Source of the DNA: a virus
Reading direction: 5' to 3' (one strand)
Virus record (IMG/VR): IMGVR_UViG_3300020174_000004
Location: 1 to 64,000 of that record
DNA length: 64,000 bases
A program made the translations under genes and the position numbers. Shown here piece after piece: positions 1 through 64,000 of this stretch. The first letter of the stretch is position 1. The number at the start of each line of letters is the position of its first letter. Under the pieces are notes generated by a model, which saw only the letters and a program-made list of their open reading frames with translations, made no database searches and was not told where the DNA came from.

Positions 1-1
1 A

Positions 2-2260
2 AAAGAACCTTTGGATCTTAATAAGTTTCACAAGGTAGTAACTTGGGCGTGTGAAGGCTTGAACAGTGTATCTGTTTCTGAGATCGAAATTCGTTCACAT
101 ATTCAATTTTATAATGGAATTAAAACTACCGATATCCAAGAAACATTAATCAAAGCGGCGGCAGACCTTATCTCAGAGGAAAACCCTGGCTATCAATATG
201 CAGCTGGATGCTTGATTAATTATCATTTAAGGAAAAAGGTATATGGGCAGTTCGATCCTATTGATCTCGGTACTCACATTAGGAATGTTATCAATATCGG
301 ATACTATGATAAAGAAATATTATCTTGGTATTCTGATGACGATATTAACATTCTTAACAATTACATTGATCATCGGAGGGATTTTAATCTAGCTTATGTA
401 GGTATGGAACAGTTCCGTGGCAAGTATCTTATTAAGAATCGTGCTACTGGACAAATCTACGAAACTCCGCAGATGTGTTACATGCTCATTGCCATGGTTC
501 TGTTTCGTAACTATAAAGAAGATAGATTGAAATGGGTAAAGGACCTATACGATGCAACGTCTAATTTTGAAATTTCGCTACCAACTCCTATTATGGCAGG
601 CCTCAGGTCTCCTCAAAAGCAATTCAGTTCGTGCGTACTTATCGAGACAGATGATTCGTTGGACTCCATCAATTCTACAAGTTCCGCAATCGTTAAGTAT
701 GTTTCTCAGAAAGCTGGTATTGGCATCGGCGCTGGTCGTATTCGTGCTATCGGCTCTCCTATTCGCATGGGTGATGCTACGCATACTGGCGTCATTCCCT
801 TTTACAAACTCTTCCAAGCATCGGTTAAGTCTTGCTCACAAGGCGGTGTTCGAGGAGGTGCAGCAACTTTGTACTACCCTATCTGGCATCTTGAAGTCGA
901 AGACCTATTGGTCCTAAAGAATAATAAAGGTACAGAAGATAATCGTATTCGCCACCTCGACTATGGCGTTCAATTTAATAAGGTAATGTATGAACGACTC
1001 CTTTCCGGTGGCGTTATTACTCTATTCTCTCCCAATGATGTTCCTGATCTGTATGATGCTTTCTTTGTTGACGTAGATAAGTTTAGAGAGTTGTATGAGA
1101 AATATGAACGCTCAACAAAAATTAGAAAGAAAACGATTCCTGCTATTGAACTATTCTCTGCTTTTATGCAGGAACGTAAGGATACAGGTCGCATCTATCT
1201 AATGAATGTAGATCATGCAAATGATCATGGTTCTTTTATTAAAGAATTAGCACCTATTAAACAGAGCAACTTGTGCTGTGAAATAGACTTACCCACAAAG
1301 CCATTGAAGGATATTAATGATGAAGAAGGTGAAATTTCGCTATGTACTTTGGCTGCAATTAACTGGGGTAAGATAAATGATCCTGCTGACTTTGATCGCC
1401 CTTGCAATCTCGCTGTTCGGGCTCTTGATGAACTTTTGGATTATCAAGAATATCCAATACGTGCTGCAAGGTCCTCCACAATGGCTCGTAGACCTTTGGG
1501 TGTTGGGATCATTAATCTTGCTTATTGGTTGGCTAAAAATGGGCTATCATACTCTAATATTGATCATGAAGGTTTAAATAAATTACATGACTTTGTTGAA
1601 GGTTGGTCTTATTATCTAATTAAAGCATCAATCGATCTAGCAAAAGAAAAGGGTGCTTGTCCTAAGTCTAATGAGACTAAGTATGGTAATGGTATCATGC
1701 CAATTGATACATATAAAAGAGATGTTGATGAACTAACTGGTAAACCAACATATCGTTTTGATTGGAAGAAACTTGCTGAGGAAGCTAAAGAGCATGGAAT
1801 TAGAAACTCAACACTTATGGCTCTCATGCCATCAGAAACATCAGCACAGATTAGCAACTCGACTAATGGCATTGAACCACCCCGCTCTTTGGTCTCGGTT
1901 AAACAAAGTAAAGACGGTGTACTCAAGCAGGTGGTCCCGGAAATCCGTAAGCTCAAAAACAAGTATGATCTCCTCTGGGATCAAGCGTCACCGGAGGGTT
2001 ATCTTAAAATCTGTGCGATCCTCCAGAAGTTCATTGACCAAGGTATTTCTGTAAACACTTCATATAATCCTACATTTTATGAAGATGATAAAATTCCAAT
2101 GTCAGAAATGCTAAAGCATATGTTGATGTTTTATAAGTACGGTGGAAAGCAACTTTACTACTTTAACACCTTCGATGGTGCTGGGGAAATCGAAGATAAT
2201 CTACCAGAACTCTCAGCTGGCGCGCCCGACGAAGAAAATTGTGAGAGCTGTACCATATGA
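2..2260 (+). CDS. nrdA: Ribonucleotide reductase class Ia alpha subunit (5' end lies upstream of the window)
   Basis: ATP-cone remnant KEPLDLNKFHKV, PTPIMAG, SSCVLI, SCSQGGVRGG, QSNLCCEI, LMPSETS, C-terminal CESC; frame is open from position 2. Confidence 0.97.
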   Translation, partial: KEPLDLNKFHKVVTWACEGLNSVSVSEIEIRSHIQFYNGIKTTDIQETLIKAAADLISEENPGYQYAAGCLINYHLRKKVYGQFDPIDLGTHIRNVINIGYYDKEILSWYSDDDINILNNYIDHRRDFNLAYVGMEQFRGKYLIKNRATGQIYETPQMCYMLIAMVLFRNYKEDRLKWVKDLYDATSNFEISLPTPIMAGLRSPQKQFSSCVLIETDDSLDSINSTSSAIVKYVSQKAGIGIGAGRIRAIGSPIRMGDATHTGVIPFYKLFQASVKSCSQGGVRGGAATLYYPIWHLEVEDLLVLKNNKGTEDNRIRHLDYGVQFNKVMYERLLSGGVITLFSPNDVPDLYDAFFVDVDKFRELYEKYERSTKIRKKTIPAIELFSAFMQERKDTGRIYLMNVDHANDHGSFIKELAPIKQSNLCCEIDLPTKPLKDINDEEGEISLCTLAAINWGKINDPADFDRPCNLAVRALDELLDYQEYPIRAARSSTMARRPLGVGIINLAYWLAKNGLSYSNIDHEGLNKLHDFVEGWSYYLIKASIDLAKEKGACPKSNETKYGNGIMPIDTYKRDVDELTGKPTYRFDWKKLAEEAKEHGIRNSTLMALMPSETSAQISNSTNGIEPPRSLVSVKQSKDGVLKQVVPEIRKLKNKYDLLWDQASPEGYLKICAILQKFIDQGISVNTSYNPTFYEDDKIPMSEMLKHMLMFYKYGGKQLYYFNTFDGAGEIEDNLPELSAGAPDEENCESCTI

Positions 2261-2904
2261 GTTATATAAACGCTAATATTCCACCAATAGAAGCATTTGT
2301 AAGAACTAATTTTTTGCAAAATAGACCACACAAGTTTGCACAAAACGATGATTACTTGCCATGCCTTATTATAGGTGTGGCAAGCATACCAGGTATGGCA
2401 CCACTATTTCATTTTGTAATGGAAGATGGAGGACTTTGGTGGAGAATGCCTATTCATGCATTTTGTTCTAAAAAAGATACTCCTCAAGAAGAACTACATC
2501 AATTAGTTTTATGGGACAGTTTTAGTTATCATATTGGTGTAACAACTTTTAGTTTCCTTTCTAATAAAAAAATGGTATATTATAATAGAAATAAAGAAGA
2601 AAAATCTGGTAGATATTTGTTTACTTTAGACTGGGCTGCAGGAGATTCAAATGTTATTGATACAGGATTTTCCGAAATTCCAGGACAACATAAATGTGGA
2701 CATATTATAGAACTAGAAGATGGCAACTATGCGATTCAGCCTAATAATCGAGTTAAAGTTTTTGAACCATCATATATAACTAAATGGGGAAAGAACATTG
2801 TAGATCGTAGACTTGGTACTGAACTCTGGACAGTAGAAAATAAATCTAGATGGATTTTATCAGATGATGATCGTTACGAATATGAAATGGAAGAAAGAAA
2901 ATAA
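2257..2904 (+). CDS. Conserved phage hypothetical protein between nrdA and nrdB
   Basis: 215 aa ORF, ATGA overlap with nrdA; MSYINANIPP..., QHKCGH motif. Confidence 0.75.
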   Translation: MSYINANIPPIEAFVRTNFLQNRPHKFAQNDDYLPCLIIGVASIPGMAPLFHFVMEDGGLWWRMPIHAFCSKKDTPQEELHQLVLWDSFSYHIGVTTFSFLSNKKMVYYNRNKEEKSGRYLFTLDWAAGDSNVIDTGFSEIPGQHKCGHIIELEDGNYAIQPNNRVKVFEPSYITKWGKNIVDRRLGTELWTVENKSRWILSDDDRYEYEMEERK

Positions 2905-3999
2905 ATGAAAGTTTTCGACTACACTAATAAAAAAGATCATACACAAGTGAAGGCATTTTTTGATGACACACCCACTATTGCAAGATATGATAGACAAAAG
3001 TATGGATGGTTGGAAAAGCTCACAGACAGGCAACTCGGTTTTTTCTGGCGTCCTGAAGAAATTGAAATTTATAAAGACGCTAAAGATTTTAAAGATTTAA
3101 CTGTACATGAACAACATATCTTCACTAGTAACCTCAAGCGACAAATCCTACTCGATTCTGTACAAGGTAGAGCACCAACAGCAGCGTTTGGTCCTATTTG
3201 TTCCCTTCCAGAACTCGAAACATGGATCACTACCTGGACATTTAGCGAAACAATACACAGTAGAAGTTATACCCACATTATTAGGAACATATATTCGAAT
3301 CCCTCTAAAGTTTTTGATGAAATAAATGATATTGAAGAGATTGTAGACTGTGCAAAAGATATTAGTAAGTACTATGATGAGTTGATTTATTTTAATAATA
3401 AAATTGATCAAGATGTAAAAATTAATTATTCTAATTATGAACATAAGAAAGCACTTTGGCTTGCACTTATGTCGGTGAATGTTTTAGAAGGTATTCGTTT
3501 CTATGTTTCTTTTGCTTGTTCATGGGCATTTGCTGAATTGAAGAAGATGGAAGGTAATGCAAAGATCATTAAGTTGATTGCACGTGATGAAAATTTACAT
3601 CTTGCTGGAACTCAGCAATTGCTTAAAGCACTAGTCAAAGAAGATAAAGACTTTGAAATGATTCGTGATGAGACTGAATATGATTGCATTAGATTATTTG
3701 TTGATGCTGTTGAACAAGAAAAGAAATGGGCTAGATATCTTTTCAAAGATGGTTCTATGATTGGTCTAAATGAAGCATTGCTAAGTGAATATATAGAATG
3801 GATAGCAAATAAGAGAATGACTTCTATTGGATTAAAGCCTCCATATAAAGGTGGTTTTAATCCATTACCATGGACTGAGAAGTGGATTTCTGGTGCTGAA
3901 GTTCAAGTGGCACCACAAGAAACAGAAATTACTTCTTACATTGTTGGTGGTGTAAAGAAAGACGTTACTGAAGATACATTTAAGGGGTTTAGTTTGTAG
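2905..3999 (+). CDS. nrdB: Ribonucleotide reductase class Ia beta subunit
   Basis: FFWRPEE, LLDSVQGR, SETIHSRSYTH, LEGIRFYVSF, RDENLH, VAPQETEITSY. Confidence 0.97.
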   Translation: MKVFDYTNKKDHTQVKAFFDDTPTIARYDRQKYGWLEKLTDRQLGFFWRPEEIEIYKDAKDFKDLTVHEQHIFTSNLKRQILLDSVQGRAPTAAFGPICSLPELETWITTWTFSETIHSRSYTHIIRNIYSNPSKVFDEINDIEEIVDCAKDISKYYDELIYFNNKIDQDVKINYSNYEHKKALWLALMSVNVLEGIRFYVSFACSWAFAELKKMEGNAKIIKLIARDENLHLAGTQQLLKALVKEDKDFEMIRDETEYDCIRLFVDAVEQEKKWARYLFKDGSMIGLNEALLSEYIEWIANKRMTSIGLKPPYKGGFNPLPWTEKWISGAEVQVAPQETEITSYIVGGVKKDVTEDTFKGFSL

Positions 4000-4217
4000 T
4001 GACTGGAAAGATTATCTTATTAGAAGATATATATGAGATAAGAAAAAGAAAAGAGCAAGAGCTTCAGTTCTATCATAATGAACTTGAGAAGTTAAGAAAC
4101 AAATTGTTCTTTGTCCAGAAAGAGATTGATCTTACAAACTATATTATAGATATTATTGAACAAGAAAAAGTTGTTGATGTAAAACAACTAATAAAGGAGA
4201 AAGCTAGTGAAAAATGA
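3999..4217 (+). CDS. Small coiled-coil hypothetical protein
   Basis: 72 aa, GTG start overlapping the nrdB stop. Confidence 0.7.
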   Translation: MTGKIILLEDIYEIRKRKEQELQFYHNELEKLRNKLFFVQKEIDLTNYIIDIIEQEKVVDVKQLIKEKASEK

Positions 4218-4374
4218 AATTACATGTAATGAATGTGAAATCGAATTTGCTGTAGTTTCAGATTCAGACATGCCAGCAGAATTCTGTCCATTCTGTGGAG
4301 AAAAATTATCATATGATGATAAAGACTTAGATGAATGGCTTGAAGAAGATGAGATGAATCCTCGCGGCTGCTAA
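4207..4374 (+). CDS. Small zinc-ribbon protein (not in ORF track)
   Basis: Manual translation MKNEITCNECEIEF...AEFCPFCGEKL...C*; CxxC and CPFC; AAGGAG RBS upstream of GTG. Confidence 0.8.
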   Translation: MKNEITCNECEIEFAVVSDSDMPAEFCPFCGEKLSYDDKDLDEWLEEDEMNPRGC

Positions 4375-4407
4375 TAAATATTTAGGAACAAAGGAGTTCT
4401 TGAATAT
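4373..4407 (+). promoter_or_regulatory. Late-promoter-like box plus hairpin covering RBS and start of GIY-YIG gene
   Basis: AATAAATA 4373-4380; ATATTTAGGAAC (4378-4389) pairs with GTTCTTGAATAT (4396-4407), loop AAAGGA. Confidence 0.55.
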
Positions 4408-4819
4408 GTCTTATGATAACCCGTGGCTATATAAAAACAAAATATTTGATTCCGAAGATATTGACAATTATTATGGTTATGTTTATATTATAACAAATAT
4501 GACTAATAATATGAAATATATTGGAAAAAAATTCTTTTGGTCAACAAAATATAAAACCATAAAAAAGAAAAGAAAAAGATTAAAGGTTGAATCCAATTGG
4601 AAAGAATATTATGGATCTTCTGATATTCTTAATGAAATAGTAAAAGAGATTGGAGAACATAACTTTAAAAGAGAAATACTCAGGTTATGTAAAACAAAAG
4701 GTGAATGTTCTTATTTTGAAGCCAAAGAACAATTTCAATCCGATGCAGTCATCAGTGAAGAATATTATAATAAATGGATATCTGTTAGAGTTAGGCAGAC
4801 ACATTTAAAATTGGATTAA
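4406..4819 (+). CDS. GIY-YIG endonuclease (T4 EndoII/Seg-like)
   Basis: GYVYIITN...KYIGKK, YYGSS, FKREIL, YYN; ATG 4406 preferred (AAGGAG RBS). Confidence 0.85.
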   Translation: MSYDNPWLYKNKIFDSEDIDNYYGYVYIITNMTNNMKYIGKKFFWSTKYKTIKKKRKRLKVESNWKEYYGSSDILNEIVKEIGEHNFKREILRLCKTKGECSYFEAKEQFQSDAVISEEYYNKWISVRVRQTHLKLD

Positions 4820-4821
4820 TC

Positions 4822-5379
4822 ATGCATTTAGAAAAATATCTCGAATCAATAGTTAAGAACTATGATTTAGACGAAACATATCGTTATGTTGCTAATTTTG
4901 CTTTTTCTGCAAGACTAACTTACACTACTGAACAACCAGGTGCTATTAAGGTTGGTGATTTAAATGATGAAGCAAGAAATAATTTTTTAAATATAATAAA
5001 AAACGATATTAATATTAAAGAAAATATTGATATAATAAATTTTGCAAATGATTTTTCTCATAATGTTGGTTATGGAAAAATGTTTAATTTAAATTTAAAA
5101 AAATATTATTCCGGATATAATGAAAATCAAATATTAGATTTAAATAGATATAATATTTTACTTGATAGATATCATATTATATTAAAAAATGAAAATCAAA
5201 ATATTCATACTTTTGATGAAGGTAGTTTTGATTTAAAACAAGGTGAAATGTGGTGGTATAATATAAAAATGCATTATTCAAATCATAATGTATTTGAAAA
5301 TGAAAAAATTCATTTAATTATAGATGTTCTTCCATATAAAAATTATGATTTATTTAAATTAATAGAAAGTTATAATTAA
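4822..5379 (+). CDS. Aspartyl/asparaginyl beta-hydroxylase-like protein (degenerate paralog)
   Basis: DRYH, GEMWWYN...H, IHLIIDVLP; paralog of the next gene but lacks HxD. Confidence 0.65.
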   Translation: MHLEKYLESIVKNYDLDETYRYVANFAFSARLTYTTEQPGAIKVGDLNDEARNNFLNIIKNDINIKENIDIINFANDFSHNVGYGKMFNLNLKKYYSGYNENQILDLNRYNILLDRYHIILKNENQNIHTFDEGSFDLKQGEMWWYNIKMHYSNHNVFENEKIHLIIDVLPYKNYDLFKLIESYN

Positions 5380-6122
5380 TGTATTATGATGAACAAATAA
5401 ACAAAATTATAGATTATTATGATGAAAAAGATGATTTTAGAGTATTATGTGCACAAGCTTTTTCAGACATGTTATCAAGAGGTAAATCTATAAAACAACC
5501 AGGTGCAATAAAAATTGGTAAAATACCCGATGATAAAAGAATTACACTTTTAAAAATAATTCAACCACACTGGTGGGATCTTAATAAAAGTAGACAAAAT
5601 AAATATAAAGCTCAGGTTAATACAAAAAATATAGCTTTAAGGGTTCCTGAAAAATTAAATACAGAATCGGAATCAAAAGTTTGGTCTAGAAGAAGTATTA
5701 ATTCTCCTATTACACAAAAATATTATAGAGAATTAATTCCATATTTTAATTTTCTAGAAACTTTTTGTAAAATGCTAGGAACCGGTGAACTTGGAAATGT
5801 AACAATAACCAGTTTAAATTCTCACAGCGATGTAAAAACTCATTATGATCCTGGATGTTATTATATGTTAAGAGATAGATATCATGTTGTTCTTAGTTCT
5901 GAAGGTAGTAGACAGGTTTTTGAAGAAGATGAATACTTGTTTGAAGAAGGTGATATTTGGTGGTTTAATACACGAGTAAAACATTCTGCTTATAATGATA
6001 GTGATAATCCAAGAATTCATTTATTGATAGATATTCTTCCACAAAAAAATGTAAGAATTCAAGAATCATTAAATGAAAGAATGTATGATCATGATCCAAT
6101 TTTTATTAATAAAGGCGTCTAG
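5379..6122 (+). CDS. Aspartyl/asparaginyl beta-hydroxylase family 2OG-Fe(II) oxygenase
   Basis: HYD...RYHVVL...GDIWWFNTRVKHSAYN...RIHLLID. Confidence 0.8.
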   Translation: MYYDEQINKIIDYYDEKDDFRVLCAQAFSDMLSRGKSIKQPGAIKIGKIPDDKRITLLKIIQPHWWDLNKSRQNKYKAQVNTKNIALRVPEKLNTESESKVWSRRSINSPITQKYYRELIPYFNFLETFCKMLGTGELGNVTITSLNSHSDVKTHYDPGCYYMLRDRYHVVLSSEGSRQVFEEDEYLFEEGDIWWFNTRVKHSAYNDSDNPRIHLLIDILPQKNVRIQESLNERMYDHDPIFINKGV

Positions 6123-6192
6123 ATAAATAAAAAGTATTTCATTCATGGAGAATAAAAGGGACTAGGCGAATCCCATAACAAAGAGGACAAAA

Positions 6193-7104
6193 ATGAGAAT
6201 ATTCACACTAGCCATAGCAATGGCACTCGGCTTATTTTTTGCGATGCCAACACCAAGCGAAGCTAGACCAAATAGGTCTCATAGTAAAGTTGTAAAAAAG
6301 GATAAAAAGAAATTATATACATATCGTTGTAATGTATATAACAAAAAGAAGAAGTATCGCAAGTATCGTAAGTGGAAGAGATATTGCGATAGACTAAAGA
6401 AGATGGATTCGGTGCCAGCACAGACTGCTCCGAAACCAGAAAAGAAAGAAAATCAATATAGAGGTTTTTTTCAAAATTTCTTTAGTCAAAATGATAACTA
6501 TAATGAAGACAATAGTGCTGCTAGTTTCTTTGCTGCCGATAGAGCATTGATGGCATCTTTTAAAAAGAGAAATAAAGTTGTAGCAAAACCTACTAGAACT
6601 GCTCGTAAAAAGAAGGTTCGTAAGTTAAGACAGAGAACTCGTATTGTACTGTTTGAACAAAACAATAATGATGATTTTCCATTACCATTTCGTTCAATCT
6701 TTGAAAAGAATCATGTAGTAATTGCTCGTAAATATGAAGGTATGTCTGCTAGAAGAAATCGTCGTACACTTCGTACAGTTATGAAGATTGATCCTATGCG
6801 TATTCCTTGGTGTGCTGCTTTTGCTAATGCTATATTGAAGAAGGCAGGTCATGAAGGTACTGGGTCTCTAATGGCTCGTAGTTTTCTTTCTTATGGTAAG
6901 AAAACATGGAGACCTTCAAAAGGAGATATTGTAGTATTCAAGCGTGGTCGTTCTCGTAGATCAGGTCATGTTGGATTCTATATGGGCGAAACAGTTGTTC
7001 GTGGTGTTAGATATATACTAGTGTTGGGTGGTAATCAGCGTAAAGCTGTTAATGTGGCAATGTATCCAAAGAGAAAGGTTCTTGGATATCGTAGAATAGG
7101 ATAA
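6193..7104 (+). CDS. TIGR02594-family (NlpC/P60-CHAP-like) peptidoglycan hydrolase with signal peptide
   Basis: N-terminal hydrophobic signal ending SEA; PWCAAF, GDIVVF, GHVGF, LGGNQ. Confidence 0.85.
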   Translation: MRIFTLAIAMALGLFFAMPTPSEARPNRSHSKVVKKDKKKLYTYRCNVYNKKKKYRKYRKWKRYCDRLKKMDSVPAQTAPKPEKKENQYRGFFQNFFSQNDNYNEDNSAASFFAADRALMASFKKRNKVVAKPTRTARKKKVRKLRQRTRIVLFEQNNNDDFPLPFRSIFEKNHVVIARKYEGMSARRNRRTLRTVMKIDPMRIPWCAAFANAILKKAGHEGTGSLMARSFLSYGKKTWRPSKGDIVVFKRGRSRRSGHVGFYMGETVVRGVRYILVLGGNQRKAVNVAMYPKRKVLGYRRIG

Positions 7105-7108
7105 TGAA

Positions 7109-7276
7109 ATGCTTAATGAAGATATTGATTTTACTGAAGTAAATTTAAAATGGTGCGTAGATTGCCTAAATAAAATACAAGAAGTACTAAAGTCTGTTTC
7201 CGAACCGGAATCTAAAATTGCTTCTATTGAATGGTTGGTTAAACAGGCTTTAATAGGCACGGAAGAACGCGATTGA
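7109..7276 (+). CDS. Small hypothetical protein (not in ORF track)
   Basis: Manual translation MLNEDIDFTEVNLKWCVDCL...EERD*, 55 aa, fills the gap and overlaps next start. Confidence 0.55.
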   Translation: MLNEDIDFTEVNLKWCVDCLNKIQEVLKSVSEPESKIASIEWLVKQALIGTEERD

Positions 7277-7488
7277 ATACTGATAGAAATACCATAAGAA
7301 AATTAGCCAGACATCATAAAGTTCTGGAAAGCATGATATATCATTGTGAATCTAAAGAAGACTTATTGATTCTGGCTACAATTCTTATGACTACTTCTAA
7401 AAATATTTTCCTTGTGAATGCTGGCAGAGACAAAACTTTAGACGCTATAGAAATTTTATTAGATGATGTTATTTCAAGAATTGATTGA
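7273..7488 (+). CDS. Hypothetical protein
   Basis: 71 aa ORF, TTG start overlapping previous stop. Confidence 0.6.
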   Translation: MNTDRNTIRKLARHHKVLESMIYHCESKEDLLILATILMTTSKNIFLVNAGRDKTLDAIEILLDDVISRID

Positions 7489-7513
7489 CATTTTTTAGAG
7501 ACTATGATATAAT
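7485..7513 (+). promoter_or_regulatory. Consensus sigma70-type early promoter
   Basis: TTGACA-17 bp-TATAAT with extended TGn. Confidence 0.85.
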
Positions 7514-7545
7514 AATATTGTAACCTTGAAATGGAGAACACTGAA

Positions 7546-7659
7546 ATGAATTCTGATCTTGAAATTATGGTTGAAGCTGACATGATTGAAAACGGATATA
7601 ATCCAAGAATCTGGGCTGATGTTATAGAATATTGGAACGAGAAACTCAACAATGATTGA
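7546..7659 (+). CDS. Small acidic early protein (not in ORF track)
   Basis: MNSDLEIMVEADMIENGYNPRIWADVIEYWNEKLNND*, GGAG RBS, first gene after the promoter. Confidence 0.6.
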   Translation: MNSDLEIMVEADMIENGYNPRIWADVIEYWNEKLNND

Positions 7660-7906
7660 AATATATTCAAAGAAAGATTGTATCTTTTGTACCAAGGCAA
7701 AAATGGTTCTTGAATCAAAAGGCATTCCTTATAAGGAATTCTTGCTCGGTAAAGACTATGATCGTGAATGGATACTTTCTCATTATCCATCAGCCAGAAC
7801 ATTTCCTGTAATAGCCGAAGATGGAATGTTTCTTGGTGGGTATAATGATCTAGTAAAACAACTAAATGAACAGACTGAAACTAACACAACCCAGCTAAAT
7901 GGATAA
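7652..7906 (+). CDS. Glutaredoxin (NrdC/NrdH-like)
   Basis: IYSKKDCIFC, RTFPVI, GGYNDL. Confidence 0.92.
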   Translation: MIEIYSKKDCIFCTKAKMVLESKGIPYKEFLLGKDYDREWILSHYPSARTFPVIAEDGMFLGGYNDLVKQLNEQTETNTTQLNG

Positions 7907-7913
7907 ATAAATT

Positions 7914-8162
7914 ATGATTAATCGTGATGAGCTTGTGAATGCTCTTAGGAGCGGAATTGTTGAAGTTAACTTTACTAAGGTTAATGGTGAAGTTCGAACA
8001 ATGAAGTCTACTCTAAAAGAAGATCTTCTTCCACAACAAATTGACCTTGAAGAATCAATTTCGAAAAAGAAGAATGATAATGTAATTGCGATTTGGGAAG
8101 TTGATCTTAAATCCTGGCGTTCTTTTAGGATTGATTCTGTTAATGAGTGGAAACCTTTATGA
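7914..8162 (+). CDS. WYL_2/Sm-like domain protein (T4 61.1-like)
   Basis: VNFTKVNGEVRTM..TL, WRSFRIDSV. Confidence 0.8.
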   Translation: MINRDELVNALRSGIVEVNFTKVNGEVRTMKSTLKEDLLPQQIDLEESISKKKNDNVIAIWEVDLKSWRSFRIDSVNEWKPL

Positions 8163-8809
8163 GTTATAATGATCTAGTTGAAATTAGAAAAATTGATGTT
8201 ATGGGAGAAAATGATTGGTATTGGATTAAGTCCGATACCGGTTGTTTTGGTGATGAAAATGATGGTCCAATGCGGGATTGGATCAAAGGCCATAGCATAA
8301 AGTATTTTCATTATCTGAAGAATAGAGATGTAGTTGTTACTGGCGGAACTTCATGTGGAATGCATGCTCGTTTTTATGCCAAAAAGTTTAAATATGTATA
8401 TGCATTTGAACCTGATCCACTGAGCTTTCATTGTATGGTAAACAATACGCCTTTTGATAATGTCATTAAACTTAATGCAGCAATTGGCCATGGAAACGGC
8501 ATTGTTGGATTGCAACGTCCAAGCATGGATAATGTTGGAATGCATCATGTAACTAATCCAAATGAATTTCATGTTCCTATGATGTCAATTGATTCTTTGA
8601 ATCTTGATGCGTGTGATCTTATACAACTTGATGTTGAAGGATTTGAAAAGAATGCAATTCAAGGCGCAATCAACACCATTAATAAATTTAGGCCTGTTAT
8701 TATTGGTGAACGATTTGGAACTGATGAAAATAAAGAATATATGAAGTCTATTGGCTATAAAAATGTTGATAGATCCTTTATGGATTTTATATATGTATCT
8801 GGGGAATAA
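8147..8809 (+). CDS. FkbM-family SAM methyltransferase
   Basis: VYAFEPDP, LNAAIG, IDSL..DLIQLDVEGFE, RPVIIGE; start may be ATG 8159. Confidence 0.85.
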   Translation: METFMSYNDLVEIRKIDVMGENDWYWIKSDTGCFGDENDGPMRDWIKGHSIKYFHYLKNRDVVVTGGTSCGMHARFYAKKFKYVYAFEPDPLSFHCMVNNTPFDNVIKLNAAIGHGNGIVGLQRPSMDNVGMHHVTNPNEFHVPMMSIDSLNLDACDLIQLDVEGFEKNAIQGAINTINKFRPVIIGERFGTDENKEYMKSIGYKNVDRSFMDFIYVSGE

Positions 8810-8811
8810 TT

Positions 8812-9774
8812 ATGGAAAATAATGAACTATCAAAAAATGCCATGGGTGGAACTGAACTCATGCTTAAAAAATTGCATGATTCTCTTGAACCAGAATTGAT
8901 TAATGAATGTCAGATTATTCCTTCCCGTGTTAGAGAACTTCATAATGATAAGATTAGAATCTATTGGGTTCATGACTTGGCTCTTGATCCTGAAGTTCAG
9001 CATCTTGCGAATAAGGGGTGGGAAAAGTTTCATAAGATAGTTTTTGTTTCTCATTATCAAATGAAAGATTATATTACACGATTTAATATTCCTTGGTCAA
9101 AATGTATTGTAATGCCAAATGCTATTAATCCAATTGAAGATCATCAAAAGCCTGATGATGTTATTAGACTTGTATATACATCAACACCTCATCGTGGATT
9201 AAATATTCTTTATCATGTTTTTGATAAGCTATCACAGAATCATGAAGATGTAGAACTTGATGTTTATTCATCATTTAAACTATATGGATGGCCAGAGCGT
9301 GATGAACAATTTAAAGAGCTTTTTGATCTTTTGGAACAGCATCCTAAGATTAACTATTATGGAACAAAATCAAATGAAGAAGTACGTGAAGGTTTAAAAA
9401 ACTGTCATATTTTTGCTTATCCATCAACATGGGAAGAAACATCATGCCTATGTTTAATGGAAGCAATGTCTGCTGGGTTGGTATGTGTTCATCCAAATTA
9501 TGGAGCATTGTATGAAACTGCTGCAAATTGGACTATGATGTATCACTATCATGAAGATCTAAATAAGCATGCCTCAATGTTCTATTCTATTCTTAACTCA
9601 ACAATTGCTGATTTGAAGCAAAATAAACTTTCTGATACTCTTAGAAGCCAGAAAGAATATGCAAATGTTTTCTATAATTGGGAAGCAAGAAAGCAGCAAT
9701 GGGCATCTTTGGTTCGTTCTCTTCTTAATGAACCAAGAGAAATTCCATCAGCAAAATTTGTCTACAATTACTAA
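8812..9774 (+). CDS. Glycosyltransferase, GT4/group 1
   Basis: GGTE, YTSTPHRGL, AYPSTWEETSCLCLMEAMSAG. Confidence 0.9.
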   Translation: MENNELSKNAMGGTELMLKKLHDSLEPELINECQIIPSRVRELHNDKIRIYWVHDLALDPEVQHLANKGWEKFHKIVFVSHYQMKDYITRFNIPWSKCIVMPNAINPIEDHQKPDDVIRLVYTSTPHRGLNILYHVFDKLSQNHEDVELDVYSSFKLYGWPERDEQFKELFDLLEQHPKINYYGTKSNEEVREGLKNCHIFAYPSTWEETSCLCLMEAMSAGLVCVHPNYGALYETAANWTMMYHYHEDLNKHASMFYSILNSTIADLKQNKLSDTLRSQKEYANVFYNWEARKQQWASLVRSLLNEPREIPSAKFVYNY

Positions 9775-9776
9775 AA

Positions 9777-9784
9777 TATAAATA
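9777..9784 (+). promoter_or_regulatory. T4-type late promoter
   Basis: Intergenic TATAAATA. Confidence 0.7.
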
Positions 9785-9812
9785 AAGTATGAACCACTCA
9801 TAAGAGCAATTT

Positions 9813-10181
9813 ATGGAAAGCAATAACGTAATACTATTTCCAAGTACATATAAGCACCCACCAAGAAATCTTGATGAAGTGATAAACAGCGTTGATACAA
9901 TGAAGCAAGTTCATATCCAAGAAACAATCTCAACAATTGTGCCAATTATTTTTCAATCATTGGCTGCTTCAGGTTTTGATTTTGGTATAGATGAAGAAAC
10001 CGATGATGTTCCTGAGCTAAAAGATGGAGCTCTTTTAGTTGAAGCCATGAGATCAATGCTTTGCAAGCAATATAAAATCTATCATCCTTTTCAAGATATA
10101 GCAGAAAATGCATTTTTTCTTGAAAAAGACGGTTTACTTGTTGTAAAAAATAATATACAATTATCTGAGATAAACGACTAA
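9813..10181 (+). CDS. Conserved T4-like hypothetical protein
   Basis: NNVILFP N-terminus, YHPFQDIA; precedes RNase H. Confidence 0.7.
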   Translation: MESNNVILFPSTYKHPPRNLDEVINSVDTMKQVHIQETISTIVPIIFQSLAASGFDFGIDEETDDVPELKDGALLVEAMRSMLCKQYKIYHPFQDIAENAFFLEKDGLLVVKNNIQLSEIND

Positions 10182-10191
10182 AGGATATATT

Positions 10192-11052
10192 ATGATTATC
10201 GTGGACCTGAACCAGGTTATGATTTCCAATCTTCTTATGCAAATTGGTAAACATACTAATGCTCCACTTGAAGAAAGTATGGTTAGGCATATGGTTCTTA
10301 ATTCTCTTCGTTCCTATAATTCAAAGTTTAGGGATGAATATGGAGAGATGATTATTGCTTGTGATAATAAGAACTATTGGCGTAAAAAGCTATTTCCTTA
10401 TTACAAGGCAAATCGTAAGAAAAATATTCAAAAATCTGAACTTGACTGGAATGCAATCTTTGAAACGATGAATAAGATTCGTTCTGAACTTACTGAATTT
10501 TTTCCTTATCGAATTATCAATATTGAATCGGCTGAAGCTGATGATGTTATTGCAACATTGACAACTCACTTTGGATCAGATTTAAATTCTGGTGAAAAGA
10601 TTCTTATTGTTTCTGGTGATAAGGATTTTATTCAGCTTCATCGTTTTGCTAATGTAAAGCAATATGATCCTGTTAGGAAGAAGAATATTCATCATAATGA
10701 TCCTGAAACTTATCTTAAGGAGCATATTATTCGTGGTGATGCTGGTGATGGCGTTCCAAACTTTTTATCGCAGGATGATTGTTTTGTAATTGGTGTAAGG
10801 CAAACTCCAATTACATCAAAAAAGTTAGCTGATTGGGTTACAAAAGATCCTTCTGAATTTTGCGATCAGCGTATGATGAGAAATTATGTACGTAATAAGC
10901 AACTTATTGATCTTTCAATGGTTCCAGAAGAAATTAAAGAAAAGATCATGGAGGAATATACTCGCCAAGAAAATAAAGATAAGAAACATTTATTCAACTA
11001 CTTCGTAAAAAATAAATTGAAAAACTTGATTGAACATATAGGAGATTTTTAA
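10192..11052 (+). CDS. rnh: T4-type RNase H (5'-3' exonuclease)
   Basis: IIVDLNQ, YWRKKLFPYYKANR, EADDVIA, SGDKDFIQL, GDAGDGVPN. Confidence 0.95.
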   Translation: MIIVDLNQVMISNLLMQIGKHTNAPLEESMVRHMVLNSLRSYNSKFRDEYGEMIIACDNKNYWRKKLFPYYKANRKKNIQKSELDWNAIFETMNKIRSELTEFFPYRIINIESAEADDVIATLTTHFGSDLNSGEKILIVSGDKDFIQLHRFANVKQYDPVRKKNIHHNDPETYLKEHIIRGDAGDGVPNFLSQDDCFVIGVRQTPITSKKLADWVTKDPSEFCDQRMMRNYVRNKQLIDLSMVPEEIKEKIMEEYTRQENKDKKHLFNYFVKNKLKNLIEHIGDF

Positions 11053-11468
11053 TGAGACTTTCGATCTCAGAAATTCTTGAGAATGCATCAAAACTGAAAA
11101 CAAAGAAGGAAAAGATCGAATATCTTAGGCAGTTTGATAATAGTGCTCTACGTAATGTGCTATTGTATGCTTTTGATCCAACGCTAAAATTCTTGTTACC
11201 AGAAGGTGCGCCACCTTTTAAGAAAAGTGAATATCATGATGGTCATGGCATTCTCTATAAGGAAGCAAGAAAACTATATCTATTTGTTGAAGGTGGAAAT
11301 CCAAATCTAACAAATGTTCGTAGAGAGCAATTGTTTATTAACCTATTAGAATCTGTAGATCCTAAAGATGCAGAACTTCTACTTAATGTAAAGGATAAGA
11401 AAATTCCTTATTCTGGAATTAATAAAGCACTAGTAAAGGAGACCTTTCCAGGTTTAATCGATGAGTAA
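11052..11468 (+). CDS. Conserved T4-like hypothetical protein
   Basis: LPEGAPPF, RREQLFINLLESVDPKDAELL; follows rnh. Confidence 0.8.
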   Translation: MRLSISEILENASKLKTKKEKIEYLRQFDNSALRNVLLYAFDPTLKFLLPEGAPPFKKSEYHDGHGILYKEARKLYLFVEGGNPNLTNVRREQLFINLLESVDPKDAELLLNVKDKKIPYSGINKALVKETFPGLIDE

Positions 11469-11673
11469 ATCTAACTTTAAACGATTTAAGAAAAACGACT
11501 ATTCTCATGATGAAGAAGATTATGATTATAGGAAGCCAATGAGCGATGTAAATAAAAGAGAAAATAAAAGATTTGAGCGTGCTCTTAAAACTAAAGATAT
11601 AACAAGTCTTATTGATGAAGATTATGAAGATTATGAAGATACTTACTCTTCTAATGAATATAGGAAGTACTAA
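11461..11673 (+). CDS. Small charged hypothetical protein
   Basis: 70 aa ORF coupled to neighbours. Confidence 0.65.
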   Translation: MSKSNFKRFKKNDYSHDEEDYDYRKPMSDVNKRENKRFERALKTKDITSLIDEDYEDYEDTYSSNEYRKY

Positions 11674-11918
11674 TGCCCACCTATACATTTTTAAATACAA
11701 AGACTAAAAAGGAATTTGACATAACAATGTCAATATCAGAACGTGATAAGTACGTTTCTGAAAACCCCCACCTCCAACAAGTATTAAAAACAATGAATGT
11801 AGTCGATCCAACGAGACTTGGCATTCAAAAGCCTGATAATGGCTTTCGTGATCTTTTAAAAGATATGAAAAAGAAACACTCGGGAGGGATTACTAAATCT
11901 ACTATTAATACTTTTTAG
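11673..11918 (+). CDS. FmdB-like small protein (cysteine-less variant)
   Basis: MPTYTF N-terminus, KPDNGFRDLL; precedes phoH. Confidence 0.7.
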   Translation: MPTYTFLNTKTKKEFDITMSISERDKYVSENPHLQQVLKTMNVVDPTRLGIQKPDNGFRDLLKDMKKKHSGGITKSTINTF

Positions 11919-11930
11919 AAAAGAGATAAC

Positions 11931-12683
11931 ATGCAGCAGACAAAAAGACTTACAAAAAGAGAAAGAAGAATATTGCGACAGCAAGGAGTCTTAGATGAAA
12001 ATAACAATGTTTCTTTTAAACTTAATTTTAGACTAAAAGATATATCACCATTAACTGCAAATCAACGTAAAACGTTTTCTGAATTTGAAAAAGGCAAAAA
12101 CATGTTATTGCATGGAATTGCCGGAACAGGAAAGAGCTTCATATCATTATATCTTTCGCTCAGAGAACTTATATCAGGTGATTCTCAATACGAAAAAATA
12201 TATATTGTTAGATCTGCTGTACCTACAAGAGACATGGGTTTTTTGCCAGGAAATAATAAAGAAAAATCAAAAGTATATGAAGCCCCATATTCTTCTATAT
12301 GTTCAGAACTATTTGGAAGAGGAGATGCTTATGAAGTACTTAAAACTAAAAACCTTATCGACTTTATTAGCACATCTTATATACGCGGGATCACTATTAA
12401 TGATTCTATCATTATTGTTGATGAAATAGCAAATCTTACTTTACATGAATTGGATTCTGTTATTACGCGTGTTGGTAAGAATTGTAGAATTATATTTTGT
12501 GGTGATTTTAGACAATCTGATTTTACCAAAGAACAAGAAAAGAATGGTCTAAAACAATTCATGCGAATTATCAATAAAATGAAATCATTTTCTTTTATTG
12601 ACTTTGATGTTGAAGATATTGTTCGATCTGACATGGTGAAGGAATATATTATTGTTAAAGATGAACTCCAAATCATCGCGTAA
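11931..12683 (+). CDS. phoH: PhoH-family ATPase
   Basis: GIAGTGKS, GFLPG, YIRGIT, IIVDE, ITRVG, GDFRQSD, DIVRS. Confidence 0.95.
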   Translation: MQQTKRLTKRERRILRQQGVLDENNNVSFKLNFRLKDISPLTANQRKTFSEFEKGKNMLLHGIAGTGKSFISLYLSLRELISGDSQYEKIYIVRSAVPTRDMGFLPGNNKEKSKVYEAPYSSICSELFGRGDAYEVLKTKNLIDFISTSYIRGITINDSIIIVDEIANLTLHELDSVITRVGKNCRIIFCGDFRQSDFTKEQEKNGLKQFMRIINKMKSFSFIDFDVEDIVRSDMVKEYIIVKDELQIIA

Positions 12684-13329
12684 GAGTTTTGATTTTAAAC
12701 TCTTACCTAAGAATAAACTCGAGCGCCAAAATATAGATGGCGCTCGATATTATGTTTCTCCTGAAGGTGAAAAGTTTAAATCCGTAACTTCTATTTTAGG
12801 AGAAAAGATGGATAAAACATATCTTTATGAATGGAGAAAAAGAGTAGGAGAAGCAGAAGCAAATAGAATATCTACTCAAGCTGCTGTTCGTGGAACACAA
12901 TTTCATACTATTTGTGAAAAGTATTTACTTGGCGAAGATTATGTAAAAAAATCAATGCCAACTACTCTTGATATGTTTAAACAAATTCGTGGAATTTTAG
13001 ATGATAATATTGGAACCATATATGGTCTAGAACATTTCTTATATTCTCGTAGACTACAAGCGGCTGGTACTGCGGATCTAATATGTGAATATGATTCTTG
13101 GAATTCTGTTGTTGATTTTAAGACTTCTAGAAGAATAAAAAAAGAAAAAGATATTGAGAATTATTTTCTTCAAGCTACAGCATATGCTTTGATGGTTGAA
13201 GAAAGATATGGCTTCTATGTTCCTCAAATTGTTATCATTATGGCCATAGACCATGAAGAGCCTAGAGTGTTTGTAAAGCAGAAGCTACACTATTTGAAAA
13301 GAGTTAACGAAATATTTTGTTCGTTCTAA
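12661..13329 (+). CDS. PD-(D/E)XK exonuclease
   Basis: SVTSIL, EWRKRVG, RGTQFH, AGTADL, DFKTS, YFLQATAY. Confidence 0.88.
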   Translation: MNSKSSRKSFDFKLLPKNKLERQNIDGARYYVSPEGEKFKSVTSILGEKMDKTYLYEWRKRVGEAEANRISTQAAVRGTQFHTICEKYLLGEDYVKKSMPTTLDMFKQIRGILDDNIGTIYGLEHFLYSRRLQAAGTADLICEYDSWNSVVDFKTSRRIKKEKDIENYFLQATAYALMVEERYGFYVPQIVIIMAIDHEEPRVFVKQKLHYLKRVNEIFCSF

Positions 13330-13330
13330 T

Positions 13331-13368
13331 CAAAAAACAGTTTACTTTTTATCAGAATATGATAGTAT
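13331..13368 (+). promoter_or_regulatory. Early promoter (T4-early-like)
   Basis: A-tract, GTTTAC (13340-13345), 17 bp, TGaTAGTAT. Confidence 0.65.
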
Positions 13369-13403
13369 ATAAAAGTAAGCTAACCAAATAGAGGTATTCA
13401 AAC

Positions 13404-14357
13404 ATGGCACATATGATTGAAATGGTTGATGGCAAGGCTCAGATGGCATATGCCGGCGAAGTTCCTTGGCATGGTCTTGGCACCAAGGTTCCGGCAGATC
13501 TTACTCCTGACCAGATGCTTGAAGCAGCCGGTCTTAATTGGAATGTATATAAAGTTCCAGCTTATTCTGAAATTAATGGCAAGAAGGTTTTTATTGGAAA
13601 ATCTGCTCTTGTTCGTGATCGCGATCATGAAGTTCTTGATATTGTATCAGATGATTGGAATGAAGTCCAGAATCATGAAGCATTTGAATTCTTCAATGAA
13701 TTTGTAATGTCTGGTGATATGGAAATGCATACAGCTGGTTCTCTTCGGGATGGTCAGATTGTTTGGGGACTTGCCAAGGTAAAGGATTCCTTTGAACTTT
13801 TCAAAGGTGATCGTATTGATTCTTACCTTCTCTTCTCAAACTTCCATCGTTATGGTTGTTCTACTGACGTTCGATTCACTCCAATTCGAGTAGTGTGTAA
13901 TAACACATTGACTCTATCTCTTAACTCTCGGGTTGAAAAGATGGTTCGTATTTCTCATCGTACAAAGTTCAATCCCGATGAAGTAAAAGAGATGCTTGGT
14001 ATTGCTACTGAAAAGCTCGCCAAATATAAGGAAATGGCTTCTTTCCTTGGATCTAAGAAAGCTAAGAATGAAGATATTGTAGAATATTTTCAGCGAATCT
14101 TTCCGGTTTCTAAAGCAAAAACAGAAACCAAAGAGCTTTCTCGCAATGCAAAGCTTGCAATGAGCATTCTTGATACTCAGCCTGGATCCGAATATGCGCA
14201 GGGAACGTGGTGGCAGCCATTTAATGCTGTTACATATATGACTGATCATTTGATGGGTCGTAATGATGATACCCGTATGACTTCAGCTTGGTTTGGTCCT
14301 AATCGCGCTCTTAAAACACGAGCACTTGAGACTGCACTTGAAATGGCTGATGCTTAA
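13404..14357 (+). CDS. DUF932 / TIGR03299 phage-plasmid protein
   Basis: PWHGLG, VQNHEAF, TAGSLRDG, TPIRVVCNNTL, FNAVT. Confidence 0.9.
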   Translation: MAHMIEMVDGKAQMAYAGEVPWHGLGTKVPADLTPDQMLEAAGLNWNVYKVPAYSEINGKKVFIGKSALVRDRDHEVLDIVSDDWNEVQNHEAFEFFNEFVMSGDMEMHTAGSLRDGQIVWGLAKVKDSFELFKGDRIDSYLLFSNFHRYGCSTDVRFTPIRVVCNNTLTLSLNSRVEKMVRISHRTKFNPDEVKEMLGIATEKLAKYKEMASFLGSKKAKNEDIVEYFQRIFPVSKAKTETKELSRNAKLAMSILDTQPGSEYAQGTWWQPFNAVTYMTDHLMGRNDDTRMTSAWFGPNRALKTRALETALEMADA

Positions 14358-14371
14358 TAGGAGAAGTAAAA

Positions 14372-15514
14372 ATGGCTCGTCGTACATCATTAATTCAGCG
14401 TAAACAAAAAGAAGTCCGTAAAACAAAGACCGAAAATTACCTGATTAATCTAAAGTATCTTGGCGACGAGCCATCTTTTGTTGGTGAAGTCACTTCTTCA
14501 CAGTATGGAAAAGCTCTGACATGGTATAACTATATGTGTACCACTTCAGATGCAAGAGAATATCTTGAAACTTATCTTAAGAATCAAGCTAGAACTGCAG
14601 AATTAAAAACTTTTAAGAAAGTCAAAGATACTTGGGTTCCTACAACTGCTGCTTGGGTTGCTAGACTTATTAATCGTGGATATGCATTACCAGAAGAAGC
14701 AAGGCCATTTCTTGAAAAGTCACTAAAGGAAGCACTATCTAAATCAGAAGATGATGTGCAGGAATTGGCAGAAGAAAAAAAAGAAACTGTTAATATTCAA
14801 AAGAAAATAAACGATAAGACATCTGATATTATTGCTGAAATTGAATCAATAATTGATGAACACATCTTTAAAGATGGTGATATGAAATTTTCATTATATG
14901 ATTGGCTTAAAGCAAATGATATTCCATCAGTGTATTGTCCTAGAATAGCAGAATTCTATAGACCATGGTTGGTAGAATTATGTGATGCATATATTGGAAA
15001 AGATGCAGATCTTAAAGAAGGATATTCATATCTAAGTAAAAAACAACTGAAACAAAGAGTTGACTTTTTTAATCGTCTTGTTGAAGATGCAGAACGTTAT
15101 GGTACAAATGTTAAAAAAGCTAGAGCACCACGTAAAAAGAAACCTGTTTCTATAGAGAAAAAACTAAAGAACTTTAAGTTCCAAAAAGAAGATACAAACT
15201 TTAAGATTGCATCAGTTTCTCCTGATAAAATTGTTGGATGTAATGAACTCTGGACATTCAATACAAAATATAAAACATTAACCGTGTTTAGAGCACAAGG
15301 TCCTGCAGGTCTAGATATTAATCGAACTTCTATTATTGGATATGATGAATCTAGTTCTATGACAAAAAGAACAGGTCGTAAACCAGAATATTTTATTGAC
15401 AAAGTTCTAAATGGTGGTAAAATAGTATTAAGAAAACTTATGGATGAAGCAAAAGGAGAAGCATCTCTAGCATTTAGAATAAACGAAAATACAATTCTAC
15501 TTAAAATAACATAG
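14372..15514 (+). CDS. Conserved T4-like hypothetical protein
   Basis: 380 aa; ALTWYNY, LWTFNTKYK, RINENTILLK. Confidence 0.8.
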   Translation: MARRTSLIQRKQKEVRKTKTENYLINLKYLGDEPSFVGEVTSSQYGKALTWYNYMCTTSDAREYLETYLKNQARTAELKTFKKVKDTWVPTTAAWVARLINRGYALPEEARPFLEKSLKEALSKSEDDVQELAEEKKETVNIQKKINDKTSDIIAEIESIIDEHIFKDGDMKFSLYDWLKANDIPSVYCPRIAEFYRPWLVELCDAYIGKDADLKEGYSYLSKKQLKQRVDFFNRLVEDAERYGTNVKKARAPRKKKPVSIEKKLKNFKFQKEDTNFKIASVSPDKIVGCNELWTFNTKYKTLTVFRAQGPAGLDINRTSIIGYDESSSMTKRTGRKPEYFIDKVLNGGKIVLRKLMDEAKGEASLAFRINENTILLKIT

Positions 15515-15524
15515 GAGAATAAAA

Positions 15525-15710
15525 ATGGCTGGTGTAAAGACTCGTAAAGGTGATGTGGTAAAACAGAAAGTACGCATGTTGCATGGTAAAGTTGTAAAGC
15601 CTGTAGCATATGGTGTTAAGATGAAGATTGTTGGTGAAATTGATGGCGTTATGGTAGTTGACGCAAATGGCAAACCAATCCCCTTTAAGAGTATTGGTGA
15701 ACTGGTATAA
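15525..15710 (+). CDS. Small basic hypothetical protein
   Basis: 61 aa, AGGAG RBS. Confidence 0.7.
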   Translation: MAGVKTRKGDVVKQKVRMLHGKVVKPVAYGVKMKIVGEIDGVMVVDANGKPIPFKSIGELV

Positions 15711-15713
15711 ATA
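15706..15713 (+). promoter_or_regulatory. T4-type late promoter upstream of tmRNA
   Basis: TATAAATA directly before the tmRNA locus. Confidence 0.75.
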
Positions 15714-15728
15714 GTTTGTTATCGTTTT

Positions 15729-15999
15729 ATTATCAACGAAATGGCGGTTGATAATTATATGGAAATATATAAAGTATTTGCGGACCCGGCTCTCGGATGC
15801 CGGCACCTCCACCAATAAATTTTTATGGGGGTGAAAGGGATCGACGTGGTATGTAATATATTTCAAGTCATTCGGGTGGAAACTCCGTTAACGTAACAAA
15901 AAACTATAGGTGCCAACGATAATGTTGCTCCTCGTTACGCTCTAGCAGCCTAGCATGAGTTTTCGGTGGGTTTGACTTGGAAACAGAATAAACCCACCA
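15729..15999 (+). ncRNA. ssrA: Circularly permuted (two-piece) tmRNA, tag ANDNVAPRYALAA; outer ends approximate
   Basis: T-arm CCGGC/GCCGG and CACCTCC-A-CCA ending 15814 precede a 12-nt spacer and GGGGGTGAAAGGGATCGAC at 15827; acceptor stem has G3-U70; tag frame 15912-15953. Confidence 0.93.
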
Positions 16000-16003
16000 C
16001 TTT
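15965..16003 (+). terminator. 3' hairpin of tmRNA coding piece, possible terminator
   Basis: GGTGGGTTT...AAACCCACC followed by ACTTT. Confidence 0.55.
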
Positions 16004-16019
16004 ATAAAGGATTAAGGAT

Positions 16020-16364
16020 GTGTACAAGATACTTACAGTCCTTCTACTTTTGTTTAGCACTGCGGCAATAGCAGAAGAAAAGAAAATAGAAGAACCAACA
16101 TGTGTTCCATTCGTATTTGCGTTTAACATGTTGAGAGAAGCTAAGTATGCTCCGTTCATGAGAAAACGGGGTGATACAAGAGTCGATGAAATAATATATT
16201 CCACAAAAACAAAAAGAGTGATTCATATCTGGTATTTTCAGGCAGACAAAACTGCAATGCCTATATCACTCTGTATTGGTAAAACATATGAAGGTTTCGA
16301 TATAACTTCTGATTTCATGATGGCTATTAAAGAGTTCATCATAAATCCAGAGGTGCCATTGTGA
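16020..16364 (+). CDS. Exported hypothetical protein
   Basis: Signal peptide MYKILTVLLLLFSTAAIA; two Cys. Confidence 0.7.
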   Translation: MYKILTVLLLLFSTAAIAEEKKIEEPTCVPFVFAFNMLREAKYAPFMRKRGDTRVDEIIYSTKTKRVIHIWYFQADKTAMPISLCIGKTYEGFDITSDFMMAIKEFIINPEVPL

Positions 16365-16723
16365 AACATTTAATATTGACATTAGCTTTATTATGTGGTA
16401 TGATTATTCCATCAGTTGGTCATGAATGGTGGGGTAATGGAAAAGAGGTTGATCCAGAGACTAAAAGAAATTGCTGTGGCAGTGATGATTGCAAATTTAT
16501 TGATGAAAAGACTCTAATAAGAAAAGTAACACCACAAGGAATCTATCTTGAGTTTCCAAATCCAGTTCCTCCAATAAAAGAGCTGGAGTTCATGTATAAG
16601 AAAAAAGTAAAAGAAACGATTCCTTATCGAAGAGTAAGGCCATCGCCAGATGGTAAATATTGGGCCTGCATAAGTCCAGCAGGATATATAATATGTTATT
16701 GGGAACCACATAGTGGTGTTTAA
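16361..16723 (+). CDS. Exported Cys-rich hypothetical protein
   Basis: Signal peptide; CCGSDDC, SPDGKYWAC, IICY. Confidence 0.75.
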   Translation: MKHLILTLALLCGMIIPSVGHEWWGNGKEVDPETKRNCCGSDDCKFIDEKTLIRKVTPQGIYLEFPNPVPPIKELEFMYKKKVKETIPYRRVRPSPDGKYWACISPAGYIICYWEPHSGV

Positions 16724-16739
16724 ACAAAAGGAGAAGTAA

Positions 16740-16862
16740 ATGATCGAAGCAGTTTGGAGTTTAGTCACCTCAACTTTTGCTTGGGGTTTTGTTGCGGGTC
16801 TAATTATTGGTTGGAATTTTCTTTCACAGCCAGCATTTATTGCCAAGTGGTTTAAGAAGTAA
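16740..16862 (+). CDS. Small single-pass membrane protein (not in ORF track)
   Basis: MIEAVWSLVTSTFAWGFVAGLIIGWNFLSQPAFIAKWFKK*, AAGGAG RBS. Confidence 0.7.
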   Translation: MIEAVWSLVTSTFAWGFVAGLIIGWNFLSQPAFIAKWFKK

Positions 16863-16874
16863 TTGGAGAATATA

Positions 16875-17237
16875 ATGAAAGATACGTGGGGCTATCATCT
16901 ATTACTAGATTGTTCAAATGGTAATCTAGAAAAAATATCATCTAAGGATAACGTATACAACTTTGTAAAAGAACTTGTTGTTGCGATTGATATGAAAACA
17001 TTCGGCGAGCCATGGATCGAAAGATTCGCAACCCACGATCTTTCAAAGTCTGGCATTTCATTTTGTCAGATGATCGAAACTTCAAATATCACAGGTCATT
17101 TTGTTGATAAGAATGGAAACTTCTATATTGACGTGTTTTCATGCAAGCCATTTGATGAAAGCATTGTAGTTGATGTAGTTGATAAGTACTTCTCTCCTGA
17201 GAAGGTTAGGATTCACTTTATTTCCAGGGATGCATAA
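16875..17237 (+). CDS. speD: Pyruvoyl-dependent S-adenosylmethionine decarboxylase-like protein
   Basis: WGYHLLLDC, IETSNITGH self-cleavage region, YIDVFSCKPF. Confidence 0.85.
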   Translation: MKDTWGYHLLLDCSNGNLEKISSKDNVYNFVKELVVAIDMKTFGEPWIERFATHDLSKSGISFCQMIETSNITGHFVDKNGNFYIDVFSCKPFDESIVVDVVDKYFSPEKVRIHFISRDA

Positions 17238-17238
17238 T

Positions 17239-17436
17239 ATGCTTAATAAAGAACTCTATACGGATTCAATGCCATTTAATGGTTATTCCATAGATTTCCT
17301 AATTAAAACAATTTTTGAATATGAACTTAAAAACAATTTGACTATCAAACATATTGAAGGTAATGATAATGAAACAAATGTTGTCATTACCTATTTTGAA
17401 CAAAGAATTAAAGAAATAAAGGAAAATTATTCATGA
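17239..17436 (+). CDS. Hypothetical protein
   Basis: ATG 17239 just after the speD stop; overlaps gp33 start. Confidence 0.55.
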   Translation: MLNKELYTDSMPFNGYSIDFLIKTIFEYELKNNLTIKHIEGNDNETNVVITYFEQRIKEIKENYS

Positions 17437-17672
17437 GTAATGTGATTGATTTCTTTAGTTCCAGTACAACTTTTGCACAAGATATTGAAAAACTTAATAA
17501 GGATTCCGGTATTGAATATATTGATGCAATTGTTCAATGGTGTGAAAAGCACCAATTGGAAGTAGAGTATGCAGCAAATATGATTAAAAAGGATCCAGTA
17601 CTTAAAGCAAAGGTTCAAGTAGAAGCAGAAAATCTAAATTTCATCAAGAGGCCAAGTCGCCTACCAATTTAA
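17433..17672 (+). CDS. 33: Late transcription co-activator gp33
   Basis: YIDAIV.WCE, LKAKVQVEAENLNFI; gp33-gp59-gp32 synteny. Confidence 0.85.
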   Translation: MSNVIDFFSSSTTFAQDIEKLNKDSGIEYIDAIVQWCEKHQLEVEYAANMIKKDPVLKAKVQVEAENLNFIKRPSRLPI

Positions 17673-17679
17673 AACCGCC

Positions 17680-18168
17680 ATGGGAGGTCAAATGAAGATA
17701 ATAACAAGAGGCCAACCAACTAAAGTAAACAGAAGTTTATGTAAAAAAGCTATCAAATGGTATGCTGAAAAGTTAATACCAGAAAGAAAGCTTAAGAATA
17801 AAATTATAAGAGTTCAATTTGAAAAAGAGCTCTTAAAAAAGCATGGTATATTTGGTGAATGCTTTGATGATGATCAAGAAAAACATACATATGATATTAT
17901 TATGGATTCCGCACTTCCAAAAACTCAAATGCTTACAGCATTAGCGCACGAAGTAACTCATATAAAACAATTCATTAATGGTGAACTTAAAAATATGAGT
18001 GGCGCATTCTGTAAATGGAATGGTATTAAAGTTAATTATGAAGAAATTGAGTACTGGGATCATCCATGGGAAATTGATGCTCATGGGAGAGAAAAAGGTC
18101 TTTACTATAGATTTTTAGATTCTTTAAAGAGAAAGAAGAATGATGTCAGCGTTCGAGTGTTATCGTGA
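17680..18168 (+). CDS. Zincin-like metallopeptidase
   Basis: ALAHEVTHIKQ (HExxH), YWDHPWEIDA. Confidence 0.8.
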   Translation: MGGQMKIITRGQPTKVNRSLCKKAIKWYAEKLIPERKLKNKIIRVQFEKELLKKHGIFGECFDDDQEKHTYDIIMDSALPKTQMLTALAHEVTHIKQFINGELKNMSGAFCKWNGIKVNYEEIEYWDHPWEIDAHGREKGLYYRFLDSLKRKKNDVSVRVLS

Positions 18169-18721
18169 ATACATTGCATTGAAACAACACTTCACACAAA
18201 AGAATTATGACTATATCAAATATAATGGAAAAGTAAAAACAGCAACGGAGAAGAGCTTTAACGCTAGACGTGATAAGCTCTTCTTTATGAAACTCGCTAA
18301 ACATCAGGATCCAAAAAACTTCTTGATTGCTAATATGATCGAGACTTCCAAGACTTGGATTGGTGAACTTGCATATAATGAAGAAGCTCAAAAAAGATAT
18401 ATTGATTGGTCTAAACGAATTCAATCTTTGACATATAATTTCAAGATTGATATAAATAAGTTAAATGAGAATTTTGATTCTAATTTTGTAATTGAAGATT
18501 ACTCTCATCCTTATGCGTTGAAGTTATATCTTCAAAAAGAAATTAGTCTTGAAACACTAGTAATCCTTTTGGATCTAGTGCGTTGTTTCAAATATTGGAA
18601 CAACAAAATGGATGGAGACCCGATCTGGGATGAAATATCATTAAGGATCTTAAAGTACCGTCCATTTTTAAACTATGATGTTAATAAACTAAAGCAAATG
18701 GTTATTGACAAATTTGAATAA
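18140..18721 (+). CDS. 59: Helicase loader gp59
   Basis: YIALKQHF..KNYDYIKYNGK, RRDKLFF, ISLETL. Confidence 0.9.
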   Translation: MMSAFECYREYIALKQHFTQKNYDYIKYNGKVKTATEKSFNARRDKLFFMKLAKHQDPKNFLIANMIETSKTWIGELAYNEEAQKRYIDWSKRIQSLTYNFKIDINKLNENFDSNFVIEDYSHPYALKLYLQKEISLETLVILLDLVRCFKYWNNKMDGDPIWDEISLRILKYRPFLNYDVNKLKQMVIDKFE

Positions 18722-18733
18722 ACCTGATATATT
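18705..18733 (+). promoter_or_regulatory. Sigma70-type promoter for gp32
   Basis: TTGACA-17 bp-TATATT with extended TGn. Confidence 0.75.
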
Positions 18734-18786
18734 AATATGGTATCTGTGGATAAAACGCAAATACATCGCTTATACGGAGAAAATAA

Positions 18787-19674
18787 ATGAATTCATTCGC
18801 ACAGCTAAAAACATCTAAAAATTCTATGGAGAAGCTCCTTGACCAAATGAAGAAGGAGAATCCATCTGCAGGAAAGAAGGTCGGAGATGACCGATTCTGG
18901 ACTCCAACAGTTGATAAGGCAGGTAATGGTTCAGCCATTATTCGTTTTCTTCCACCATCAAATGGTGAAGATACTCCTTTTGTTCGACTCTGGGATCATG
19001 GGTTCCAAGGCCCAACCGGTCTTTGGTACATCGAAAATTCTCTAACATCAATTGGTAAGCCTGATCCAGTTTCTGAGTATAATTCTCAGCTTTGGAATTC
19101 TGGTATTGAATCCAACAAGGATATTGTTCGCAAGCAAAAGCGACGTTTGTATTTTGTTGCTAATATCTATGTTGTAACAGATCCAGGTAACCCAGATAAT
19201 GAAGGTAAGATATTCCTTTATAAGTTTGGTAAGAAGATCTTTGATAAGATGAAGGATGTAATGGAACCTTCATTTGAAGATGAAGAACCAATGAATCCTT
19301 TTGACTTCTGGGAAGGCGCAAATTTCCGTCTACGTATTCGAAATGTAGAAGGTTATCGTAATTATGATAAGTCAGATTTTGGTAAGTCTGGTCCATTGCT
19401 TGACGATGATGAAAAGCTTGAAGAGATCTGGAAGACTCAGTATCCTTTACAGCCTTTTGTTAATGCAAGTAACTTTAAGAGCTATGAAGATCTAAAGAAG
19501 AAGCTTGAAAAAGTACTTGGCCTTGATGGGACTGGTCGTGCGCCAATGAAGGCTGAAGAATATGATGAGGATCCTGCGCCAACATTTAAGGCTAAGGAAC
19601 CAGCCATGTCTATGGCATCATCTAATGATGAGGATGACGGTCTTGAATTCTTTAAGAATCTAGCCAATCGCTAA
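18787..19674 (+). CDS. 32: Single-stranded DNA-binding protein gp32
   Basis: DDRFW, GNGSAIIRFLP, HGFQG, FGKKIFDK, PFDFWEGANF, acidic tail. Confidence 0.95.
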   Translation: MNSFAQLKTSKNSMEKLLDQMKKENPSAGKKVGDDRFWTPTVDKAGNGSAIIRFLPPSNGEDTPFVRLWDHGFQGPTGLWYIENSLTSIGKPDPVSEYNSQLWNSGIESNKDIVRKQKRRLYFVANIYVVTDPGNPDNEGKIFLYKFGKKIFDKMKDVMEPSFEDEEPMNPFDFWEGANFRLRIRNVEGYRNYDKSDFGKSGPLLDDDEKLEEIWKTQYPLQPFVNASNFKSYEDLKKKLEKVLGLDGTGRAPMKAEEYDEDPAPTFKAKEPAMSMASSNDEDDGLEFFKNLANR

Positions 19675-19680
19675 AAGATT

Positions 19681-19706
19681 AAGGGAGGCTTAAGCCTCCC
19701 TTTTTA
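19681..19706. terminator. Intrinsic terminator between convergent genes
   Basis: AAGGGAGGC-TTAA-GCCTCCCTT followed by TTT. Confidence 0.9.
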
Positions 19707-19707
19707 T

Positions 19708-22700
19708 TTAATTATTTTTACCCACTGTTAAACTAAATGATGATGACAAATCTCCTTCATTGGGTGGTACGTTTGACATTCCTCTTGCAATAGATGGAGC
19801 AATATCAATTGAAAAAGGTAATGAAGTTTGTGGTTTAACAGATTGTTCAGAACCAGGTAATTGTTTTTGATCTATTAAATTACGATCCATTATACCAGGA
19901 TTAGGTAAATTTTGGATTACAGGTCTTGGTTGTTCTGGTGGAATTTTAGGTGGAGCTTTTGGCATCATTTCATATGGGCTCACTTGAGCTGAACCTACAT
20001 TAGTATCTTGACCTGTTTCAATTTTAGCAAGTGATTCATTTGTTAAAACTCCTGGTAGTTTGCCAGGTAATTCTGGTGGCGGAAGTTGAGCTTGAACTGC
20101 TCTTGCCATTCTAGCATCTTCCATCGCTGCAATTGCATCAAATCTTTTTGCTTTTCCAGTTGTTCTTGCTGTTACATTATTTTTTTCAGCAAGTTGTGCT
20201 GGTGTTCCTTCTTGTTTTGGTGCTTCTTTTCTTGCTTTTTCAATAGCCGCTCTTTTTGCATCTTTTGCCATTTCAGAATCAAAATCAAAATAATCTAAAG
20301 CAGAAGGATCTTTTTCTGCCGTTTTTAAAACCCCACGCATATCCAAACGTTCAAAAGGACTTTTTTCTCTTAATCCATATTTAGAAAGTGATTCTGCATC
20401 TAAACCGCCTGGTTCATTTACACCTTCAAAATCCGGTCTTACCGGTGGTAATGGCATACCACCAGTTCTTCCACCTGATCTGCCTCTTTTTGTTGATACT
20501 CTTTTAGCAGCTTCTCTTTGCGGAGTTCGATCTCCACCTTTAGCTTGCCATTGTTTCATAAGAGCATCAGCTCTAATCATATCTGCTGGATTTCCAGATT
20601 CATTATATTTTTCCCATGATGCTGTGACATCAGCTTTAGTTATTCCACTGCCACCTGCTCCAACACTACCAGTAGTTCCACGCCCAACACCTGAAGCACC
20701 ACCAGGAGACATGCCAGTCGCGCGAAGAATATTTTGTAATGCGCCGGGAAGTGTTCCACCACCAGTTTCAGTAGAGCCTCTTGCCGGCATATTTGCTGAT
20801 CCAGCACCAGCGCCAGTGCCAGTTCCAGCAGTTCTAGCATCAGCAGTATTACCAATATTTGTTTGACCTTTACGTCCAGCAGCCCATGCTTCTCTAATCC
20901 ATTGTGAACCACCCCAAACAGCAGCTTTACCAAATCCAACATGAATTCTAGATGGACCCATATAACCGTTTCCATGGCCAACGCCAGTAGCACCTAATGA
21001 AACAGCAGTAGCTACGAATTTTGCCATAATAGCACGATCTTGTGGATTGTTTGCTGAAAGTCTTCTTCCACCAACAAAAAGATCTAAATCAGCAGCATTT
21101 CCTTGATCATGTCTATGAGAACCAACAGCACCTGGTGCACCTGGCATTCTTTGTCCACCAGAATAAACTTTTACTGTTACACCTGCTGCATTAGCTGCTT
21201 GTTGTAGGATACTAACAAGTCTTTGACTTAAAGTGCCTCTTCTTGTTCCAGCAGCTTTTCCTTGCAATTGCATAACACTTCCAGAATCAGTACCCGTTGC
21301 AGTTCCAACGCCTGCTCCACCACCTGGTGCTGACTGTGTATTTGTGTATGACATTGCGCCGCCACCCATTATTCCAGATGGAGTACTTGCAATTGATGGT
21401 GTTGACATATTGCTCATATTAATGCCAGCAGCACCAAGTATTCCGCTTAAAGCTGCTTGTGGTGTAGTTACTGAACCACCAGCAGATGAAGTTGACGCTG
21501 GAGCAGCATTTGAAATAAATGTTGGAGCAACTCCAGCATTTGCTGTAGCGCCACCCATAAATCTTTGGTATGTGCCTGATTTATAAACAGACCATGCATT
21601 AAATCCTTGCTGCCTATAAACTCTATAAGCAGCTTTGGCATTTACTCTTGGATCAAATAATTGTTCATTGGCATTTATACCAAATTCTCTTCTACGAGCC
21701 GGACCTAAACGCCCAATCATATTGATTTGCCATAATCCATATGAATTATCACCAGTTGATGCATTTGGATTATGAGCGTCAGATCTTCCACTAGATTCAG
21801 CCATAGCAATTGCTGCCATAGTAACTGATTCTTGTTGATTAAATCCCGCACCTTTTGCTAAAGAAACAAGTTCAGCAAAACCTAATTTTCTTGAAGTTAT
21901 GGCTGGAGCTCTAGCTCTTTGTGAAGATGAAGAAGTAGTAGTCGGAGCTCCTATACCTAAAGAATCTGCTACAGGATCAATGTTTCTAACCAATGATCTA
22001 GCAGGATCATTAGATATTCTTGAACCTATATCAATTTTTTCACCAGTTTTTTTAACTGTTATAATTCTTTTTAACTTATCATATGTAACATCTCTAGAAC
22101 TTAAATTTCTTTTTTTCATTTCTTCTTGAATAAGCTTCATAGCTTCATTTCTAGAAGTATCACCAGCTCTTCTAATATTAGAAGCAGCCGAATCTCTCAT
22201 TGCTTTTTTAGTTTCAGTTTGTTCTTCTTTTGAACGAGGCCCTTGTCTAAATGCTTCAAATGCAGCAATTGCTAGTCCTAAAGGGCCTGCTAATCTACCT
22301 ACCAATTTAAGTGCTGGAAGTAATGAAGCAATACCTGCGGCAAGACCAGCAGTTTCTGCTATTCCAGATCCTCCTCCACCTTTTCCTAAATTATCAGCAA
22401 TGCCTAATAATATTTTATTAGTATTGCTTTGATGTTTTACCTGTGTTGCTAATAAATCATTAGAAATAGCAACTGCTGAAGCAACTTGTCCTAGTAACTG
22501 GTTTGATCTTTCAATTCCTTTGGCCAATCCTGATATAGTAGGTTCTACAGACATTGTGCCACCAGATGATCTTGTAGCTTTTTTAGCATCTGCTGGAGAA
22601 TCATCTAATGAACCAAGTCTACTTCTAAAAGCTGACATTAATCCACCAGCAACAGCGGCAGCACCTACTCCTGCCGCTGTAGCTCCAGTCCCGCCAACTT

Positions 22701-22716
22701 TTGGTACTTTAACCAT
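19708..22716 (-). CDS. Tape-measure/hub-like (gp29-like) protein with lytic transglycosylase and M15-like peptidase domains
   Basis: Gly/Ala-rich; AIAMAESSG...DNSYGLWQIN (SLT/lysozyme-like); SHRHDQGNAADL...IHVG (M15-type Zn ligands); downstream of gp26/gp51-like genes. Confidence 0.75.
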   Translation of the reverse strand: MVKVPKVGGTGATAAGVGAAAVAGGLMSAFRSRLGSLDDSPADAKKATRSSGGTMSVEPTISGLAKGIERSNQLLGQVASAVAISNDLLATQVKHQSNTNKILLGIADNLGKGGGGSGIAETAGLAAGIASLLPALKLVGRLAGPLGLAIAAFEAFRQGPRSKEEQTETKKAMRDSAASNIRRAGDTSRNEAMKLIQEEMKKRNLSSRDVTYDKLKRIITVKKTGEKIDIGSRISNDPARSLVRNIDPVADSLGIGAPTTTSSSSQRARAPAITSRKLGFAELVSLAKGAGFNQQESVTMAAIAMAESSGRSDAHNPNASTGDNSYGLWQINMIGRLGPARRREFGINANEQLFDPRVNAKAAYRVYRQQGFNAWSVYKSGTYQRFMGGATANAGVAPTFISNAAPASTSSAGGSVTTPQAALSGILGAAGINMSNMSTPSIASTPSGIMGGGAMSYTNTQSAPGGGAGVGTATGTDSGSVMQLQGKAAGTRRGTLSQRLVSILQQAANAAGVTVKVYSGGQRMPGAPGAVGSHRHDQGNAADLDLFVGGRRLSANNPQDRAIMAKFVATAVSLGATGVGHGNGYMGPSRIHVGFGKAAVWGGSQWIREAWAAGRKGQTNIGNTADARTAGTGTGAGAGSANMPARGSTETGGGTLPGALQNILRATGMSPGGASGVGRGTTGSVGAGGSGITKADVTASWEKYNESGNPADMIRADALMKQWQAKGGDRTPQREAAKRVSTKRGRSGGRTGGMPLPPVRPDFEGVNEPGGLDAESLSKYGLREKSPFERLDMRGVLKTAEKDPSALDYFDFDSEMAKDAKRAAIEKARKEAPKQEGTPAQLAEKNNVTARTTGKAKRFDAIAAMEDARMARAVQAQLPPPELPGKLPGVLTNESLAKIETGQDTNVGSAQVSPYEMMPKAPPKIPPEQPRPVIQNLPNPGIMDRNLIDQKQLPGSEQSVKPQTSLPFSIDIAPSIARGMSNVPPNEGDLSSSFSLTVGKNN

Positions 22717-22904
22717 TATTGATTATTCCTTGTTGCTTCTTCTTGTTCTGTCATATGTTTATTAAGCAAATCAATATATAAATCTCTTTCAAATGGTATA
22801 AGGTTTTCAATTTCACTAATAGAATATTTATGGTGCTGAGCCAGTATGAATATACTCATATAGTATGATTCAAGATTGTTGTGGCTCAGCGCAACATAAA
22901 AAAA
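22716..22904 (-). CDS. gp51-like baseplate hub/tail assembly protein, no upstream ATG; probable -1 frameshift extension of gp26-like gene (not in ORF track)
   Basis: Manual translation FFYVALSHNNLESYYMSIFILAQHHKYSISEIENLIPFERDLYIDLL...NNQ*; stop overlaps tape-measure ATG. Confidence 0.8.
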   Translation of the reverse strand, partial: FFYVALSHNNLESYYMSIFILAQHHKYSISEIENLIPFERDLYIDLLNKHMTEQEEATRNNQ

Positions 22905-23611
22905 TCATTTAAAGTTCTCAAATAAATTTTTCTTTCACTTCCTAATGAATTTTTATATTCAATAGCATGTTCCATATGTGGAATATTTCCTAAAAAATCT
23001 CCAAGTTTATCAAGAATTTTAATACCTAGACTATTCAAAAATTCATCTAATTCTTTATTATCAAAATCTTTTGTTGTATAATTTTTTTCTTTATCATAAA
23101 TTCTATCAACGCACTTTGCAATGAGTGGAATAAATGAATCTTCAACTTTTGATTTATTTAAAAATTCTTTATCTGATAAGATTGAAACTGTAGGATATTT
23201 TAATATAATTCCCATATCATCATTAATCTTAATATTCATTTCTTCTTTTTCAGGATATTTTAATTTTACATTTTTAAGTTCAATTTTAAAATCATATTCT
23301 TTTTCATCTTCATTATCAATATATTTTAATTCAATTACATCTTGAATAGAATTTGCTCTAATCATAAGAAAGAAATATTCCATATCAAAAATTGGAATTG
23401 ATTCCACATCAAATCCATCTTCCAAACAACAATTTTGAACAATTTGTTTTACTGATAACATAATATCAGCATCATCTTCAGAAGCTTTACCCATAAGAAG
23501 AATCTTTTCTTCTTTAACAAGCATAGGTCTAAATTTTAATAATTTTTTATTTGAAGGCGCTTCAATTGTAAAAATAGGATAATCAATTTTAGGTAATGGC
23601 ATAGATTTCAC
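22886..23611 (-). CDS. Baseplate hub assembly protein, gp26-like
   Basis: LPKIDYP, KFRPMLVKEEKILL, FDMEYFFLMIRANS, LKYP, LNDFF. Confidence 0.88.
   Translation of the reverse strand: MKSMPLPKIDYPIFTIEAPSNKKLLKFRPMLVKEEKILLMGKASEDDADIMLSVKQIVQNCCLEDGFDVESIPIFDMEYFFLMIRANSIQDVIELKYIDNEDEKEYDFKIELKNVKLKYPEKEEMNIKINDDMGIILKYPTVSILSDKEFLNKSKVEDSFIPLIAKCVDRIYDKEKNYTTKDFDNKELDEFLNSLGIKILDKLGDFLGNIPHMEHAIEYKNSLGSERKIYLRTLNDFFMLR
22898..22904 (-). other. Slippery heptamer U_UUU_UUU, candidate programmed -1 frameshift site
   Basis: Minus strand GAT TTT TTT ATG TTG CGC TGA; -1 frame TGA TTT TTT TAT GTT GCG CTG AGC CAC. Confidence 0.7.
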
Positions 23612-23617
23612 TCCATT

Positions 23618-24406
23618 TTAAAATGCTGTTGAGCCAGCTCCATATGTATTTGCTGGTGTTGGTATATTAGCTTGACTTGTGGTAGGTTTAATGGTATTTG
23701 TTAAAGATTGAAGAACACCATTAGAAGAAATTGTGTTTTGTGGAACATTAACATTAGCCATAGCATTAACATTTACATTATCAAGTTTCCATTCTTTATA
23801 CGTAAAGTTAACATTTAATCTCATTAAAGAACTTCTATTTGACCATGATAAATCAATTTCTGATAATGAAATAGGAAAAGCTTTTAATAGTCTAAATATT
23901 TGAACGGGATTTTCTCCAGAATCATCATAGATAATTATCTCAATATCAGAAGCATAATAATTTTTATATGTTAATTCATATGATGCTAAACCGGAATTTT
24001 GAGTATTTTTATTTGGTGCATTATTATTTGATCCAGGAGAAAAATTAAAAATATAATTCATCCATGAATAAAAGAAAGAATAAAGATCACCATTTTTATC
24101 TGCAATAAATGAAATTCCTATATCAGAAAAAGTAGCATTAAATGGTTTCTTTTCAGAAGGCCCAATTCCATATCTAAAAATATTAGCTGATGCAAATGCA
24201 ATACCAGGAGTACGAATTCTATCTCCTCTAAATGTAATTAGATCAGAAAGTTGCCTTCCAAAATTTTGTACAGTTGCTCCATTATTATCAACATTACCGC
24301 CAAGTAATCCAGGAGGAGTTACTATATTAACTAGATACTTGGAACTATTTAAAGTTCCAGTAGCATTAATATGTGATTTGAAGTTATTAATATTAAATCC
24401 TGGCAT
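23618..24406 (-). CDS. Tail tube initiator / tube-like protein (gp54/gp19 fold)
   Basis: FNINNFKS, TPG, FYSWMNYI, AFPISLSEIDLSW, VNFTYKEW. Confidence 0.75.
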   Translation of the reverse strand: MPGFNINNFKSHINATGTLNSSKYLVNIVTPPGLLGGNVDNNGATVQNFGRQLSDLITFRGDRIRTPGIAFASANIFRYGIGPSEKKPFNATFSDIGISFIADKNGDLYSFFYSWMNYIFNFSPGSNNNAPNKNTQNSGLASYELTYKNYYASDIEIIIYDDSGENPVQIFRLLKAFPISLSEIDLSWSNRSSLMRLNVNFTYKEWKLDNVNVNAMANVNVPQNTISSNGVLQSLTNTIKPTTSQANIPTPANTYGAGSTAF

Positions 24407-24975
24407 TATACTTTCCTAATAGAATCTGCATAAACTTTAGATTCATTGGTTTTTTGAAAACTTTGTGTTGGTAATAATATAGCTTTAGTCCAATCATTGG
24501 GTTCAATTTCTTTAAAACCAGAACGAATATGAGAAAATAAATATCTTTTTACACATGGCTGAAAATATCTAAATTTTGTTGCTCCTTTTAGAACATCATA
24601 TGATATTTTTAACTTTGTTGTTTCATCGAAATTCTTATTATTTATTGTATCATAAAGAGCATCTAATAATCTTGCTCTTAGTATTGGTGGAAGATAATGA
24701 AAATTAATTCCAAGAAAACCATCACCATATGATTCAATTGGAAATACTAATGGAAATTTATCATAATATGGAAGTTTATCTTTTGTTTTTGGATCATAAG
24801 AAAAAAGATACATTCTTCCAATTTCAATTCTATTTCTAGAACCAACTATTCTTTTTATTTCTTTTAAAAATGTCATGGATGTATCACGAAACCATTGATT
24901 GGCATCGCTAATATTGGTTTTTATGTTTGATCTTGTCAAACCAAATTTTATTAAATCTGAAAATAAAGTTGCCAT
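24406..24975 (-). CDS. 2: DNA end protector gp2
   Basis: GRMYLFSYDPKTKDKLPYYDKFPL, GINFHYLP, CVKRYL. Confidence 0.9.
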   Translation of the reverse strand: MATLFSDLIKFGLTRSNIKTNISDANQWFRDTSMTFLKEIKRIVGSRNRIEIGRMYLFSYDPKTKDKLPYYDKFPLVFPIESYGDGFLGINFHYLPPILRARLLDALYDTINNKNFDETTKLKISYDVLKGATKFRYFQPCVKRYLFSHIRSGFKEIEPNDWTKAILLPTQSFQKTNESKVYADSIRKV

Positions 24976-24977
24976 GT

Positions 24978-25427
24978 TTAAAACTTTATGTTAAGTTCTT
25001 TTTCTGTCATTATCTTAAATTTCCATCCTCGATCTTTACAGAATTCTTGGGCTCTTTCCCACTTAGAACTATTTATTCCCCAAGTCATAACCTCTTGAAT
25101 ATATCTTTTAGATTTCTTATTTTGATCAGGCGGTTGTGTTTGCTTAAAAGGTTTAACCTCAATAATTAGTACTTCAATTTTACCGGTTTTATCTTTTCTT
25201 TTTACATAAAAATCTGGAAAATATCGATGGATTTTATTATCAATCGGAGATCGATATGGTATAAAGAATTCTTCACTTGACCATTCAATAACATCCGGAT
25301 GCGCATCAAGATATGTCATGAGTTTAAGTTCCCATCTTGATCTATAAATAATATTTGATGGGTCGCCTTTGTATTTCTTATAGTTTTTAGGTTTAAAAAA
25401 TCCCTTATATGCCATATTTTCTTTCAA
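24978..25427 (-). CDS. 4: Head completion nuclease gp4
   Basis: KYKGDPSNIIYRSRWE, WSSEE, HRYFPDF, IEVKP, KWERA; start probably at MAYKG. Confidence 0.92.
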   Translation of the reverse strand: MKENMAYKGFFKPKNYKKYKGDPSNIIYRSRWELKLMTYLDAHPDVIEWSSEEFFIPYRSPIDNKIHRYFPDFYVKRKDKTGKIEVLIIEVKPFKQTQPPDQNKKSKRYIQEVMTWGINSSKWERAQEFCKDRGWKFKIMTEKELNIKF

Positions 25428-25435
25428 ATTAATGT

Positions 25436-25459
25436 AATAAATAATAAAAAATATTTATA
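25436..25459. promoter_or_regulatory. Divergent late promoters
   Basis: AATAAATA (+, 25436-25443) and TATAAATA on minus strand (25452-25459) between divergent operons. Confidence 0.7.
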
Positions 25460-25470
25460 AAGGTTTTTAA

Positions 25471-26379
25471 ATGGCTGGATTAGGAAAAATAGCAACTTGG
25501 TTTGGATTGGGAGCTGCGGGTGGAGCAGTTGCTGGTGCTGCAGGAACTGCTGCTGGTATTGCAGCGGTAACTGCAATAAACAAACTTGCTAGTGCTAGTT
25601 CTTTTAATCTTTCTGGTGATTCACATTTTCCTCAAGATTTAGAAAATTATAAACATTATATATCTTTTCAATTTTCAGAATATAAAAGACGATCTATATT
25701 TGATAGAGCATTTTATAACGGAATTGGCTCAATTAGACTTCCAATGCCTGCAAATCTTGTAGATCAACAAAAAGTTGATTACGAAACACAAGGCAATTTA
25801 TTAGTTGGGGCAGGTGTTGAATATGGTTTAAAACAAGGAAGCCAAGCAACAGCCGCAACGGGCGCCTTAAGTGGACAAATTGCTGGCGCTGTTCCACTTG
25901 TAGGCAGTGCGCAATCTCTTCTTAGTAGTTCTGGAGGTGCACAGGCTTTACAAGTATATGGACTAGCAGTAAATCCATTTTTAACTGTTTTATTTAAATC
26001 TCCTACTTTTAAAAGACATTCTTTTGCATGGAGATTATCTCCAAATGATCCTAAAGAATCTACTTTAATAAACAATATATTAACAAAATTTAGATATCAT
26101 ATGCTTCCAGCAAAAGCCGATTCAGTAGTAGGAGCTATTTTAAAATATCCAGATATATGTAATGTAAAATTACACCCAGATGATAATTGGCTTTATAAAT
26201 TTAAACCCTGTGTTGTAGAAAGCATATCAATTAATTTTTCACCAAATGGTAATCCAGCTTTTTATTCTCAAACAAATGCTCCTTCAGATGTTCAATTTAC
26301 TATAAATCTTTTAGAAATTGAATACTGGTTAAAAGAAGATTTTGCCGGTGGTCCACTTGGGTTTGGAGTAGGATTCTAA
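25471..26379 (+). CDS. Baseplate tail-tube cap gp48-like
   Basis: IRLPMP, VNPFLTVLFKSPTFKRHSF.W.LSP, YPD, FKPCV. Confidence 0.85.
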   Translation: MAGLGKIATWFGLGAAGGAVAGAAGTAAGIAAVTAINKLASASSFNLSGDSHFPQDLENYKHYISFQFSEYKRRSIFDRAFYNGIGSIRLPMPANLVDQQKVDYETQGNLLVGAGVEYGLKQGSQATAATGALSGQIAGAVPLVGSAQSLLSSSGGAQALQVYGLAVNPFLTVLFKSPTFKRHSFAWRLSPNDPKESTLINNILTKFRYHMLPAKADSVVGAILKYPDICNVKLHPDDNWLYKFKPCVVESISINFSPNGNPAFYSQTNAPSDVQFTINLLEIEYWLKEDFAGGPLGFGVGF

Positions 26380-27251
26380 TGGCTTATAATTCTTATTTTA
26401 CCAAATTTCCACTTATATCCTATAATGATAAAGCGGCAATAGATATAACAAGAAAAGTAAAATTTGTTCAGTCAGTTAGACAGAATCCATATATTTTCTT
26501 TCCATATACAATTCATAATAGTGAAAGATCTGATCAAATTGCTGATAGATTATATGAGGATCCTTATTATGATTGGATGGTTTATCTCTCTAATGAAATA
26601 ACAGATCCTTACTTTGAATATTATTTGACTGAAGAACAATTTAAATTATTTTTACTTAAAAAGTATGGATCAATTGAAAATTCTCAAGAAAAAGTTATTT
26701 CATGGAGAAATAATTGGGAAATTTCTGATGATATTACTATATCAGCATATAATGCATTAGTTCCAGAAAGAAAAAAGTATTGGGTTCCTTTATATAGAGA
26801 AGATAATAAAGGTGTTATATTAGCATATACTAGAAAAAGAAATGATTGGTCACATAGAACTAATCGTCTTGTAAAATATGTTATATCTGGATCTCATACA
26901 TTCAAAGAAGATGAAATGGTAACTATTAAAAATGGAAGTACAATTGTTGGACAAGGTGAAATTGAATATGCTAATGGAACAAATATTATATTAAAAAATG
27001 TTCAAAATGATTATAACTTCATTGGAACAATGACAAGCAGAACAACAAATAATTCAGTTACTATTGTTTCTTCAGTAGACATATCTGGTTGTGGAATTAA
27101 TACATTAGAATTATCATATTATTCTCCTTTTAGCGCTTATGATTATGAGCAAGAGAAAAATGAATATAATAAAACATTAATTCTTTTACGTCAAGACCAT
27201 GTTTATGATGTTAATGAAGAAATAACTAATTTGTTAGAAGTTAATCAATAA
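26379..27251 (+). CDS. 53: Baseplate wedge gp53
   Basis: YFTKFP, ERSDQIADRLY, WMVYLSNEI.DP, YDYEQEKNE. Confidence 0.88.
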   Translation: MAYNSYFTKFPLISYNDKAAIDITRKVKFVQSVRQNPYIFFPYTIHNSERSDQIADRLYEDPYYDWMVYLSNEITDPYFEYYLTEEQFKLFLLKKYGSIENSQEKVISWRNNWEISDDITISAYNALVPERKKYWVPLYREDNKGVILAYTRKRNDWSHRTNRLVKYVISGSHTFKEDEMVTIKNGSTIVGQGEIEYANGTNIILKNVQNDYNFIGTMTSRTTNNSVTIVSSVDISGCGINTLELSYYSPFSAYDYEQEKNEYNKTLILLRQDHVYDVNEEITNLLEVNQ

Positions 27252-28480
27252 TGGCAACAAGTCAAAGACCAGGCGACGTATTAATACCAAAAGTAGAATT
27301 GCAGGGAGAAGGTGGAAACATTAGATTTCCTGCAGAATCTATTTTGTGTGCAAATATTTATGAAAACATGATGAGCCTTGGAACCTTTGTAAAATTTTCA
27401 ATTACAGATACAAACGATTCTCTTGGTAATTTGAATTTAAGAAAAGGAGCATGGAAAGGCAAATTTCATTTTAATGCTCCTGGATCTACAATAAAAAAGC
27501 TAGATGATCTTAGATTAGAATCTATTAAAAAGGTTCAAGATATGGGATCTAATGGAGCAAAAGCATATGAGTTGACTTTATATTCTGCTCCACTATTAAC
27601 AAACCTTTCCAAACTTATTCAGAAAAAATACAATAAAACTATAGGAAATATAGTTAAAGACGTTGGTAAAGAAATTGGAATAACTAAATGGGAAGAATTT
27701 GAAGATACCAAAGGTGTTCAAGAATACTGGGCTTCAAATTTTAATGGTGATTATATTTTACACCAATTAAATAGAAGAGCAGTTTCAAATAACTCTAAGA
27801 GTTCTCTTTATTTTACTTTTGCTAATTATAAAGATGGAAAAGAAGTTTATAACTTTGTTACTATTGAAAAATTATTCAAACAAGAATCATTTAGAAAAAT
27901 GATTCATGAAAATGCTGGTGGTTCAAATTTAAGATATGAAGAAGAGAATGATGGCAGAATAATAAACTATGTTTATCCAAAAGTAAATTCATTATCACAA
28001 TTAATTATGGGTAACAGAAAACAGGAAACAAGAGAATCTGGACCTGGTAATCATCGTAATGAAAAGAAAGATTATACAAAAAAAGATACTGATTATACTT
28101 CAGGTGGAAATAAAACCAAACTTGGAAACATGAATGAGTATACTAAAAATATAGGTACAGCACATACAATTCCATCTGATAAATCATATTTACCTGATGA
28201 TTATCTAACAAAAGCATTTCCTGATAAACAATCTTATCTTTCATTTATTACTGATAATTGCTTAAATATTCAGGTGTATGGCGATTCTCAATATACAGCT
28301 GGAAAAATATTAGATATTAAAATTAATAGAAATGAAGGAACCACTGGACCACAAGAACCAGATCCACAACTTAATGGTAAAATGGTTATTGTTGGTGTGA
28401 ATCATGAGATAAGAGGAAATAGAACTTCTCCTAGGTATATATGTCACATGGATTGTTTAAAAGGCAGCCATCAAAAGTAG
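27251..28480 (+). CDS. Baseplate hub protein (gp27-like)
   Basis: Position between gp53 and gp5; IYENM, VYGDSQYTAG, GKMVIVGVNH. Confidence 0.6.
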   Translation: MATSQRPGDVLIPKVELQGEGGNIRFPAESILCANIYENMMSLGTFVKFSITDTNDSLGNLNLRKGAWKGKFHFNAPGSTIKKLDDLRLESIKKVQDMGSNGAKAYELTLYSAPLLTNLSKLIQKKYNKTIGNIVKDVGKEIGITKWEEFEDTKGVQEYWASNFNGDYILHQLNRRAVSNNSKSSLYFTFANYKDGKEVYNFVTIEKLFKQESFRKMIHENAGGSNLRYEEENDGRIINYVYPKVNSLSQLIMGNRKQETRESGPGNHRNEKKDYTKKDTDYTSGGNKTKLGNMNEYTKNIGTAHTIPSDKSYLPDDYLTKAFPDKQSYLSFITDNCLNIQVYGDSQYTAGKILDIKINRNEGTTGPQEPDPQLNGKMVIVGVNHEIRGNRTSPRYICHMDCLKGSHQK

Positions 28481-28488
28481 GATTATAA

Positions 28489-29874
28489 ATGGCGAGAATA
28501 GGCGAAAAATGGGTATGGTTTGATGCAAAAGTTATAAACGTCAAGGATCCACATAAATCCGGGCGGGTGCAGATTCGTGTCAAAGGTTATCATGATGATG
28601 AAACTAAGATTCCTGATAAGGATCTTCCATGGGCCCAAGTATTAATGCCTGTTACTTCAGCATCAATAAATAAGGTTGGTGGTTCTCCAACGGGGCTTTT
28701 ACCCAATTCTAGAGTAATTGGTTTTTGGTATGATGCTAATGATATGAGAATTCCATTTGTTATGGGATCTTATGTAAGTGCTGGTGAATTAGATAATAAT
28801 GGAAAAACACAAGGTGGAAAAACGCCTCCTAAAGAAAAAACTAATTCTGGAAATCCTTTAAATCGACCAAAAGGAAAAGATGATGCTGGCGGCGATAGAA
28901 ATCCAAAACCTTTACCAAATGCAATAGAAAAAAATAATGATCGTAAAGATGATACTTCTCTTGAAAAGAAAAGTATAACTAAAGTTGCTGCTGAAGGATT
29001 AAAAGCTCTAGATCTTAAAACAATTGGATCATTGGCTGGTGGTTTAAAAAAAGATGTACTTAATACAATTTCCAGTATTGATCCTTCAAATATAAGTGGG
29101 TCAATACCCAAAGCATTAACATCATTATTAAAAATTGATGCTTTATCTTCTCTTGGAAATGCAGCCGGTATATTTAATATGGCATCAACCGCTTTACAGG
29201 GGTTAATGTCTCAAGCAATTAATGATAAAGGTGGAACACAAAATGCCATAAATAATGTACTTAAAACTTTATTAACATTTATTGAATCAGAAGAATTTGA
29301 AAAATTAACTGAAGAAAATAAATTAATTGCATTAAAAGCAATAGAACAATTAACAAATAATCCAACAACATCACCTATTGATTCTACAATAAATTCAACA
29401 CAGATTTTAAGTTCTCTTACTAATGGAATTTCTAGTTCTAGTAATCCAAGTCAAGTAATTGATGCAGTTATAGAGCAAGGAATGAATCAAATATCATCAA
29501 GTTTTTTAAATATTCTTAATGGTAGAAATTTAACTGGTAATGTAATGAATACTTTGATTGGTAATCTTAATTCTATGTTATCATCTACTGGGCTTCAAGC
29601 AATGCTTGGTTCCGGTTTAAATGTTAATAATATACTTTCAGAAGCAACTAAGTTACTTGGTTCTACTGGAAGTAATATGATAAAAATAGTAACATCAAAT
29701 TTACCATCAACGGTTTTAGATGAAAATAAAATTAAAAAACCAATAGAAGATGCATTAAAAAATTTTGCAAGAGTAAAAAAGAAACAAGAACAAAACCCAA
29801 TGGCTACTAGTTTAAGTGAAAACATACAAAATGCTATAACAGCAATTACTGATTCATTTGCACAATTAGATTAG
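28489..29874 (+). CDS. 5: gp5 N-terminal part (OB-fold) with helical extension, no lysozyme
   Basis: DPHKSGRVQIRVKGYH, DLPWAQV, VIGFWYD. Confidence 0.8.
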   Translation: MARIGEKWVWFDAKVINVKDPHKSGRVQIRVKGYHDDETKIPDKDLPWAQVLMPVTSASINKVGGSPTGLLPNSRVIGFWYDANDMRIPFVMGSYVSAGELDNNGKTQGGKTPPKEKTNSGNPLNRPKGKDDAGGDRNPKPLPNAIEKNNDRKDDTSLEKKSITKVAAEGLKALDLKTIGSLAGGLKKDVLNTISSIDPSNISGSIPKALTSLLKIDALSSLGNAAGIFNMASTALQGLMSQAINDKGGTQNAINNVLKTLLTFIESEEFEKLTEENKLIALKAIEQLTNNPTTSPIDSTINSTQILSSLTNGISSSSNPSQVIDAVIEQGMNQISSSFLNILNGRNLTGNVMNTLIGNLNSMLSSTGLQAMLGSGLNVNNILSEATKLLGSTGSNMIKIVTSNLPSTVLDENKIKKPIEDALKNFARVKKKQEQNPMATSLSENIQNAITAITDSFAQLD

Positions 29875-29882
29875 GATTTATA

Positions 29883-30695
29883 ATGACTACAAAAGAAGAT
29901 GATCCTAGAAAACCAGAAACCACGTTTGATGGGGAATATCCACATATTCAATCTTTTCAAACATGGGGTGGACATACTTTAATATTTGATAACACACCCG
30001 GAAAAGAAACTATTCGCTTATCACACGGTGGAAACACCAACCCAGGTTCATATATAGAGTGGTCTGTTAATGGCAAAAAAGTAGAAGTTGTTAGAGATAA
30101 TTCTTTTAATTATACAAAAGGTGGTCAAACAACTTCTATTGATGGCGCAACTGATACTAAAGTAGCAAGCCATAGTAGAACAAGTGTAAGTGGCGGATCT
30201 CATAAAGAAGTAGCTGGAAAAGAGTCAAAAGCTGTTAAAGAAGGATCTACAGTACTAGCGGGTGGAACACAATCAACTGGGACTTTATCAGCATCGCCTG
30301 GTGGTGAGCATGATGATTTTACTTCAGGCAATAAAACTTCTGTTCATTCTGGTAATATGAATACCATGATTGAAGGTGATAATGTTTTAGTAGTTAATGG
30401 CAATCAAGTCTTTCAAAATAAAGGTGAAAGACTTGATACAATTCAAGATGGTAATTATTCAATATCAGTTGATGATGGAAACTTTAAAATAAAGTGTAAG
30501 AAATTTATTATTGAAGCTGAAGAAATTGTTTTTGGTGCAACACAAAAGAATATAACATTAGACAGTCAAAAAGCTCAGGTTATAATAAAATCTAAAAAAG
30601 GTATTATTACTAAGAGCGATATATTTGGAACATCCCTTGAAAAGAATCCTCCAGTTTTACCTGGTGGAAAAGACGGCAACGAGCCATTAAAATAA
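29883..30695 (+). CDS. gp5 C-terminal part (spike beta-helix)
   Basis: EYPHIQSFQTWGGH.LIFDNTPGKETIRLSH, then Gly-periodic beta repeats. Confidence 0.78.
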   Translation: MTTKEDDPRKPETTFDGEYPHIQSFQTWGGHTLIFDNTPGKETIRLSHGGNTNPGSYIEWSVNGKKVEVVRDNSFNYTKGGQTTSIDGATDTKVASHSRTSVSGGSHKEVAGKESKAVKEGSTVLAGGTQSTGTLSASPGGEHDDFTSGNKTSVHSGNMNTMIEGDNVLVVNGNQVFQNKGERLDTIQDGNYSISVDDGNFKIKCKKFIIEAEEIVFGATQKNITLDSQKAQVIIKSKKGIITKSDIFGTSLEKNPPVLPGGKDGNEPLK

Positions 30696-30707
30696 TAGGA
30701 GAGTAAT

Positions 30708-31139
30708 ATGGCTAGTAGAGCCGATTTTTTAACAGAAATTATAAAAAAGAAAGAAATATATTCTGATCTTCCTACCAATTTTGATCCAGATCCAAGAACA
30801 CAATCTCTTTCTAAAGTTACTAATGAAGATGCAGTTAAAAGATCATTAAAAAATCTTATTCTAACTCAGTTTGGCGAAAGATTTTTTCAACCAGAAATAG
30901 GTTCTAGAGTTCGTGAATTATTATTCGAAAATGCAACAAACACTGGAAATTTTTTATTAGAAAAACTTGATTCTGAAATAAGAAGAACAATAGAACAAAA
31001 AGAACCAAGAGTTCAATTAATAGATGTGCAAGTAAAATCATATCCTGATGATTATGGTTTGATAGTAAACATCATTTTTTCACTAATAAATAGTACGGAA
31101 CCAATTAATTTAGATGTAATTCTTAGAAGAGTAAGATAA
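30708..31139 (+). CDS. 25: Baseplate wedge gp25
   Basis: YSDL, AVKRSLKNLILT..GERFFQPEIGS, EPRV. Confidence 0.93.
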   Translation: MASRADFLTEIIKKKEIYSDLPTNFDPDPRTQSLSKVTNEDAVKRSLKNLILTQFGERFFQPEIGSRVRELLFENATNTGNFLLEKLDSEIRRTIEQKEPRVQLIDVQVKSYPDDYGLIVNIIFSLINSTEPINLDVILRRVR

Positions 31140-32959
31140 TGGCCAACACTACTCTAGGTCTAACAACTTTAGACTTTAATACATTAAAAGATAGTTTTAA
31201 AACTTACTTGAGGTCTCAAGAGAAGTATAAGGATTATGACTTTGAGTCATCAAACTTTAATGTTCTTTTGGATGTTCTTTCATACAATACATATATGAAT
31301 TCATTTTATCTTAATATGGTAAATTCTGAAATGTTTCTTGATTCAGCGCAATTAAGAAATTCCATTATATCACATGCAAAAGAATTAAATTATCTTCCAA
31401 GATCAAAAAGAAGTGCCAAGGCAACTCTAGATTTAGAGATTCCAACCGTTGGTATTGATACATTTACCATTCCAAAAGGCACAAGATTTAATGCTTCTTC
31501 TGGTTATGATAATTATGTTTTTACTACTGAAGAAGCTATAACATATCGTTCTTCAAATAATTATTTTGTTATTAGCAATCTTGATGTTTATGAAGGAAAT
31601 TATGTAGATCCAGCTGATACCTTTGTTATGGATTATAGAAAAGAAAATCCAATATTTACATTATCAAATGTTGGTGTTGATACTGAAAGTGTTAATGTTC
31701 TTGTATCAGAAGATAATGGTGTTACATATACAGAATATACATATGCTGAAACTCTGTTTAATTTAACGGATCAATCAAAAGTTTTCTTTATTCAAGGAGC
31801 TGATGATAATAAGTATTCAATATTCTTTGGTGATAATGTAATGTCATATAAACCAGCAGATGGTTCTATTGTGGTAGTTACATATAGAGTATCAAGTGGA
31901 TTGATTCCAACTGGAACTTACAATTTTAATCTTGATGATGATCTAGCATCATTTAATGAAGGAAATTATGGAGAAGGTGGTATCACTATTACAGTAGTTG
32001 ATCAACCAACTGGTGGTAGCGACGAAGAATCAAATGAATCAATTAGATTTAATGCACCAAGACATTTTCAAACTCAAGAACGCGCAATTACAAATGATGA
32101 TTATAGAATATTGGTTTTAAATAATTTTCCTGAAGTAAAAGCCGTTAATGTTTATGGTGGTGAATCAGTTACGGACACAGTTCAATTTGGTAAGGTATTT
32201 ATTATTCCTTCTACTTTTTCAGGAACTACTCTTACTGATTCGAAGAAAGCTGATATTGTTGAATTTTTAACAAATAGATCTTCTCTTAGTATTGAACCTG
32301 TTATAATTAATCCGGATTATCTGTATGTAACACTTAATACTAAAGTGTATGTAGATTTTTCAAGCACTGTATATTCCGGTGTACAAATAGAAAATCTAGT
32401 AAGAAGTGCTATTATAACATATAATGATGATTATCTTGAAGATTTTAATGTTGCTTTTAGATATTCAAGATTAACAGAATCAATATTAGATTCAACTGAT
32501 GGTATTATTAGTACTGAATCTGTTTTTCTAATGAAAAAAATAACAACACCTGTTCTTAATCAATCATTTGTTACTTCATTTTCCTTTAATAATCAGGTTG
32601 ATTCTGATGAACCAGTTCAATCTTCAAGATTTTCTTCTGCTGGAAAAACATATTATATCACCAATCAAGTAATAGATCCAACAACAAATAATATTTTGGA
32701 TTTAAATCCAAATACTTTATATAAAGTTGAAGTGACTGCTTCCGGTGTATTGGTTTATGAAACAGCTGGAACTATTAATTATATTACCGGCGATGTATCA
32801 CTCAATTCAATGATAATTAATTCATATCAAAATAATCCTGGATTGGTATTTACAGCTAAATCAATATCAGAAGATATCTATTCTAGAAAGAATGATATTA
32901 TTCTAATAAATACTTCAACAGATCTTAATGTAGAAATTACAGATTATAATAATCAATGA
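31139..32959 (+). CDS. 6: Baseplate wedge gp6
   Basis: LDFNTLK, DYDFESS, EMFLDSAQLR, FGDN, ESIRFNAP, QERAITNDDY. Confidence 0.93.
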   Translation: MANTTLGLTTLDFNTLKDSFKTYLRSQEKYKDYDFESSNFNVLLDVLSYNTYMNSFYLNMVNSEMFLDSAQLRNSIISHAKELNYLPRSKRSAKATLDLEIPTVGIDTFTIPKGTRFNASSGYDNYVFTTEEAITYRSSNNYFVISNLDVYEGNYVDPADTFVMDYRKENPIFTLSNVGVDTESVNVLVSEDNGVTYTEYTYAETLFNLTDQSKVFFIQGADDNKYSIFFGDNVMSYKPADGSIVVVTYRVSSGLIPTGTYNFNLDDDLASFNEGNYGEGGITITVVDQPTGGSDEESNESIRFNAPRHFQTQERAITNDDYRILVLNNFPEVKAVNVYGGESVTDTVQFGKVFIIPSTFSGTTLTDSKKADIVEFLTNRSSLSIEPVIINPDYLYVTLNTKVYVDFSSTVYSGVQIENLVRSAIITYNDDYLEDFNVAFRYSRLTESILDSTDGIISTESVFLMKKITTPVLNQSFVTSFSFNNQVDSDEPVQSSRFSSAGKTYYITNQVIDPTTNNILDLNPNTLYKVEVTASGVLVYETAGTINYITGDVSLNSMIINSYQNNPGLVFTAKSISEDIYSRKNDIILINTSTDLNVEITDYNNQ

Positions 32960-35900
32960 CCATTCAAAAAAATATATCACAATTCATAGAATCACAATTT
33001 CCAGCCTTTTATCAAGAAGAAGGGCCAGAATTTATTGCTTTTGTTAAGGCTTATTATGAATGGCTAGAAGGACAACAGAGATATAGATTAAATTTTGCTC
33101 CAAATTCTCATACATTAAAGCTTGAGAAAAAAGTAATAAAATTAACTGATCCAACATATAATCCATATATTGTTGAAACAAATAAAGTATATGTTGATGT
33201 ATTTGGTGAAATGAATTTTGAAGCTGAAGATACGCTATATCAAATTGATATCGAAACAGAATTTGATACTACAGTATCTATAACATCATCAAGTAAGAAT
33301 GTTGTTGGAGGTGCTGGAACTAAATTTCTATCTGATTTTACAACAAATGACTATATTAAAATTGGAAATACTGTAAAGCGGATAGATAGAATTATAACAA
33401 ATCAGCTTTTAGTTGTCAATAGCAACTGGGATGAAAATTTAACAAATGTTGAATATATTAAGTATAAATTATCAAACTCATTTGTAGTAAAAAGAGTTAT
33501 TAACAATCCCAATCCTATTGGAAAATCCAGAAATCTTTTAGAGTATAGAGACGTTGACAATACTTTAGAATTTTTTATAATGGATTTTAAGAAAAAATAC
33601 TTACATAGCATTCCTAATGATATTCTTGTTGATAAAAGATTTTTAACAAAACATATACTGGATCTTTATAGAACTAAAGGTACCAAAAGAGCATATGAAC
33701 TTCTTTTTAAAATATTATTTGATGAGGATATAGAACTTTATATTCCAGGTAATAATCTTTTTAAACCATCAGAAGCATCTTGGTTTGTTCCAAAATATAT
33801 TGAGGTAAATGATAATCCATTTATATCTCAATTAGTTGGCAAGGAAATATATGGTACAACTTCAAATGCACGAGCTGTTGTAGAATCTGTATTTAGAAAG
33901 ATTGTTAATCGCTCGGTTTATAATATTATAAATTTAAGCAATTTAAGAGGAAATTTTGTTTATGGTGAAATAGTTATTTCTCCAGAAATTTCTGGAATGA
34001 ATGCAGCAAACTCACCAAGAATTATTGGATCTTTATCTTCAGTATCAATTACCAGCGGCGGCGCTAATTACGAAATTGGTGATCTATTAAATATTGAAGG
34101 ATCTGGAACTGGCGGTATTGCAAGAGTTGCAGGAACTAAAGATGAAAATGGTAAAGTTACATTTACATTAATTAATGGTGGATCTGGTTTTTCAGTAAAT
34201 GCTAATGTTATTGTTGAAGGCGGTGGTGGAGCAGATGCAACTTTTCAAATTGGTGGTTTGGTAGATAAAGAAATTATTTCTATTTCTTTGGATGGTATTA
34301 ATGATTATGATGAAGCCGATCTTGAAGAAATGTTTTCCGGAGTTGATCTTGCTGTAACTGATGCGAATGAATTAGCAAATGCCGATTATGTATATGCTTC
34401 AGTTAATGTATATACAATTGATGTTGATCCAGTTCAAACATTAACTATTGGTGAAAAAGTTAATATAACAGGAAATACAGCAAATGCAATTGTTAACGAG
34501 TCATTTGGTAGTTATTTAACTTTAACTGATGTTCAAGGTACAATTTCATTAGGTGATACATTAACAGGAAATATTTCCGGTAATTATGTTGTTGTTAAAG
34601 CAAACTATGGAGAAAGTACCATTGAAGCAAACGGTACTATGGAATCAGCAAACACATCAAATAATGTAGTAAGATCTAATACCATTTACAGTTTTACAAC
34701 AACTAATATTATTGATGCTATAACAGTGTCAGATGGTGGTACTGGTTATATTAATTCTGAATCAGTAACATTTACAGGTGGCGGTGGATCTGGTGGTTTA
34801 GGTTATCTAACAACTGATTCTAATGGCACAATTATTGCTGTTGATTTAACTGAAGTTGGTTCTGGATATACTTCAGCACCAAGTGTTGATTTATCAAATA
34901 CTTCTGGATCTTCAGCAACGCTATTAGTTACAGTTATTAGAGAAGCAGGAAGATTTTTACCAAATACAACTGTGTATGGGTTATACGCAAATGGAGATGC
35001 TACCGGTGGATCTACAACTATTGAATCTATTCAAAGATTAACAGATTGGGAATTTGACGCATTAAATATTCCAGATGATGAAAATCTAGATACTACGCTT
35101 GAAAATACTTTAAGATATAGAACACTTGAAATTGGAACTATTTCATATCTTAAAAATATTAATCCAGGTGAAGGATATTCTTCAGACCCAACAGTTACTA
35201 TAATTGAACCTGATGTATATGATTTCAGAATTGATGATAATTTTGGCAATTCACCAGTAACATATAAAGGTTACAATGCAACTGTTACTGCTGATGCAGG
35301 AACTGCTAATGGTATAGTAACATCTATAGCTATTGTTGACTCTGGTGTTGGATATCAAAGACTTGAAGAAGTTTATCTATCTTCACCAAATAATCAAATA
35401 TCAGTTTATGGTAGAAGCATTATTGATAAGAATGGTGTTGGATCTGGTTATTGGAAAAATACAAAAAGCTTTACTTCGCATGACCAATATTTACAAGATT
35501 CAGATTATTATCAAGAATATTCATATGATATTATATCATCAAAAGCTAAAGCAACTTATGAAAAACTTGTAAAATCATTAATACATCCATCTGGTGTAAA
35601 ACTATTTGGTAGATTTAGAAACTCAAAATATATTGATACTGATGCATCAATCATATCAAATACGCATTATCAAAATGAAATAATTGAATTTAATGCTAAC
35701 ACTGATGTCGATAGTACTAATAATTTTATAACAATATCATCAAACCCATTTGTTAATAATGATTTAGTTTTATATACTTCAAGAGAATTAGATTATACAA
35801 ATACATCTCATTATGAAGTAACATTTAATGCTAACTCAGCTATTGATAATGCAAATGATTTTATAACTATATCCTCTAATCAATTGGTAAATAATAATAT

Positions 35901-36231
35901 AGTGTTTTATTCTACAAAATTAGATGGAACTGTGATATCTGGATTATCAAATGCTAATTATTATTATGTTGTTTCGGCTAATTCTACAGGAATAAAACTA
36001 TCTTCTACATATAATGGAAGTGTTATTAATATAACAAAAGGATTAACCGAAGAGCATATTATTATACAAAAACATCCTAGTGCAATAGATAGTTTAACTG
36101 ATGGCGATGAATATTATGTTGTTTCGGCTAATTCTACAGGAATAAAACTATCTGAAACAAGCAATGGTGATGTAATAGATATAACATCAGGGTTTAACGA
36201 GATTCACACTCTTTCAAAGATAACGGTGTAA
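32956..36231 (+). CDS. 7: Baseplate wedge gp7-like protein
   Basis: SQFPAF...FVKAYYEWLE, LYRTKGT, LQDSDYYQEYSY, HPSG. Confidence 0.85.
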   Translation: MTIQKNISQFIESQFPAFYQEEGPEFIAFVKAYYEWLEGQQRYRLNFAPNSHTLKLEKKVIKLTDPTYNPYIVETNKVYVDVFGEMNFEAEDTLYQIDIETEFDTTVSITSSSKNVVGGAGTKFLSDFTTNDYIKIGNTVKRIDRIITNQLLVVNSNWDENLTNVEYIKYKLSNSFVVKRVINNPNPIGKSRNLLEYRDVDNTLEFFIMDFKKKYLHSIPNDILVDKRFLTKHILDLYRTKGTKRAYELLFKILFDEDIELYIPGNNLFKPSEASWFVPKYIEVNDNPFISQLVGKEIYGTTSNARAVVESVFRKIVNRSVYNIINLSNLRGNFVYGEIVISPEISGMNAANSPRIIGSLSSVSITSGGANYEIGDLLNIEGSGTGGIARVAGTKDENGKVTFTLINGGSGFSVNANVIVEGGGGADATFQIGGLVDKEIISISLDGINDYDEADLEEMFSGVDLAVTDANELANADYVYASVNVYTIDVDPVQTLTIGEKVNITGNTANAIVNESFGSYLTLTDVQGTISLGDTLTGNISGNYVVVKANYGESTIEANGTMESANTSNNVVRSNTIYSFTTTNIIDAITVSDGGTGYINSESVTFTGGGGSGGLGYLTTDSNGTIIAVDLTEVGSGYTSAPSVDLSNTSGSSATLLVTVIREAGRFLPNTTVYGLYANGDATGGSTTIESIQRLTDWEFDALNIPDDENLDTTLENTLRYRTLEIGTISYLKNINPGEGYSSDPTVTIIEPDVYDFRIDDNFGNSPVTYKGYNATVTADAGTANGIVTSIAIVDSGVGYQRLEEVYLSSPNNQISVYGRSIIDKNGVGSGYWKNTKSFTSHDQYLQDSDYYQEYSYDIISSKAKATYEKLVKSLIHPSGVKLFGRFRNSKYIDTDASIISNTHYQNEIIEFNANTDVDSTNNFITISSNPFVNNDLVLYTSRELDYTNTSHYEVTFNANSAIDNANDFITISSNQLVNNNIVFYSTKLDGTVISGLSNANYYYVVSANSTGIKLSSTYNGSVINITKGLTEEHIIIQKHPSAIDSLTDGDEYYVVSANSTGIKLSETSNGDVIDITSGFNEIHTLSKITV
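35962..36153 (+). repeat. Two identical 42-bp direct repeats in gp7 3' end
   Basis: TATTATGTTGTTTCGGCTAATTCTACAGGAATAAAACTATCT at 35962-36003 and 36112-36153. Confidence 0.9.
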
Positions 36232-36234
36232 TAA

Positions 36235-39200
36235 ATGGCAGTCTTAACTATAAAACATGGTGTAAATCAAGCACAAGATTTTATTGATCATGTGTCAGCG
36301 CCAAATAATGCTCTTTATGTTTTTGTTGGCAAACCAACAGAATGGTCAAATGAACCAACACCTGATGTTGCAAATAATGATGTAAATCAGTTTGAACAAA
36401 AAATTTATCATGATATTGTTTTTGGAAAGAGAATAGAATCTACTGATGCAAAATCAATGATTAGAAGAATTAACTGGACTTCTAATACTGTTTATGATGA
36501 ATATAATCATTTGGATGGCGATTTATATACTAAAAACTTTTTTGTCATAACAAATGAAAATCTTGTTTTTAAATGCATTCATAATAATGAAGATGCTAAA
36601 TCAACTATAAAACCAAATCTAACAACAACATCAGGAACCTTTAAAACTACTGATGGTTATATTTGGAAATATATGTTTACCATTGATAGCGATTCCATGA
36701 ATAGATTTGCAACAAAGGATTATATTCCTGTTATTGCAAATACAATAGTAGAAGATAATGCAACTCCTGGATCAATTGATCATATTAATATAGTTAATGG
36801 TGGCACTAATTATCAAATATATGAAGTAGGCCAGGTTCAGAGATTAGCAAATAGTCAGGCCATAGTAATTTCTTCTGATGCTTCTGAAAATGATAACATT
36901 TATAATCTATCTTCAATTTACTTGAGTTCCGGTCTTGGTGGTAATCAAATTAGAAAAATTAAATCATATGATGGTTTGAATAAAATTATTATTCCATATG
37001 AAAAATTTGATACCTTTGTTAATATTAAGTTATCTAATATTTCTGATACATCAGAATTTTTGGTTGGTGAAAATATTTCTCAAGATATAACAAAGCTTAA
37101 TTATGTTTATTATACTGGGTATTTTACCGAAGGTGATGAAATTAAGCAAACTGATACTGATGCTCTTGGTTCTTTAATTATAGCAAACTCAAGCGTGTTT
37201 CAACTTTTTAGAAGCGGTGATACAGAATTTAATGCAACAGGTGATTATCCAGTATTTAATACGGCTACATCTGGACTTGAAACATCCAAAACTGGTACGG
37301 CCAGTATAACTGCTGCTTGCACGGTTATAACAGGCGTTGGCACATCTTTTGATACCGAATATGCAAATGACGAATTTATTAGAGTTGGGCATGCAAACAC
37401 AAATGCAAATATTAGAAGAATTAATGAAGTAACAAATTCAACACAAATTATAGTAAGTTTTGCTTTTGCTAATACACTATCTGCAAATGCACATTATAAA
37501 TTAGCTGATGCTTTTAGCATTGAAAGCAAATCAATTTTAAGTTCAAATGGTGAAATTGTTTATCGCAATCTTGATGGTGTCAGATTAACATATAATAATT
37601 CTATTACTTCATCTTCTGATTTTGTATTAGGTGAAACTATTGATATGGTTGATTCATCTAATAATAATCAATATGCAAATGGTATTATTTCATCAATTGA
37701 TGCAAATACAATTATTGTTTCTGATGTTAGTGGTGTATTTCAAGCATCAAATAATACAGTAGATTTATATGTAAAAGGAAAGACATCATTATCTAGAGCT
37801 CAAATTGATGATGTTGAAGATTATAAAAATATTACAATTATAGCAGATGATAGAAGTCTTGTTAATGGACAGAAAATTTTCTCTGATGGCGGCGCAAATG
37901 CTGTAGTAGAATCTACATTTTTTATTCCCAATGAGCAAACACAATATATAATCTCACCAACTGTTGCTATTACTGGTGATGGTTCAAATGCTCTTGCATA
38001 TTCAGTTGTTAATACTGGAGCAACATCAACAAATTCTGTTTACCAAATTGTTATGATAGATCCGGGATCTGGATATACTAACGCCACTATTACAATAACA
38101 AGTAATAGTGAATTTGGAAATGGAGCATCCGCTGAAGCATTTATTAGCCCAATACTTGGCCATGGCGCAAATGCACAAATTGAACTAGGTGCTGATAGAG
38201 TTGGAATTAGTACTAAGATAGGAACATTTTCTGAAGAACAATATAAAATATTACCCTATGGTGATTATAGAAAAATTGGTATAATTAGAAATCCATTATA
38301 TTCAACAACAAGTAATCCTACTCTTTGGCTACATTTAACTGATCTTGATAGAGTTAAATTGTTTATTGAAAATAGAAGTGATATTTTTACAACTGGTGAA
38401 ACAGTTTTACAGACATCATCAAATGCTACAGGAACTATTGTTTATAGTAATTCAACATATATGGAACTTAAAAACATAGTTGGCTCATTTGATGCTAATA
38501 CTGCTAATGATGATATAACTGGATTAGCATCCGGTGAAACCGCAAATGTTATTGCTGCTAATTCTTCATTGTTTACTGCTTCAGCTAATTCTATTTTTTA
38601 TCAGCAAGTAGTTGATAATAATGGACTCGGTGTCTATGGCGCTAATGGAATAATTACTCAAGTAGTTTCAAATACTTTAATTCGTGTATCAGATGTTGCT
38701 GGTAGATTGCAAAGTTCTCAACAAATAATTGAACCTTCAACTAATGCATATGCTACAGTTGAATATATCTATACTGCAAATAATTCACAAGATATAACCA
38801 ATAACTATGGCAAGTGGTTTAATCAAACTTCAAGAATTGGCATAAATAGTCAAACAGGTAATTATATTCTTTTTGAAAAGGTAATTCAAGAAACATCAAA
38901 TGCTTCTGGTATTATTATAAATTTGACTAATGAGCTTGATTTTACTCTTTCTTCAAACACTGGTGCTTTTATTGTAGGAGAAAGAATTGATAATACTACT
39001 ACAAGTGGAAATGCTGTGATTTTATTTGCCAATTCAACATATATAAAATTATCAGATGTTCAAGGAACATTTGAAGCCGGCGATGGATTTGATGGTCAAA
39101 GTTCTGGTGAGTCTGGTGTTGTGGATGAAGCATTTCCGGTTATTGTTGTTAATGATATTGAAAATAGATTCCAGAATGGTGATAACTTAATTATTGGTCA

Positions 39201-39357
39201 AACATCAAATACACAAGGAACTAGTGCATTAGCAAATACCATTACATATCCAGATCTAGTTAGAGAAAGTGGTGATGTTATCTATATTGAAAACATAGAA
39301 CCATTTGAAAAGACAATAAATAGTAGAGAAGACATTCGTCTAATTGTAAAATTTTAA
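36235..39357 (+). CDS. 8: Baseplate wedge gp8-like protein with large insertions
   Basis: YVFVGKP..W, RRINW, FKCIHN, DGYIWKYMF, YRKIGIIRNP, SGDVIYIEN...EDIRLIVKF. Confidence 0.85.
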   Translation: MAVLTIKHGVNQAQDFIDHVSAPNNALYVFVGKPTEWSNEPTPDVANNDVNQFEQKIYHDIVFGKRIESTDAKSMIRRINWTSNTVYDEYNHLDGDLYTKNFFVITNENLVFKCIHNNEDAKSTIKPNLTTTSGTFKTTDGYIWKYMFTIDSDSMNRFATKDYIPVIANTIVEDNATPGSIDHINIVNGGTNYQIYEVGQVQRLANSQAIVISSDASENDNIYNLSSIYLSSGLGGNQIRKIKSYDGLNKIIIPYEKFDTFVNIKLSNISDTSEFLVGENISQDITKLNYVYYTGYFTEGDEIKQTDTDALGSLIIANSSVFQLFRSGDTEFNATGDYPVFNTATSGLETSKTGTASITAACTVITGVGTSFDTEYANDEFIRVGHANTNANIRRINEVTNSTQIIVSFAFANTLSANAHYKLADAFSIESKSILSSNGEIVYRNLDGVRLTYNNSITSSSDFVLGETIDMVDSSNNNQYANGIISSIDANTIIVSDVSGVFQASNNTVDLYVKGKTSLSRAQIDDVEDYKNITIIADDRSLVNGQKIFSDGGANAVVESTFFIPNEQTQYIISPTVAITGDGSNALAYSVVNTGATSTNSVYQIVMIDPGSGYTNATITITSNSEFGNGASAEAFISPILGHGANAQIELGADRVGISTKIGTFSEEQYKILPYGDYRKIGIIRNPLYSTTSNPTLWLHLTDLDRVKLFIENRSDIFTTGETVLQTSSNATGTIVYSNSTYMELKNIVGSFDANTANDDITGLASGETANVIAANSSLFTASANSIFYQQVVDNNGLGVYGANGIITQVVSNTLIRVSDVAGRLQSSQQIIEPSTNAYATVEYIYTANNSQDITNNYGKWFNQTSRIGINSQTGNYILFEKVIQETSNASGIIINLTNELDFTLSSNTGAFIVGERIDNTTTSGNAVILFANSTYIKLSDVQGTFEAGDGFDGQSSGESGVVDEAFPVIVVNDIENRFQNGDNLIIGQTSNTQGTSALANTITYPDLVRESGDVIYIENIEPFEKTINSREDIRLIVKF

Positions 39358-39366
39358 GAGGAAAAG

Positions 39367-42300
39367 ATGGCGATCACAACAGATCTTTCACGTAGACCAT
39401 ATTTTGACGAGTTTGATGCTAATGATAACTTTCATAGAGTTTTATTTAGACCATCAACAGCAGTTCAAACACGTGAACTTAATGAAATGCAATCTATATT
39501 GCAGGATCAGGTAGATAAATTTGGTCGTCATATTTTTAAAAATGGGTCTGTTGTTGAAGGGTGCTCATTTACATTTGATAGAAAATATAACTTTGTAAAA
39601 ATCAATGATACATACACAAATAACTTTGCTATCTCAACAACTTCAGACTTTGTTGGAAACTATATTGAAAATGAAAATGGATTGCAGGCTTTAATTATTA
39701 ATTCAGCGGATGGTCTAGAATCAGCAGCTCCAGATTTTAATACTTTATATGTTTCTTATTTAAATTCTGCTGCATATGCAAATGGTGATCCACAAAAAAG
39801 TTTTGATAAAGGTGATGCATTAACATTATATACAACGGCAAATGTTCAAATTGGTAATTCAACTATTGAAGTTGCAACTCCTGCAAATACTTCAGAAGCT
39901 TCTGTTGGTTTTGGTTATGCTTTTACTACAACCGAAGGCGTAATTTTTAAAGATGGATATTTTGTAAGAGTTCCAACACAAACTATACTTGTCAGTAAGT
40001 ATGATAATACTCCTAATAATGTTTCTATTGGATTTAAACTTGATGAATCAATCATAACACCAGAAGCAGATACCACGCTACTTGATAATGCGGCTGGTTC
40101 TCCAAACTTTTCAGCACCTGGCGCGCATAGACTTAAATTAGTACCAACATTAGAAAAAAGAACTACATCAAATATTGATACTAATATATTCTTTTCATTA
40201 TGTGATTTTAAAAATGGTTATCCAGTCACTATTAAGAATGATGCTCAGTACGCTGCTCTTGGAGCAGAACAAGCAAGAAGAACATATGAAACAAATGGCG
40301 ACTTTGTTGTAAAACCATTTCTATTAAATACTGAAACACATGCTTCAAATGCTGAGCTTTTAAATCTTGTTGTTTCACAAGGTCTTGGATATGCCAAAGG
40401 ATATAGAGTTGAATATCTTAATAATAATATTTTAGATTTGCGTAAAGGAACAGATTATGCTAATTCTGAAGTAACAATTACTTCAAATTATGAAAATTAT
40501 TTTATTGTTGATGATTATGTTGGCGAATTTGATACAGATCAATTAATTGAAGTTGAATTACATAATGCATTCAAAAATGCATTAACAGATCGTGGTTTTC
40601 TAGGAACTGCAGCTGGATCAACACAAATTGGTACAGCTAAAATTAGAAGTGTACTTCATGAATCCGGAACACCTGGTACTTCTGATGCGCAATATAAATT
40701 ATACATATTTGATATTGTAATGAATGCTGGCTATTCAACATCTGATGTTAAATCTGTAATGTATACTTCAGGTGGTTCAACTGTTGCATGCGCTGATATT
40801 GTTCAAATTTATAATGCTTCTCTTGGCGCTAATACAACAAGACTTGAAGGAGATTCTCAAAGAACATTATTATTTAGACTTGGTCCAAAGGCTTTAACTA
40901 CAAATGGATTTGGATCTTCAGCTTCATTTTCATATAGAAATAAAGAGTCCGGCACTATTCTAGCAAATGGTCAAATAACCATTACTCTTTCTTCTGATAC
41001 GTTTCCTTATTCTGGAACACTATCAACTTCGCAAAAACAAGAATTTATTCTTATTCCAACAGCCAATCAGGTTTCTACTAAAACAGGAACCGTAAACACT
41101 TATTCAAATTCAACAGTTACGGGTGTTGGAACCAGCTTTACTTCAGAATATAGTGCTGGTGATTATGTAACTATTGATGGTTATACTAGAAGAATTACAC
41201 AAGTATCAAATAATACACATATGAAAATAGATGCAAATGCATCTTATAGCAATACTGGAGCAACACATAAAAAGATTTTTATCAATGGTGTACCAATTCC
41301 ATTAGATAGATCTGCAAGAAGTGTTATTGTTAATTCAACTACTGAAACAGAAATTAATCTTAATGAAACTTTTGATTCTTCTGGTACTCTTGCTGCTGTT
41401 GTGTATCATAAAGCAAAAAGATCTTCTGCACAACCAATTCAAAAAGACATTAAGAAAGCTCGTTATGTTAAGATAGATTGTTCAAATTCTTCTTATGGAA
41501 CTTCTGGACCATGGCCTTTTGGTTTCTCTGATGTTCATAAAATTAATGCTGTTTATATTGGCACTGGTGGTGTATATTCCAACACTGGAACTGATTATAA
41601 AAATTATTTTACTCTTGATAATGGTCAGAAAGATTCATATTATGCAATATCTACTTTAAAAACTAAAACAAATTCTTTATTAAGTAATACTTCAACTATT
41701 CTTGTTGAATTTGATTATTTTGATCACGATGAATCAGCCGGTAAAGGTTTCTTTACTGCTGCTTCTTATCCTGTTTATGCCAATGATTATATAGATTCAA
41801 CACATATCTCCATTAAAGATATTCCACTATATACTTCTTCAAAAGGCCAGGTATATGATTTACGTGATCATGTAGATTTTAGACCATATGCTGCAAATAC
41901 AGCAGTTGATACAGGAACAGTTGCAAGCGCAACAGTTAATCCTATAGCAACTATATCATGGGATTTACCAGTTGAAGGTTCTTATATCCCTGTTCCCGAT
42001 TCAGAATTTACAACTGATCTGGCATATTATCTACCACGTGTTGATAGAGTTATGATGACTACTGGGGGACAGATAAGAATTATTGAAGGTGAATCATCAT
42101 TAACACCCGTGCCTCCTCTTGCTAAAGAAGATATGATGAATCTTGGAACTGTTAGAGTTACACAATATCCAACTTTAACACCATATGAAGCAAAATTAGC
42201 CAATCGTTATGATTATTCAGTTACTGTTGATATTAAACAAAACAAAAGATATACAATGAGAGATATTGCCGGTATTGAGTCAAGAATTAATGTTCTTGAA

Positions 42301-43566
42301 TATTATACTGCTTTAAACCTTCTTGAAAAAAATGCTAATGATTTATTAGTAAGAAGTGATTCAACAGGTCTTAATAGATTTAAAAATGGATTTATGGTTG
42401 ATAACTTTGATACATTTGCAGTTACCAATACTTTACATCCAAAGTTTAATATTTCTCTTGATAAAAAGAAATCAGAATTAAGACCAAAATTTAAAGTTAG
42501 AAGATTTACTTTGGATTTTGATTCTTCTAAGAGTTCAAATGTTGTTAAAAAAGGTAAATCAATATTATTAACTCATACTTCTTCACTTTTAACAAGACAA
42601 AATTTTGCTACAAAATATAGAAATTGTATTGAAGGCAATATATATAATCATATTGGAAGAATAGAAATTCCGTTAGAAGGATCAATTGAACCATGTTATG
42701 ATACTTTACCGGATGTTGTATCAAACCTTGATTTATCACAGAACTGGATAACTTTAGCAAATGCATGGGAAACTGAATGGGGTACATGGGAAACACAAAG
42801 CACTAGACAAACTGGCACTTCGAGTTCAAGTACATCATCTACATCATCTGCATGGGATTATTATGGTGGTGAAACTGTTACTACTACTACTTATACAACT
42901 ACAGTTGATACGTTTGCCGAACAACAAAAAAGAATTGGTCAAGATTTAGTTACAACAAATAATAATACTTCTATAAATTTAGGTCAATATATACAAAGCA
43001 TTAATATATTACCATATATTAATGCTCAAACTGTACAATTTTATGCTTATGATTTAAAACCTAATACTAGAGTATATCTTTATTTTAATGATATTCTTTT
43101 AAGTTATAGTACAAGATTGGATAATAATAGTTATGTTAGAAGATTAGATACTTCAACTAATGCTTCAAATATATTTCAAAACTCTGATGAAATAACATAT
43201 CAATTAAAAGAAGAACTTATTACTGATTCTAAAGGACGTGTATTTGGCGTAATTAATATACCACCAAATACATTTAAACAAGAACAATCGTTAATTAAAA
43301 TTTTAGATATAGATGATTTAACACAAGGTGAAGATGCTATAACTACTTCAGCTATTAAAGAATTTTATGCATCTAAATTACATGTTAACTATGCAAGTTC
43401 TATTTTAAATGTAAAATCGCCATTATTAGAATGGAGTGAAGTAGATGCAAATAGAACTATAACATATACAGAAACAGGAACGAATGTTGTAAGAACATCA
43501 ATATATATAGAGCCACCACCACCGCCAGAAGACGAGTATTACTTTGAATGTGCTTCTTGTCCATAA
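39367..43566 (+). CDS. Large virion structural protein (VrlC/DUF4815-like), N-terminal part
   Basis: PYFDEFD, VLFRP..AVQTRELNEMQ, APGAHR, RTYETNGDF, YYLPRVD, RFKNGFMVDNF. Confidence 0.85.
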   Translation: MAITTDLSRRPYFDEFDANDNFHRVLFRPSTAVQTRELNEMQSILQDQVDKFGRHIFKNGSVVEGCSFTFDRKYNFVKINDTYTNNFAISTTSDFVGNYIENENGLQALIINSADGLESAAPDFNTLYVSYLNSAAYANGDPQKSFDKGDALTLYTTANVQIGNSTIEVATPANTSEASVGFGYAFTTTEGVIFKDGYFVRVPTQTILVSKYDNTPNNVSIGFKLDESIITPEADTTLLDNAAGSPNFSAPGAHRLKLVPTLEKRTTSNIDTNIFFSLCDFKNGYPVTIKNDAQYAALGAEQARRTYETNGDFVVKPFLLNTETHASNAELLNLVVSQGLGYAKGYRVEYLNNNILDLRKGTDYANSEVTITSNYENYFIVDDYVGEFDTDQLIEVELHNAFKNALTDRGFLGTAAGSTQIGTAKIRSVLHESGTPGTSDAQYKLYIFDIVMNAGYSTSDVKSVMYTSGGSTVACADIVQIYNASLGANTTRLEGDSQRTLLFRLGPKALTTNGFGSSASFSYRNKESGTILANGQITITLSSDTFPYSGTLSTSQKQEFILIPTANQVSTKTGTVNTYSNSTVTGVGTSFTSEYSAGDYVTIDGYTRRITQVSNNTHMKIDANASYSNTGATHKKIFINGVPIPLDRSARSVIVNSTTETEINLNETFDSSGTLAAVVYHKAKRSSAQPIQKDIKKARYVKIDCSNSSYGTSGPWPFGFSDVHKINAVYIGTGGVYSNTGTDYKNYFTLDNGQKDSYYAISTLKTKTNSLLSNTSTILVEFDYFDHDESAGKGFFTAASYPVYANDYIDSTHISIKDIPLYTSSKGQVYDLRDHVDFRPYAANTAVDTGTVASATVNPIATISWDLPVEGSYIPVPDSEFTTDLAYYLPRVDRVMMTTGGQIRIIEGESSLTPVPPLAKEDMMNLGTVRVTQYPTLTPYEAKLANRYDYSVTVDIKQNKRYTMRDIAGIESRINVLEYYTALNLLEKNANDLLVRSDSTGLNRFKNGFMVDNFDTFAVTNTLHPKFNISLDKKKSELRPKFKVRRFTLDFDSSKSSNVVKKGKSILLTHTSSLLTRQNFATKYRNCIEGNIYNHIGRIEIPLEGSIEPCYDTLPDVVSNLDLSQNWITLANAWETEWGTWETQSTRQTGTSSSSTSSTSSAWDYYGGETVTTTTYTTTVDTFAEQQKRIGQDLVTTNNNTSINLGQYIQSINILPYINAQTVQFYAYDLKPNTRVYLYFNDILLSYSTRLDNNSYVRRLDTSTNASNIFQNSDEITYQLKEELITDSKGRVFGVINIPPNTFKQEQSLIKILDIDDLTQGEDAITTSAIKEFYASKLHVNYASSILNVKSPLLEWSEVDANRTITYTETGTNVVRTSIYIEPPPPPEDEYYFECASCP

Positions 43567-43584
43567 AAATCAAGGAAATAATAA

Positions 43585-46101
43585 ATGAAACCAATTGGTC
43601 AAACGTTTTTTGTATCAAAACCGCAAAATGGAACGGCTGGTATTTATCTATATAAAATAGATGTATATTTTAAATCTATTGATCCTGATAAAGGTATAGT
43701 TTTACAATTAAGAGAAACTGATAATGGATACCCTACTTCTATAGTTATACCAAATAGTGAATGTTTCGCTTTTCCTGACGGTGATTATCAAGATGCTATA
43801 GCAAATCCAGATGATTATGGTGGGCTTTGGGATGATCAACCCACACATAATATTGCATATGCATCAGATGATGCTAGTGCTGCTACTAGTTTTACTTTTA
43901 AACAACCACCATATTTAGAAGCAAATAAATCATATGCATTTGTTTTAATACCCGGAGGTGGAACCGATAAATATGAAGTTTGGACTTCAGAAATTGGACA
44001 AACTGATGTATTAACAAATAATTTAGTAAGTAAAAATAATGACACAGGAACTTTGTTTATATCATCAAACGATATTCAATGGACTCCTATACAAACTGAA
44101 GATATAAAATTTTCAATACATCAAGCTAGTTTTACTAACACTTCTGGTAGCGCAATATTAAATGTAGCAAATACAGATTCTTTTTATATAAAAGATACTG
44201 TTGGAACTTTTCGAAAAGGTGAAACTGCATATGTTAGTAATGCAGTGTTTGATATTTCAAGATTAGTTATTGCTTCCAATTCTGCTGCATTTACAACATC
44301 AGAAACAGTTTATCAGAGCAATGGAACAGCAAATATTGCATTTGGTACTTTAACTTTTGCTAATACAACTAATCTTGTTGTTGCAAATACCAGAGGTGTA
44401 TTTGATGCTTCATATGAAGTAAAAGGAATCACTTCAACAGCAAATGCTTCACTTTCTTCAGTTGTAGATGATACTACTTTCTCCAGTGGTTCAAATACTA
44501 TAACAGTGCCATATTCAGGTGTTTTTTCTAATGGTGATTATATTTTTGTAGCTAAAAGTTCTTTAGCCAATGGGCTTTTTAGAAGAATTACTTCTATAAA
44601 TTCAAATACGGAGATTCGAGTTAATACTAATATGCCTTATACCGAATCAACTGGCGCATTTATAGCAAGATATGATAATATTGGAGGATTGATTAACACA
44701 CAAGAAATTTATGATCAAAATAAACAATCTATAGTATTAATTTTTCAAAAATCTTTTACTTCTTCAAGAAATCATTCTGGATCTAAAATATATAATGAAT
44801 ATGTGTTTGGACTTTCTTCTAAATCAGCAGCAAAAATAGATTCACAAAGTGAAATTCAATATAATTCAATAACTCCTTTAATTTTAGAATTTGAACCAAA
44901 AGATACGTCATTAACATATTCATTTAAAGGCTTAGATGATGATGGAAATTATACATCTGATGATTCTTCATATTTAAATTTAAAAAATAAAATTGCTGCC
45001 GAATTATATGATAAACAAAGAATTTTAGCTAATTATAGTAATGAATTGGAAAATAGATCAGGTTCTGCAAATACTTCTTTAAGAATTAAAGTAGATTTTG
45101 CAACTGGAAATAATGAAATTTCTCCTAATATTGATATGATGTCAAGATACATTACTTTAACAGAAAATATTCTTGTATCAGATGAAAATTTAACTGGTTA
45201 TTATTTAACTCTTAATAAAACTCTTGATAACCAATTGGATGTTCCAGCTGTAGGTTCAACTGTTACGCTTGGATCTAATACAGCAGAAGTAGCATATGCT
45301 AATACTACATTTGTTAGAGTAATTAATAATTCAGGAAAATTTCCATCAAATCCGGGTAATATGACATTTGATACATTTACAGCAAATGTTTCAATTGCTG
45401 AATACTATTCAGAAAGTTTGGATAATGGATTTGATGATGTGGCAAGATATATTTCTAAAAGCACATCACTCGCTCCAAATCAAGAAGCCGATGATGCAAT
45501 AACATATTTAACTGCATATAGACCAGCAAACACCGGCATATATGTTTATATTAAGGCTCTTGGTGTAAATGATTCTAGTGATTTTGAAAATAGAGTTTGG
45601 TCACAAATGCCAGAAAAAAATTCTATTGGATTATTAAGCAGTAAGGCTAATATTAATGACTATGTTGAATTAGAATATAATCTTCCAACAAGTAAAGGTC
45701 TTTTTGCTGATTCTGGAAGTTGTGGATCTACCTCAGCAAATGTTGGAATGTTTAATACAGAAACTCTTTCTGTTGGTGATTTTATATATGTTAAGGATAA
45801 TGCAAACTCAACATTCACTGTAAGAGAAGTTATATCCGTAACAAATTCAAGTTCAGTTGTTGTATCAAGTAATGTAGGTTTTACATCTTCAAATGCGGCA
45901 ATTGGTGTTATACCAGACCTATCACATGAAAATGGCGTATTTAAATATCATGATAATGAATATATTTCTAAATATGTAAATAGTTCTGGTGATGTCCATG
46001 ATACAATCAAACAATTTGCTATTAAGATAATACTAACCGGTGATAATCATTATATTATTCCACGTGTTGCTGATATGAGAACTCTAGCATTACAGAACTA
46101 A
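43585..46101 (+). CDS. Large virion structural protein (VrlC-like), C-terminal part
   Basis: PIGQTF, IDVYF, GYPT, EDIKF, ARYISK, FAIKI...PRVADMRTLAL. Confidence 0.8.
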   Translation: MKPIGQTFFVSKPQNGTAGIYLYKIDVYFKSIDPDKGIVLQLRETDNGYPTSIVIPNSECFAFPDGDYQDAIANPDDYGGLWDDQPTHNIAYASDDASAATSFTFKQPPYLEANKSYAFVLIPGGGTDKYEVWTSEIGQTDVLTNNLVSKNNDTGTLFISSNDIQWTPIQTEDIKFSIHQASFTNTSGSAILNVANTDSFYIKDTVGTFRKGETAYVSNAVFDISRLVIASNSAAFTTSETVYQSNGTANIAFGTLTFANTTNLVVANTRGVFDASYEVKGITSTANASLSSVVDDTTFSSGSNTITVPYSGVFSNGDYIFVAKSSLANGLFRRITSINSNTEIRVNTNMPYTESTGAFIARYDNIGGLINTQEIYDQNKQSIVLIFQKSFTSSRNHSGSKIYNEYVFGLSSKSAAKIDSQSEIQYNSITPLILEFEPKDTSLTYSFKGLDDDGNYTSDDSSYLNLKNKIAAELYDKQRILANYSNELENRSGSANTSLRIKVDFATGNNEISPNIDMMSRYITLTENILVSDENLTGYYLTLNKTLDNQLDVPAVGSTVTLGSNTAEVAYANTTFVRVINNSGKFPSNPGNMTFDTFTANVSIAEYYSESLDNGFDDVARYISKSTSLAPNQEADDAITYLTAYRPANTGIYVYIKALGVNDSSDFENRVWSQMPEKNSIGLLSSKANINDYVELEYNLPTSKGLFADSGSCGSTSANVGMFNTETLSVGDFIYVKDNANSTFTVREVISVTNSSSVVVSSNVGFTSSNAAIGVIPDLSHENGVFKYHDNEYISKYVNSSGDVHDTIKQFAIKIILTGDNHYIIPRVADMRTLALQN

Positions 46102-46102
46102 G

Positions 46103-46327
46103 ATGGCAGAAAATTATTTAAAAGTAATAGATAATAAAAATCTTCTTAGACATGCTAGTTCTCGTGGAATAGTAAACACAGATGATGATGGACTAAAAAA
46201 ATATCGTGAAGAACGTGATCGAGCAAAGAAACTAAATAATATTGTAGAAGAACAGGATAAAATTAATCAAGAACTTAATGATATTAAGTCTTTGTTATCA
46301 CAAATTTTAAATAAGATAGAGAAGTAA
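46103..46327 (+). CDS. Small coiled-coil virion-associated protein
   Basis: LLRHASSRGIVNTD, ELNDIKSLLSQIL. Confidence 0.75.
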   Translation: MAENYLKVIDNKNLLRHASSRGIVNTDDDGLKKYREERDRAKKLNNIVEEQDKINQELNDIKSLLSQILNKIEK

Positions 46328-47293
46328 ATGACAATATCAGTATCACCAGTTACTAATACTCAAACCTTTGGTGTTTGGTTATCAAGATCAAACCAGGTGT
46401 ATAAAATCATAAGTAACAATGCAGTGACATGTGATTTAACATCCGACGGTTCTTTAACTACAGGTAATGGTCATGTAAATGGTTATTTTTCAGCGGTAGT
46501 ATTAGCAGCAAATTCTTATATTAGAGGTGGCGATGTTAATACTGTAAACACTTTATATGTTGCTTCAAATACAATATTTCAGCCAAATGGTTCTTCGCAA
46601 CCAAACACTCTTTATATTACTGCTAATTCTACTGTATCGCAGACACAAGTAACGTCTGTAGTAACCAATATTACTTCTACAAATACAGCCGTTTCTGGTT
46701 CTAGATTAGATGTTAGTTCAACATTAGCAAATGTTACTTCAACTAATTTTAATGTTACATCAATATCAACATTTAGTGGTAATACAACATTTAAGTATTC
46801 AACAACAGATCTTGTTAGTTTAACTGGAAATAGTACAGTTACAGCTCTTGTAGCAAATGTTGCAAATCTTCATGTTACAGGAACACAATCAAATCTAAAT
46901 GCAACATATGTTGGAATTAATTCTCAAAGAACAGTAATAACTGGAAACACTGAAGTTTACGCTCTTAAAGTTGATACTATTTCTTATACAGATACAGCAA
47001 CACATACAACTTCAAGCACAAGTGCAGAAACAGTTGACACATTTGCTTTAGCGACATTTAGATCTGCAGAATATACTGTTTCAATTACATCAGGAAGCGA
47101 TTATCAATCTTCAAAATTATTAGTACTTCATGATGGAACAACTGCTTCTGTTACAGAATTTGGAACTTTAAGAACAGGATCAAATCTTGTTACTTTTGAG
47201 GCTGATATTTCAGGATCCGATGTTAGACTTAGAGGAACTTCTGCTTCTTCAGGTGCTGTTATAAATATTCATAGAGTAGCAATGTACGTCTGA
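46328..47293 (+). CDS. Baseplate/fibre structural protein
   Basis: TFGVW N-terminus; C-terminal DTF..ATFRSAEY...LVLHDG...EFG domain; S/T/N-rich. Confidence 0.7.
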   Translation: MTISVSPVTNTQTFGVWLSRSNQVYKIISNNAVTCDLTSDGSLTTGNGHVNGYFSAVVLAANSYIRGGDVNTVNTLYVASNTIFQPNGSSQPNTLYITANSTVSQTQVTSVVTNITSTNTAVSGSRLDVSSTLANVTSTNFNVTSISTFSGNTTFKYSTTDLVSLTGNSTVTALVANVANLHVTGTQSNLNATYVGINSQRTVITGNTEVYALKVDTISYTDTATHTTSSTSAETVDTFALATFRSAEYTVSITSGSDYQSSKLLVLHDGTTASVTEFGTLRTGSNLVTFEADISGSDVRLRGTSASSGAVINIHRVAMYV

Positions 47294-47301
47294 GGATAAA
47301 A

Positions 47302-47625
47302 ATGGCATCAAAAGCAAATTTAATTATAGATCAAGGCTCTACATTCTCAGCAACCATTAATCTAGATGATTCAAATGGTGATGATTTGGTTGTTACAGGT
47401 TACACATCAAGATCTCAGATGCGAAAGCATTATACATCCTCAAATTCAGTTACCATTACTACAGCTCTTGAAGACGGTCTTTTAACATTGTCATTAACCG
47501 ATTCTCAAACTGCTAATATAGTAGCAGGAAGATATGTTTATGATGTAGAATTAATTGATTCTTCCAATAATGTTACTCGAATTATTGAAGGTATTATAAC
47601 TGTTACACCAGAGGTAACAAGATAA
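47302..47625 (+). CDS. Virion structural protein (BppU-like adaptor)
   Basis: ANLIIDQGSTF, QMRKHY, GRYVYDVE, RIIEGIITVTPEVT. Confidence 0.75.
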   Translation: MASKANLIIDQGSTFSATINLDDSNGDDLVVTGYTSRSQMRKHYTSSNSVTITTALEDGLLTLSLTDSQTANIVAGRYVYDVELIDSSNNVTRIIEGIITVTPEVTR

Positions 47626-47897
47626 TGGCTGTTGTAGCTACATTAACTAGAACAAGACCAACGGTATCTGTTAAAGTAAATCAAGAAGGTGTAATTCGTT
47701 CTAATGCACCAGTTACAATAAAATCATCTATTGAAGCAAGAACTAATAGGCTTGATCTTCTTGAAGATGTAGTAGAACAAGTCGGTTCTATTTCTAATGG
47801 TCATACATTAGTTTATAATTCAGATACAGATAAATATGTAGTAAAAGCTTTAAATCTAGGGGATGTATCAGGCACTCTTGACGGCGGTACTTTTTAA
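47625..47897 (+). CDS. Small fibre-associated protein ending LDGGTF
   Basis: LEDV...LVYNSDTDKY, C-terminal LDGGTF. Confidence 0.7.
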   Translation: MAVVATLTRTRPTVSVKVNQEGVIRSNAPVTIKSSIEARTNRLDLLEDVVEQVGSISNGHTLVYNSDTDKYVVKALNLGDVSGTLDGGTF

Positions 47898-47927
47898 TAT
47901 GGCCTTAAATAAACAGGATAAAAATAA

Positions 47928-49409
47928 ATGGCCAATTTAATTCAAATTAAACGTTCAATAAATACAGCAACTCCAGGTTCATTGGCCAATGGTGAATTGG
48001 CATATACCGCTAATGGTGATGTTCTTTATATTGGTTCAGCTGGCACTGTAGAACCAATTTCTGGCAAACGATATCCTGGTACTCTTACAGCTAACCAGGC
48101 TCTAGTTGCTAACTCAACAAGTTATTTAGATGTAATTAAGACAGCAAATCTTTATATTGGTTCAGCATCTGTTAATCAGATTAATGCAACTGCAAATACA
48201 ACACATCTTGGTGCAGCGGCTAATAATGAACTTCCTACTACATTTGCTGTTAAGACATATGTAGATTCATCTATTGCATATACAGTAACAAATAATAGTT
48301 CAAATACTCAGGTTCTATTTAATGATTCTGGTGTTGTTGCTGGTGATGCTGGAATGACATATAATGCAGCATCTGATACTTTAACTGTTACTAATTTTTC
48401 TGGTGATGGTGCTTTAGTTACTAGTGTTGATGCTGCAACTGTAGGTGGTAATACCGCTTCTACTCTCAGAACTTATTCTGATACAACTGCTGCTACAGCG
48501 TATACCAATGCTACTTCTTACACAGACACGTCTTCCAGTACAGCATACTCAAATGCAATGTCAGATACACTTTCTAGAAGTGGTACATATACTGGTAATA
48601 ATACTTTTGGTGGTACAGAAACAATTATTAATTCATTATTAACTGTAACTGCTAATGCTGTTATTGGTGATTCAGTAAATGATAAAATTGAATTCACATC
48701 AAGAGTTGGTTCAAATTTAAATCCTTCAGCAAATGTTACTTATAGCTTAGGTACAAATGATCTTCGCTGGAATGAGATTCATGCTTCTAATGTTCATTCA
48801 GTAACAGGTTATTTTGATGGTGATCTATCAGTAAGCGGTGATCTAACTGTTTCTGGCAATGTTACATATGTATCAGCTTCTGAATTGAGCATAGTTGACC
48901 CTCTAATTCATTTAGCTGCTAACAATGAAACTTCTGATACTCTCGATATTGGTTTTATAGGTCACTATTCTCCTGATGGTGGTTCTACAAAAGCTCATAC
49001 TGGTTTTTATCGTGATGCTGGAGATGATTCATATTATCTATTTACTGGCTCAGAGCAAGCAAATCTTGATTCTGGCGCAACTACAGTAGATACTGGTGCT
49101 ACTGGTTATACACAAGCACTACTACATGCTTATATTAATACTGGTGCATTAGTATCAAATTCAACAGTTACTAATATTACTGCTAATTCTACAATATCAG
49201 TAGGAATTACAGCTAATACATTAGCATTATCAACTGCTCTTGCAGGAACATCTGGTGGTACTGGCCTAGCGTCATATACCGCTGAAGATATTCTAGTTGC
49301 TAACTCTTCAAATGGATTTAGAAAACTAGGACTTGGTACTTTAGGATATGTTCTACAGTCAAATGGAACTGCTCTTGTTTATGACTCTCTTGATGGCGGA
49401 TCATTTTAA
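47928..49409 (+). CDS. Tail fibre protein with Mtd-like N-terminal domain
   Basis: IQIKRS...GELAY N-terminus; C-terminal LDGGSF. Confidence 0.8.
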   Translation: MANLIQIKRSINTATPGSLANGELAYTANGDVLYIGSAGTVEPISGKRYPGTLTANQALVANSTSYLDVIKTANLYIGSASVNQINATANTTHLGAAANNELPTTFAVKTYVDSSIAYTVTNNSSNTQVLFNDSGVVAGDAGMTYNAASDTLTVTNFSGDGALVTSVDAATVGGNTASTLRTYSDTTAATAYTNATSYTDTSSSTAYSNAMSDTLSRSGTYTGNNTFGGTETIINSLLTVTANAVIGDSVNDKIEFTSRVGSNLNPSANVTYSLGTNDLRWNEIHASNVHSVTGYFDGDLSVSGDLTVSGNVTYVSASELSIVDPLIHLAANNETSDTLDIGFIGHYSPDGGSTKAHTGFYRDAGDDSYYLFTGSEQANLDSGATTVDTGATGYTQALLHAYINTGALVSNSTVTNITANSTISVGITANTLALSTALAGTSGGTGLASYTAEDILVANSSNGFRKLGLGTLGYVLQSNGTALVYDSLDGGSF

Positions 49410-49421
49410 AAATAAAAAAAT

Positions 49422-49462
49422 ACTAAATACTCCTAGAGATAACATCAAAGGGAGTATTTTTT
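49422..49462 (+). promoter_or_regulatory. Late-promoter-like box in RBS-sequestering hairpin
   Basis: ACTAAATA overlaps AAATACTCC (49425-49433), which pairs with GGAGTATTT (49451-49459). Confidence 0.7.
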
Positions 49463-50185
49463 ATGGAGAAATATGGTTTCATTTACATATGGTTTGATCG
49501 AAAACACAAGAGATATTATCTAGGTAGACATTGGGGTTATGAGAACGACTGTTATATTTGTTCTTCTACAAACATGAGAAACAATTATAATAACAGACCT
49601 TCAGACTTTAAAAGAAGAGTGATTAAAAGAATATACACAAACATGGATGATTTAGTCATTGAAGAACAAAGATGGCTTGATATGATTACTCCTGTAGAAT
49701 GTAATTCGAAATATTATAATAAATCTTTAAGTTCTTCTACGCCTTCTACTAGAGGTTATAAACATTCTACAGAAACTCGCCAAAAAATTGCAGCTGCCAA
49801 CAAAGGCAAATTTGTATCCGAAGAAACCAAACAAAAACTTCGCAAGGCTAACAAAAAACAATTTGAAGATCAGCAGCAAATTAATCTGAGAAAGAAAAAA
49901 TCTAAGGATTTATGGTCTGATCCTGAATATATTGAAAAACAAAATAAAGCTAGATCAAAGGTAGGATTTTATAAAGGCAACACCAAACCGCATTCGGAAA
50001 AAACTAAACAGCATTTGAGAAATATAAAGTTAGGGGTTCAAGTTCATAATGAAGAATCTAAGAAAAGAATATCAGAATTTTTTTCAAATCTTATTTGGAT
50101 TACCAATGGCAAAGACAATAAAAGAATAAATAGATTAGAATCAATACCAGATGGATACCGTCAAGGTAGAACTCGTAAGACATAA
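49463..50185 (+). mobile_element. Free-standing Seg-like GIY-YIG homing endonuclease with NUMOD3-type repeats
   Basis: YGFIYIW...YYLGRH, YICSS, YYN, HSTETRQKI, SEETKQKL, HSEKTK, WITNG. Confidence 0.85.
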
Positions 50186-50199
50186 CTTAGGATTTTATA

Positions 50200-50706
50200 A
50201 TGTCTGAAACTGAACAAAATGATTATACTAGGCTTTATGTATTGCGTCAAGAGCAAATATTATTTGATCAAATAAGAAAAACCATAGACGCTGAAATTAA
50301 AGCGTCTATGGCAATCAAATCCTCCTCAGAAATTCAAGGCAAATATGATGAGTCTCAGAAACAGGTCGAGACTCAAAATGAAATGATGCAGCAAGCTGCA
50401 AATTCTATTGAAGAACTTACTAATAGAAATAAAAAATTAGAACTTGATAAACAGTCTGAGAGAGATAGATTTGTAGAACTCAATAAAAAATATAATGAGG
50501 CAAATGAAGAGAGAAATAATCTTCGTGCCAGAAATACATCATTACAAAAAGAAGTTGAAAGACTTAATGTTGAAGTGAATGATGTAGCAAAGAATATTAC
50601 TGAGTTAGAGAAAAATCAAAAACCAAAACAAATAAATAATAAAAAGAAAGAAGAGAAGCCTGTAGATACAGTTGCTGAACTTCCTGTAGAAGAAAACACA
50701 TTCTGA
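50200..50706 (+). CDS. Coiled-coil hypothetical protein
   Basis: 168 aa, heptad-rich. Confidence 0.7.
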   Translation: MSETEQNDYTRLYVLRQEQILFDQIRKTIDAEIKASMAIKSSSEIQGKYDESQKQVETQNEMMQQAANSIEELTNRNKKLELDKQSERDRFVELNKKYNEANEERNNLRARNTSLQKEVERLNVEVNDVAKNITELEKNQKPKQINNKKKEEKPVDTVAELPVEENTF

Positions 50707-50738
50707 CCTCGGTATATACCGAATAAGGGGATAGCCAT

Positions 50739-51830
50739 ATGGCAAACACAACGATTCAGCTAAAGCGTTCTTCAGTTGCAGGTAAGCAGCCGAACACATC
50801 AACCATTAGTGTTGGTGAACTTGCTATTAACCTCACGGATAAGAAGTTATATTCTTCTGATGGTTCTAATATTTTTGAACCAGCTGCTAATGTTACAAAT
50901 CTTAATGTAACTGCTAATGCTACCATTTCTGCTATTGTTGCTGATGGTTCACTTGGTATTTCTGGACAAGTTTTAACAACAAATAGTACTGGTATATATT
51001 GGGGGTCTACTGTAACATCAGTAGATTCTGGTGATGGTTTGTCAGGAGGGCCAATAACAGATTCAGGTACAATTTCGGTATTAGCTAATAATGGTATATC
51101 TGCTAATTCAACTGGTGTTTTTGTTGTACAAGGAACAGGTGCAGTTGTAAATGCTACTGGTGTACATGTTAATTCAGTTTATATTGGAACCTTAGCAGCT
51201 AATTCAGCAACATACTTAGGTGGTAATACTGCATCAGATTTAAGGTCATATTCTGATACAATAGCAGGAACGGCGTATTCAAATGCTGTATCCTACGCAG
51301 CAACAATAGCTGGAACTGCTTATAGTAATGCAATATCTTATGCTGCTTCTAATACATATGTAAATTCTACATTTGCACCTAAAGCCGATCCAACATTTAC
51401 TGGTAATGCTACTTTTGATACTTCAACTTTATTTGTTGATGGTACTAATAATAGAGTTGGTATTGGGACGAGTTCGCCTGCATATACACTTGACGTAAAT
51501 GGTAATATAAACGCCGACGGTACTGTTTATGCAACACACTTTGATAACGTATCTGACATTTCACTTAAAGAAAATATCATAACAATATCTTCACCAAAAG
51601 ATATAATTGATAATCTAAATCCCGTATCATTCAATTGGAAAGATACTGGTGAAAAGTCGTTTGGATTTATTGCTCAAGAAGTAGAAAAGATTTTACCTGA
51701 GATTGTTCACACAAAAACAGACAATACTAAAACAGTTTCATATATACAATTGATACCTTTTCTGATTCAGATCATAAAGGAACAGCAACAACAAATTGAT
51801 GATATAAATAATAAGTTAAACAATGCCTAG
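50739..51830 (+). CDS. Tail fibre with Mtd-like N-terminus and peptidase S74 chaperone
   Basis: IQLKRSS..GELAIN; SDISLKENI, GFIAQEVE..LPE. Confidence 0.85.
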   Translation: MANTTIQLKRSSVAGKQPNTSTISVGELAINLTDKKLYSSDGSNIFEPAANVTNLNVTANATISAIVADGSLGISGQVLTTNSTGIYWGSTVTSVDSGDGLSGGPITDSGTISVLANNGISANSTGVFVVQGTGAVVNATGVHVNSVYIGTLAANSATYLGGNTASDLRSYSDTIAGTAYSNAVSYAATIAGTAYSNAISYAASNTYVNSTFAPKADPTFTGNATFDTSTLFVDGTNNRVGIGTSSPAYTLDVNGNINADGTVYATHFDNVSDISLKENIITISSPKDIIDNLNPVSFNWKDTGEKSFGFIAQEVEKILPEIVHTKTDNTKTVSYIQLIPFLIQIIKEQQQQIDDINNKLNNA

Positions 51831-51850
51831 TAATCTAAAGGAGGTCGAAG

Positions 51851-52168
51851 ATGGCAAAGTACCCTGCAACTAAAACACTAAAGAAAGCAACCCCAACTGT
51901 AAGAACTGGCGACAATATCGTTAAGTCTTGGGAAATTGAAGTTATCTATACACACACTCGTGATGATGATACGACATGGTCTCGTGCATATCCTCATACA
52001 GAAGATGTTGAATATCTCAGCAAAGAAACATCTGGTTTCACAAAAGCTGAGTTGATTGGTTTCATGCCTTCAAATATGGATGTTATTTTTGATGCTCATT
52101 ATGAAGCGCATAATACACTACCAACTGAAGAAAAGGTTTCTAACTTCAACTTGAATGACCTCGCTTAA
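51851..52168 (+). CDS. Hypothetical fibre-associated protein
   Basis: 105 aa, strong GGAGG RBS. Confidence 0.7.
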   Translation: MAKYPATKTLKKATPTVRTGDNIVKSWEIEVIYTHTRDDDTTWSRAYPHTEDVEYLSKETSGFTKAELIGFMPSNMDVIFDAHYEAHNTLPTEEKVSNFNLNDLA

Positions 52169-52189
52169 TTATAACAATGGAGTAATATT

Positions 52190-52879
52190 ATGGAAAATGA
52201 AGTAGCTGATGAACAGCAGAAAATGAGAACTGTGCTTCTTGGAGCACCTTCACATGATGGTAAGATTTCAGTCTGGCACGCAGCAGCATTAGCTGAAACG
52301 TGTAAGATTGGTCTTGCTAATGGAATCAATGTCCTTCCACTTTATATGTCATTTGATTCTCTAGTACAGAGAGCAAGAAATGATCTTGTCAAAGCAGCAG
52401 TTGATTCTGAAGTTGATGATCTTGTTTTCATCGATTGTGATCAAGACTGGAACCCAGCAGATTTCTTCAAATTGTTAAGTCATGACGTTGATGTTGTGGC
52501 TGCACCAGTTGTAAAGAAGTCTGATTTTGAACAGTACAATGTTAAGTTAACTCGTGAGTTCAAGGTAGAAGAAAATGGGCTTGTTGAAGTTGATGGTGTT
52601 GGAACTGGATTTATGCGTATTCGTAAAGATGCATTGAAGAAGATTTATGATGCATCTGAAGAATATAAAGAACCACATAAGCCAGAACCAATTCGAATGG
52701 TTTTCAATGTTGAAATTTTAGATGGTGAACTTTGTTCAGAAGATATTGTTTTCTGTCGCAAGTGGACTGAAATGGGTGGTAAAGTTTATATCGATCCAAT
52801 GATTAATTCAGGACATTCTGGTGAAAAGAGATGGGTGGGTAATTTTTATGAATGGATAAAGTTAGTAGCTAAAAGGTAA
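52190..52879 (+). CDS. GT-A fold (GT2-like) glycosyltransferase inside the fibre module
   Basis: SLVQRARN, FIDCDQ (DxD), GTGFMRI, SEDIVFCRKW...H.G. Confidence 0.82.
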   Translation: MENEVADEQQKMRTVLLGAPSHDGKISVWHAAALAETCKIGLANGINVLPLYMSFDSLVQRARNDLVKAAVDSEVDDLVFIDCDQDWNPADFFKLLSHDVDVVAAPVVKKSDFEQYNVKLTREFKVEENGLVEVDGVGTGFMRIRKDALKKIYDASEEYKEPHKPEPIRMVFNVEILDGELCSEDIVFCRKWTEMGGKVYIDPMINSGHSGEKRWVGNFYEWIKLVAKR

Positions 52880-52894
52880 TATTAAGGGGCACCA

Positions 52895-55231
52895 ATGGCA
52901 ATTAAAATTCAAGGCACAGTAGTATTAGACTATGATGGCGCCAGTTACTCAAGTACAAATATTGCCGTTGGTGCTGATGCTCTTTCTTCATTAACAACAG
53001 GCATTAATAATGTTGGTGTTGGATTTCAGTCATTAGTATCCAACACAACAGGTAATTATAATGTTGGTGTTGGATATCAATCATTATATCTCAACACAAT
53101 AGGTTATAGTAATGTTGGTGTTGGATATGCTGCATTATTTTCCAACACAATAGGTACTAGTAATACTGCTCTTGGAACTACTGCATTATACTCCAACACA
53201 ACAGGTACTAATAATGTTGGTGTTGGATATGCTGCATTATTTTCCAACACAATAGGTACTTCCAATACTGGTGTTGGGATGCAATCATTATACTCCAACA
53301 CAACAGGTATTAATAATGTTGGTGTTGGAATCTATGCTCTATACAATAACACAACAGGTACTAATAATACTGGTGTTGGTTATCAAGCATTATACTCCAA
53401 CACAATAGGTAATTATAATACTGGTCTTGGGCATCAGTCATTATACGCCAACACAACCGGTAATTATAATGTTGGTCTTGGGCTTCAGTCATTACGAAAC
53501 AACACAACAGGTTCTAATAATGTTGGTGTTGGTGTGAATGCATTATACAACAACACAACAGGTTATAATAATACTGTTGTTGGATATGCTGCATTATACT
53601 CCAACACAATAGGTAATAATAATACTGCTCTTGGCCATCGAGCATTATATCTCAACACAACAGGTACTAGTAATGTTGGTCTTGGTGTGAATGCATTATA
53701 CAACAACACAACAGGTTATAATAATACTGTTGTTGGTTATACTGCATTACAAAACAACACAACAGGTATTAATAATACTGGTATTGGATATGGATCATTA
53801 CAAACCAACACAATAGGTAATTATAATGTTGGTCTTGGATATCAATCATTATATTCCAACACAATAGGTACTAATAATACTGCTCTCGGTCCATTTTCAT
53901 TATACAACAACACAACAGGTGTTAATAATACTGCTGTTGGATATATTGCATTACGAAACAACACAACAGGTACTAATAATACTGGTGTTGGTATGAATGC
54001 ATTATACAGCAACACAACAGGTATTTATAATACTGGTGTTGGAACGTTCTCATTATATTTTAACACAATAGGTACTAATAATACTGCTCTCGGTCCATTT
54101 TCATTATACTCCAACACAACAGGTACTAATAATACTGCCGTTGGATATGCTGCATTATATTACAATACAATAGGTACTAATAATACTGGTGTTGGTTATC
54201 AAGCATTATTATCCAACACAACAGGTACTAGTAATGTTGGTCTTGGGCGTCAGTCATTATACTCCAACACAACCGGTGCTAATAATACTGGTATTGGCTA
54301 TCAAGCATTATATCTCAACACAACAGGTGTTAGTAATGTTGGTGTTGGATATCAATCATTATATGCCAACACAATAGGTACTAATAATACTGCTCTTGGC
54401 TATCGTGCATTATTTTTCAACACAACAGGCATTGGTAATGTTGGTGTTGGATATCAATCATTATACAACAACACAACAGGTACTAATAATGTTGGTGTTG
54501 GTTATTTTGCATTATACTCCAACACAACAGGTAACCATAACACAGGTGTTGGTTATCAAGCACTTTATGACCAAACTACTGGAGTTTATAACACAGCACT
54601 TGGCTACAATACTGGTCGTGGGATTACGACTGGTTCTTATAACACGATCATTGGCGCACAAGTAACAGGTTTATCCGCTACACTGAACAACACTGTTATC
54701 ATTGCTGATGGTGCTGGTAATCAAAGAATATATGTTGATAGTAGCGGCAACGTCGGAATTGGGACGGCGGCTCCTACGGAAAAACTTGATGTTGTTGGTA
54801 ATGTAACGATCAGCGGATCAATCACCAAAGGCAGCGGATCGTTCAAGATTGACCATCCTCTAAAACCCGACACGCACCACCTCGTCCATTCATTTGTCGA
54901 GGCTCCAACGGCTGACAACATCTATCGCGGTCGCGTTGATCTGGTTGATGGTGTAGCAACGGTTGACATCGATGAGGCTGCACGGCTGTCTGGCGGAACA
55001 TTTGTCGCGCTCAACACAAACACTGATTGCTGGGTCAACAACAAAACTGGCTGGGCTGCTGTTCGTGCGTCAGTCAGCGGATCGATATTGAGCATTGAGG
55101 CTCAGGACAACTCATGCACTGACACTGTGTCGTGGCTGGTGATTGGCGAGCGTCACGATCAAACAATAATCGATGCTACTTGGACAGACGAAGCTGGTCG
55201 CGTAATCACTGAACCTCAGAAGGATCATTAA
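52895..55231 (+). CDS. Fibre/adhesin with long 17-aa beta-roll repeat array
   Basis: About 32 repeats of ALYxNTTGxxNxxVGxx; GNVGIGT; C-terminal FKIDHPL...LVHSFVE domain. Confidence 0.85.
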   Translation: MAIKIQGTVVLDYDGASYSSTNIAVGADALSSLTTGINNVGVGFQSLVSNTTGNYNVGVGYQSLYLNTIGYSNVGVGYAALFSNTIGTSNTALGTTALYSNTTGTNNVGVGYAALFSNTIGTSNTGVGMQSLYSNTTGINNVGVGIYALYNNTTGTNNTGVGYQALYSNTIGNYNTGLGHQSLYANTTGNYNVGLGLQSLRNNTTGSNNVGVGVNALYNNTTGYNNTVVGYAALYSNTIGNNNTALGHRALYLNTTGTSNVGLGVNALYNNTTGYNNTVVGYTALQNNTTGINNTGIGYGSLQTNTIGNYNVGLGYQSLYSNTIGTNNTALGPFSLYNNTTGVNNTAVGYIALRNNTTGTNNTGVGMNALYSNTTGIYNTGVGTFSLYFNTIGTNNTALGPFSLYSNTTGTNNTAVGYAALYYNTIGTNNTGVGYQALLSNTTGTSNVGLGRQSLYSNTTGANNTGIGYQALYLNTTGVSNVGVGYQSLYANTIGTNNTALGYRALFFNTTGIGNVGVGYQSLYNNTTGTNNVGVGYFALYSNTTGNHNTGVGYQALYDQTTGVYNTALGYNTGRGITTGSYNTIIGAQVTGLSATLNNTVIIADGAGNQRIYVDSSGNVGIGTAAPTEKLDVVGNVTISGSITKGSGSFKIDHPLKPDTHHLVHSFVEAPTADNIYRGRVDLVDGVATVDIDEAARLSGGTFVALNTNTDCWVNNKTGWAAVRASVSGSILSIEAQDNSCTDTVSWLVIGERHDQTIIDATWTDEAGRVITEPQKDH
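52960..54650 (+). repeat. 51-bp coding tandem repeat array
   Basis: CAACACAA(C/T)AGGT recurs every 51 bp. Confidence 0.92.
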
Positions 55232-55232
55232 A

Positions 55233-55289
55233 ATGATTACAAACATTTGGGTCATCAAGCAGATGGACTGCTACCCCATATATAAATAA
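55233..55289 (+). pseudogene. Truncated 5' remnant of a foreign fibre-associated gene
   Basis: MITNIWVIKQMDCYPIYK*; GC-richer like the preceding segment and cut off at a TATAAATA box. Confidence 0.5.
55281..55288 (+). promoter_or_regulatory. T4-type late promoter
   Basis: TATAAATA. Confidence 0.7.
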
Positions 55290-55319
55290 ACATGTCTACC
55301 CTTAACAATGGAGTTTAAA

Positions 55320-55517
55320 ATGGAAAAGATACTAAAGTTTGAGTTTACGGTTGAACAGACAAATATCGTACTAGCTGCTCTTGGTCGTATGCCATATGAA
55401 GCAGTAGCACCAATGATTGATGAAGTTCAGAAGCAGGCACAGGCTCAGGTTGGTAATCAGCCACGTGATATGCCAGTTCCTCCCTCTGAAGCAGAAAAGG
55501 CAGAACTGGTTAATTAA
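55320..55517 (+). CDS. Small fibre-associated protein
   Basis: FTVEQTNIVLAALGRMPYEAVAPMIDEVQKQAQ; GGAG RBS favours ATG 55320. Confidence 0.75.
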   Translation: MEKILKFEFTVEQTNIVLAALGRMPYEAVAPMIDEVQKQAQAQVGNQPRDMPVPPSEAEKAELVN

Positions 55518-55548
55518 AACCAATTAAACATCAGGGGAAAGGGAACCG

Positions 55549-58500
55549 ATGGCAGATAAAGATTTTGTAGTCAAAAATGGCCTAGTAGTTAATACCGATT
55601 TAATTGTAGCAAATACAGATTCAAATCGTGTTGGTATTAATACCTCTTCCCCTGATTCTACTTTAACGGTTTCTGGTACAGCAAATGTATCTGGAAATGT
55701 TGTATTTAGTGATAAAGTTTCAGTCGGAAATACAATTTCTGTTGGTAGCAATGCAACAATAAGCGGCCATATAAATGTTGCTTCTACGGCCAATGTTGGC
55801 GGTGCTACTACTCTACGTGGATCATTAACAGTTAATGGTGCTACTATTGTAGCTAATACTTTATCTGCTGGTAATACTTCTTTAGCCAATACTAATATCA
55901 CTGGTTATATTAATACTACTTCTACAGCAAATATAGGTGGAGCTACTACTTTACGTGGATCATTAACAGTTAATGGTGCTACTATTGTAGCTAATACTAT
56001 TTCTACAGGCAATAACACAATAACTGGATTTATTAATGTATCTTCTACAGCTAATGTAGGTGGTGCTACTACTTTAAGAAGTACATTAGATGTAACTGGT
56101 GCTACTACTTTAAATAATACTTTATCTGCTGGTAATACTTCTTTAGCTAATACTAATATCACCGGCTATATTAATACAACCTCAACTGCCAACGTTGGAG
56201 GAGCTACTACTTTAAGAAGTACATTAGATGTAACTGGTGCTACTACTTTAAATAATACTTTATCTGCTGGTAATACTTCTTTAGCTAATACTAATATTAC
56301 AGGATTTATCAATGCATCATCAACTGCCAACATTGGTGGGGCTACTACTTTAAGAAGTACATTAGATGTAACTGGTGCTACTACTTTAAATAATACACTG
56401 GCCGTAGGAAATACTAGTGTAACCGGGTTTATAACAGCAACAACAAATTCTACTTTTTCCGGCGATACAACAACAGTAAAAGGAATCAGATTTTCTACTG
56501 ATTCATCTTATACAGTAGGCAATACATCTCATAGACCATTAAAAATTTGGTCTGATGACATTGAAACTGAAAATATAACAATAACAGGATTTATTACAGG
56601 AACAATTGCGCCTGCTAGTAGTATTATTCCAACAACAAATTTGTCAGCAGATCTTGGTAGTTCAGAAAAATGGTTTGATGAATTATTTGTTGGTTCTATC
56701 ACAACAAACACATTTACTGTTTCTGATGGTGGTGATGGTGTTTCAATAACATCAAACACTCAGTCATTTAAATCTAATTCTTCAATTACTGCAATTAGTA
56801 TTAGAGCAAATACTACCAGTTCAAATACAACTCTTTCCGGTAATTTAGTTACTATTACTTCTAATACAAATGTTTCTGTTGCTAATCTTACAGTAACAAA
56901 TGGAACATTTATATCAACAAATGGTTCAGTAACTACTACAGTCAATAATTCTACTATTCAAATCGGTGGTGGTGCAACTGTAAATTCAACAATTTTTACT
57001 GGGGCATCAAATAATTCTACATATCTCAATGGCCAGTTAGCTTCTTATTACACAAATGCAACTAATTTATCTACTGGAACTGTTGCATCTGCTAGAATTG
57101 CTGGTTCATATACAGGTATAACAGGTGTTGGCACTATATCAACTGGTACTTGGCAAGGAAGCCAAATATCTACAACATATACACAAGCTAAAATCACGTC
57201 AATATCTGGTGGTAATGGTTTAACAGGAACAGTTACAACATCAGGATCCATTTCTGTATTAGCTAATACTGGTATTGTAGCTAATGGCACTGGCACTTAT
57301 GTAAATACTGCTTATATTGCAACCATAAATGCCAATAATGCAACATATTTTAATGGACAAGCTGCTTCTTATTATACAGGATATTCAGATACAAAAGCAG
57401 AAGCCGCTTATTCTAATGCTGTATCCTATGCTGGAACAATAGCAGGTACTGCTTATTCTAATGCAATTAGCTATGCTGGAACAATAGCAGGTACTGCTTA
57501 TTCTAATGCTGTATCCTATGCTGGAACAATAGCAGGTACTGCTTATTCTAATGCTACTACATTTTCCGCAAATGCATCAAATCTTGGAAATGGTACAGTA
57601 CCTAGTGGAAGAATCAATGGTTCATACACAGGCATAACTGGTGTTGGTACTATATCAACTGGCACTTGGCAAGGAAGCCAAATTTCTACAACATATACAC
57701 AAGCTAAAGTTACATCAGTTTCTGGTGGCAATGGTTTAACAGGAACAGTTACAACATCAGGATCCATTTCTGTATTAGCTAATACTGGTATTGTAGCTAA
57801 TGGCACTGGATTATATGTTAATTCGAGTTATATTGGAACTCTAAGTTCTAACAATGCAACATATTTTAATGGGCAAGCTGCTTCTTATTATACAGGATAT
57901 TCAGATACAAAAGCAGCAACAGCTTACTCTAATGCTATTTCTTATGCTACTAATGCAAGCAACATATCTTCGGGCACTCTAAATGCTGCTAGACTACCGT
58001 ACACAATCAATCAAAATTTAGGAACATCAAACGCTCCAACATTTGATGGCTTATATTTAACTGGTGGCTTAAGTTTAACTGGAGATATCACAACTTATCG
58101 TTCTGATGCTGTCACAACAGGTGTTATATTTTTAGGAAATTCGGGATCAAACTATCTTTATTATAATGGTTCATATTACGACATGCCAGGAGCCGAATTA
58201 TACGTAAATGGATATCAAGTAGTTAAAAATACAGGAACATGGGGTATTAGTGTCACTGGCAATGCAGCAACAGCCACTAAATGGGCAACTGCTCGTACAC
58301 TCAGCCTAACAGGTGCAGTTACAGGTAGCGCAAGTGTTGATGGTTCTGGTAATATATCACTAGCAACAATTGCAACATCAGATCCGACATTAACATTGTC
58401 CGGTGATGCTAGTGGTTCAGCAACATTTACTAACTTAGGTAATGCTACACTATCAGTAACAGTAGCCGATGATAGTCATACTCATGATGGCAGATACTAT

Positions 58501-59043
58501 ACTGAAACAGAATCAAATACATTATATATGAAAAGAACGGCTAATGATACTGTTACAGCAAATACACTATGGCAAGATAGTAAGCAAATTCAATTAGGAA
58601 CCGGCGGGGATTTAAAAATTTATCATGATGGAACAAATGCCGTTTTAAATAATGATACTGGTAGTTTTTTATTTTATGAGGTAACAGGCGGAAGTTATAT
58701 ATGGCATGTTGCAGGCGCTAATAAGTTACAACTTGATTCTTCCGGAAATTTAACAGCAGCTGGAAATATAACTGCTTATTCTGATGTTAGATTAAAGAAA
58801 GAAATAAAAACAATTGATAATGCATTAAATAAAGTAACAAGCCTTCGTGGTGTAAACTTTATTAAAGATGAAGAATATCAAATGGGTGTAATTGCACAAG
58901 AAGTTGAAGAAATTATTCCGGAAGTTATATTAACAAATAATGAAGGAATTAAAAGTGTTGCATATGGAAATATGGTTGGTCTTTTAATTGAAGCTATTAA
59001 AGAATTAAAAATGGAAATAGAAGAATTAAAAGGTAAAAAATAA
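55549..59043 (+). CDS. Long tail fibre with internal repeats and peptidase S74 chaperone
   Basis: DKDFVVKNGL N-terminus; repeats; HTHDGRYYTE; YSDVRLKKEI, GVIAQEVE. Confidence 0.88.
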   Translation: MADKDFVVKNGLVVNTDLIVANTDSNRVGINTSSPDSTLTVSGTANVSGNVVFSDKVSVGNTISVGSNATISGHINVASTANVGGATTLRGSLTVNGATIVANTLSAGNTSLANTNITGYINTTSTANIGGATTLRGSLTVNGATIVANTISTGNNTITGFINVSSTANVGGATTLRSTLDVTGATTLNNTLSAGNTSLANTNITGYINTTSTANVGGATTLRSTLDVTGATTLNNTLSAGNTSLANTNITGFINASSTANIGGATTLRSTLDVTGATTLNNTLAVGNTSVTGFITATTNSTFSGDTTTVKGIRFSTDSSYTVGNTSHRPLKIWSDDIETENITITGFITGTIAPASSIIPTTNLSADLGSSEKWFDELFVGSITTNTFTVSDGGDGVSITSNTQSFKSNSSITAISIRANTTSSNTTLSGNLVTITSNTNVSVANLTVTNGTFISTNGSVTTTVNNSTIQIGGGATVNSTIFTGASNNSTYLNGQLASYYTNATNLSTGTVASARIAGSYTGITGVGTISTGTWQGSQISTTYTQAKITSISGGNGLTGTVTTSGSISVLANTGIVANGTGTYVNTAYIATINANNATYFNGQAASYYTGYSDTKAEAAYSNAVSYAGTIAGTAYSNAISYAGTIAGTAYSNAVSYAGTIAGTAYSNATTFSANASNLGNGTVPSGRINGSYTGITGVGTISTGTWQGSQISTTYTQAKVTSVSGGNGLTGTVTTSGSISVLANTGIVANGTGLYVNSSYIGTLSSNNATYFNGQAASYYTGYSDTKAATAYSNAISYATNASNISSGTLNAARLPYTINQNLGTSNAPTFDGLYLTGGLSLTGDITTYRSDAVTTGVIFLGNSGSNYLYYNGSYYDMPGAELYVNGYQVVKNTGTWGISVTGNAATATKWATARTLSLTGAVTGSASVDGSGNISLATIATSDPTLTLSGDASGSATFTNLGNATLSVTVADDSHTHDGRYYTETESNTLYMKRTANDTVTANTLWQDSKQIQLGTGGDLKIYHDGTNAVLNNDTGSFLFYEVTGGSYIWHVAGANKLQLDSSGNLTAAGNITAYSDVRLKKEIKTIDNALNKVTSLRGVNFIKDEEYQMGVIAQEVEEIIPEVILTNNEGIKSVAYGNMVGLLIEAIKELKMEIEELKGKK
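55780..56420 (+). repeat. Five tandem ~41-46 aa repeats in fibre
   Basis: STANVGGATTLR...GAT..NTLSAGNTSLANTNITG recurs with long DNA identity. Confidence 0.85.
57100..57950 (+). repeat. Direct duplication (period 516 bp) with nested 45-bp tandem repeats
   Basis: GSYTGITGVGTISTGTWQGSQISTTYTQAK... twice; AYSNAVSYAGTIAGT three times at about 57407-57555. Confidence 0.85.
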
Positions 59044-59834
59044 TGGCAAATGAAGACGTAAATTCATCTGTTAATTATTGGAATGCAAATTATTCTGGTT
59101 ATGGCACTATGAGCAAGAATTTTTTGTCTATGCGTACAATTCTTAATAATAACTCTGCTTATTCTGCTTATGATCTACAAGGAATGTATAATGCAATATA
59201 TGCCTTTACACCACCAGTTGTTAAATGTTTTTCAAGAACATCAGCAGTTCTCATGTCTGATCTTTCATGGAAATGGATACACGAATTAGAAACTGGCGAT
59301 ATGATTTTTACATCAGATGGTCCTTCTGCTTTATCTCACTTACATATAACTAAACTTGGATTTAGAAGAATGTATGAGATGTATGATGGAAGTCTTTCAT
59401 TTTCTTCTGATCATTGCTTATGGGTTAGAAGAAATGAAGGTGATTATTTTTGGGTGATGGATAAAAATGATTTACAAACTTCTTGCTCCATTGCCAATAG
59501 TCCAGTTATTAACAATATTGATAATGCCTTTATTGGTTCTGTTGATAGAGAAGAACAATTTGCACATGTAACTGGATGGAAAACTAATAAACCGGTTCTT
59601 ACTGGAATAACTGCTCCCGATTATACTTTATACTCACCTGTTGTAGAAAATAAAGGTTTAATAGTTGTGAATGGTTATCTTGTAGATTCCGATTCAAACG
59701 AATCAACTAATAATTATAATTTTAATTGGGATGATATTATAAACAATGATATATCCAATTCAATGGATAGTTTACCAGAATTATTATCACAATATATCAA
59801 ATATAGGACAGAAAATCCAAACGAAATTCCATGA
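59043..59834 (+). CDS. Hint (intein-like) domain protein with 61-aa N-terminal segment
   Basis: C62-FSRTSAVLMSD.SWKWIHELETGD (block A), SSDHCLWV (block B), LYS...IVVNGYLVDS (blocks F/G, lacking terminal HN). Confidence 0.72.
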   Translation: MANEDVNSSVNYWNANYSGYGTMSKNFLSMRTILNNNSAYSAYDLQGMYNAIYAFTPPVVKCFSRTSAVLMSDLSWKWIHELETGDMIFTSDGPSALSHLHITKLGFRRMYEMYDGSLSFSSDHCLWVRRNEGDYFWVMDKNDLQTSCSIANSPVINNIDNAFIGSVDREEQFAHVTGWKTNKPVLTGITAPDYTLYSPVVENKGLIVVNGYLVDSDSNESTNNYNFNWDDIINNDISNSMDSLPELLSQYIKYRTENPNEIP

Positions 59835-60676
59835 GGTGTTTTATGATTAAATTTATTATGATTTTTACTATGTTATTTTCATCTATTGCAATTGCAAGTG
59901 ATAAAGAAAAAGTGAATGTTTATAACAAGTATAGAATGGGTGGACCTCCTGGTGTTACTCTAAAAATTCTATTAGATACTATGAATCATTATGATAGTAA
60001 ACATACTTATGTTTATTCTCAGATTACTGGTGCTAAAGGTGAAGCAGCAATTTCTAGAGGATTTATTGCAAAAGAAAAATCTCTAATATATGGTGCAAGT
60101 TCAGATTTTACATTTAATAGAATTACAAAAACAAAAACAAAGTATGACAAAAGTAAAGATTTTACTATAATATATGGTACTTCTGGTGTATATTGGAGTT
60201 TAATGATTGATAAGAAATCAAATATTAAAACAGTAAAAGATTTAATTAATAATATTAAAACTGGTGATAGTAAATTTTATGCAGATTATACAAGTAGTGC
60301 TGCAAGTAAATTTTTAACTGAAAGATTTTTAAAAAATAATAATATTTTTGGTTTAATGAAACCTGTTTTATACACTAAAATGTCTGATATTAATAGATCG
60401 ATTGCAAGTGGAGAAACTAATTTTATTTTTCTGCCAGCAGCATCAGTCAAAGTTGGAAAATCTTTATTAAAAACTGATATGATGAGTATATCAATATTTT
60501 TTAGTAGTAAAAGACATGAAAAATTTGCTATGTCTATTATTCCTATTTTAGAAAAAGTATGTAGTGATTCGATATATAAAGCAGTATTAAAAAGATTTGG
60601 TCGTGAAGATAGATGTTATGACACAAAATATGTGAATGAGTATATTAATAATGAATGGAAATCTATACAACCCTAA
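59831..60676 (+). CDS. Exported protein, TctC/Bug-like solute-binding fold (tentative)
   Basis: Signal peptide; GG motif, GAKGEAA, DFTII, IKTVKDLI, Y...IASGETN pattern. Confidence 0.5.
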   Translation: MRCFMIKFIMIFTMLFSSIAIASDKEKVNVYNKYRMGGPPGVTLKILLDTMNHYDSKHTYVYSQITGAKGEAAISRGFIAKEKSLIYGASSDFTFNRITKTKTKYDKSKDFTIIYGTSGVYWSLMIDKKSNIKTVKDLINNIKTGDSKFYADYTSSAASKFLTERFLKNNNIFGLMKPVLYTKMSDINRSIASGETNFIFLPAASVKVGKSLLKTDMMSISIFFSSKRHEKFAMSIIPILEKVCSDSIYKAVLKRFGREDRCYDTKYVNEYINNEWKSIQP

Positions 60677-61865
60677 GTTTGGTTATTATCAGTATAATAA
60701 TCAAATATTTTCTACTAAAGAAGATATGTTTGATTATATTTTAGAAAACTGTAATGATGAACAAATAAAAAATATTCCAAATACATTATATAATTTTCAT
60801 AATGAAGTCTTTCAATCTATAGATTGGAGGATAAATCCTACATTTTCAATAAACGAATTATATAAGATAAGAGCGCAACAATTAAGAGATGAATATGATT
60901 ATCTCATATTACTTTTTTCTGGCGGTGCTGATTCCACTCAAGTTTTAAATACATTTCTAGAAAATGATATATTCATTGATGAGATACAAAATTATAATTA
61001 TGATAAGGCACTAAAGAGTGTTGATAGAGATATTTTTAATAAATTTCCAAGTATTAAGATATTATTAGAATATGAATATGCTGCTAAACCAATTTTAAAA
61101 AAAGTTAAGCAAAAAAGTCCTAATACAAAAATAACATTTGTAGATACATCAGATTATGCGTATGATCAAATTGTTAATAAGAAATTTGATTTTCTTGGAA
61201 ACAAATATCATAATAGCCATACATTGCTATCAAAAGCATATAGATCATTTACACCTTATACTGCAATATACAATCAACAGAATAATAATAAAAATAAAGT
61301 TGCTTTAATAAGAGGAAATGAAAAACCAAATCTAAGAATGGACAGAGAATGGAATCTTTATTTTACATTTCAAGATTTTTTATATCCAAATGTAAAATTA
61401 TCAAGAATGGGGTACACTGATCCAAATATAGAAATTGAAGATTTTTATTGGTCTAAAGATATGCCTCTAATACCAGTAAAACAGTCTCATTTAATATTAG
61501 ATAAGATGAAAAATGATAATGAATATTTGAAAACTGTATTATCTTTTTTTGTTGGTGGGAAGAGTCCAATTCAACAAAATTTTGATATGCATAATAAAAC
61601 TGTATTTTTTAAAAGAAATTATATTGATCCTGTAATATATCCAAATTGGCAAAAGACATTTTCCGCAGAAAAAATTGGCAATGTAAATCCAGAATTTGAA
61701 ATTTTTAAAAATTTAAATTATATAGTGTATGGATATGATCAAATGAAATCTCACGGAGAATATATTCGTGAAAAATATAAAAGATTACCAATTAAATTTA
61801 TTGGCGGTTTGTTAGAGACACAGAACTATCTAATAGGTAATTTAAAAAGTCTTATCTTCAAGTAG
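60636..61865 (+). CDS. PP-loop (adenine nucleotide alpha-hydrolase) family protein
   Basis: RAQQLRDEYDYLILLFSGGADS, GNEKP, EDFYW, KQSH. Confidence 0.75.
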   Translation: MSILIMNGNLYNPKFGYYQYNNQIFSTKEDMFDYILENCNDEQIKNIPNTLYNFHNEVFQSIDWRINPTFSINELYKIRAQQLRDEYDYLILLFSGGADSTQVLNTFLENDIFIDEIQNYNYDKALKSVDRDIFNKFPSIKILLEYEYAAKPILKKVKQKSPNTKITFVDTSDYAYDQIVNKKFDFLGNKYHNSHTLLSKAYRSFTPYTAIYNQQNNNKNKVALIRGNEKPNLRMDREWNLYFTFQDFLYPNVKLSRMGYTDPNIEIEDFYWSKDMPLIPVKQSHLILDKMKNDNEYLKTVLSFFVGGKSPIQQNFDMHNKTVFFKRNYIDPVIYPNWQKTFSAEKIGNVNPEFEIFKNLNYIVYGYDQMKSHGEYIREKYKRLPIKFIGGLLETQNYLIGNLKSLIFK

Positions 61866-62216
61866 TTCTATCATATTTCTATTTTGAAATATTTCTTTCG
61901 TTACTCTATTATAATTTGATGTGTTTTTTGATCTTAAAAGATTATAATATGGTGTTTTCACATTAGTTTGATTTGTATTTGGGTCTCTGAAGTTATTCAA
62001 ACTTTTAGCATCATCGATTGTTTCTATATTTGAATATGTTAATACGGTAATAGAATCGTTTGATGTGTATGAAGTTGTATAGTTTTTTATAGAAAGGTAA
62101 TAGTTTAGTTGCCCATTAAAAGATTTTGATACCTCTTTTTCAGATTCGGACCATTCAGATAATGGCACTATTGAAGAATTTGAGTTTAAGTATCTGGTAA
62201 TAACTAAATCGTACAT
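61842..62216 (-). CDS. Hypothetical protein on minus strand
   Basis: 124 aa; GGGG RBS-like run and minus-strand TATAAATA boxes upstream. Confidence 0.6.
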   Translation of the reverse strand: MYDLVITRYLNSNSSIVPLSEWSESEKEVSKSFNGQLNYYLSIKNYTTSYTSNDSITVLTYSNIETIDDAKSLNNFRDPNTNQTNVKTPYYNLLRSKNTSNYNRVTKEIFQNRNMIELLEDKTF

Positions 62217-62220
62217 TTAG

Positions 62221-62293
62221 ACCCCTATAAATATCTTACAATATCAATTTTTATATTTATAAATAGATAAAACACATAACTATTTATAGGGGT
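62221..62293. promoter_or_regulatory. Palindromic divergent late-promoter cassette
   Basis: 13-bp perfect inverted repeat ACCCCTATAAATA/TATTTATAGGGGT around central palindrome TATTTATAAATA; four TATAAATA boxes. Confidence 0.8.
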
Positions 62294-62298
62294 TTCTA

Positions 62299-63039
62299 AT
62301 GGCCGTACCTACATCCAGAGCAGAATTTAAGGAATATTGCCTTAGAAATCTAGGCAAGCCTGTTATAGAAATCAATGTTGATGATGATCAAGTAGATGAT
62401 CGCATTGATGAGGCTTTAAAATACTACTGGGACTATCATTTTGATGGTTCAGAAAAAACATATTATAAGCATGTTATAACGGCTGATGATAAAACCAACA
62501 AATATATAACTATGCCAGAAAATATAATTGGTGTAGTAAATTTATTTGATATTGGAAATAATGTTGGAACAAATAATCTTTTTAATATTCGTTATCAAAT
62601 TGCTTTAAATGATTTATATACACTCACTTCTGTATCTATGATTCCTTATTTTATGGCAATGCAGCATATTCAATTTTTAGAATATATGCTAGTTGGAAAA
62701 CAGCCATTAAGATATAATAGACATAGAGACATTCTTCATATTGATATGGATTGGGATAAGGTAGATGTTGGTCAATATTTAATAGTTGAAGCATATCAAG
62801 TAGTAGATCCTGATATCTATACCGATGCATGGGGTGATAGATGGCTAGCCAGATATTGTACTGCTCTTGTAAAAAGACAATGGGGTAATAATTTAAAGAA
62901 ATATAATGGAATGCAACTTCCTGGTGGTCTAACTTTTAATGGTCAACAGATCTATAACGAATCAATTGATGAAATCAATGAATTAGAAAAAGAAATGATT
63001 TCATCATTTAGCTTACCGGTTACGGATATGATAGGATAA
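62299..63039 (+). CDS. 13: Neck protein gp13
   Basis: YCLRNLGKPVIEINVDDDQVDDR, YHFDG, KRQWGNNLKKY.G.QLPGG. Confidence 0.95.
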   Translation: MAVPTSRAEFKEYCLRNLGKPVIEINVDDDQVDDRIDEALKYYWDYHFDGSEKTYYKHVITADDKTNKYITMPENIIGVVNLFDIGNNVGTNNLFNIRYQIALNDLYTLTSVSMIPYFMAMQHIQFLEYMLVGKQPLRYNRHRDILHIDMDWDKVDVGQYLIVEAYQVVDPDIYTDAWGDRWLARYCTALVKRQWGNNLKKYNGMQLPGGLTFNGQQIYNESIDEINELEKEMISSFSLPVTDMIG

Positions 63040-63050
63040 AATGTATACAT

Positions 63051-63776
63051 ATGGCTACAAATTTTTTCTTTAATAATTTTAAAAATAGTCAAGAGCAATT
63101 ACTTCTCGAAAATTTGGTTATCGAGTCAATAAAAATTTATGGTGAAGATATGTATTATCTTCCTAGAACACTTGTAGATCAAGATCCAATTTATCAATCA
63201 GATTCTATTTCACAATATAATTCTGCTTATATGATTGAAATGTATATTAAGAGTGTAAATGGATTTTCTGGAGATGGTGTTTTCATGTCTAAGTTTGGTC
63301 TTGAAATTAGAGATCAAGTAACATTCTCTGTAGCTCAGAGAGTATTTAATGATGAAGTACAAACATTTACTAATATATTAAGACCAAATGAAGGTGATTT
63401 AATATATTTTCCACTTAATAAAAAAGCATTTGAAATTAAATATGTTGAAAATAAAGAATTCTTTTATCAGCTTGGAGCTCTTCAAACATATGAATTAACA
63501 TGTGAACTATTTGAATATTCATCAGAAGTATTTAATACTGGAATAGAAGAAATTGATCAAATCCAAACCAAGTTTAGTCTTAACATATTTGATTGGGCTA
63601 TACTTGATGAAAATGGTGATAGATTGCTCGATGAAAATGCTGACTATATAGTAGTAGAAGGTTATTCAGCAGGCCAAATTGATGCTTTAGCTGATAATGA
63701 AGATATTCAAACCGAGTCTGATAATTTCTTAGACTTTACAGAAAGAGATCCATTCTCAGAGGGTGGTACATATTAA
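63051..63776 (+). CDS. 14: Neck protein gp14
   Basis: EQLLLENLVIESIKIYG, SKFGLEIRD, RPNEGDLIYFP, FYQLG, CELFEYS. Confidence 0.95.
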   Translation: MATNFFFNNFKNSQEQLLLENLVIESIKIYGEDMYYLPRTLVDQDPIYQSDSISQYNSAYMIEMYIKSVNGFSGDGVFMSKFGLEIRDQVTFSVAQRVFNDEVQTFTNILRPNEGDLIYFPLNKKAFEIKYVENKEFFYQLGALQTYELTCELFEYSSEVFNTGIEEIDQIQTKFSLNIFDWAILDENGDRLLDENADYIVVEGYSAGQIDALADNEDIQTESDNFLDFTERDPFSEGGTY

Positions 63777-64000
63777 TGTTCGGTAACACATTTTATTTCA
63801 GCACAATTAGAAAATATGTAATATTATTTGGAACTTTATTTAATGATATTCATATTACCAGAACTAACGCTGCTGGTACAACAGTTCAATTATTAAAAGT
63901 TCCATTATCATATGCACCAAAGGAAAAAGTTCTTACCAGAATAGCTGCTGATCCAGAAATTGATAGACAAGCCGCCATTTTACTTCCAAGAATGTCATTT
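63776..64000 (+). CDS. 15: Tail terminator gp15 (partial, runs off the window)
   Basis: MFGNTFYFSTIRKYVILFGTLFNDI...KVPLSYAPKEK...LPRMSF. Confidence 0.93.
   Translation, partial: MFGNTFYFSTIRKYVILFGTLFNDIHITRTNAAGTTVQLLKVPLSYAPKEKVLTRIAADPEIDRQAAILLPRMSF

Follow-up and report, generated by a model that had tools for sequence, protein, structure and literature searches.

Background

A working two-piece tmRNA was demonstrated in Caulobacter (Keiler et al. 2000, as cited in PMC9004378). Phages carry such genes as well. Buchholz et al. 2022 (PMC9004378) described a two-piece ssrA of the alphaproteobacterial type in Melnitz, a phage of OM43 (Methylophilales). They place it downstream of an early promoter and report a glutamine riboswitch at its 3' end. 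Their survey counts 53 two-piece tmRNAs among 402 tmRNA-bearing phage genomes, 50 of the 53 being aquatic, and reports a permuted tmRNA for 17 of 47 related contigs (PMC9004378). A tmRNA database of 2025 holds 79 unique phage tmRNA sequences. In our search of the literature we found no experimental work on the function of phage tmRNAs, whether on expression, processing or tagging by the two-piece ones.

This work concerns one such gene in a 64,000-nucleotide stretch of viral DNA (the window), positions 1 to 64,000 of IMG/VR record IMGVR_UViG_3300020174_000004. The record is an uncultured T4-like aquatic phage of 99,673 bases with an estimated completeness of 59% and a GC content of about 32%, and the phage is a T4-like myophage. 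An earlier note, made from the letters of the window, had read a two-piece tmRNA there under a late promoter and had drawn conclusions about its host. We will argue that the gene is what it was taken to be, that its T-loop explains why a standard search program misses it, and that what was said of its promoter and host needs qualification.

Identity of the gene

Both Rfam covariance models match the gene over their full length and the reading frame is intact, which bears out the claim of a phage-encoded alpha-type two-piece tmRNA with an ANDN...LAA tag. The model tmRNA_permuted (RF04321) scores 113 bits against a cut-off of 47 (E 3e-21) over 15750-15953, covering model positions 1-213. The model alpha_tmRNA (RF01849), which the earlier note had named as a check, scores 95.3 bits, above its curated cut-off of 50 (E 1e-24), over 15681-15998, model positions 1-355, and is the top of its clan for this gene. 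The permuted order can be read directly from the letters, just as had been proposed: the T-arm, the acceptor 3' strand and the CCA that ends at 15814 precede the acceptor 5' strand, which begins at 15827. The interval 15750-15998 on the plus strand is a complete circularly permuted alpha-type tmRNA gene carried by a phage. Its features and those around it are collected in Table 1.

We sampled about 150 alphaproteobacterial genomes; most score 120-170, and the 113 bits of the phage gene fall below nearly all of them. The gene is genuine nonetheless, and on its sequence it probably works in the cell. What is directly supported here is the identity of the gene, its completeness, its conserved structure and its conserved genomic position. 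Covarying stems, conserved tags in relatives and a resume-codon geometry common to most aligned relatives all argue that it is maintained and probably working.

Table 1. Features of the permuted tmRNA gene and its surroundings; positions are those of the window.
Feature	Position	Strand	Description and basis
Genes upstream of the tmRNA gene			nrdA, nrdB, methyltransferase, glycosyltransferase, exonuclease, PhoH
TATAAATA motif	15706-15713	+	candidate T4-type late promoter; overlaps the stop codon of ORF 15525-15710
Leader hairpin	15729-15755	+	9-bp perfect stem, 9-nt loop; upstream of/overlapping the start of the covariance match
Acceptor piece	15750-15814	+	upstream P2 arm, T-arm, acceptor 3' strand, discriminator A, encoded CCA; covariance model
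P2 upstream arm (inter-piece helix)	15762-15781	+	duplex folding, inverted repeat
T-arm	15786-15803	+	5-bp stem, 15786-15790 with 15799-15803; 8-nt loop UCUCGGAU at 15791-15798
Acceptor 3' strand, discriminator A, CCA	15804-15810 (7 nt), 15811, 15812-15814	+	
Intervening segment	15815-15826	+	12 nt, A/T only; predicted removal in maturation; no nested gene
Coding piece	15827-15998	+	acceptor 5' strand, D-loop-like GG..UCGAC, P2 arm, PK1 hairpin, tag frame, 3' hairpin; both models
Acceptor 5' strand	15827-15833	+	D-loop-like GG..UCGAC next
P2 downstream arm	15846-15864	+	
Hairpin at PK1 position	15873-15887	+	4-bp stem, 7-nt loop; Rfam alignment
Tag frame	15912-15953	+	ANDNVAPRYALAA then TAG stop; translation
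3'-terminal hairpin	15965-15998	+	9-bp stem, loop with invariant AACAGAA; then ACTTTAT, no real U-run
Genes downstream of the tmRNA gene			small ORFs, S-adenosylmethionine decarboxylase-like gene, gp33, gp59, gp32
gp33	17433-17672		late-transcription protein gene
gp59	18140-18721		
gp32	18787-19674		

Structure of the RNA

The acceptor stem forms all seven of its pairs, including the G3-U70 pair, and the discriminator A and the encoded CCA are in place, as the earlier reading had it. In 12 phage relatives the same pairs persist, two positions showing compensatory changes, and across these relatives the T-stem covaries along with the acceptor stem. The spacer of 12 nucleotides, A and T only, is likewise there in the sequence as claimed. 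The true 5' end of the acceptor piece may lie nearer 15719.

The inter-piece helix P2 had also been proposed, and its core is a perfect run of 9 bp between 15762-15770 and 15856-15864. Seven further pairs, of which four are G-U, extend it between 15774-15781 and 15846-15852, with a single bulge. Among the relatives the arms of P2 have diverged too far to be aligned, so we folded the duplex in each sequence separately, and each relative forms an equivalent of P2 from a different sequence. The consensus fold of the MAFFT alignment gave only the T-arm and the acceptor stem. P2 is absent from the unconstrained minimum-energy fold of the gene, which has a z-score of only -2.1.

The hairpin at the 3' end is the other well conserved element. 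Its AACAGAA loop is invariant among the phage relatives and all five of its aligned stem pairs show compensatory changes. We searched the 3' end of the tmRNA for a canonical terminator and found none. A complementarity of 10 nucleotides between 15861-15870 and the loop of this hairpin is, by eye, absent in L007 and we take it as chance. Three relatives (L122, L029 and L012) have an extra hairpin of about 27 nucleotides after the PK1 hairpin, at columns 165-193 of alignment A1.

The tag that the earlier note had read is confirmed by translation of the frame, ANDNVAPRYALAA followed by an intact stop, with both the ANDN start and the LAA end preserved. GCC (Ala) is the resume codon, and the UAG-GU before it has the geometry of UAA-NU-GCA in the relatives. 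A stop-like triplet, two bases and then GCN ahead of the resume point is common to most of the aligned relatives. ARAGORN reports tags on eight relatives: seven open with ANDN, AANDN or DNDN, and six end in AA. The exceptions are L042, which fits neither pattern, and L076, which ends in AV.

An eight-nucleotide T-loop

ARAGORN, another check proposed earlier, calls no gene at this locus with default or relaxed settings. Deleting one base of the T-loop in silico restores the call: the program then reports a permuted tmRNA with the same tag. The miss is therefore an artefact of a rule on loop length and not evidence against the gene. ARAGORN is also blind to L122.

The loop, UCUCGGAU, is the sole eight-nucleotide case among 163 parsed permuted tmRNAs, in which the usual length as parsed is 6-7 nucleotides, and the T-stem that carries it is a regular 5 bp. 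The parsed T-loops of viral copies are mostly of the UUCGA type, and 97 of 118 bacterial copies have GGCGGUA.

The eight-nucleotide loop is no assembly error: it recurs in 17 contigs with six covarying versions of the stem. UCUCGGAU together with the acceptor strand CACCUCC is present in three more IMG/VR contigs and 14 metagenome contigs (L278-L294), and the six different T-stems of this set are fully paired and covary. The 17 contigs hold both one-piece and permuted tmRNAs, and several of these genes adjoin tRNA arrays. The same combination of loop and acceptor strand is absent from the 185,579 species genomes that we scanned. With the acceptor strand relaxed, UCUCGGAU appears among cellular genomes only in real tmRNAs of four Chloroflexia MAGs; these tmRNAs score highly and lie on cellular MAG contigs. 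An eight-nucleotide loop is thus compatible with cellular function and is probably tolerated.

One could go further and treat UCUCGGAU with CACCUCC as the marker of a phage-borne tRNA-like module that is found across one-piece and two-piece tmRNAs, an idea we consider rather unlikely. If the loop is selected in phages, for example by evading a host enzyme that recognises the normal T-loop, it would be a phage-specific adaptation of trans-translation; altered use of SmpB or of the ribosome would be another example of such an advantage. It is important to realize that counts of phage tmRNAs based on ARAGORN, such as the published 53, will be too low, as the class with an eight-nucleotide loop is missed.

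Relatives and genomic position

In a distant BLAST search against GenBank phages, the only match to the gene is the annotated SsrA of four Melnitz strains. The permuted junction pattern occurs in more than 120 IMG/VR contigs among the matches listed, and all 14 of the junction contigs that we gave to Rfam are full-length permuted tmRNAs. The closest among the matches listed, L007/L093, are only 74% identical to our gene, and scanning viral contigs for the exact core turned up nothing nearly identical. Since the ssrA of Melnitz is published and many IMG/VR contigs have the permuted junction, the kind is already known, and the phage gene is a divergent further example of it.

The tmRNA gene is placed within a region of early and middle replication genes, and baseplate, fibre and connector genes lie farther along the window. 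We found no tRNA genes in the phage record. In Melnitz the order is PhoH, small ORFs, ssrA, gp33, gp59, thyX, gp32. The order PhoH ... ssrA ... gp33-gp59-gp32 is common to both phages, which argues that the tmRNA is a maintained gene and not debris.

Two of the neighbours deserve a remark of their own. An ORF of 114 amino acids at 16020-16364 (+) begins 22 nucleotides past the 3' hairpin of the tmRNA, with a GTG start and an AAGGA ribosome-binding site. Its N-terminus is hydrophobic and resembles a signal peptide. The ORF matches no PHROG and shows no separate promoter, so it may be transcribed together with the tmRNA precursor. The S-adenosylmethionine decarboxylase-like gene at 16863-17237 (+) matches phrog_3125 (E 2e-28) and sits between the tmRNA and gp33.

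Promoter and leader

The earlier note placed the gene under a late promoter. The TATAAATA motif at 15706 lies about 44 nucleotides upstream of the model start, leaving a leader of about 36 nucleotides between the motif and the model match. It has no -35 box (the best candidate agrees at 3 of 6 positions). TGG stands directly ahead of it, so it can also be read as an extended -10. The window contains 13 copies of TATAAATA where 15.8 are expected; the motif is not enriched, so its count alone is uninformative. Its placement tells more. Nine of the 13 copies lie 20-66 nucleotides upstream of same-strand gene starts, a zone which by rough arithmetic takes up only about 3% of strand positions, and none of them has a -35 box. 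The starts behind these copies include head-closure, head-tail adaptor and fibre-assembly genes. Judged by this placement, TATAAATA acts here in the manner of a T4-type late promoter. At 62226-62288 four overlapping copies, two per strand, stand between the divergent genes 61842-62216 (-) and 62299-63039 (+, the head-tail adaptor), which looks like a back-to-back pair of late promoters.

The relatives are not uniform here. Seven of them, Melnitz included, have TATAAATA only 4-5 nucleotides before the model start, with TTGACA or TTGACT 17-18 nucleotides ahead of it; the loci with TTGACA/TTGACT-N17/18-TATAAATA are L001, L029, L012, L076, L086, L111 and L122. In these relatives the late motif doubles as the -10 box of a sigma-70-type promoter, which suggests both early and late expression. 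L099 and L056 lack a -35 box, as our gene does, and have a distal (C)ATAAATA(A)GTTTG. That the promoter type differs in one syntenic slot, TATAAATA alone or TATAAATA with a -35 box, gives a handle on the timing of ribosome rescue during infection.

The claim of a late promoter can be kept only in part. In its favour are the motif at 15706, the lack of a -35 box there and the presence of gp33. Against it are the early/middle gene region, the sigma-70-type promoters of most relatives and the reading of the Melnitz promoter as early. Late expression of the phage tmRNA is plausible, and from the promoter sequence we lean slightly towards it. There is also a good sigma-70-like site, TTGACA-N16-TAAAAT, at 15396-15423, from which read-through into the tmRNA could occur.

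The minimum-energy fold pairs the leader at 15715-15726 with 15888-15899 (11 bp, one bulge). The shuffle controls for this helix were weak (z -1.1 to -2.0) and we do not claim it. A pairing akin to it, between the leader and the segment from PK1 to the tag, is seen in L099 and L056.

The host

A host among the Alphaproteobacteria had been thought likely in the earlier note, and we find it only weakly implied. The shape of the tag and the alpha model being the best of its clan speak for such a host; the precedent of Melnitz and the lack of a close cellular tmRNA weaken the case. Melnitz infects the OM43 clade, which is not alphaproteobacterial, so an alpha-type ssrA is no proof of an alphaproteobacterial host. 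Many Alphaproteobacteria have the tag shape ANDNxAxxYALAA, among them Rhizobiaceae, Caulobacteraceae, Hyphomonadaceae and Brucella. Nucleotide BLAST against about 150 cellular alpha tmRNA loci returned short core matches only and no close cellular copy, and exact-core scans of the gene found matches in unrelated Rhizobiales. The gp32 is about equally distant (52-55%) from those of cyanophages, of Sinorhizobium phage phiN3 and of Melnitz, and the gene upstream of the tmRNA is weakly related to genes in T4-like phages that infect Alphaproteobacteria, Stenotrophomonas and Pseudomonas.

Function

That there is no smpB in the window had been noted earlier and is correct; we found none in the whole 99.7-kb record either, which is about 59% complete. 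We likewise found no SmpB in Melnitz, whose genome is complete, or in four more phage records that carry a tmRNA, one of them 97% complete. Dependence on the SmpB of the host looks to be the rule for such phages.

We think it quite probable, from the analysis as a whole, that the gene makes a working ssrA tmRNA which uses the RNase P, AlaRS, SmpB and ClpXP of the host. The steps from processing, charging and SmpB use to tagging, and their timing, are drawn here by analogy with Caulobacter. A single precursor would be transcribed from TATAAATA at 15706-15713, by read-through from upstream, or both. Host RNase P would cut 5' of G15827 and 3' trimming would expose the CCA at 15814, with loss of the spacer. 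The 7-bp acceptor stem and P2 would then hold the acceptor piece (to 15814) together with the coding piece (15827 to about 15998). Host AlaRS would charge the RNA through G3-U70, and host SmpB, none being encoded by the phage, would deliver it to ribosomes stalled on broken mRNAs. Translation would resume at the GCC at 15912 and add ANDNVAPRYALAA, whose LAA end would direct the product to ClpXP. What the phage probably gains is a supply of free ribosomes amid heavy mRNA degradation and a high demand for translation. The earlier note had also raised an anti-defence role, a conjecture in which the phage RNA would stand in for host tmRNA or tRNA that defence nucleases have cut; nothing in our analysis speaks for it.

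There are other ways to read the gene. The phage RNA might bind host SmpB, compete with host tmRNA, or both, and so damp or re-route trans-translation, for example by sparing phage proteins the host tag or by switching off host responses that depend on ssrA; useful tagging would then not be its role. A phage without SmpB must draw on the host pool, the altered eight-nucleotide T-loop could change activity on the ribosome, and a tmRNA of mycobacteriophage DS6A that consists of the tRNA-like domain only is reported to inhibit endogenous tmRNA. However, an RNA of this sort has no need of a full tag frame, and yet the resume codon, ANDN, LAA and stop are intact here, a pattern kept in most, although not all, of the relatives. 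The coding piece has also retained its P2, PK1 and 3' hairpin elements. We therefore regard interference with the host system as very unlikely to be what the gene is for.

Buchholz et al. (PMC9004378) put forward for Melnitz the idea that tagging truncated host or early phage proteins directs their proteolysis, so that amino acids are recycled for virions in a nutrient-poor host. The LAA degron end is kept in our gene, and the GC content of about 32%, PhoH and other auxiliary genes are typical of phages of streamlined aquatic hosts. This idea shares its molecular mechanism with the ribosome-rescue reading that we prefer and differs only in the benefit that is selected, which sequence cannot separate; the yield of amino acids from tagged fragments is likely small, and as the main benefit we rate it just as improbable as interference. 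It is hardly credible that the gene came from a host or another phage as a passenger that has lost its function and is now neutral or decaying: the score below most cellular alpha tmRNAs, the odd T-loop, the weak inner P2 and the fact that ssrA is common but not universal in the phage group (17 of 47 related contigs, PMC9004378) would fit it, but all defining elements are intact, the T-loop variant recurs in 17 independent contigs with compensatory stem changes, and synteny with Melnitz is kept despite a gp32 that is only 52% identical. It is the conservation of the whole tag frame and of the coding-piece structure that makes all three of these readings less likely than a working tmRNA.

That phages carry tmRNAs suggests that, in some hosts, stalled ribosomes limit the production of phage. 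The gene described here adds a divergent example and opens no new kind of biology.

Comparison with known tmRNAs

The system most like this one is that of Melnitz. Both are T4-like aquatic myophages with a permuted tmRNA of the alpha type, an ANDN...ALAA tag, an upstream TATAAATA and no SmpB, and in both the ssrA slot comes after PhoH and small ORFs and before gp33, gp59 and gp32. They differ in sequence, since nucleotide similarity between the two genes covers only about 90 nucleotides at 77% and the gp32 proteins are 52% identical. They differ in their promoters too: Melnitz has TTGACA-N17-TATAAATA directly at the gene, whereas the window has no -35 box and a leader of about 36 nucleotides. 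Finally, the Melnitz gene is much longer and has the glutamine riboswitch at its 3' end, while the window, in which Rfam finds no glutamine riboswitch even at E up to 1, has the eight-nucleotide T-loop.

The two-piece tmRNA of Alphaproteobacteria (RF01849) has the same permuted order, G3-U70 acceptor stem, encoded CCA, P2, ANDN...LAA tag and 3' hairpin with an AACAGAA loop. Its spacer is typically 28-46 nucleotides in the bacteria parsed, in contrast to 12 in the phage, and its prevailing T-loop is GGCGGUA, not UCUCGGAU. The location in a phage and the lower bit score of the phage gene also set the two apart. The one-piece tmRNAs of phages, those of the mycobacteriophage Bxz1 group and of Bacillus phage G, are like ours in being phage-borne ssrA genes that rely on host SmpB, and unlike it in their standard gene order and their different hosts. 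Some uncultured one-piece phage tmRNAs nevertheless share the eight-nucleotide T-loop and the acceptor strand of the window gene. What is particular to the window gene is the promoter with TATAAATA only, the lack of a glutamine riboswitch, the eight-nucleotide T-loop and the minimal, empty spacer.
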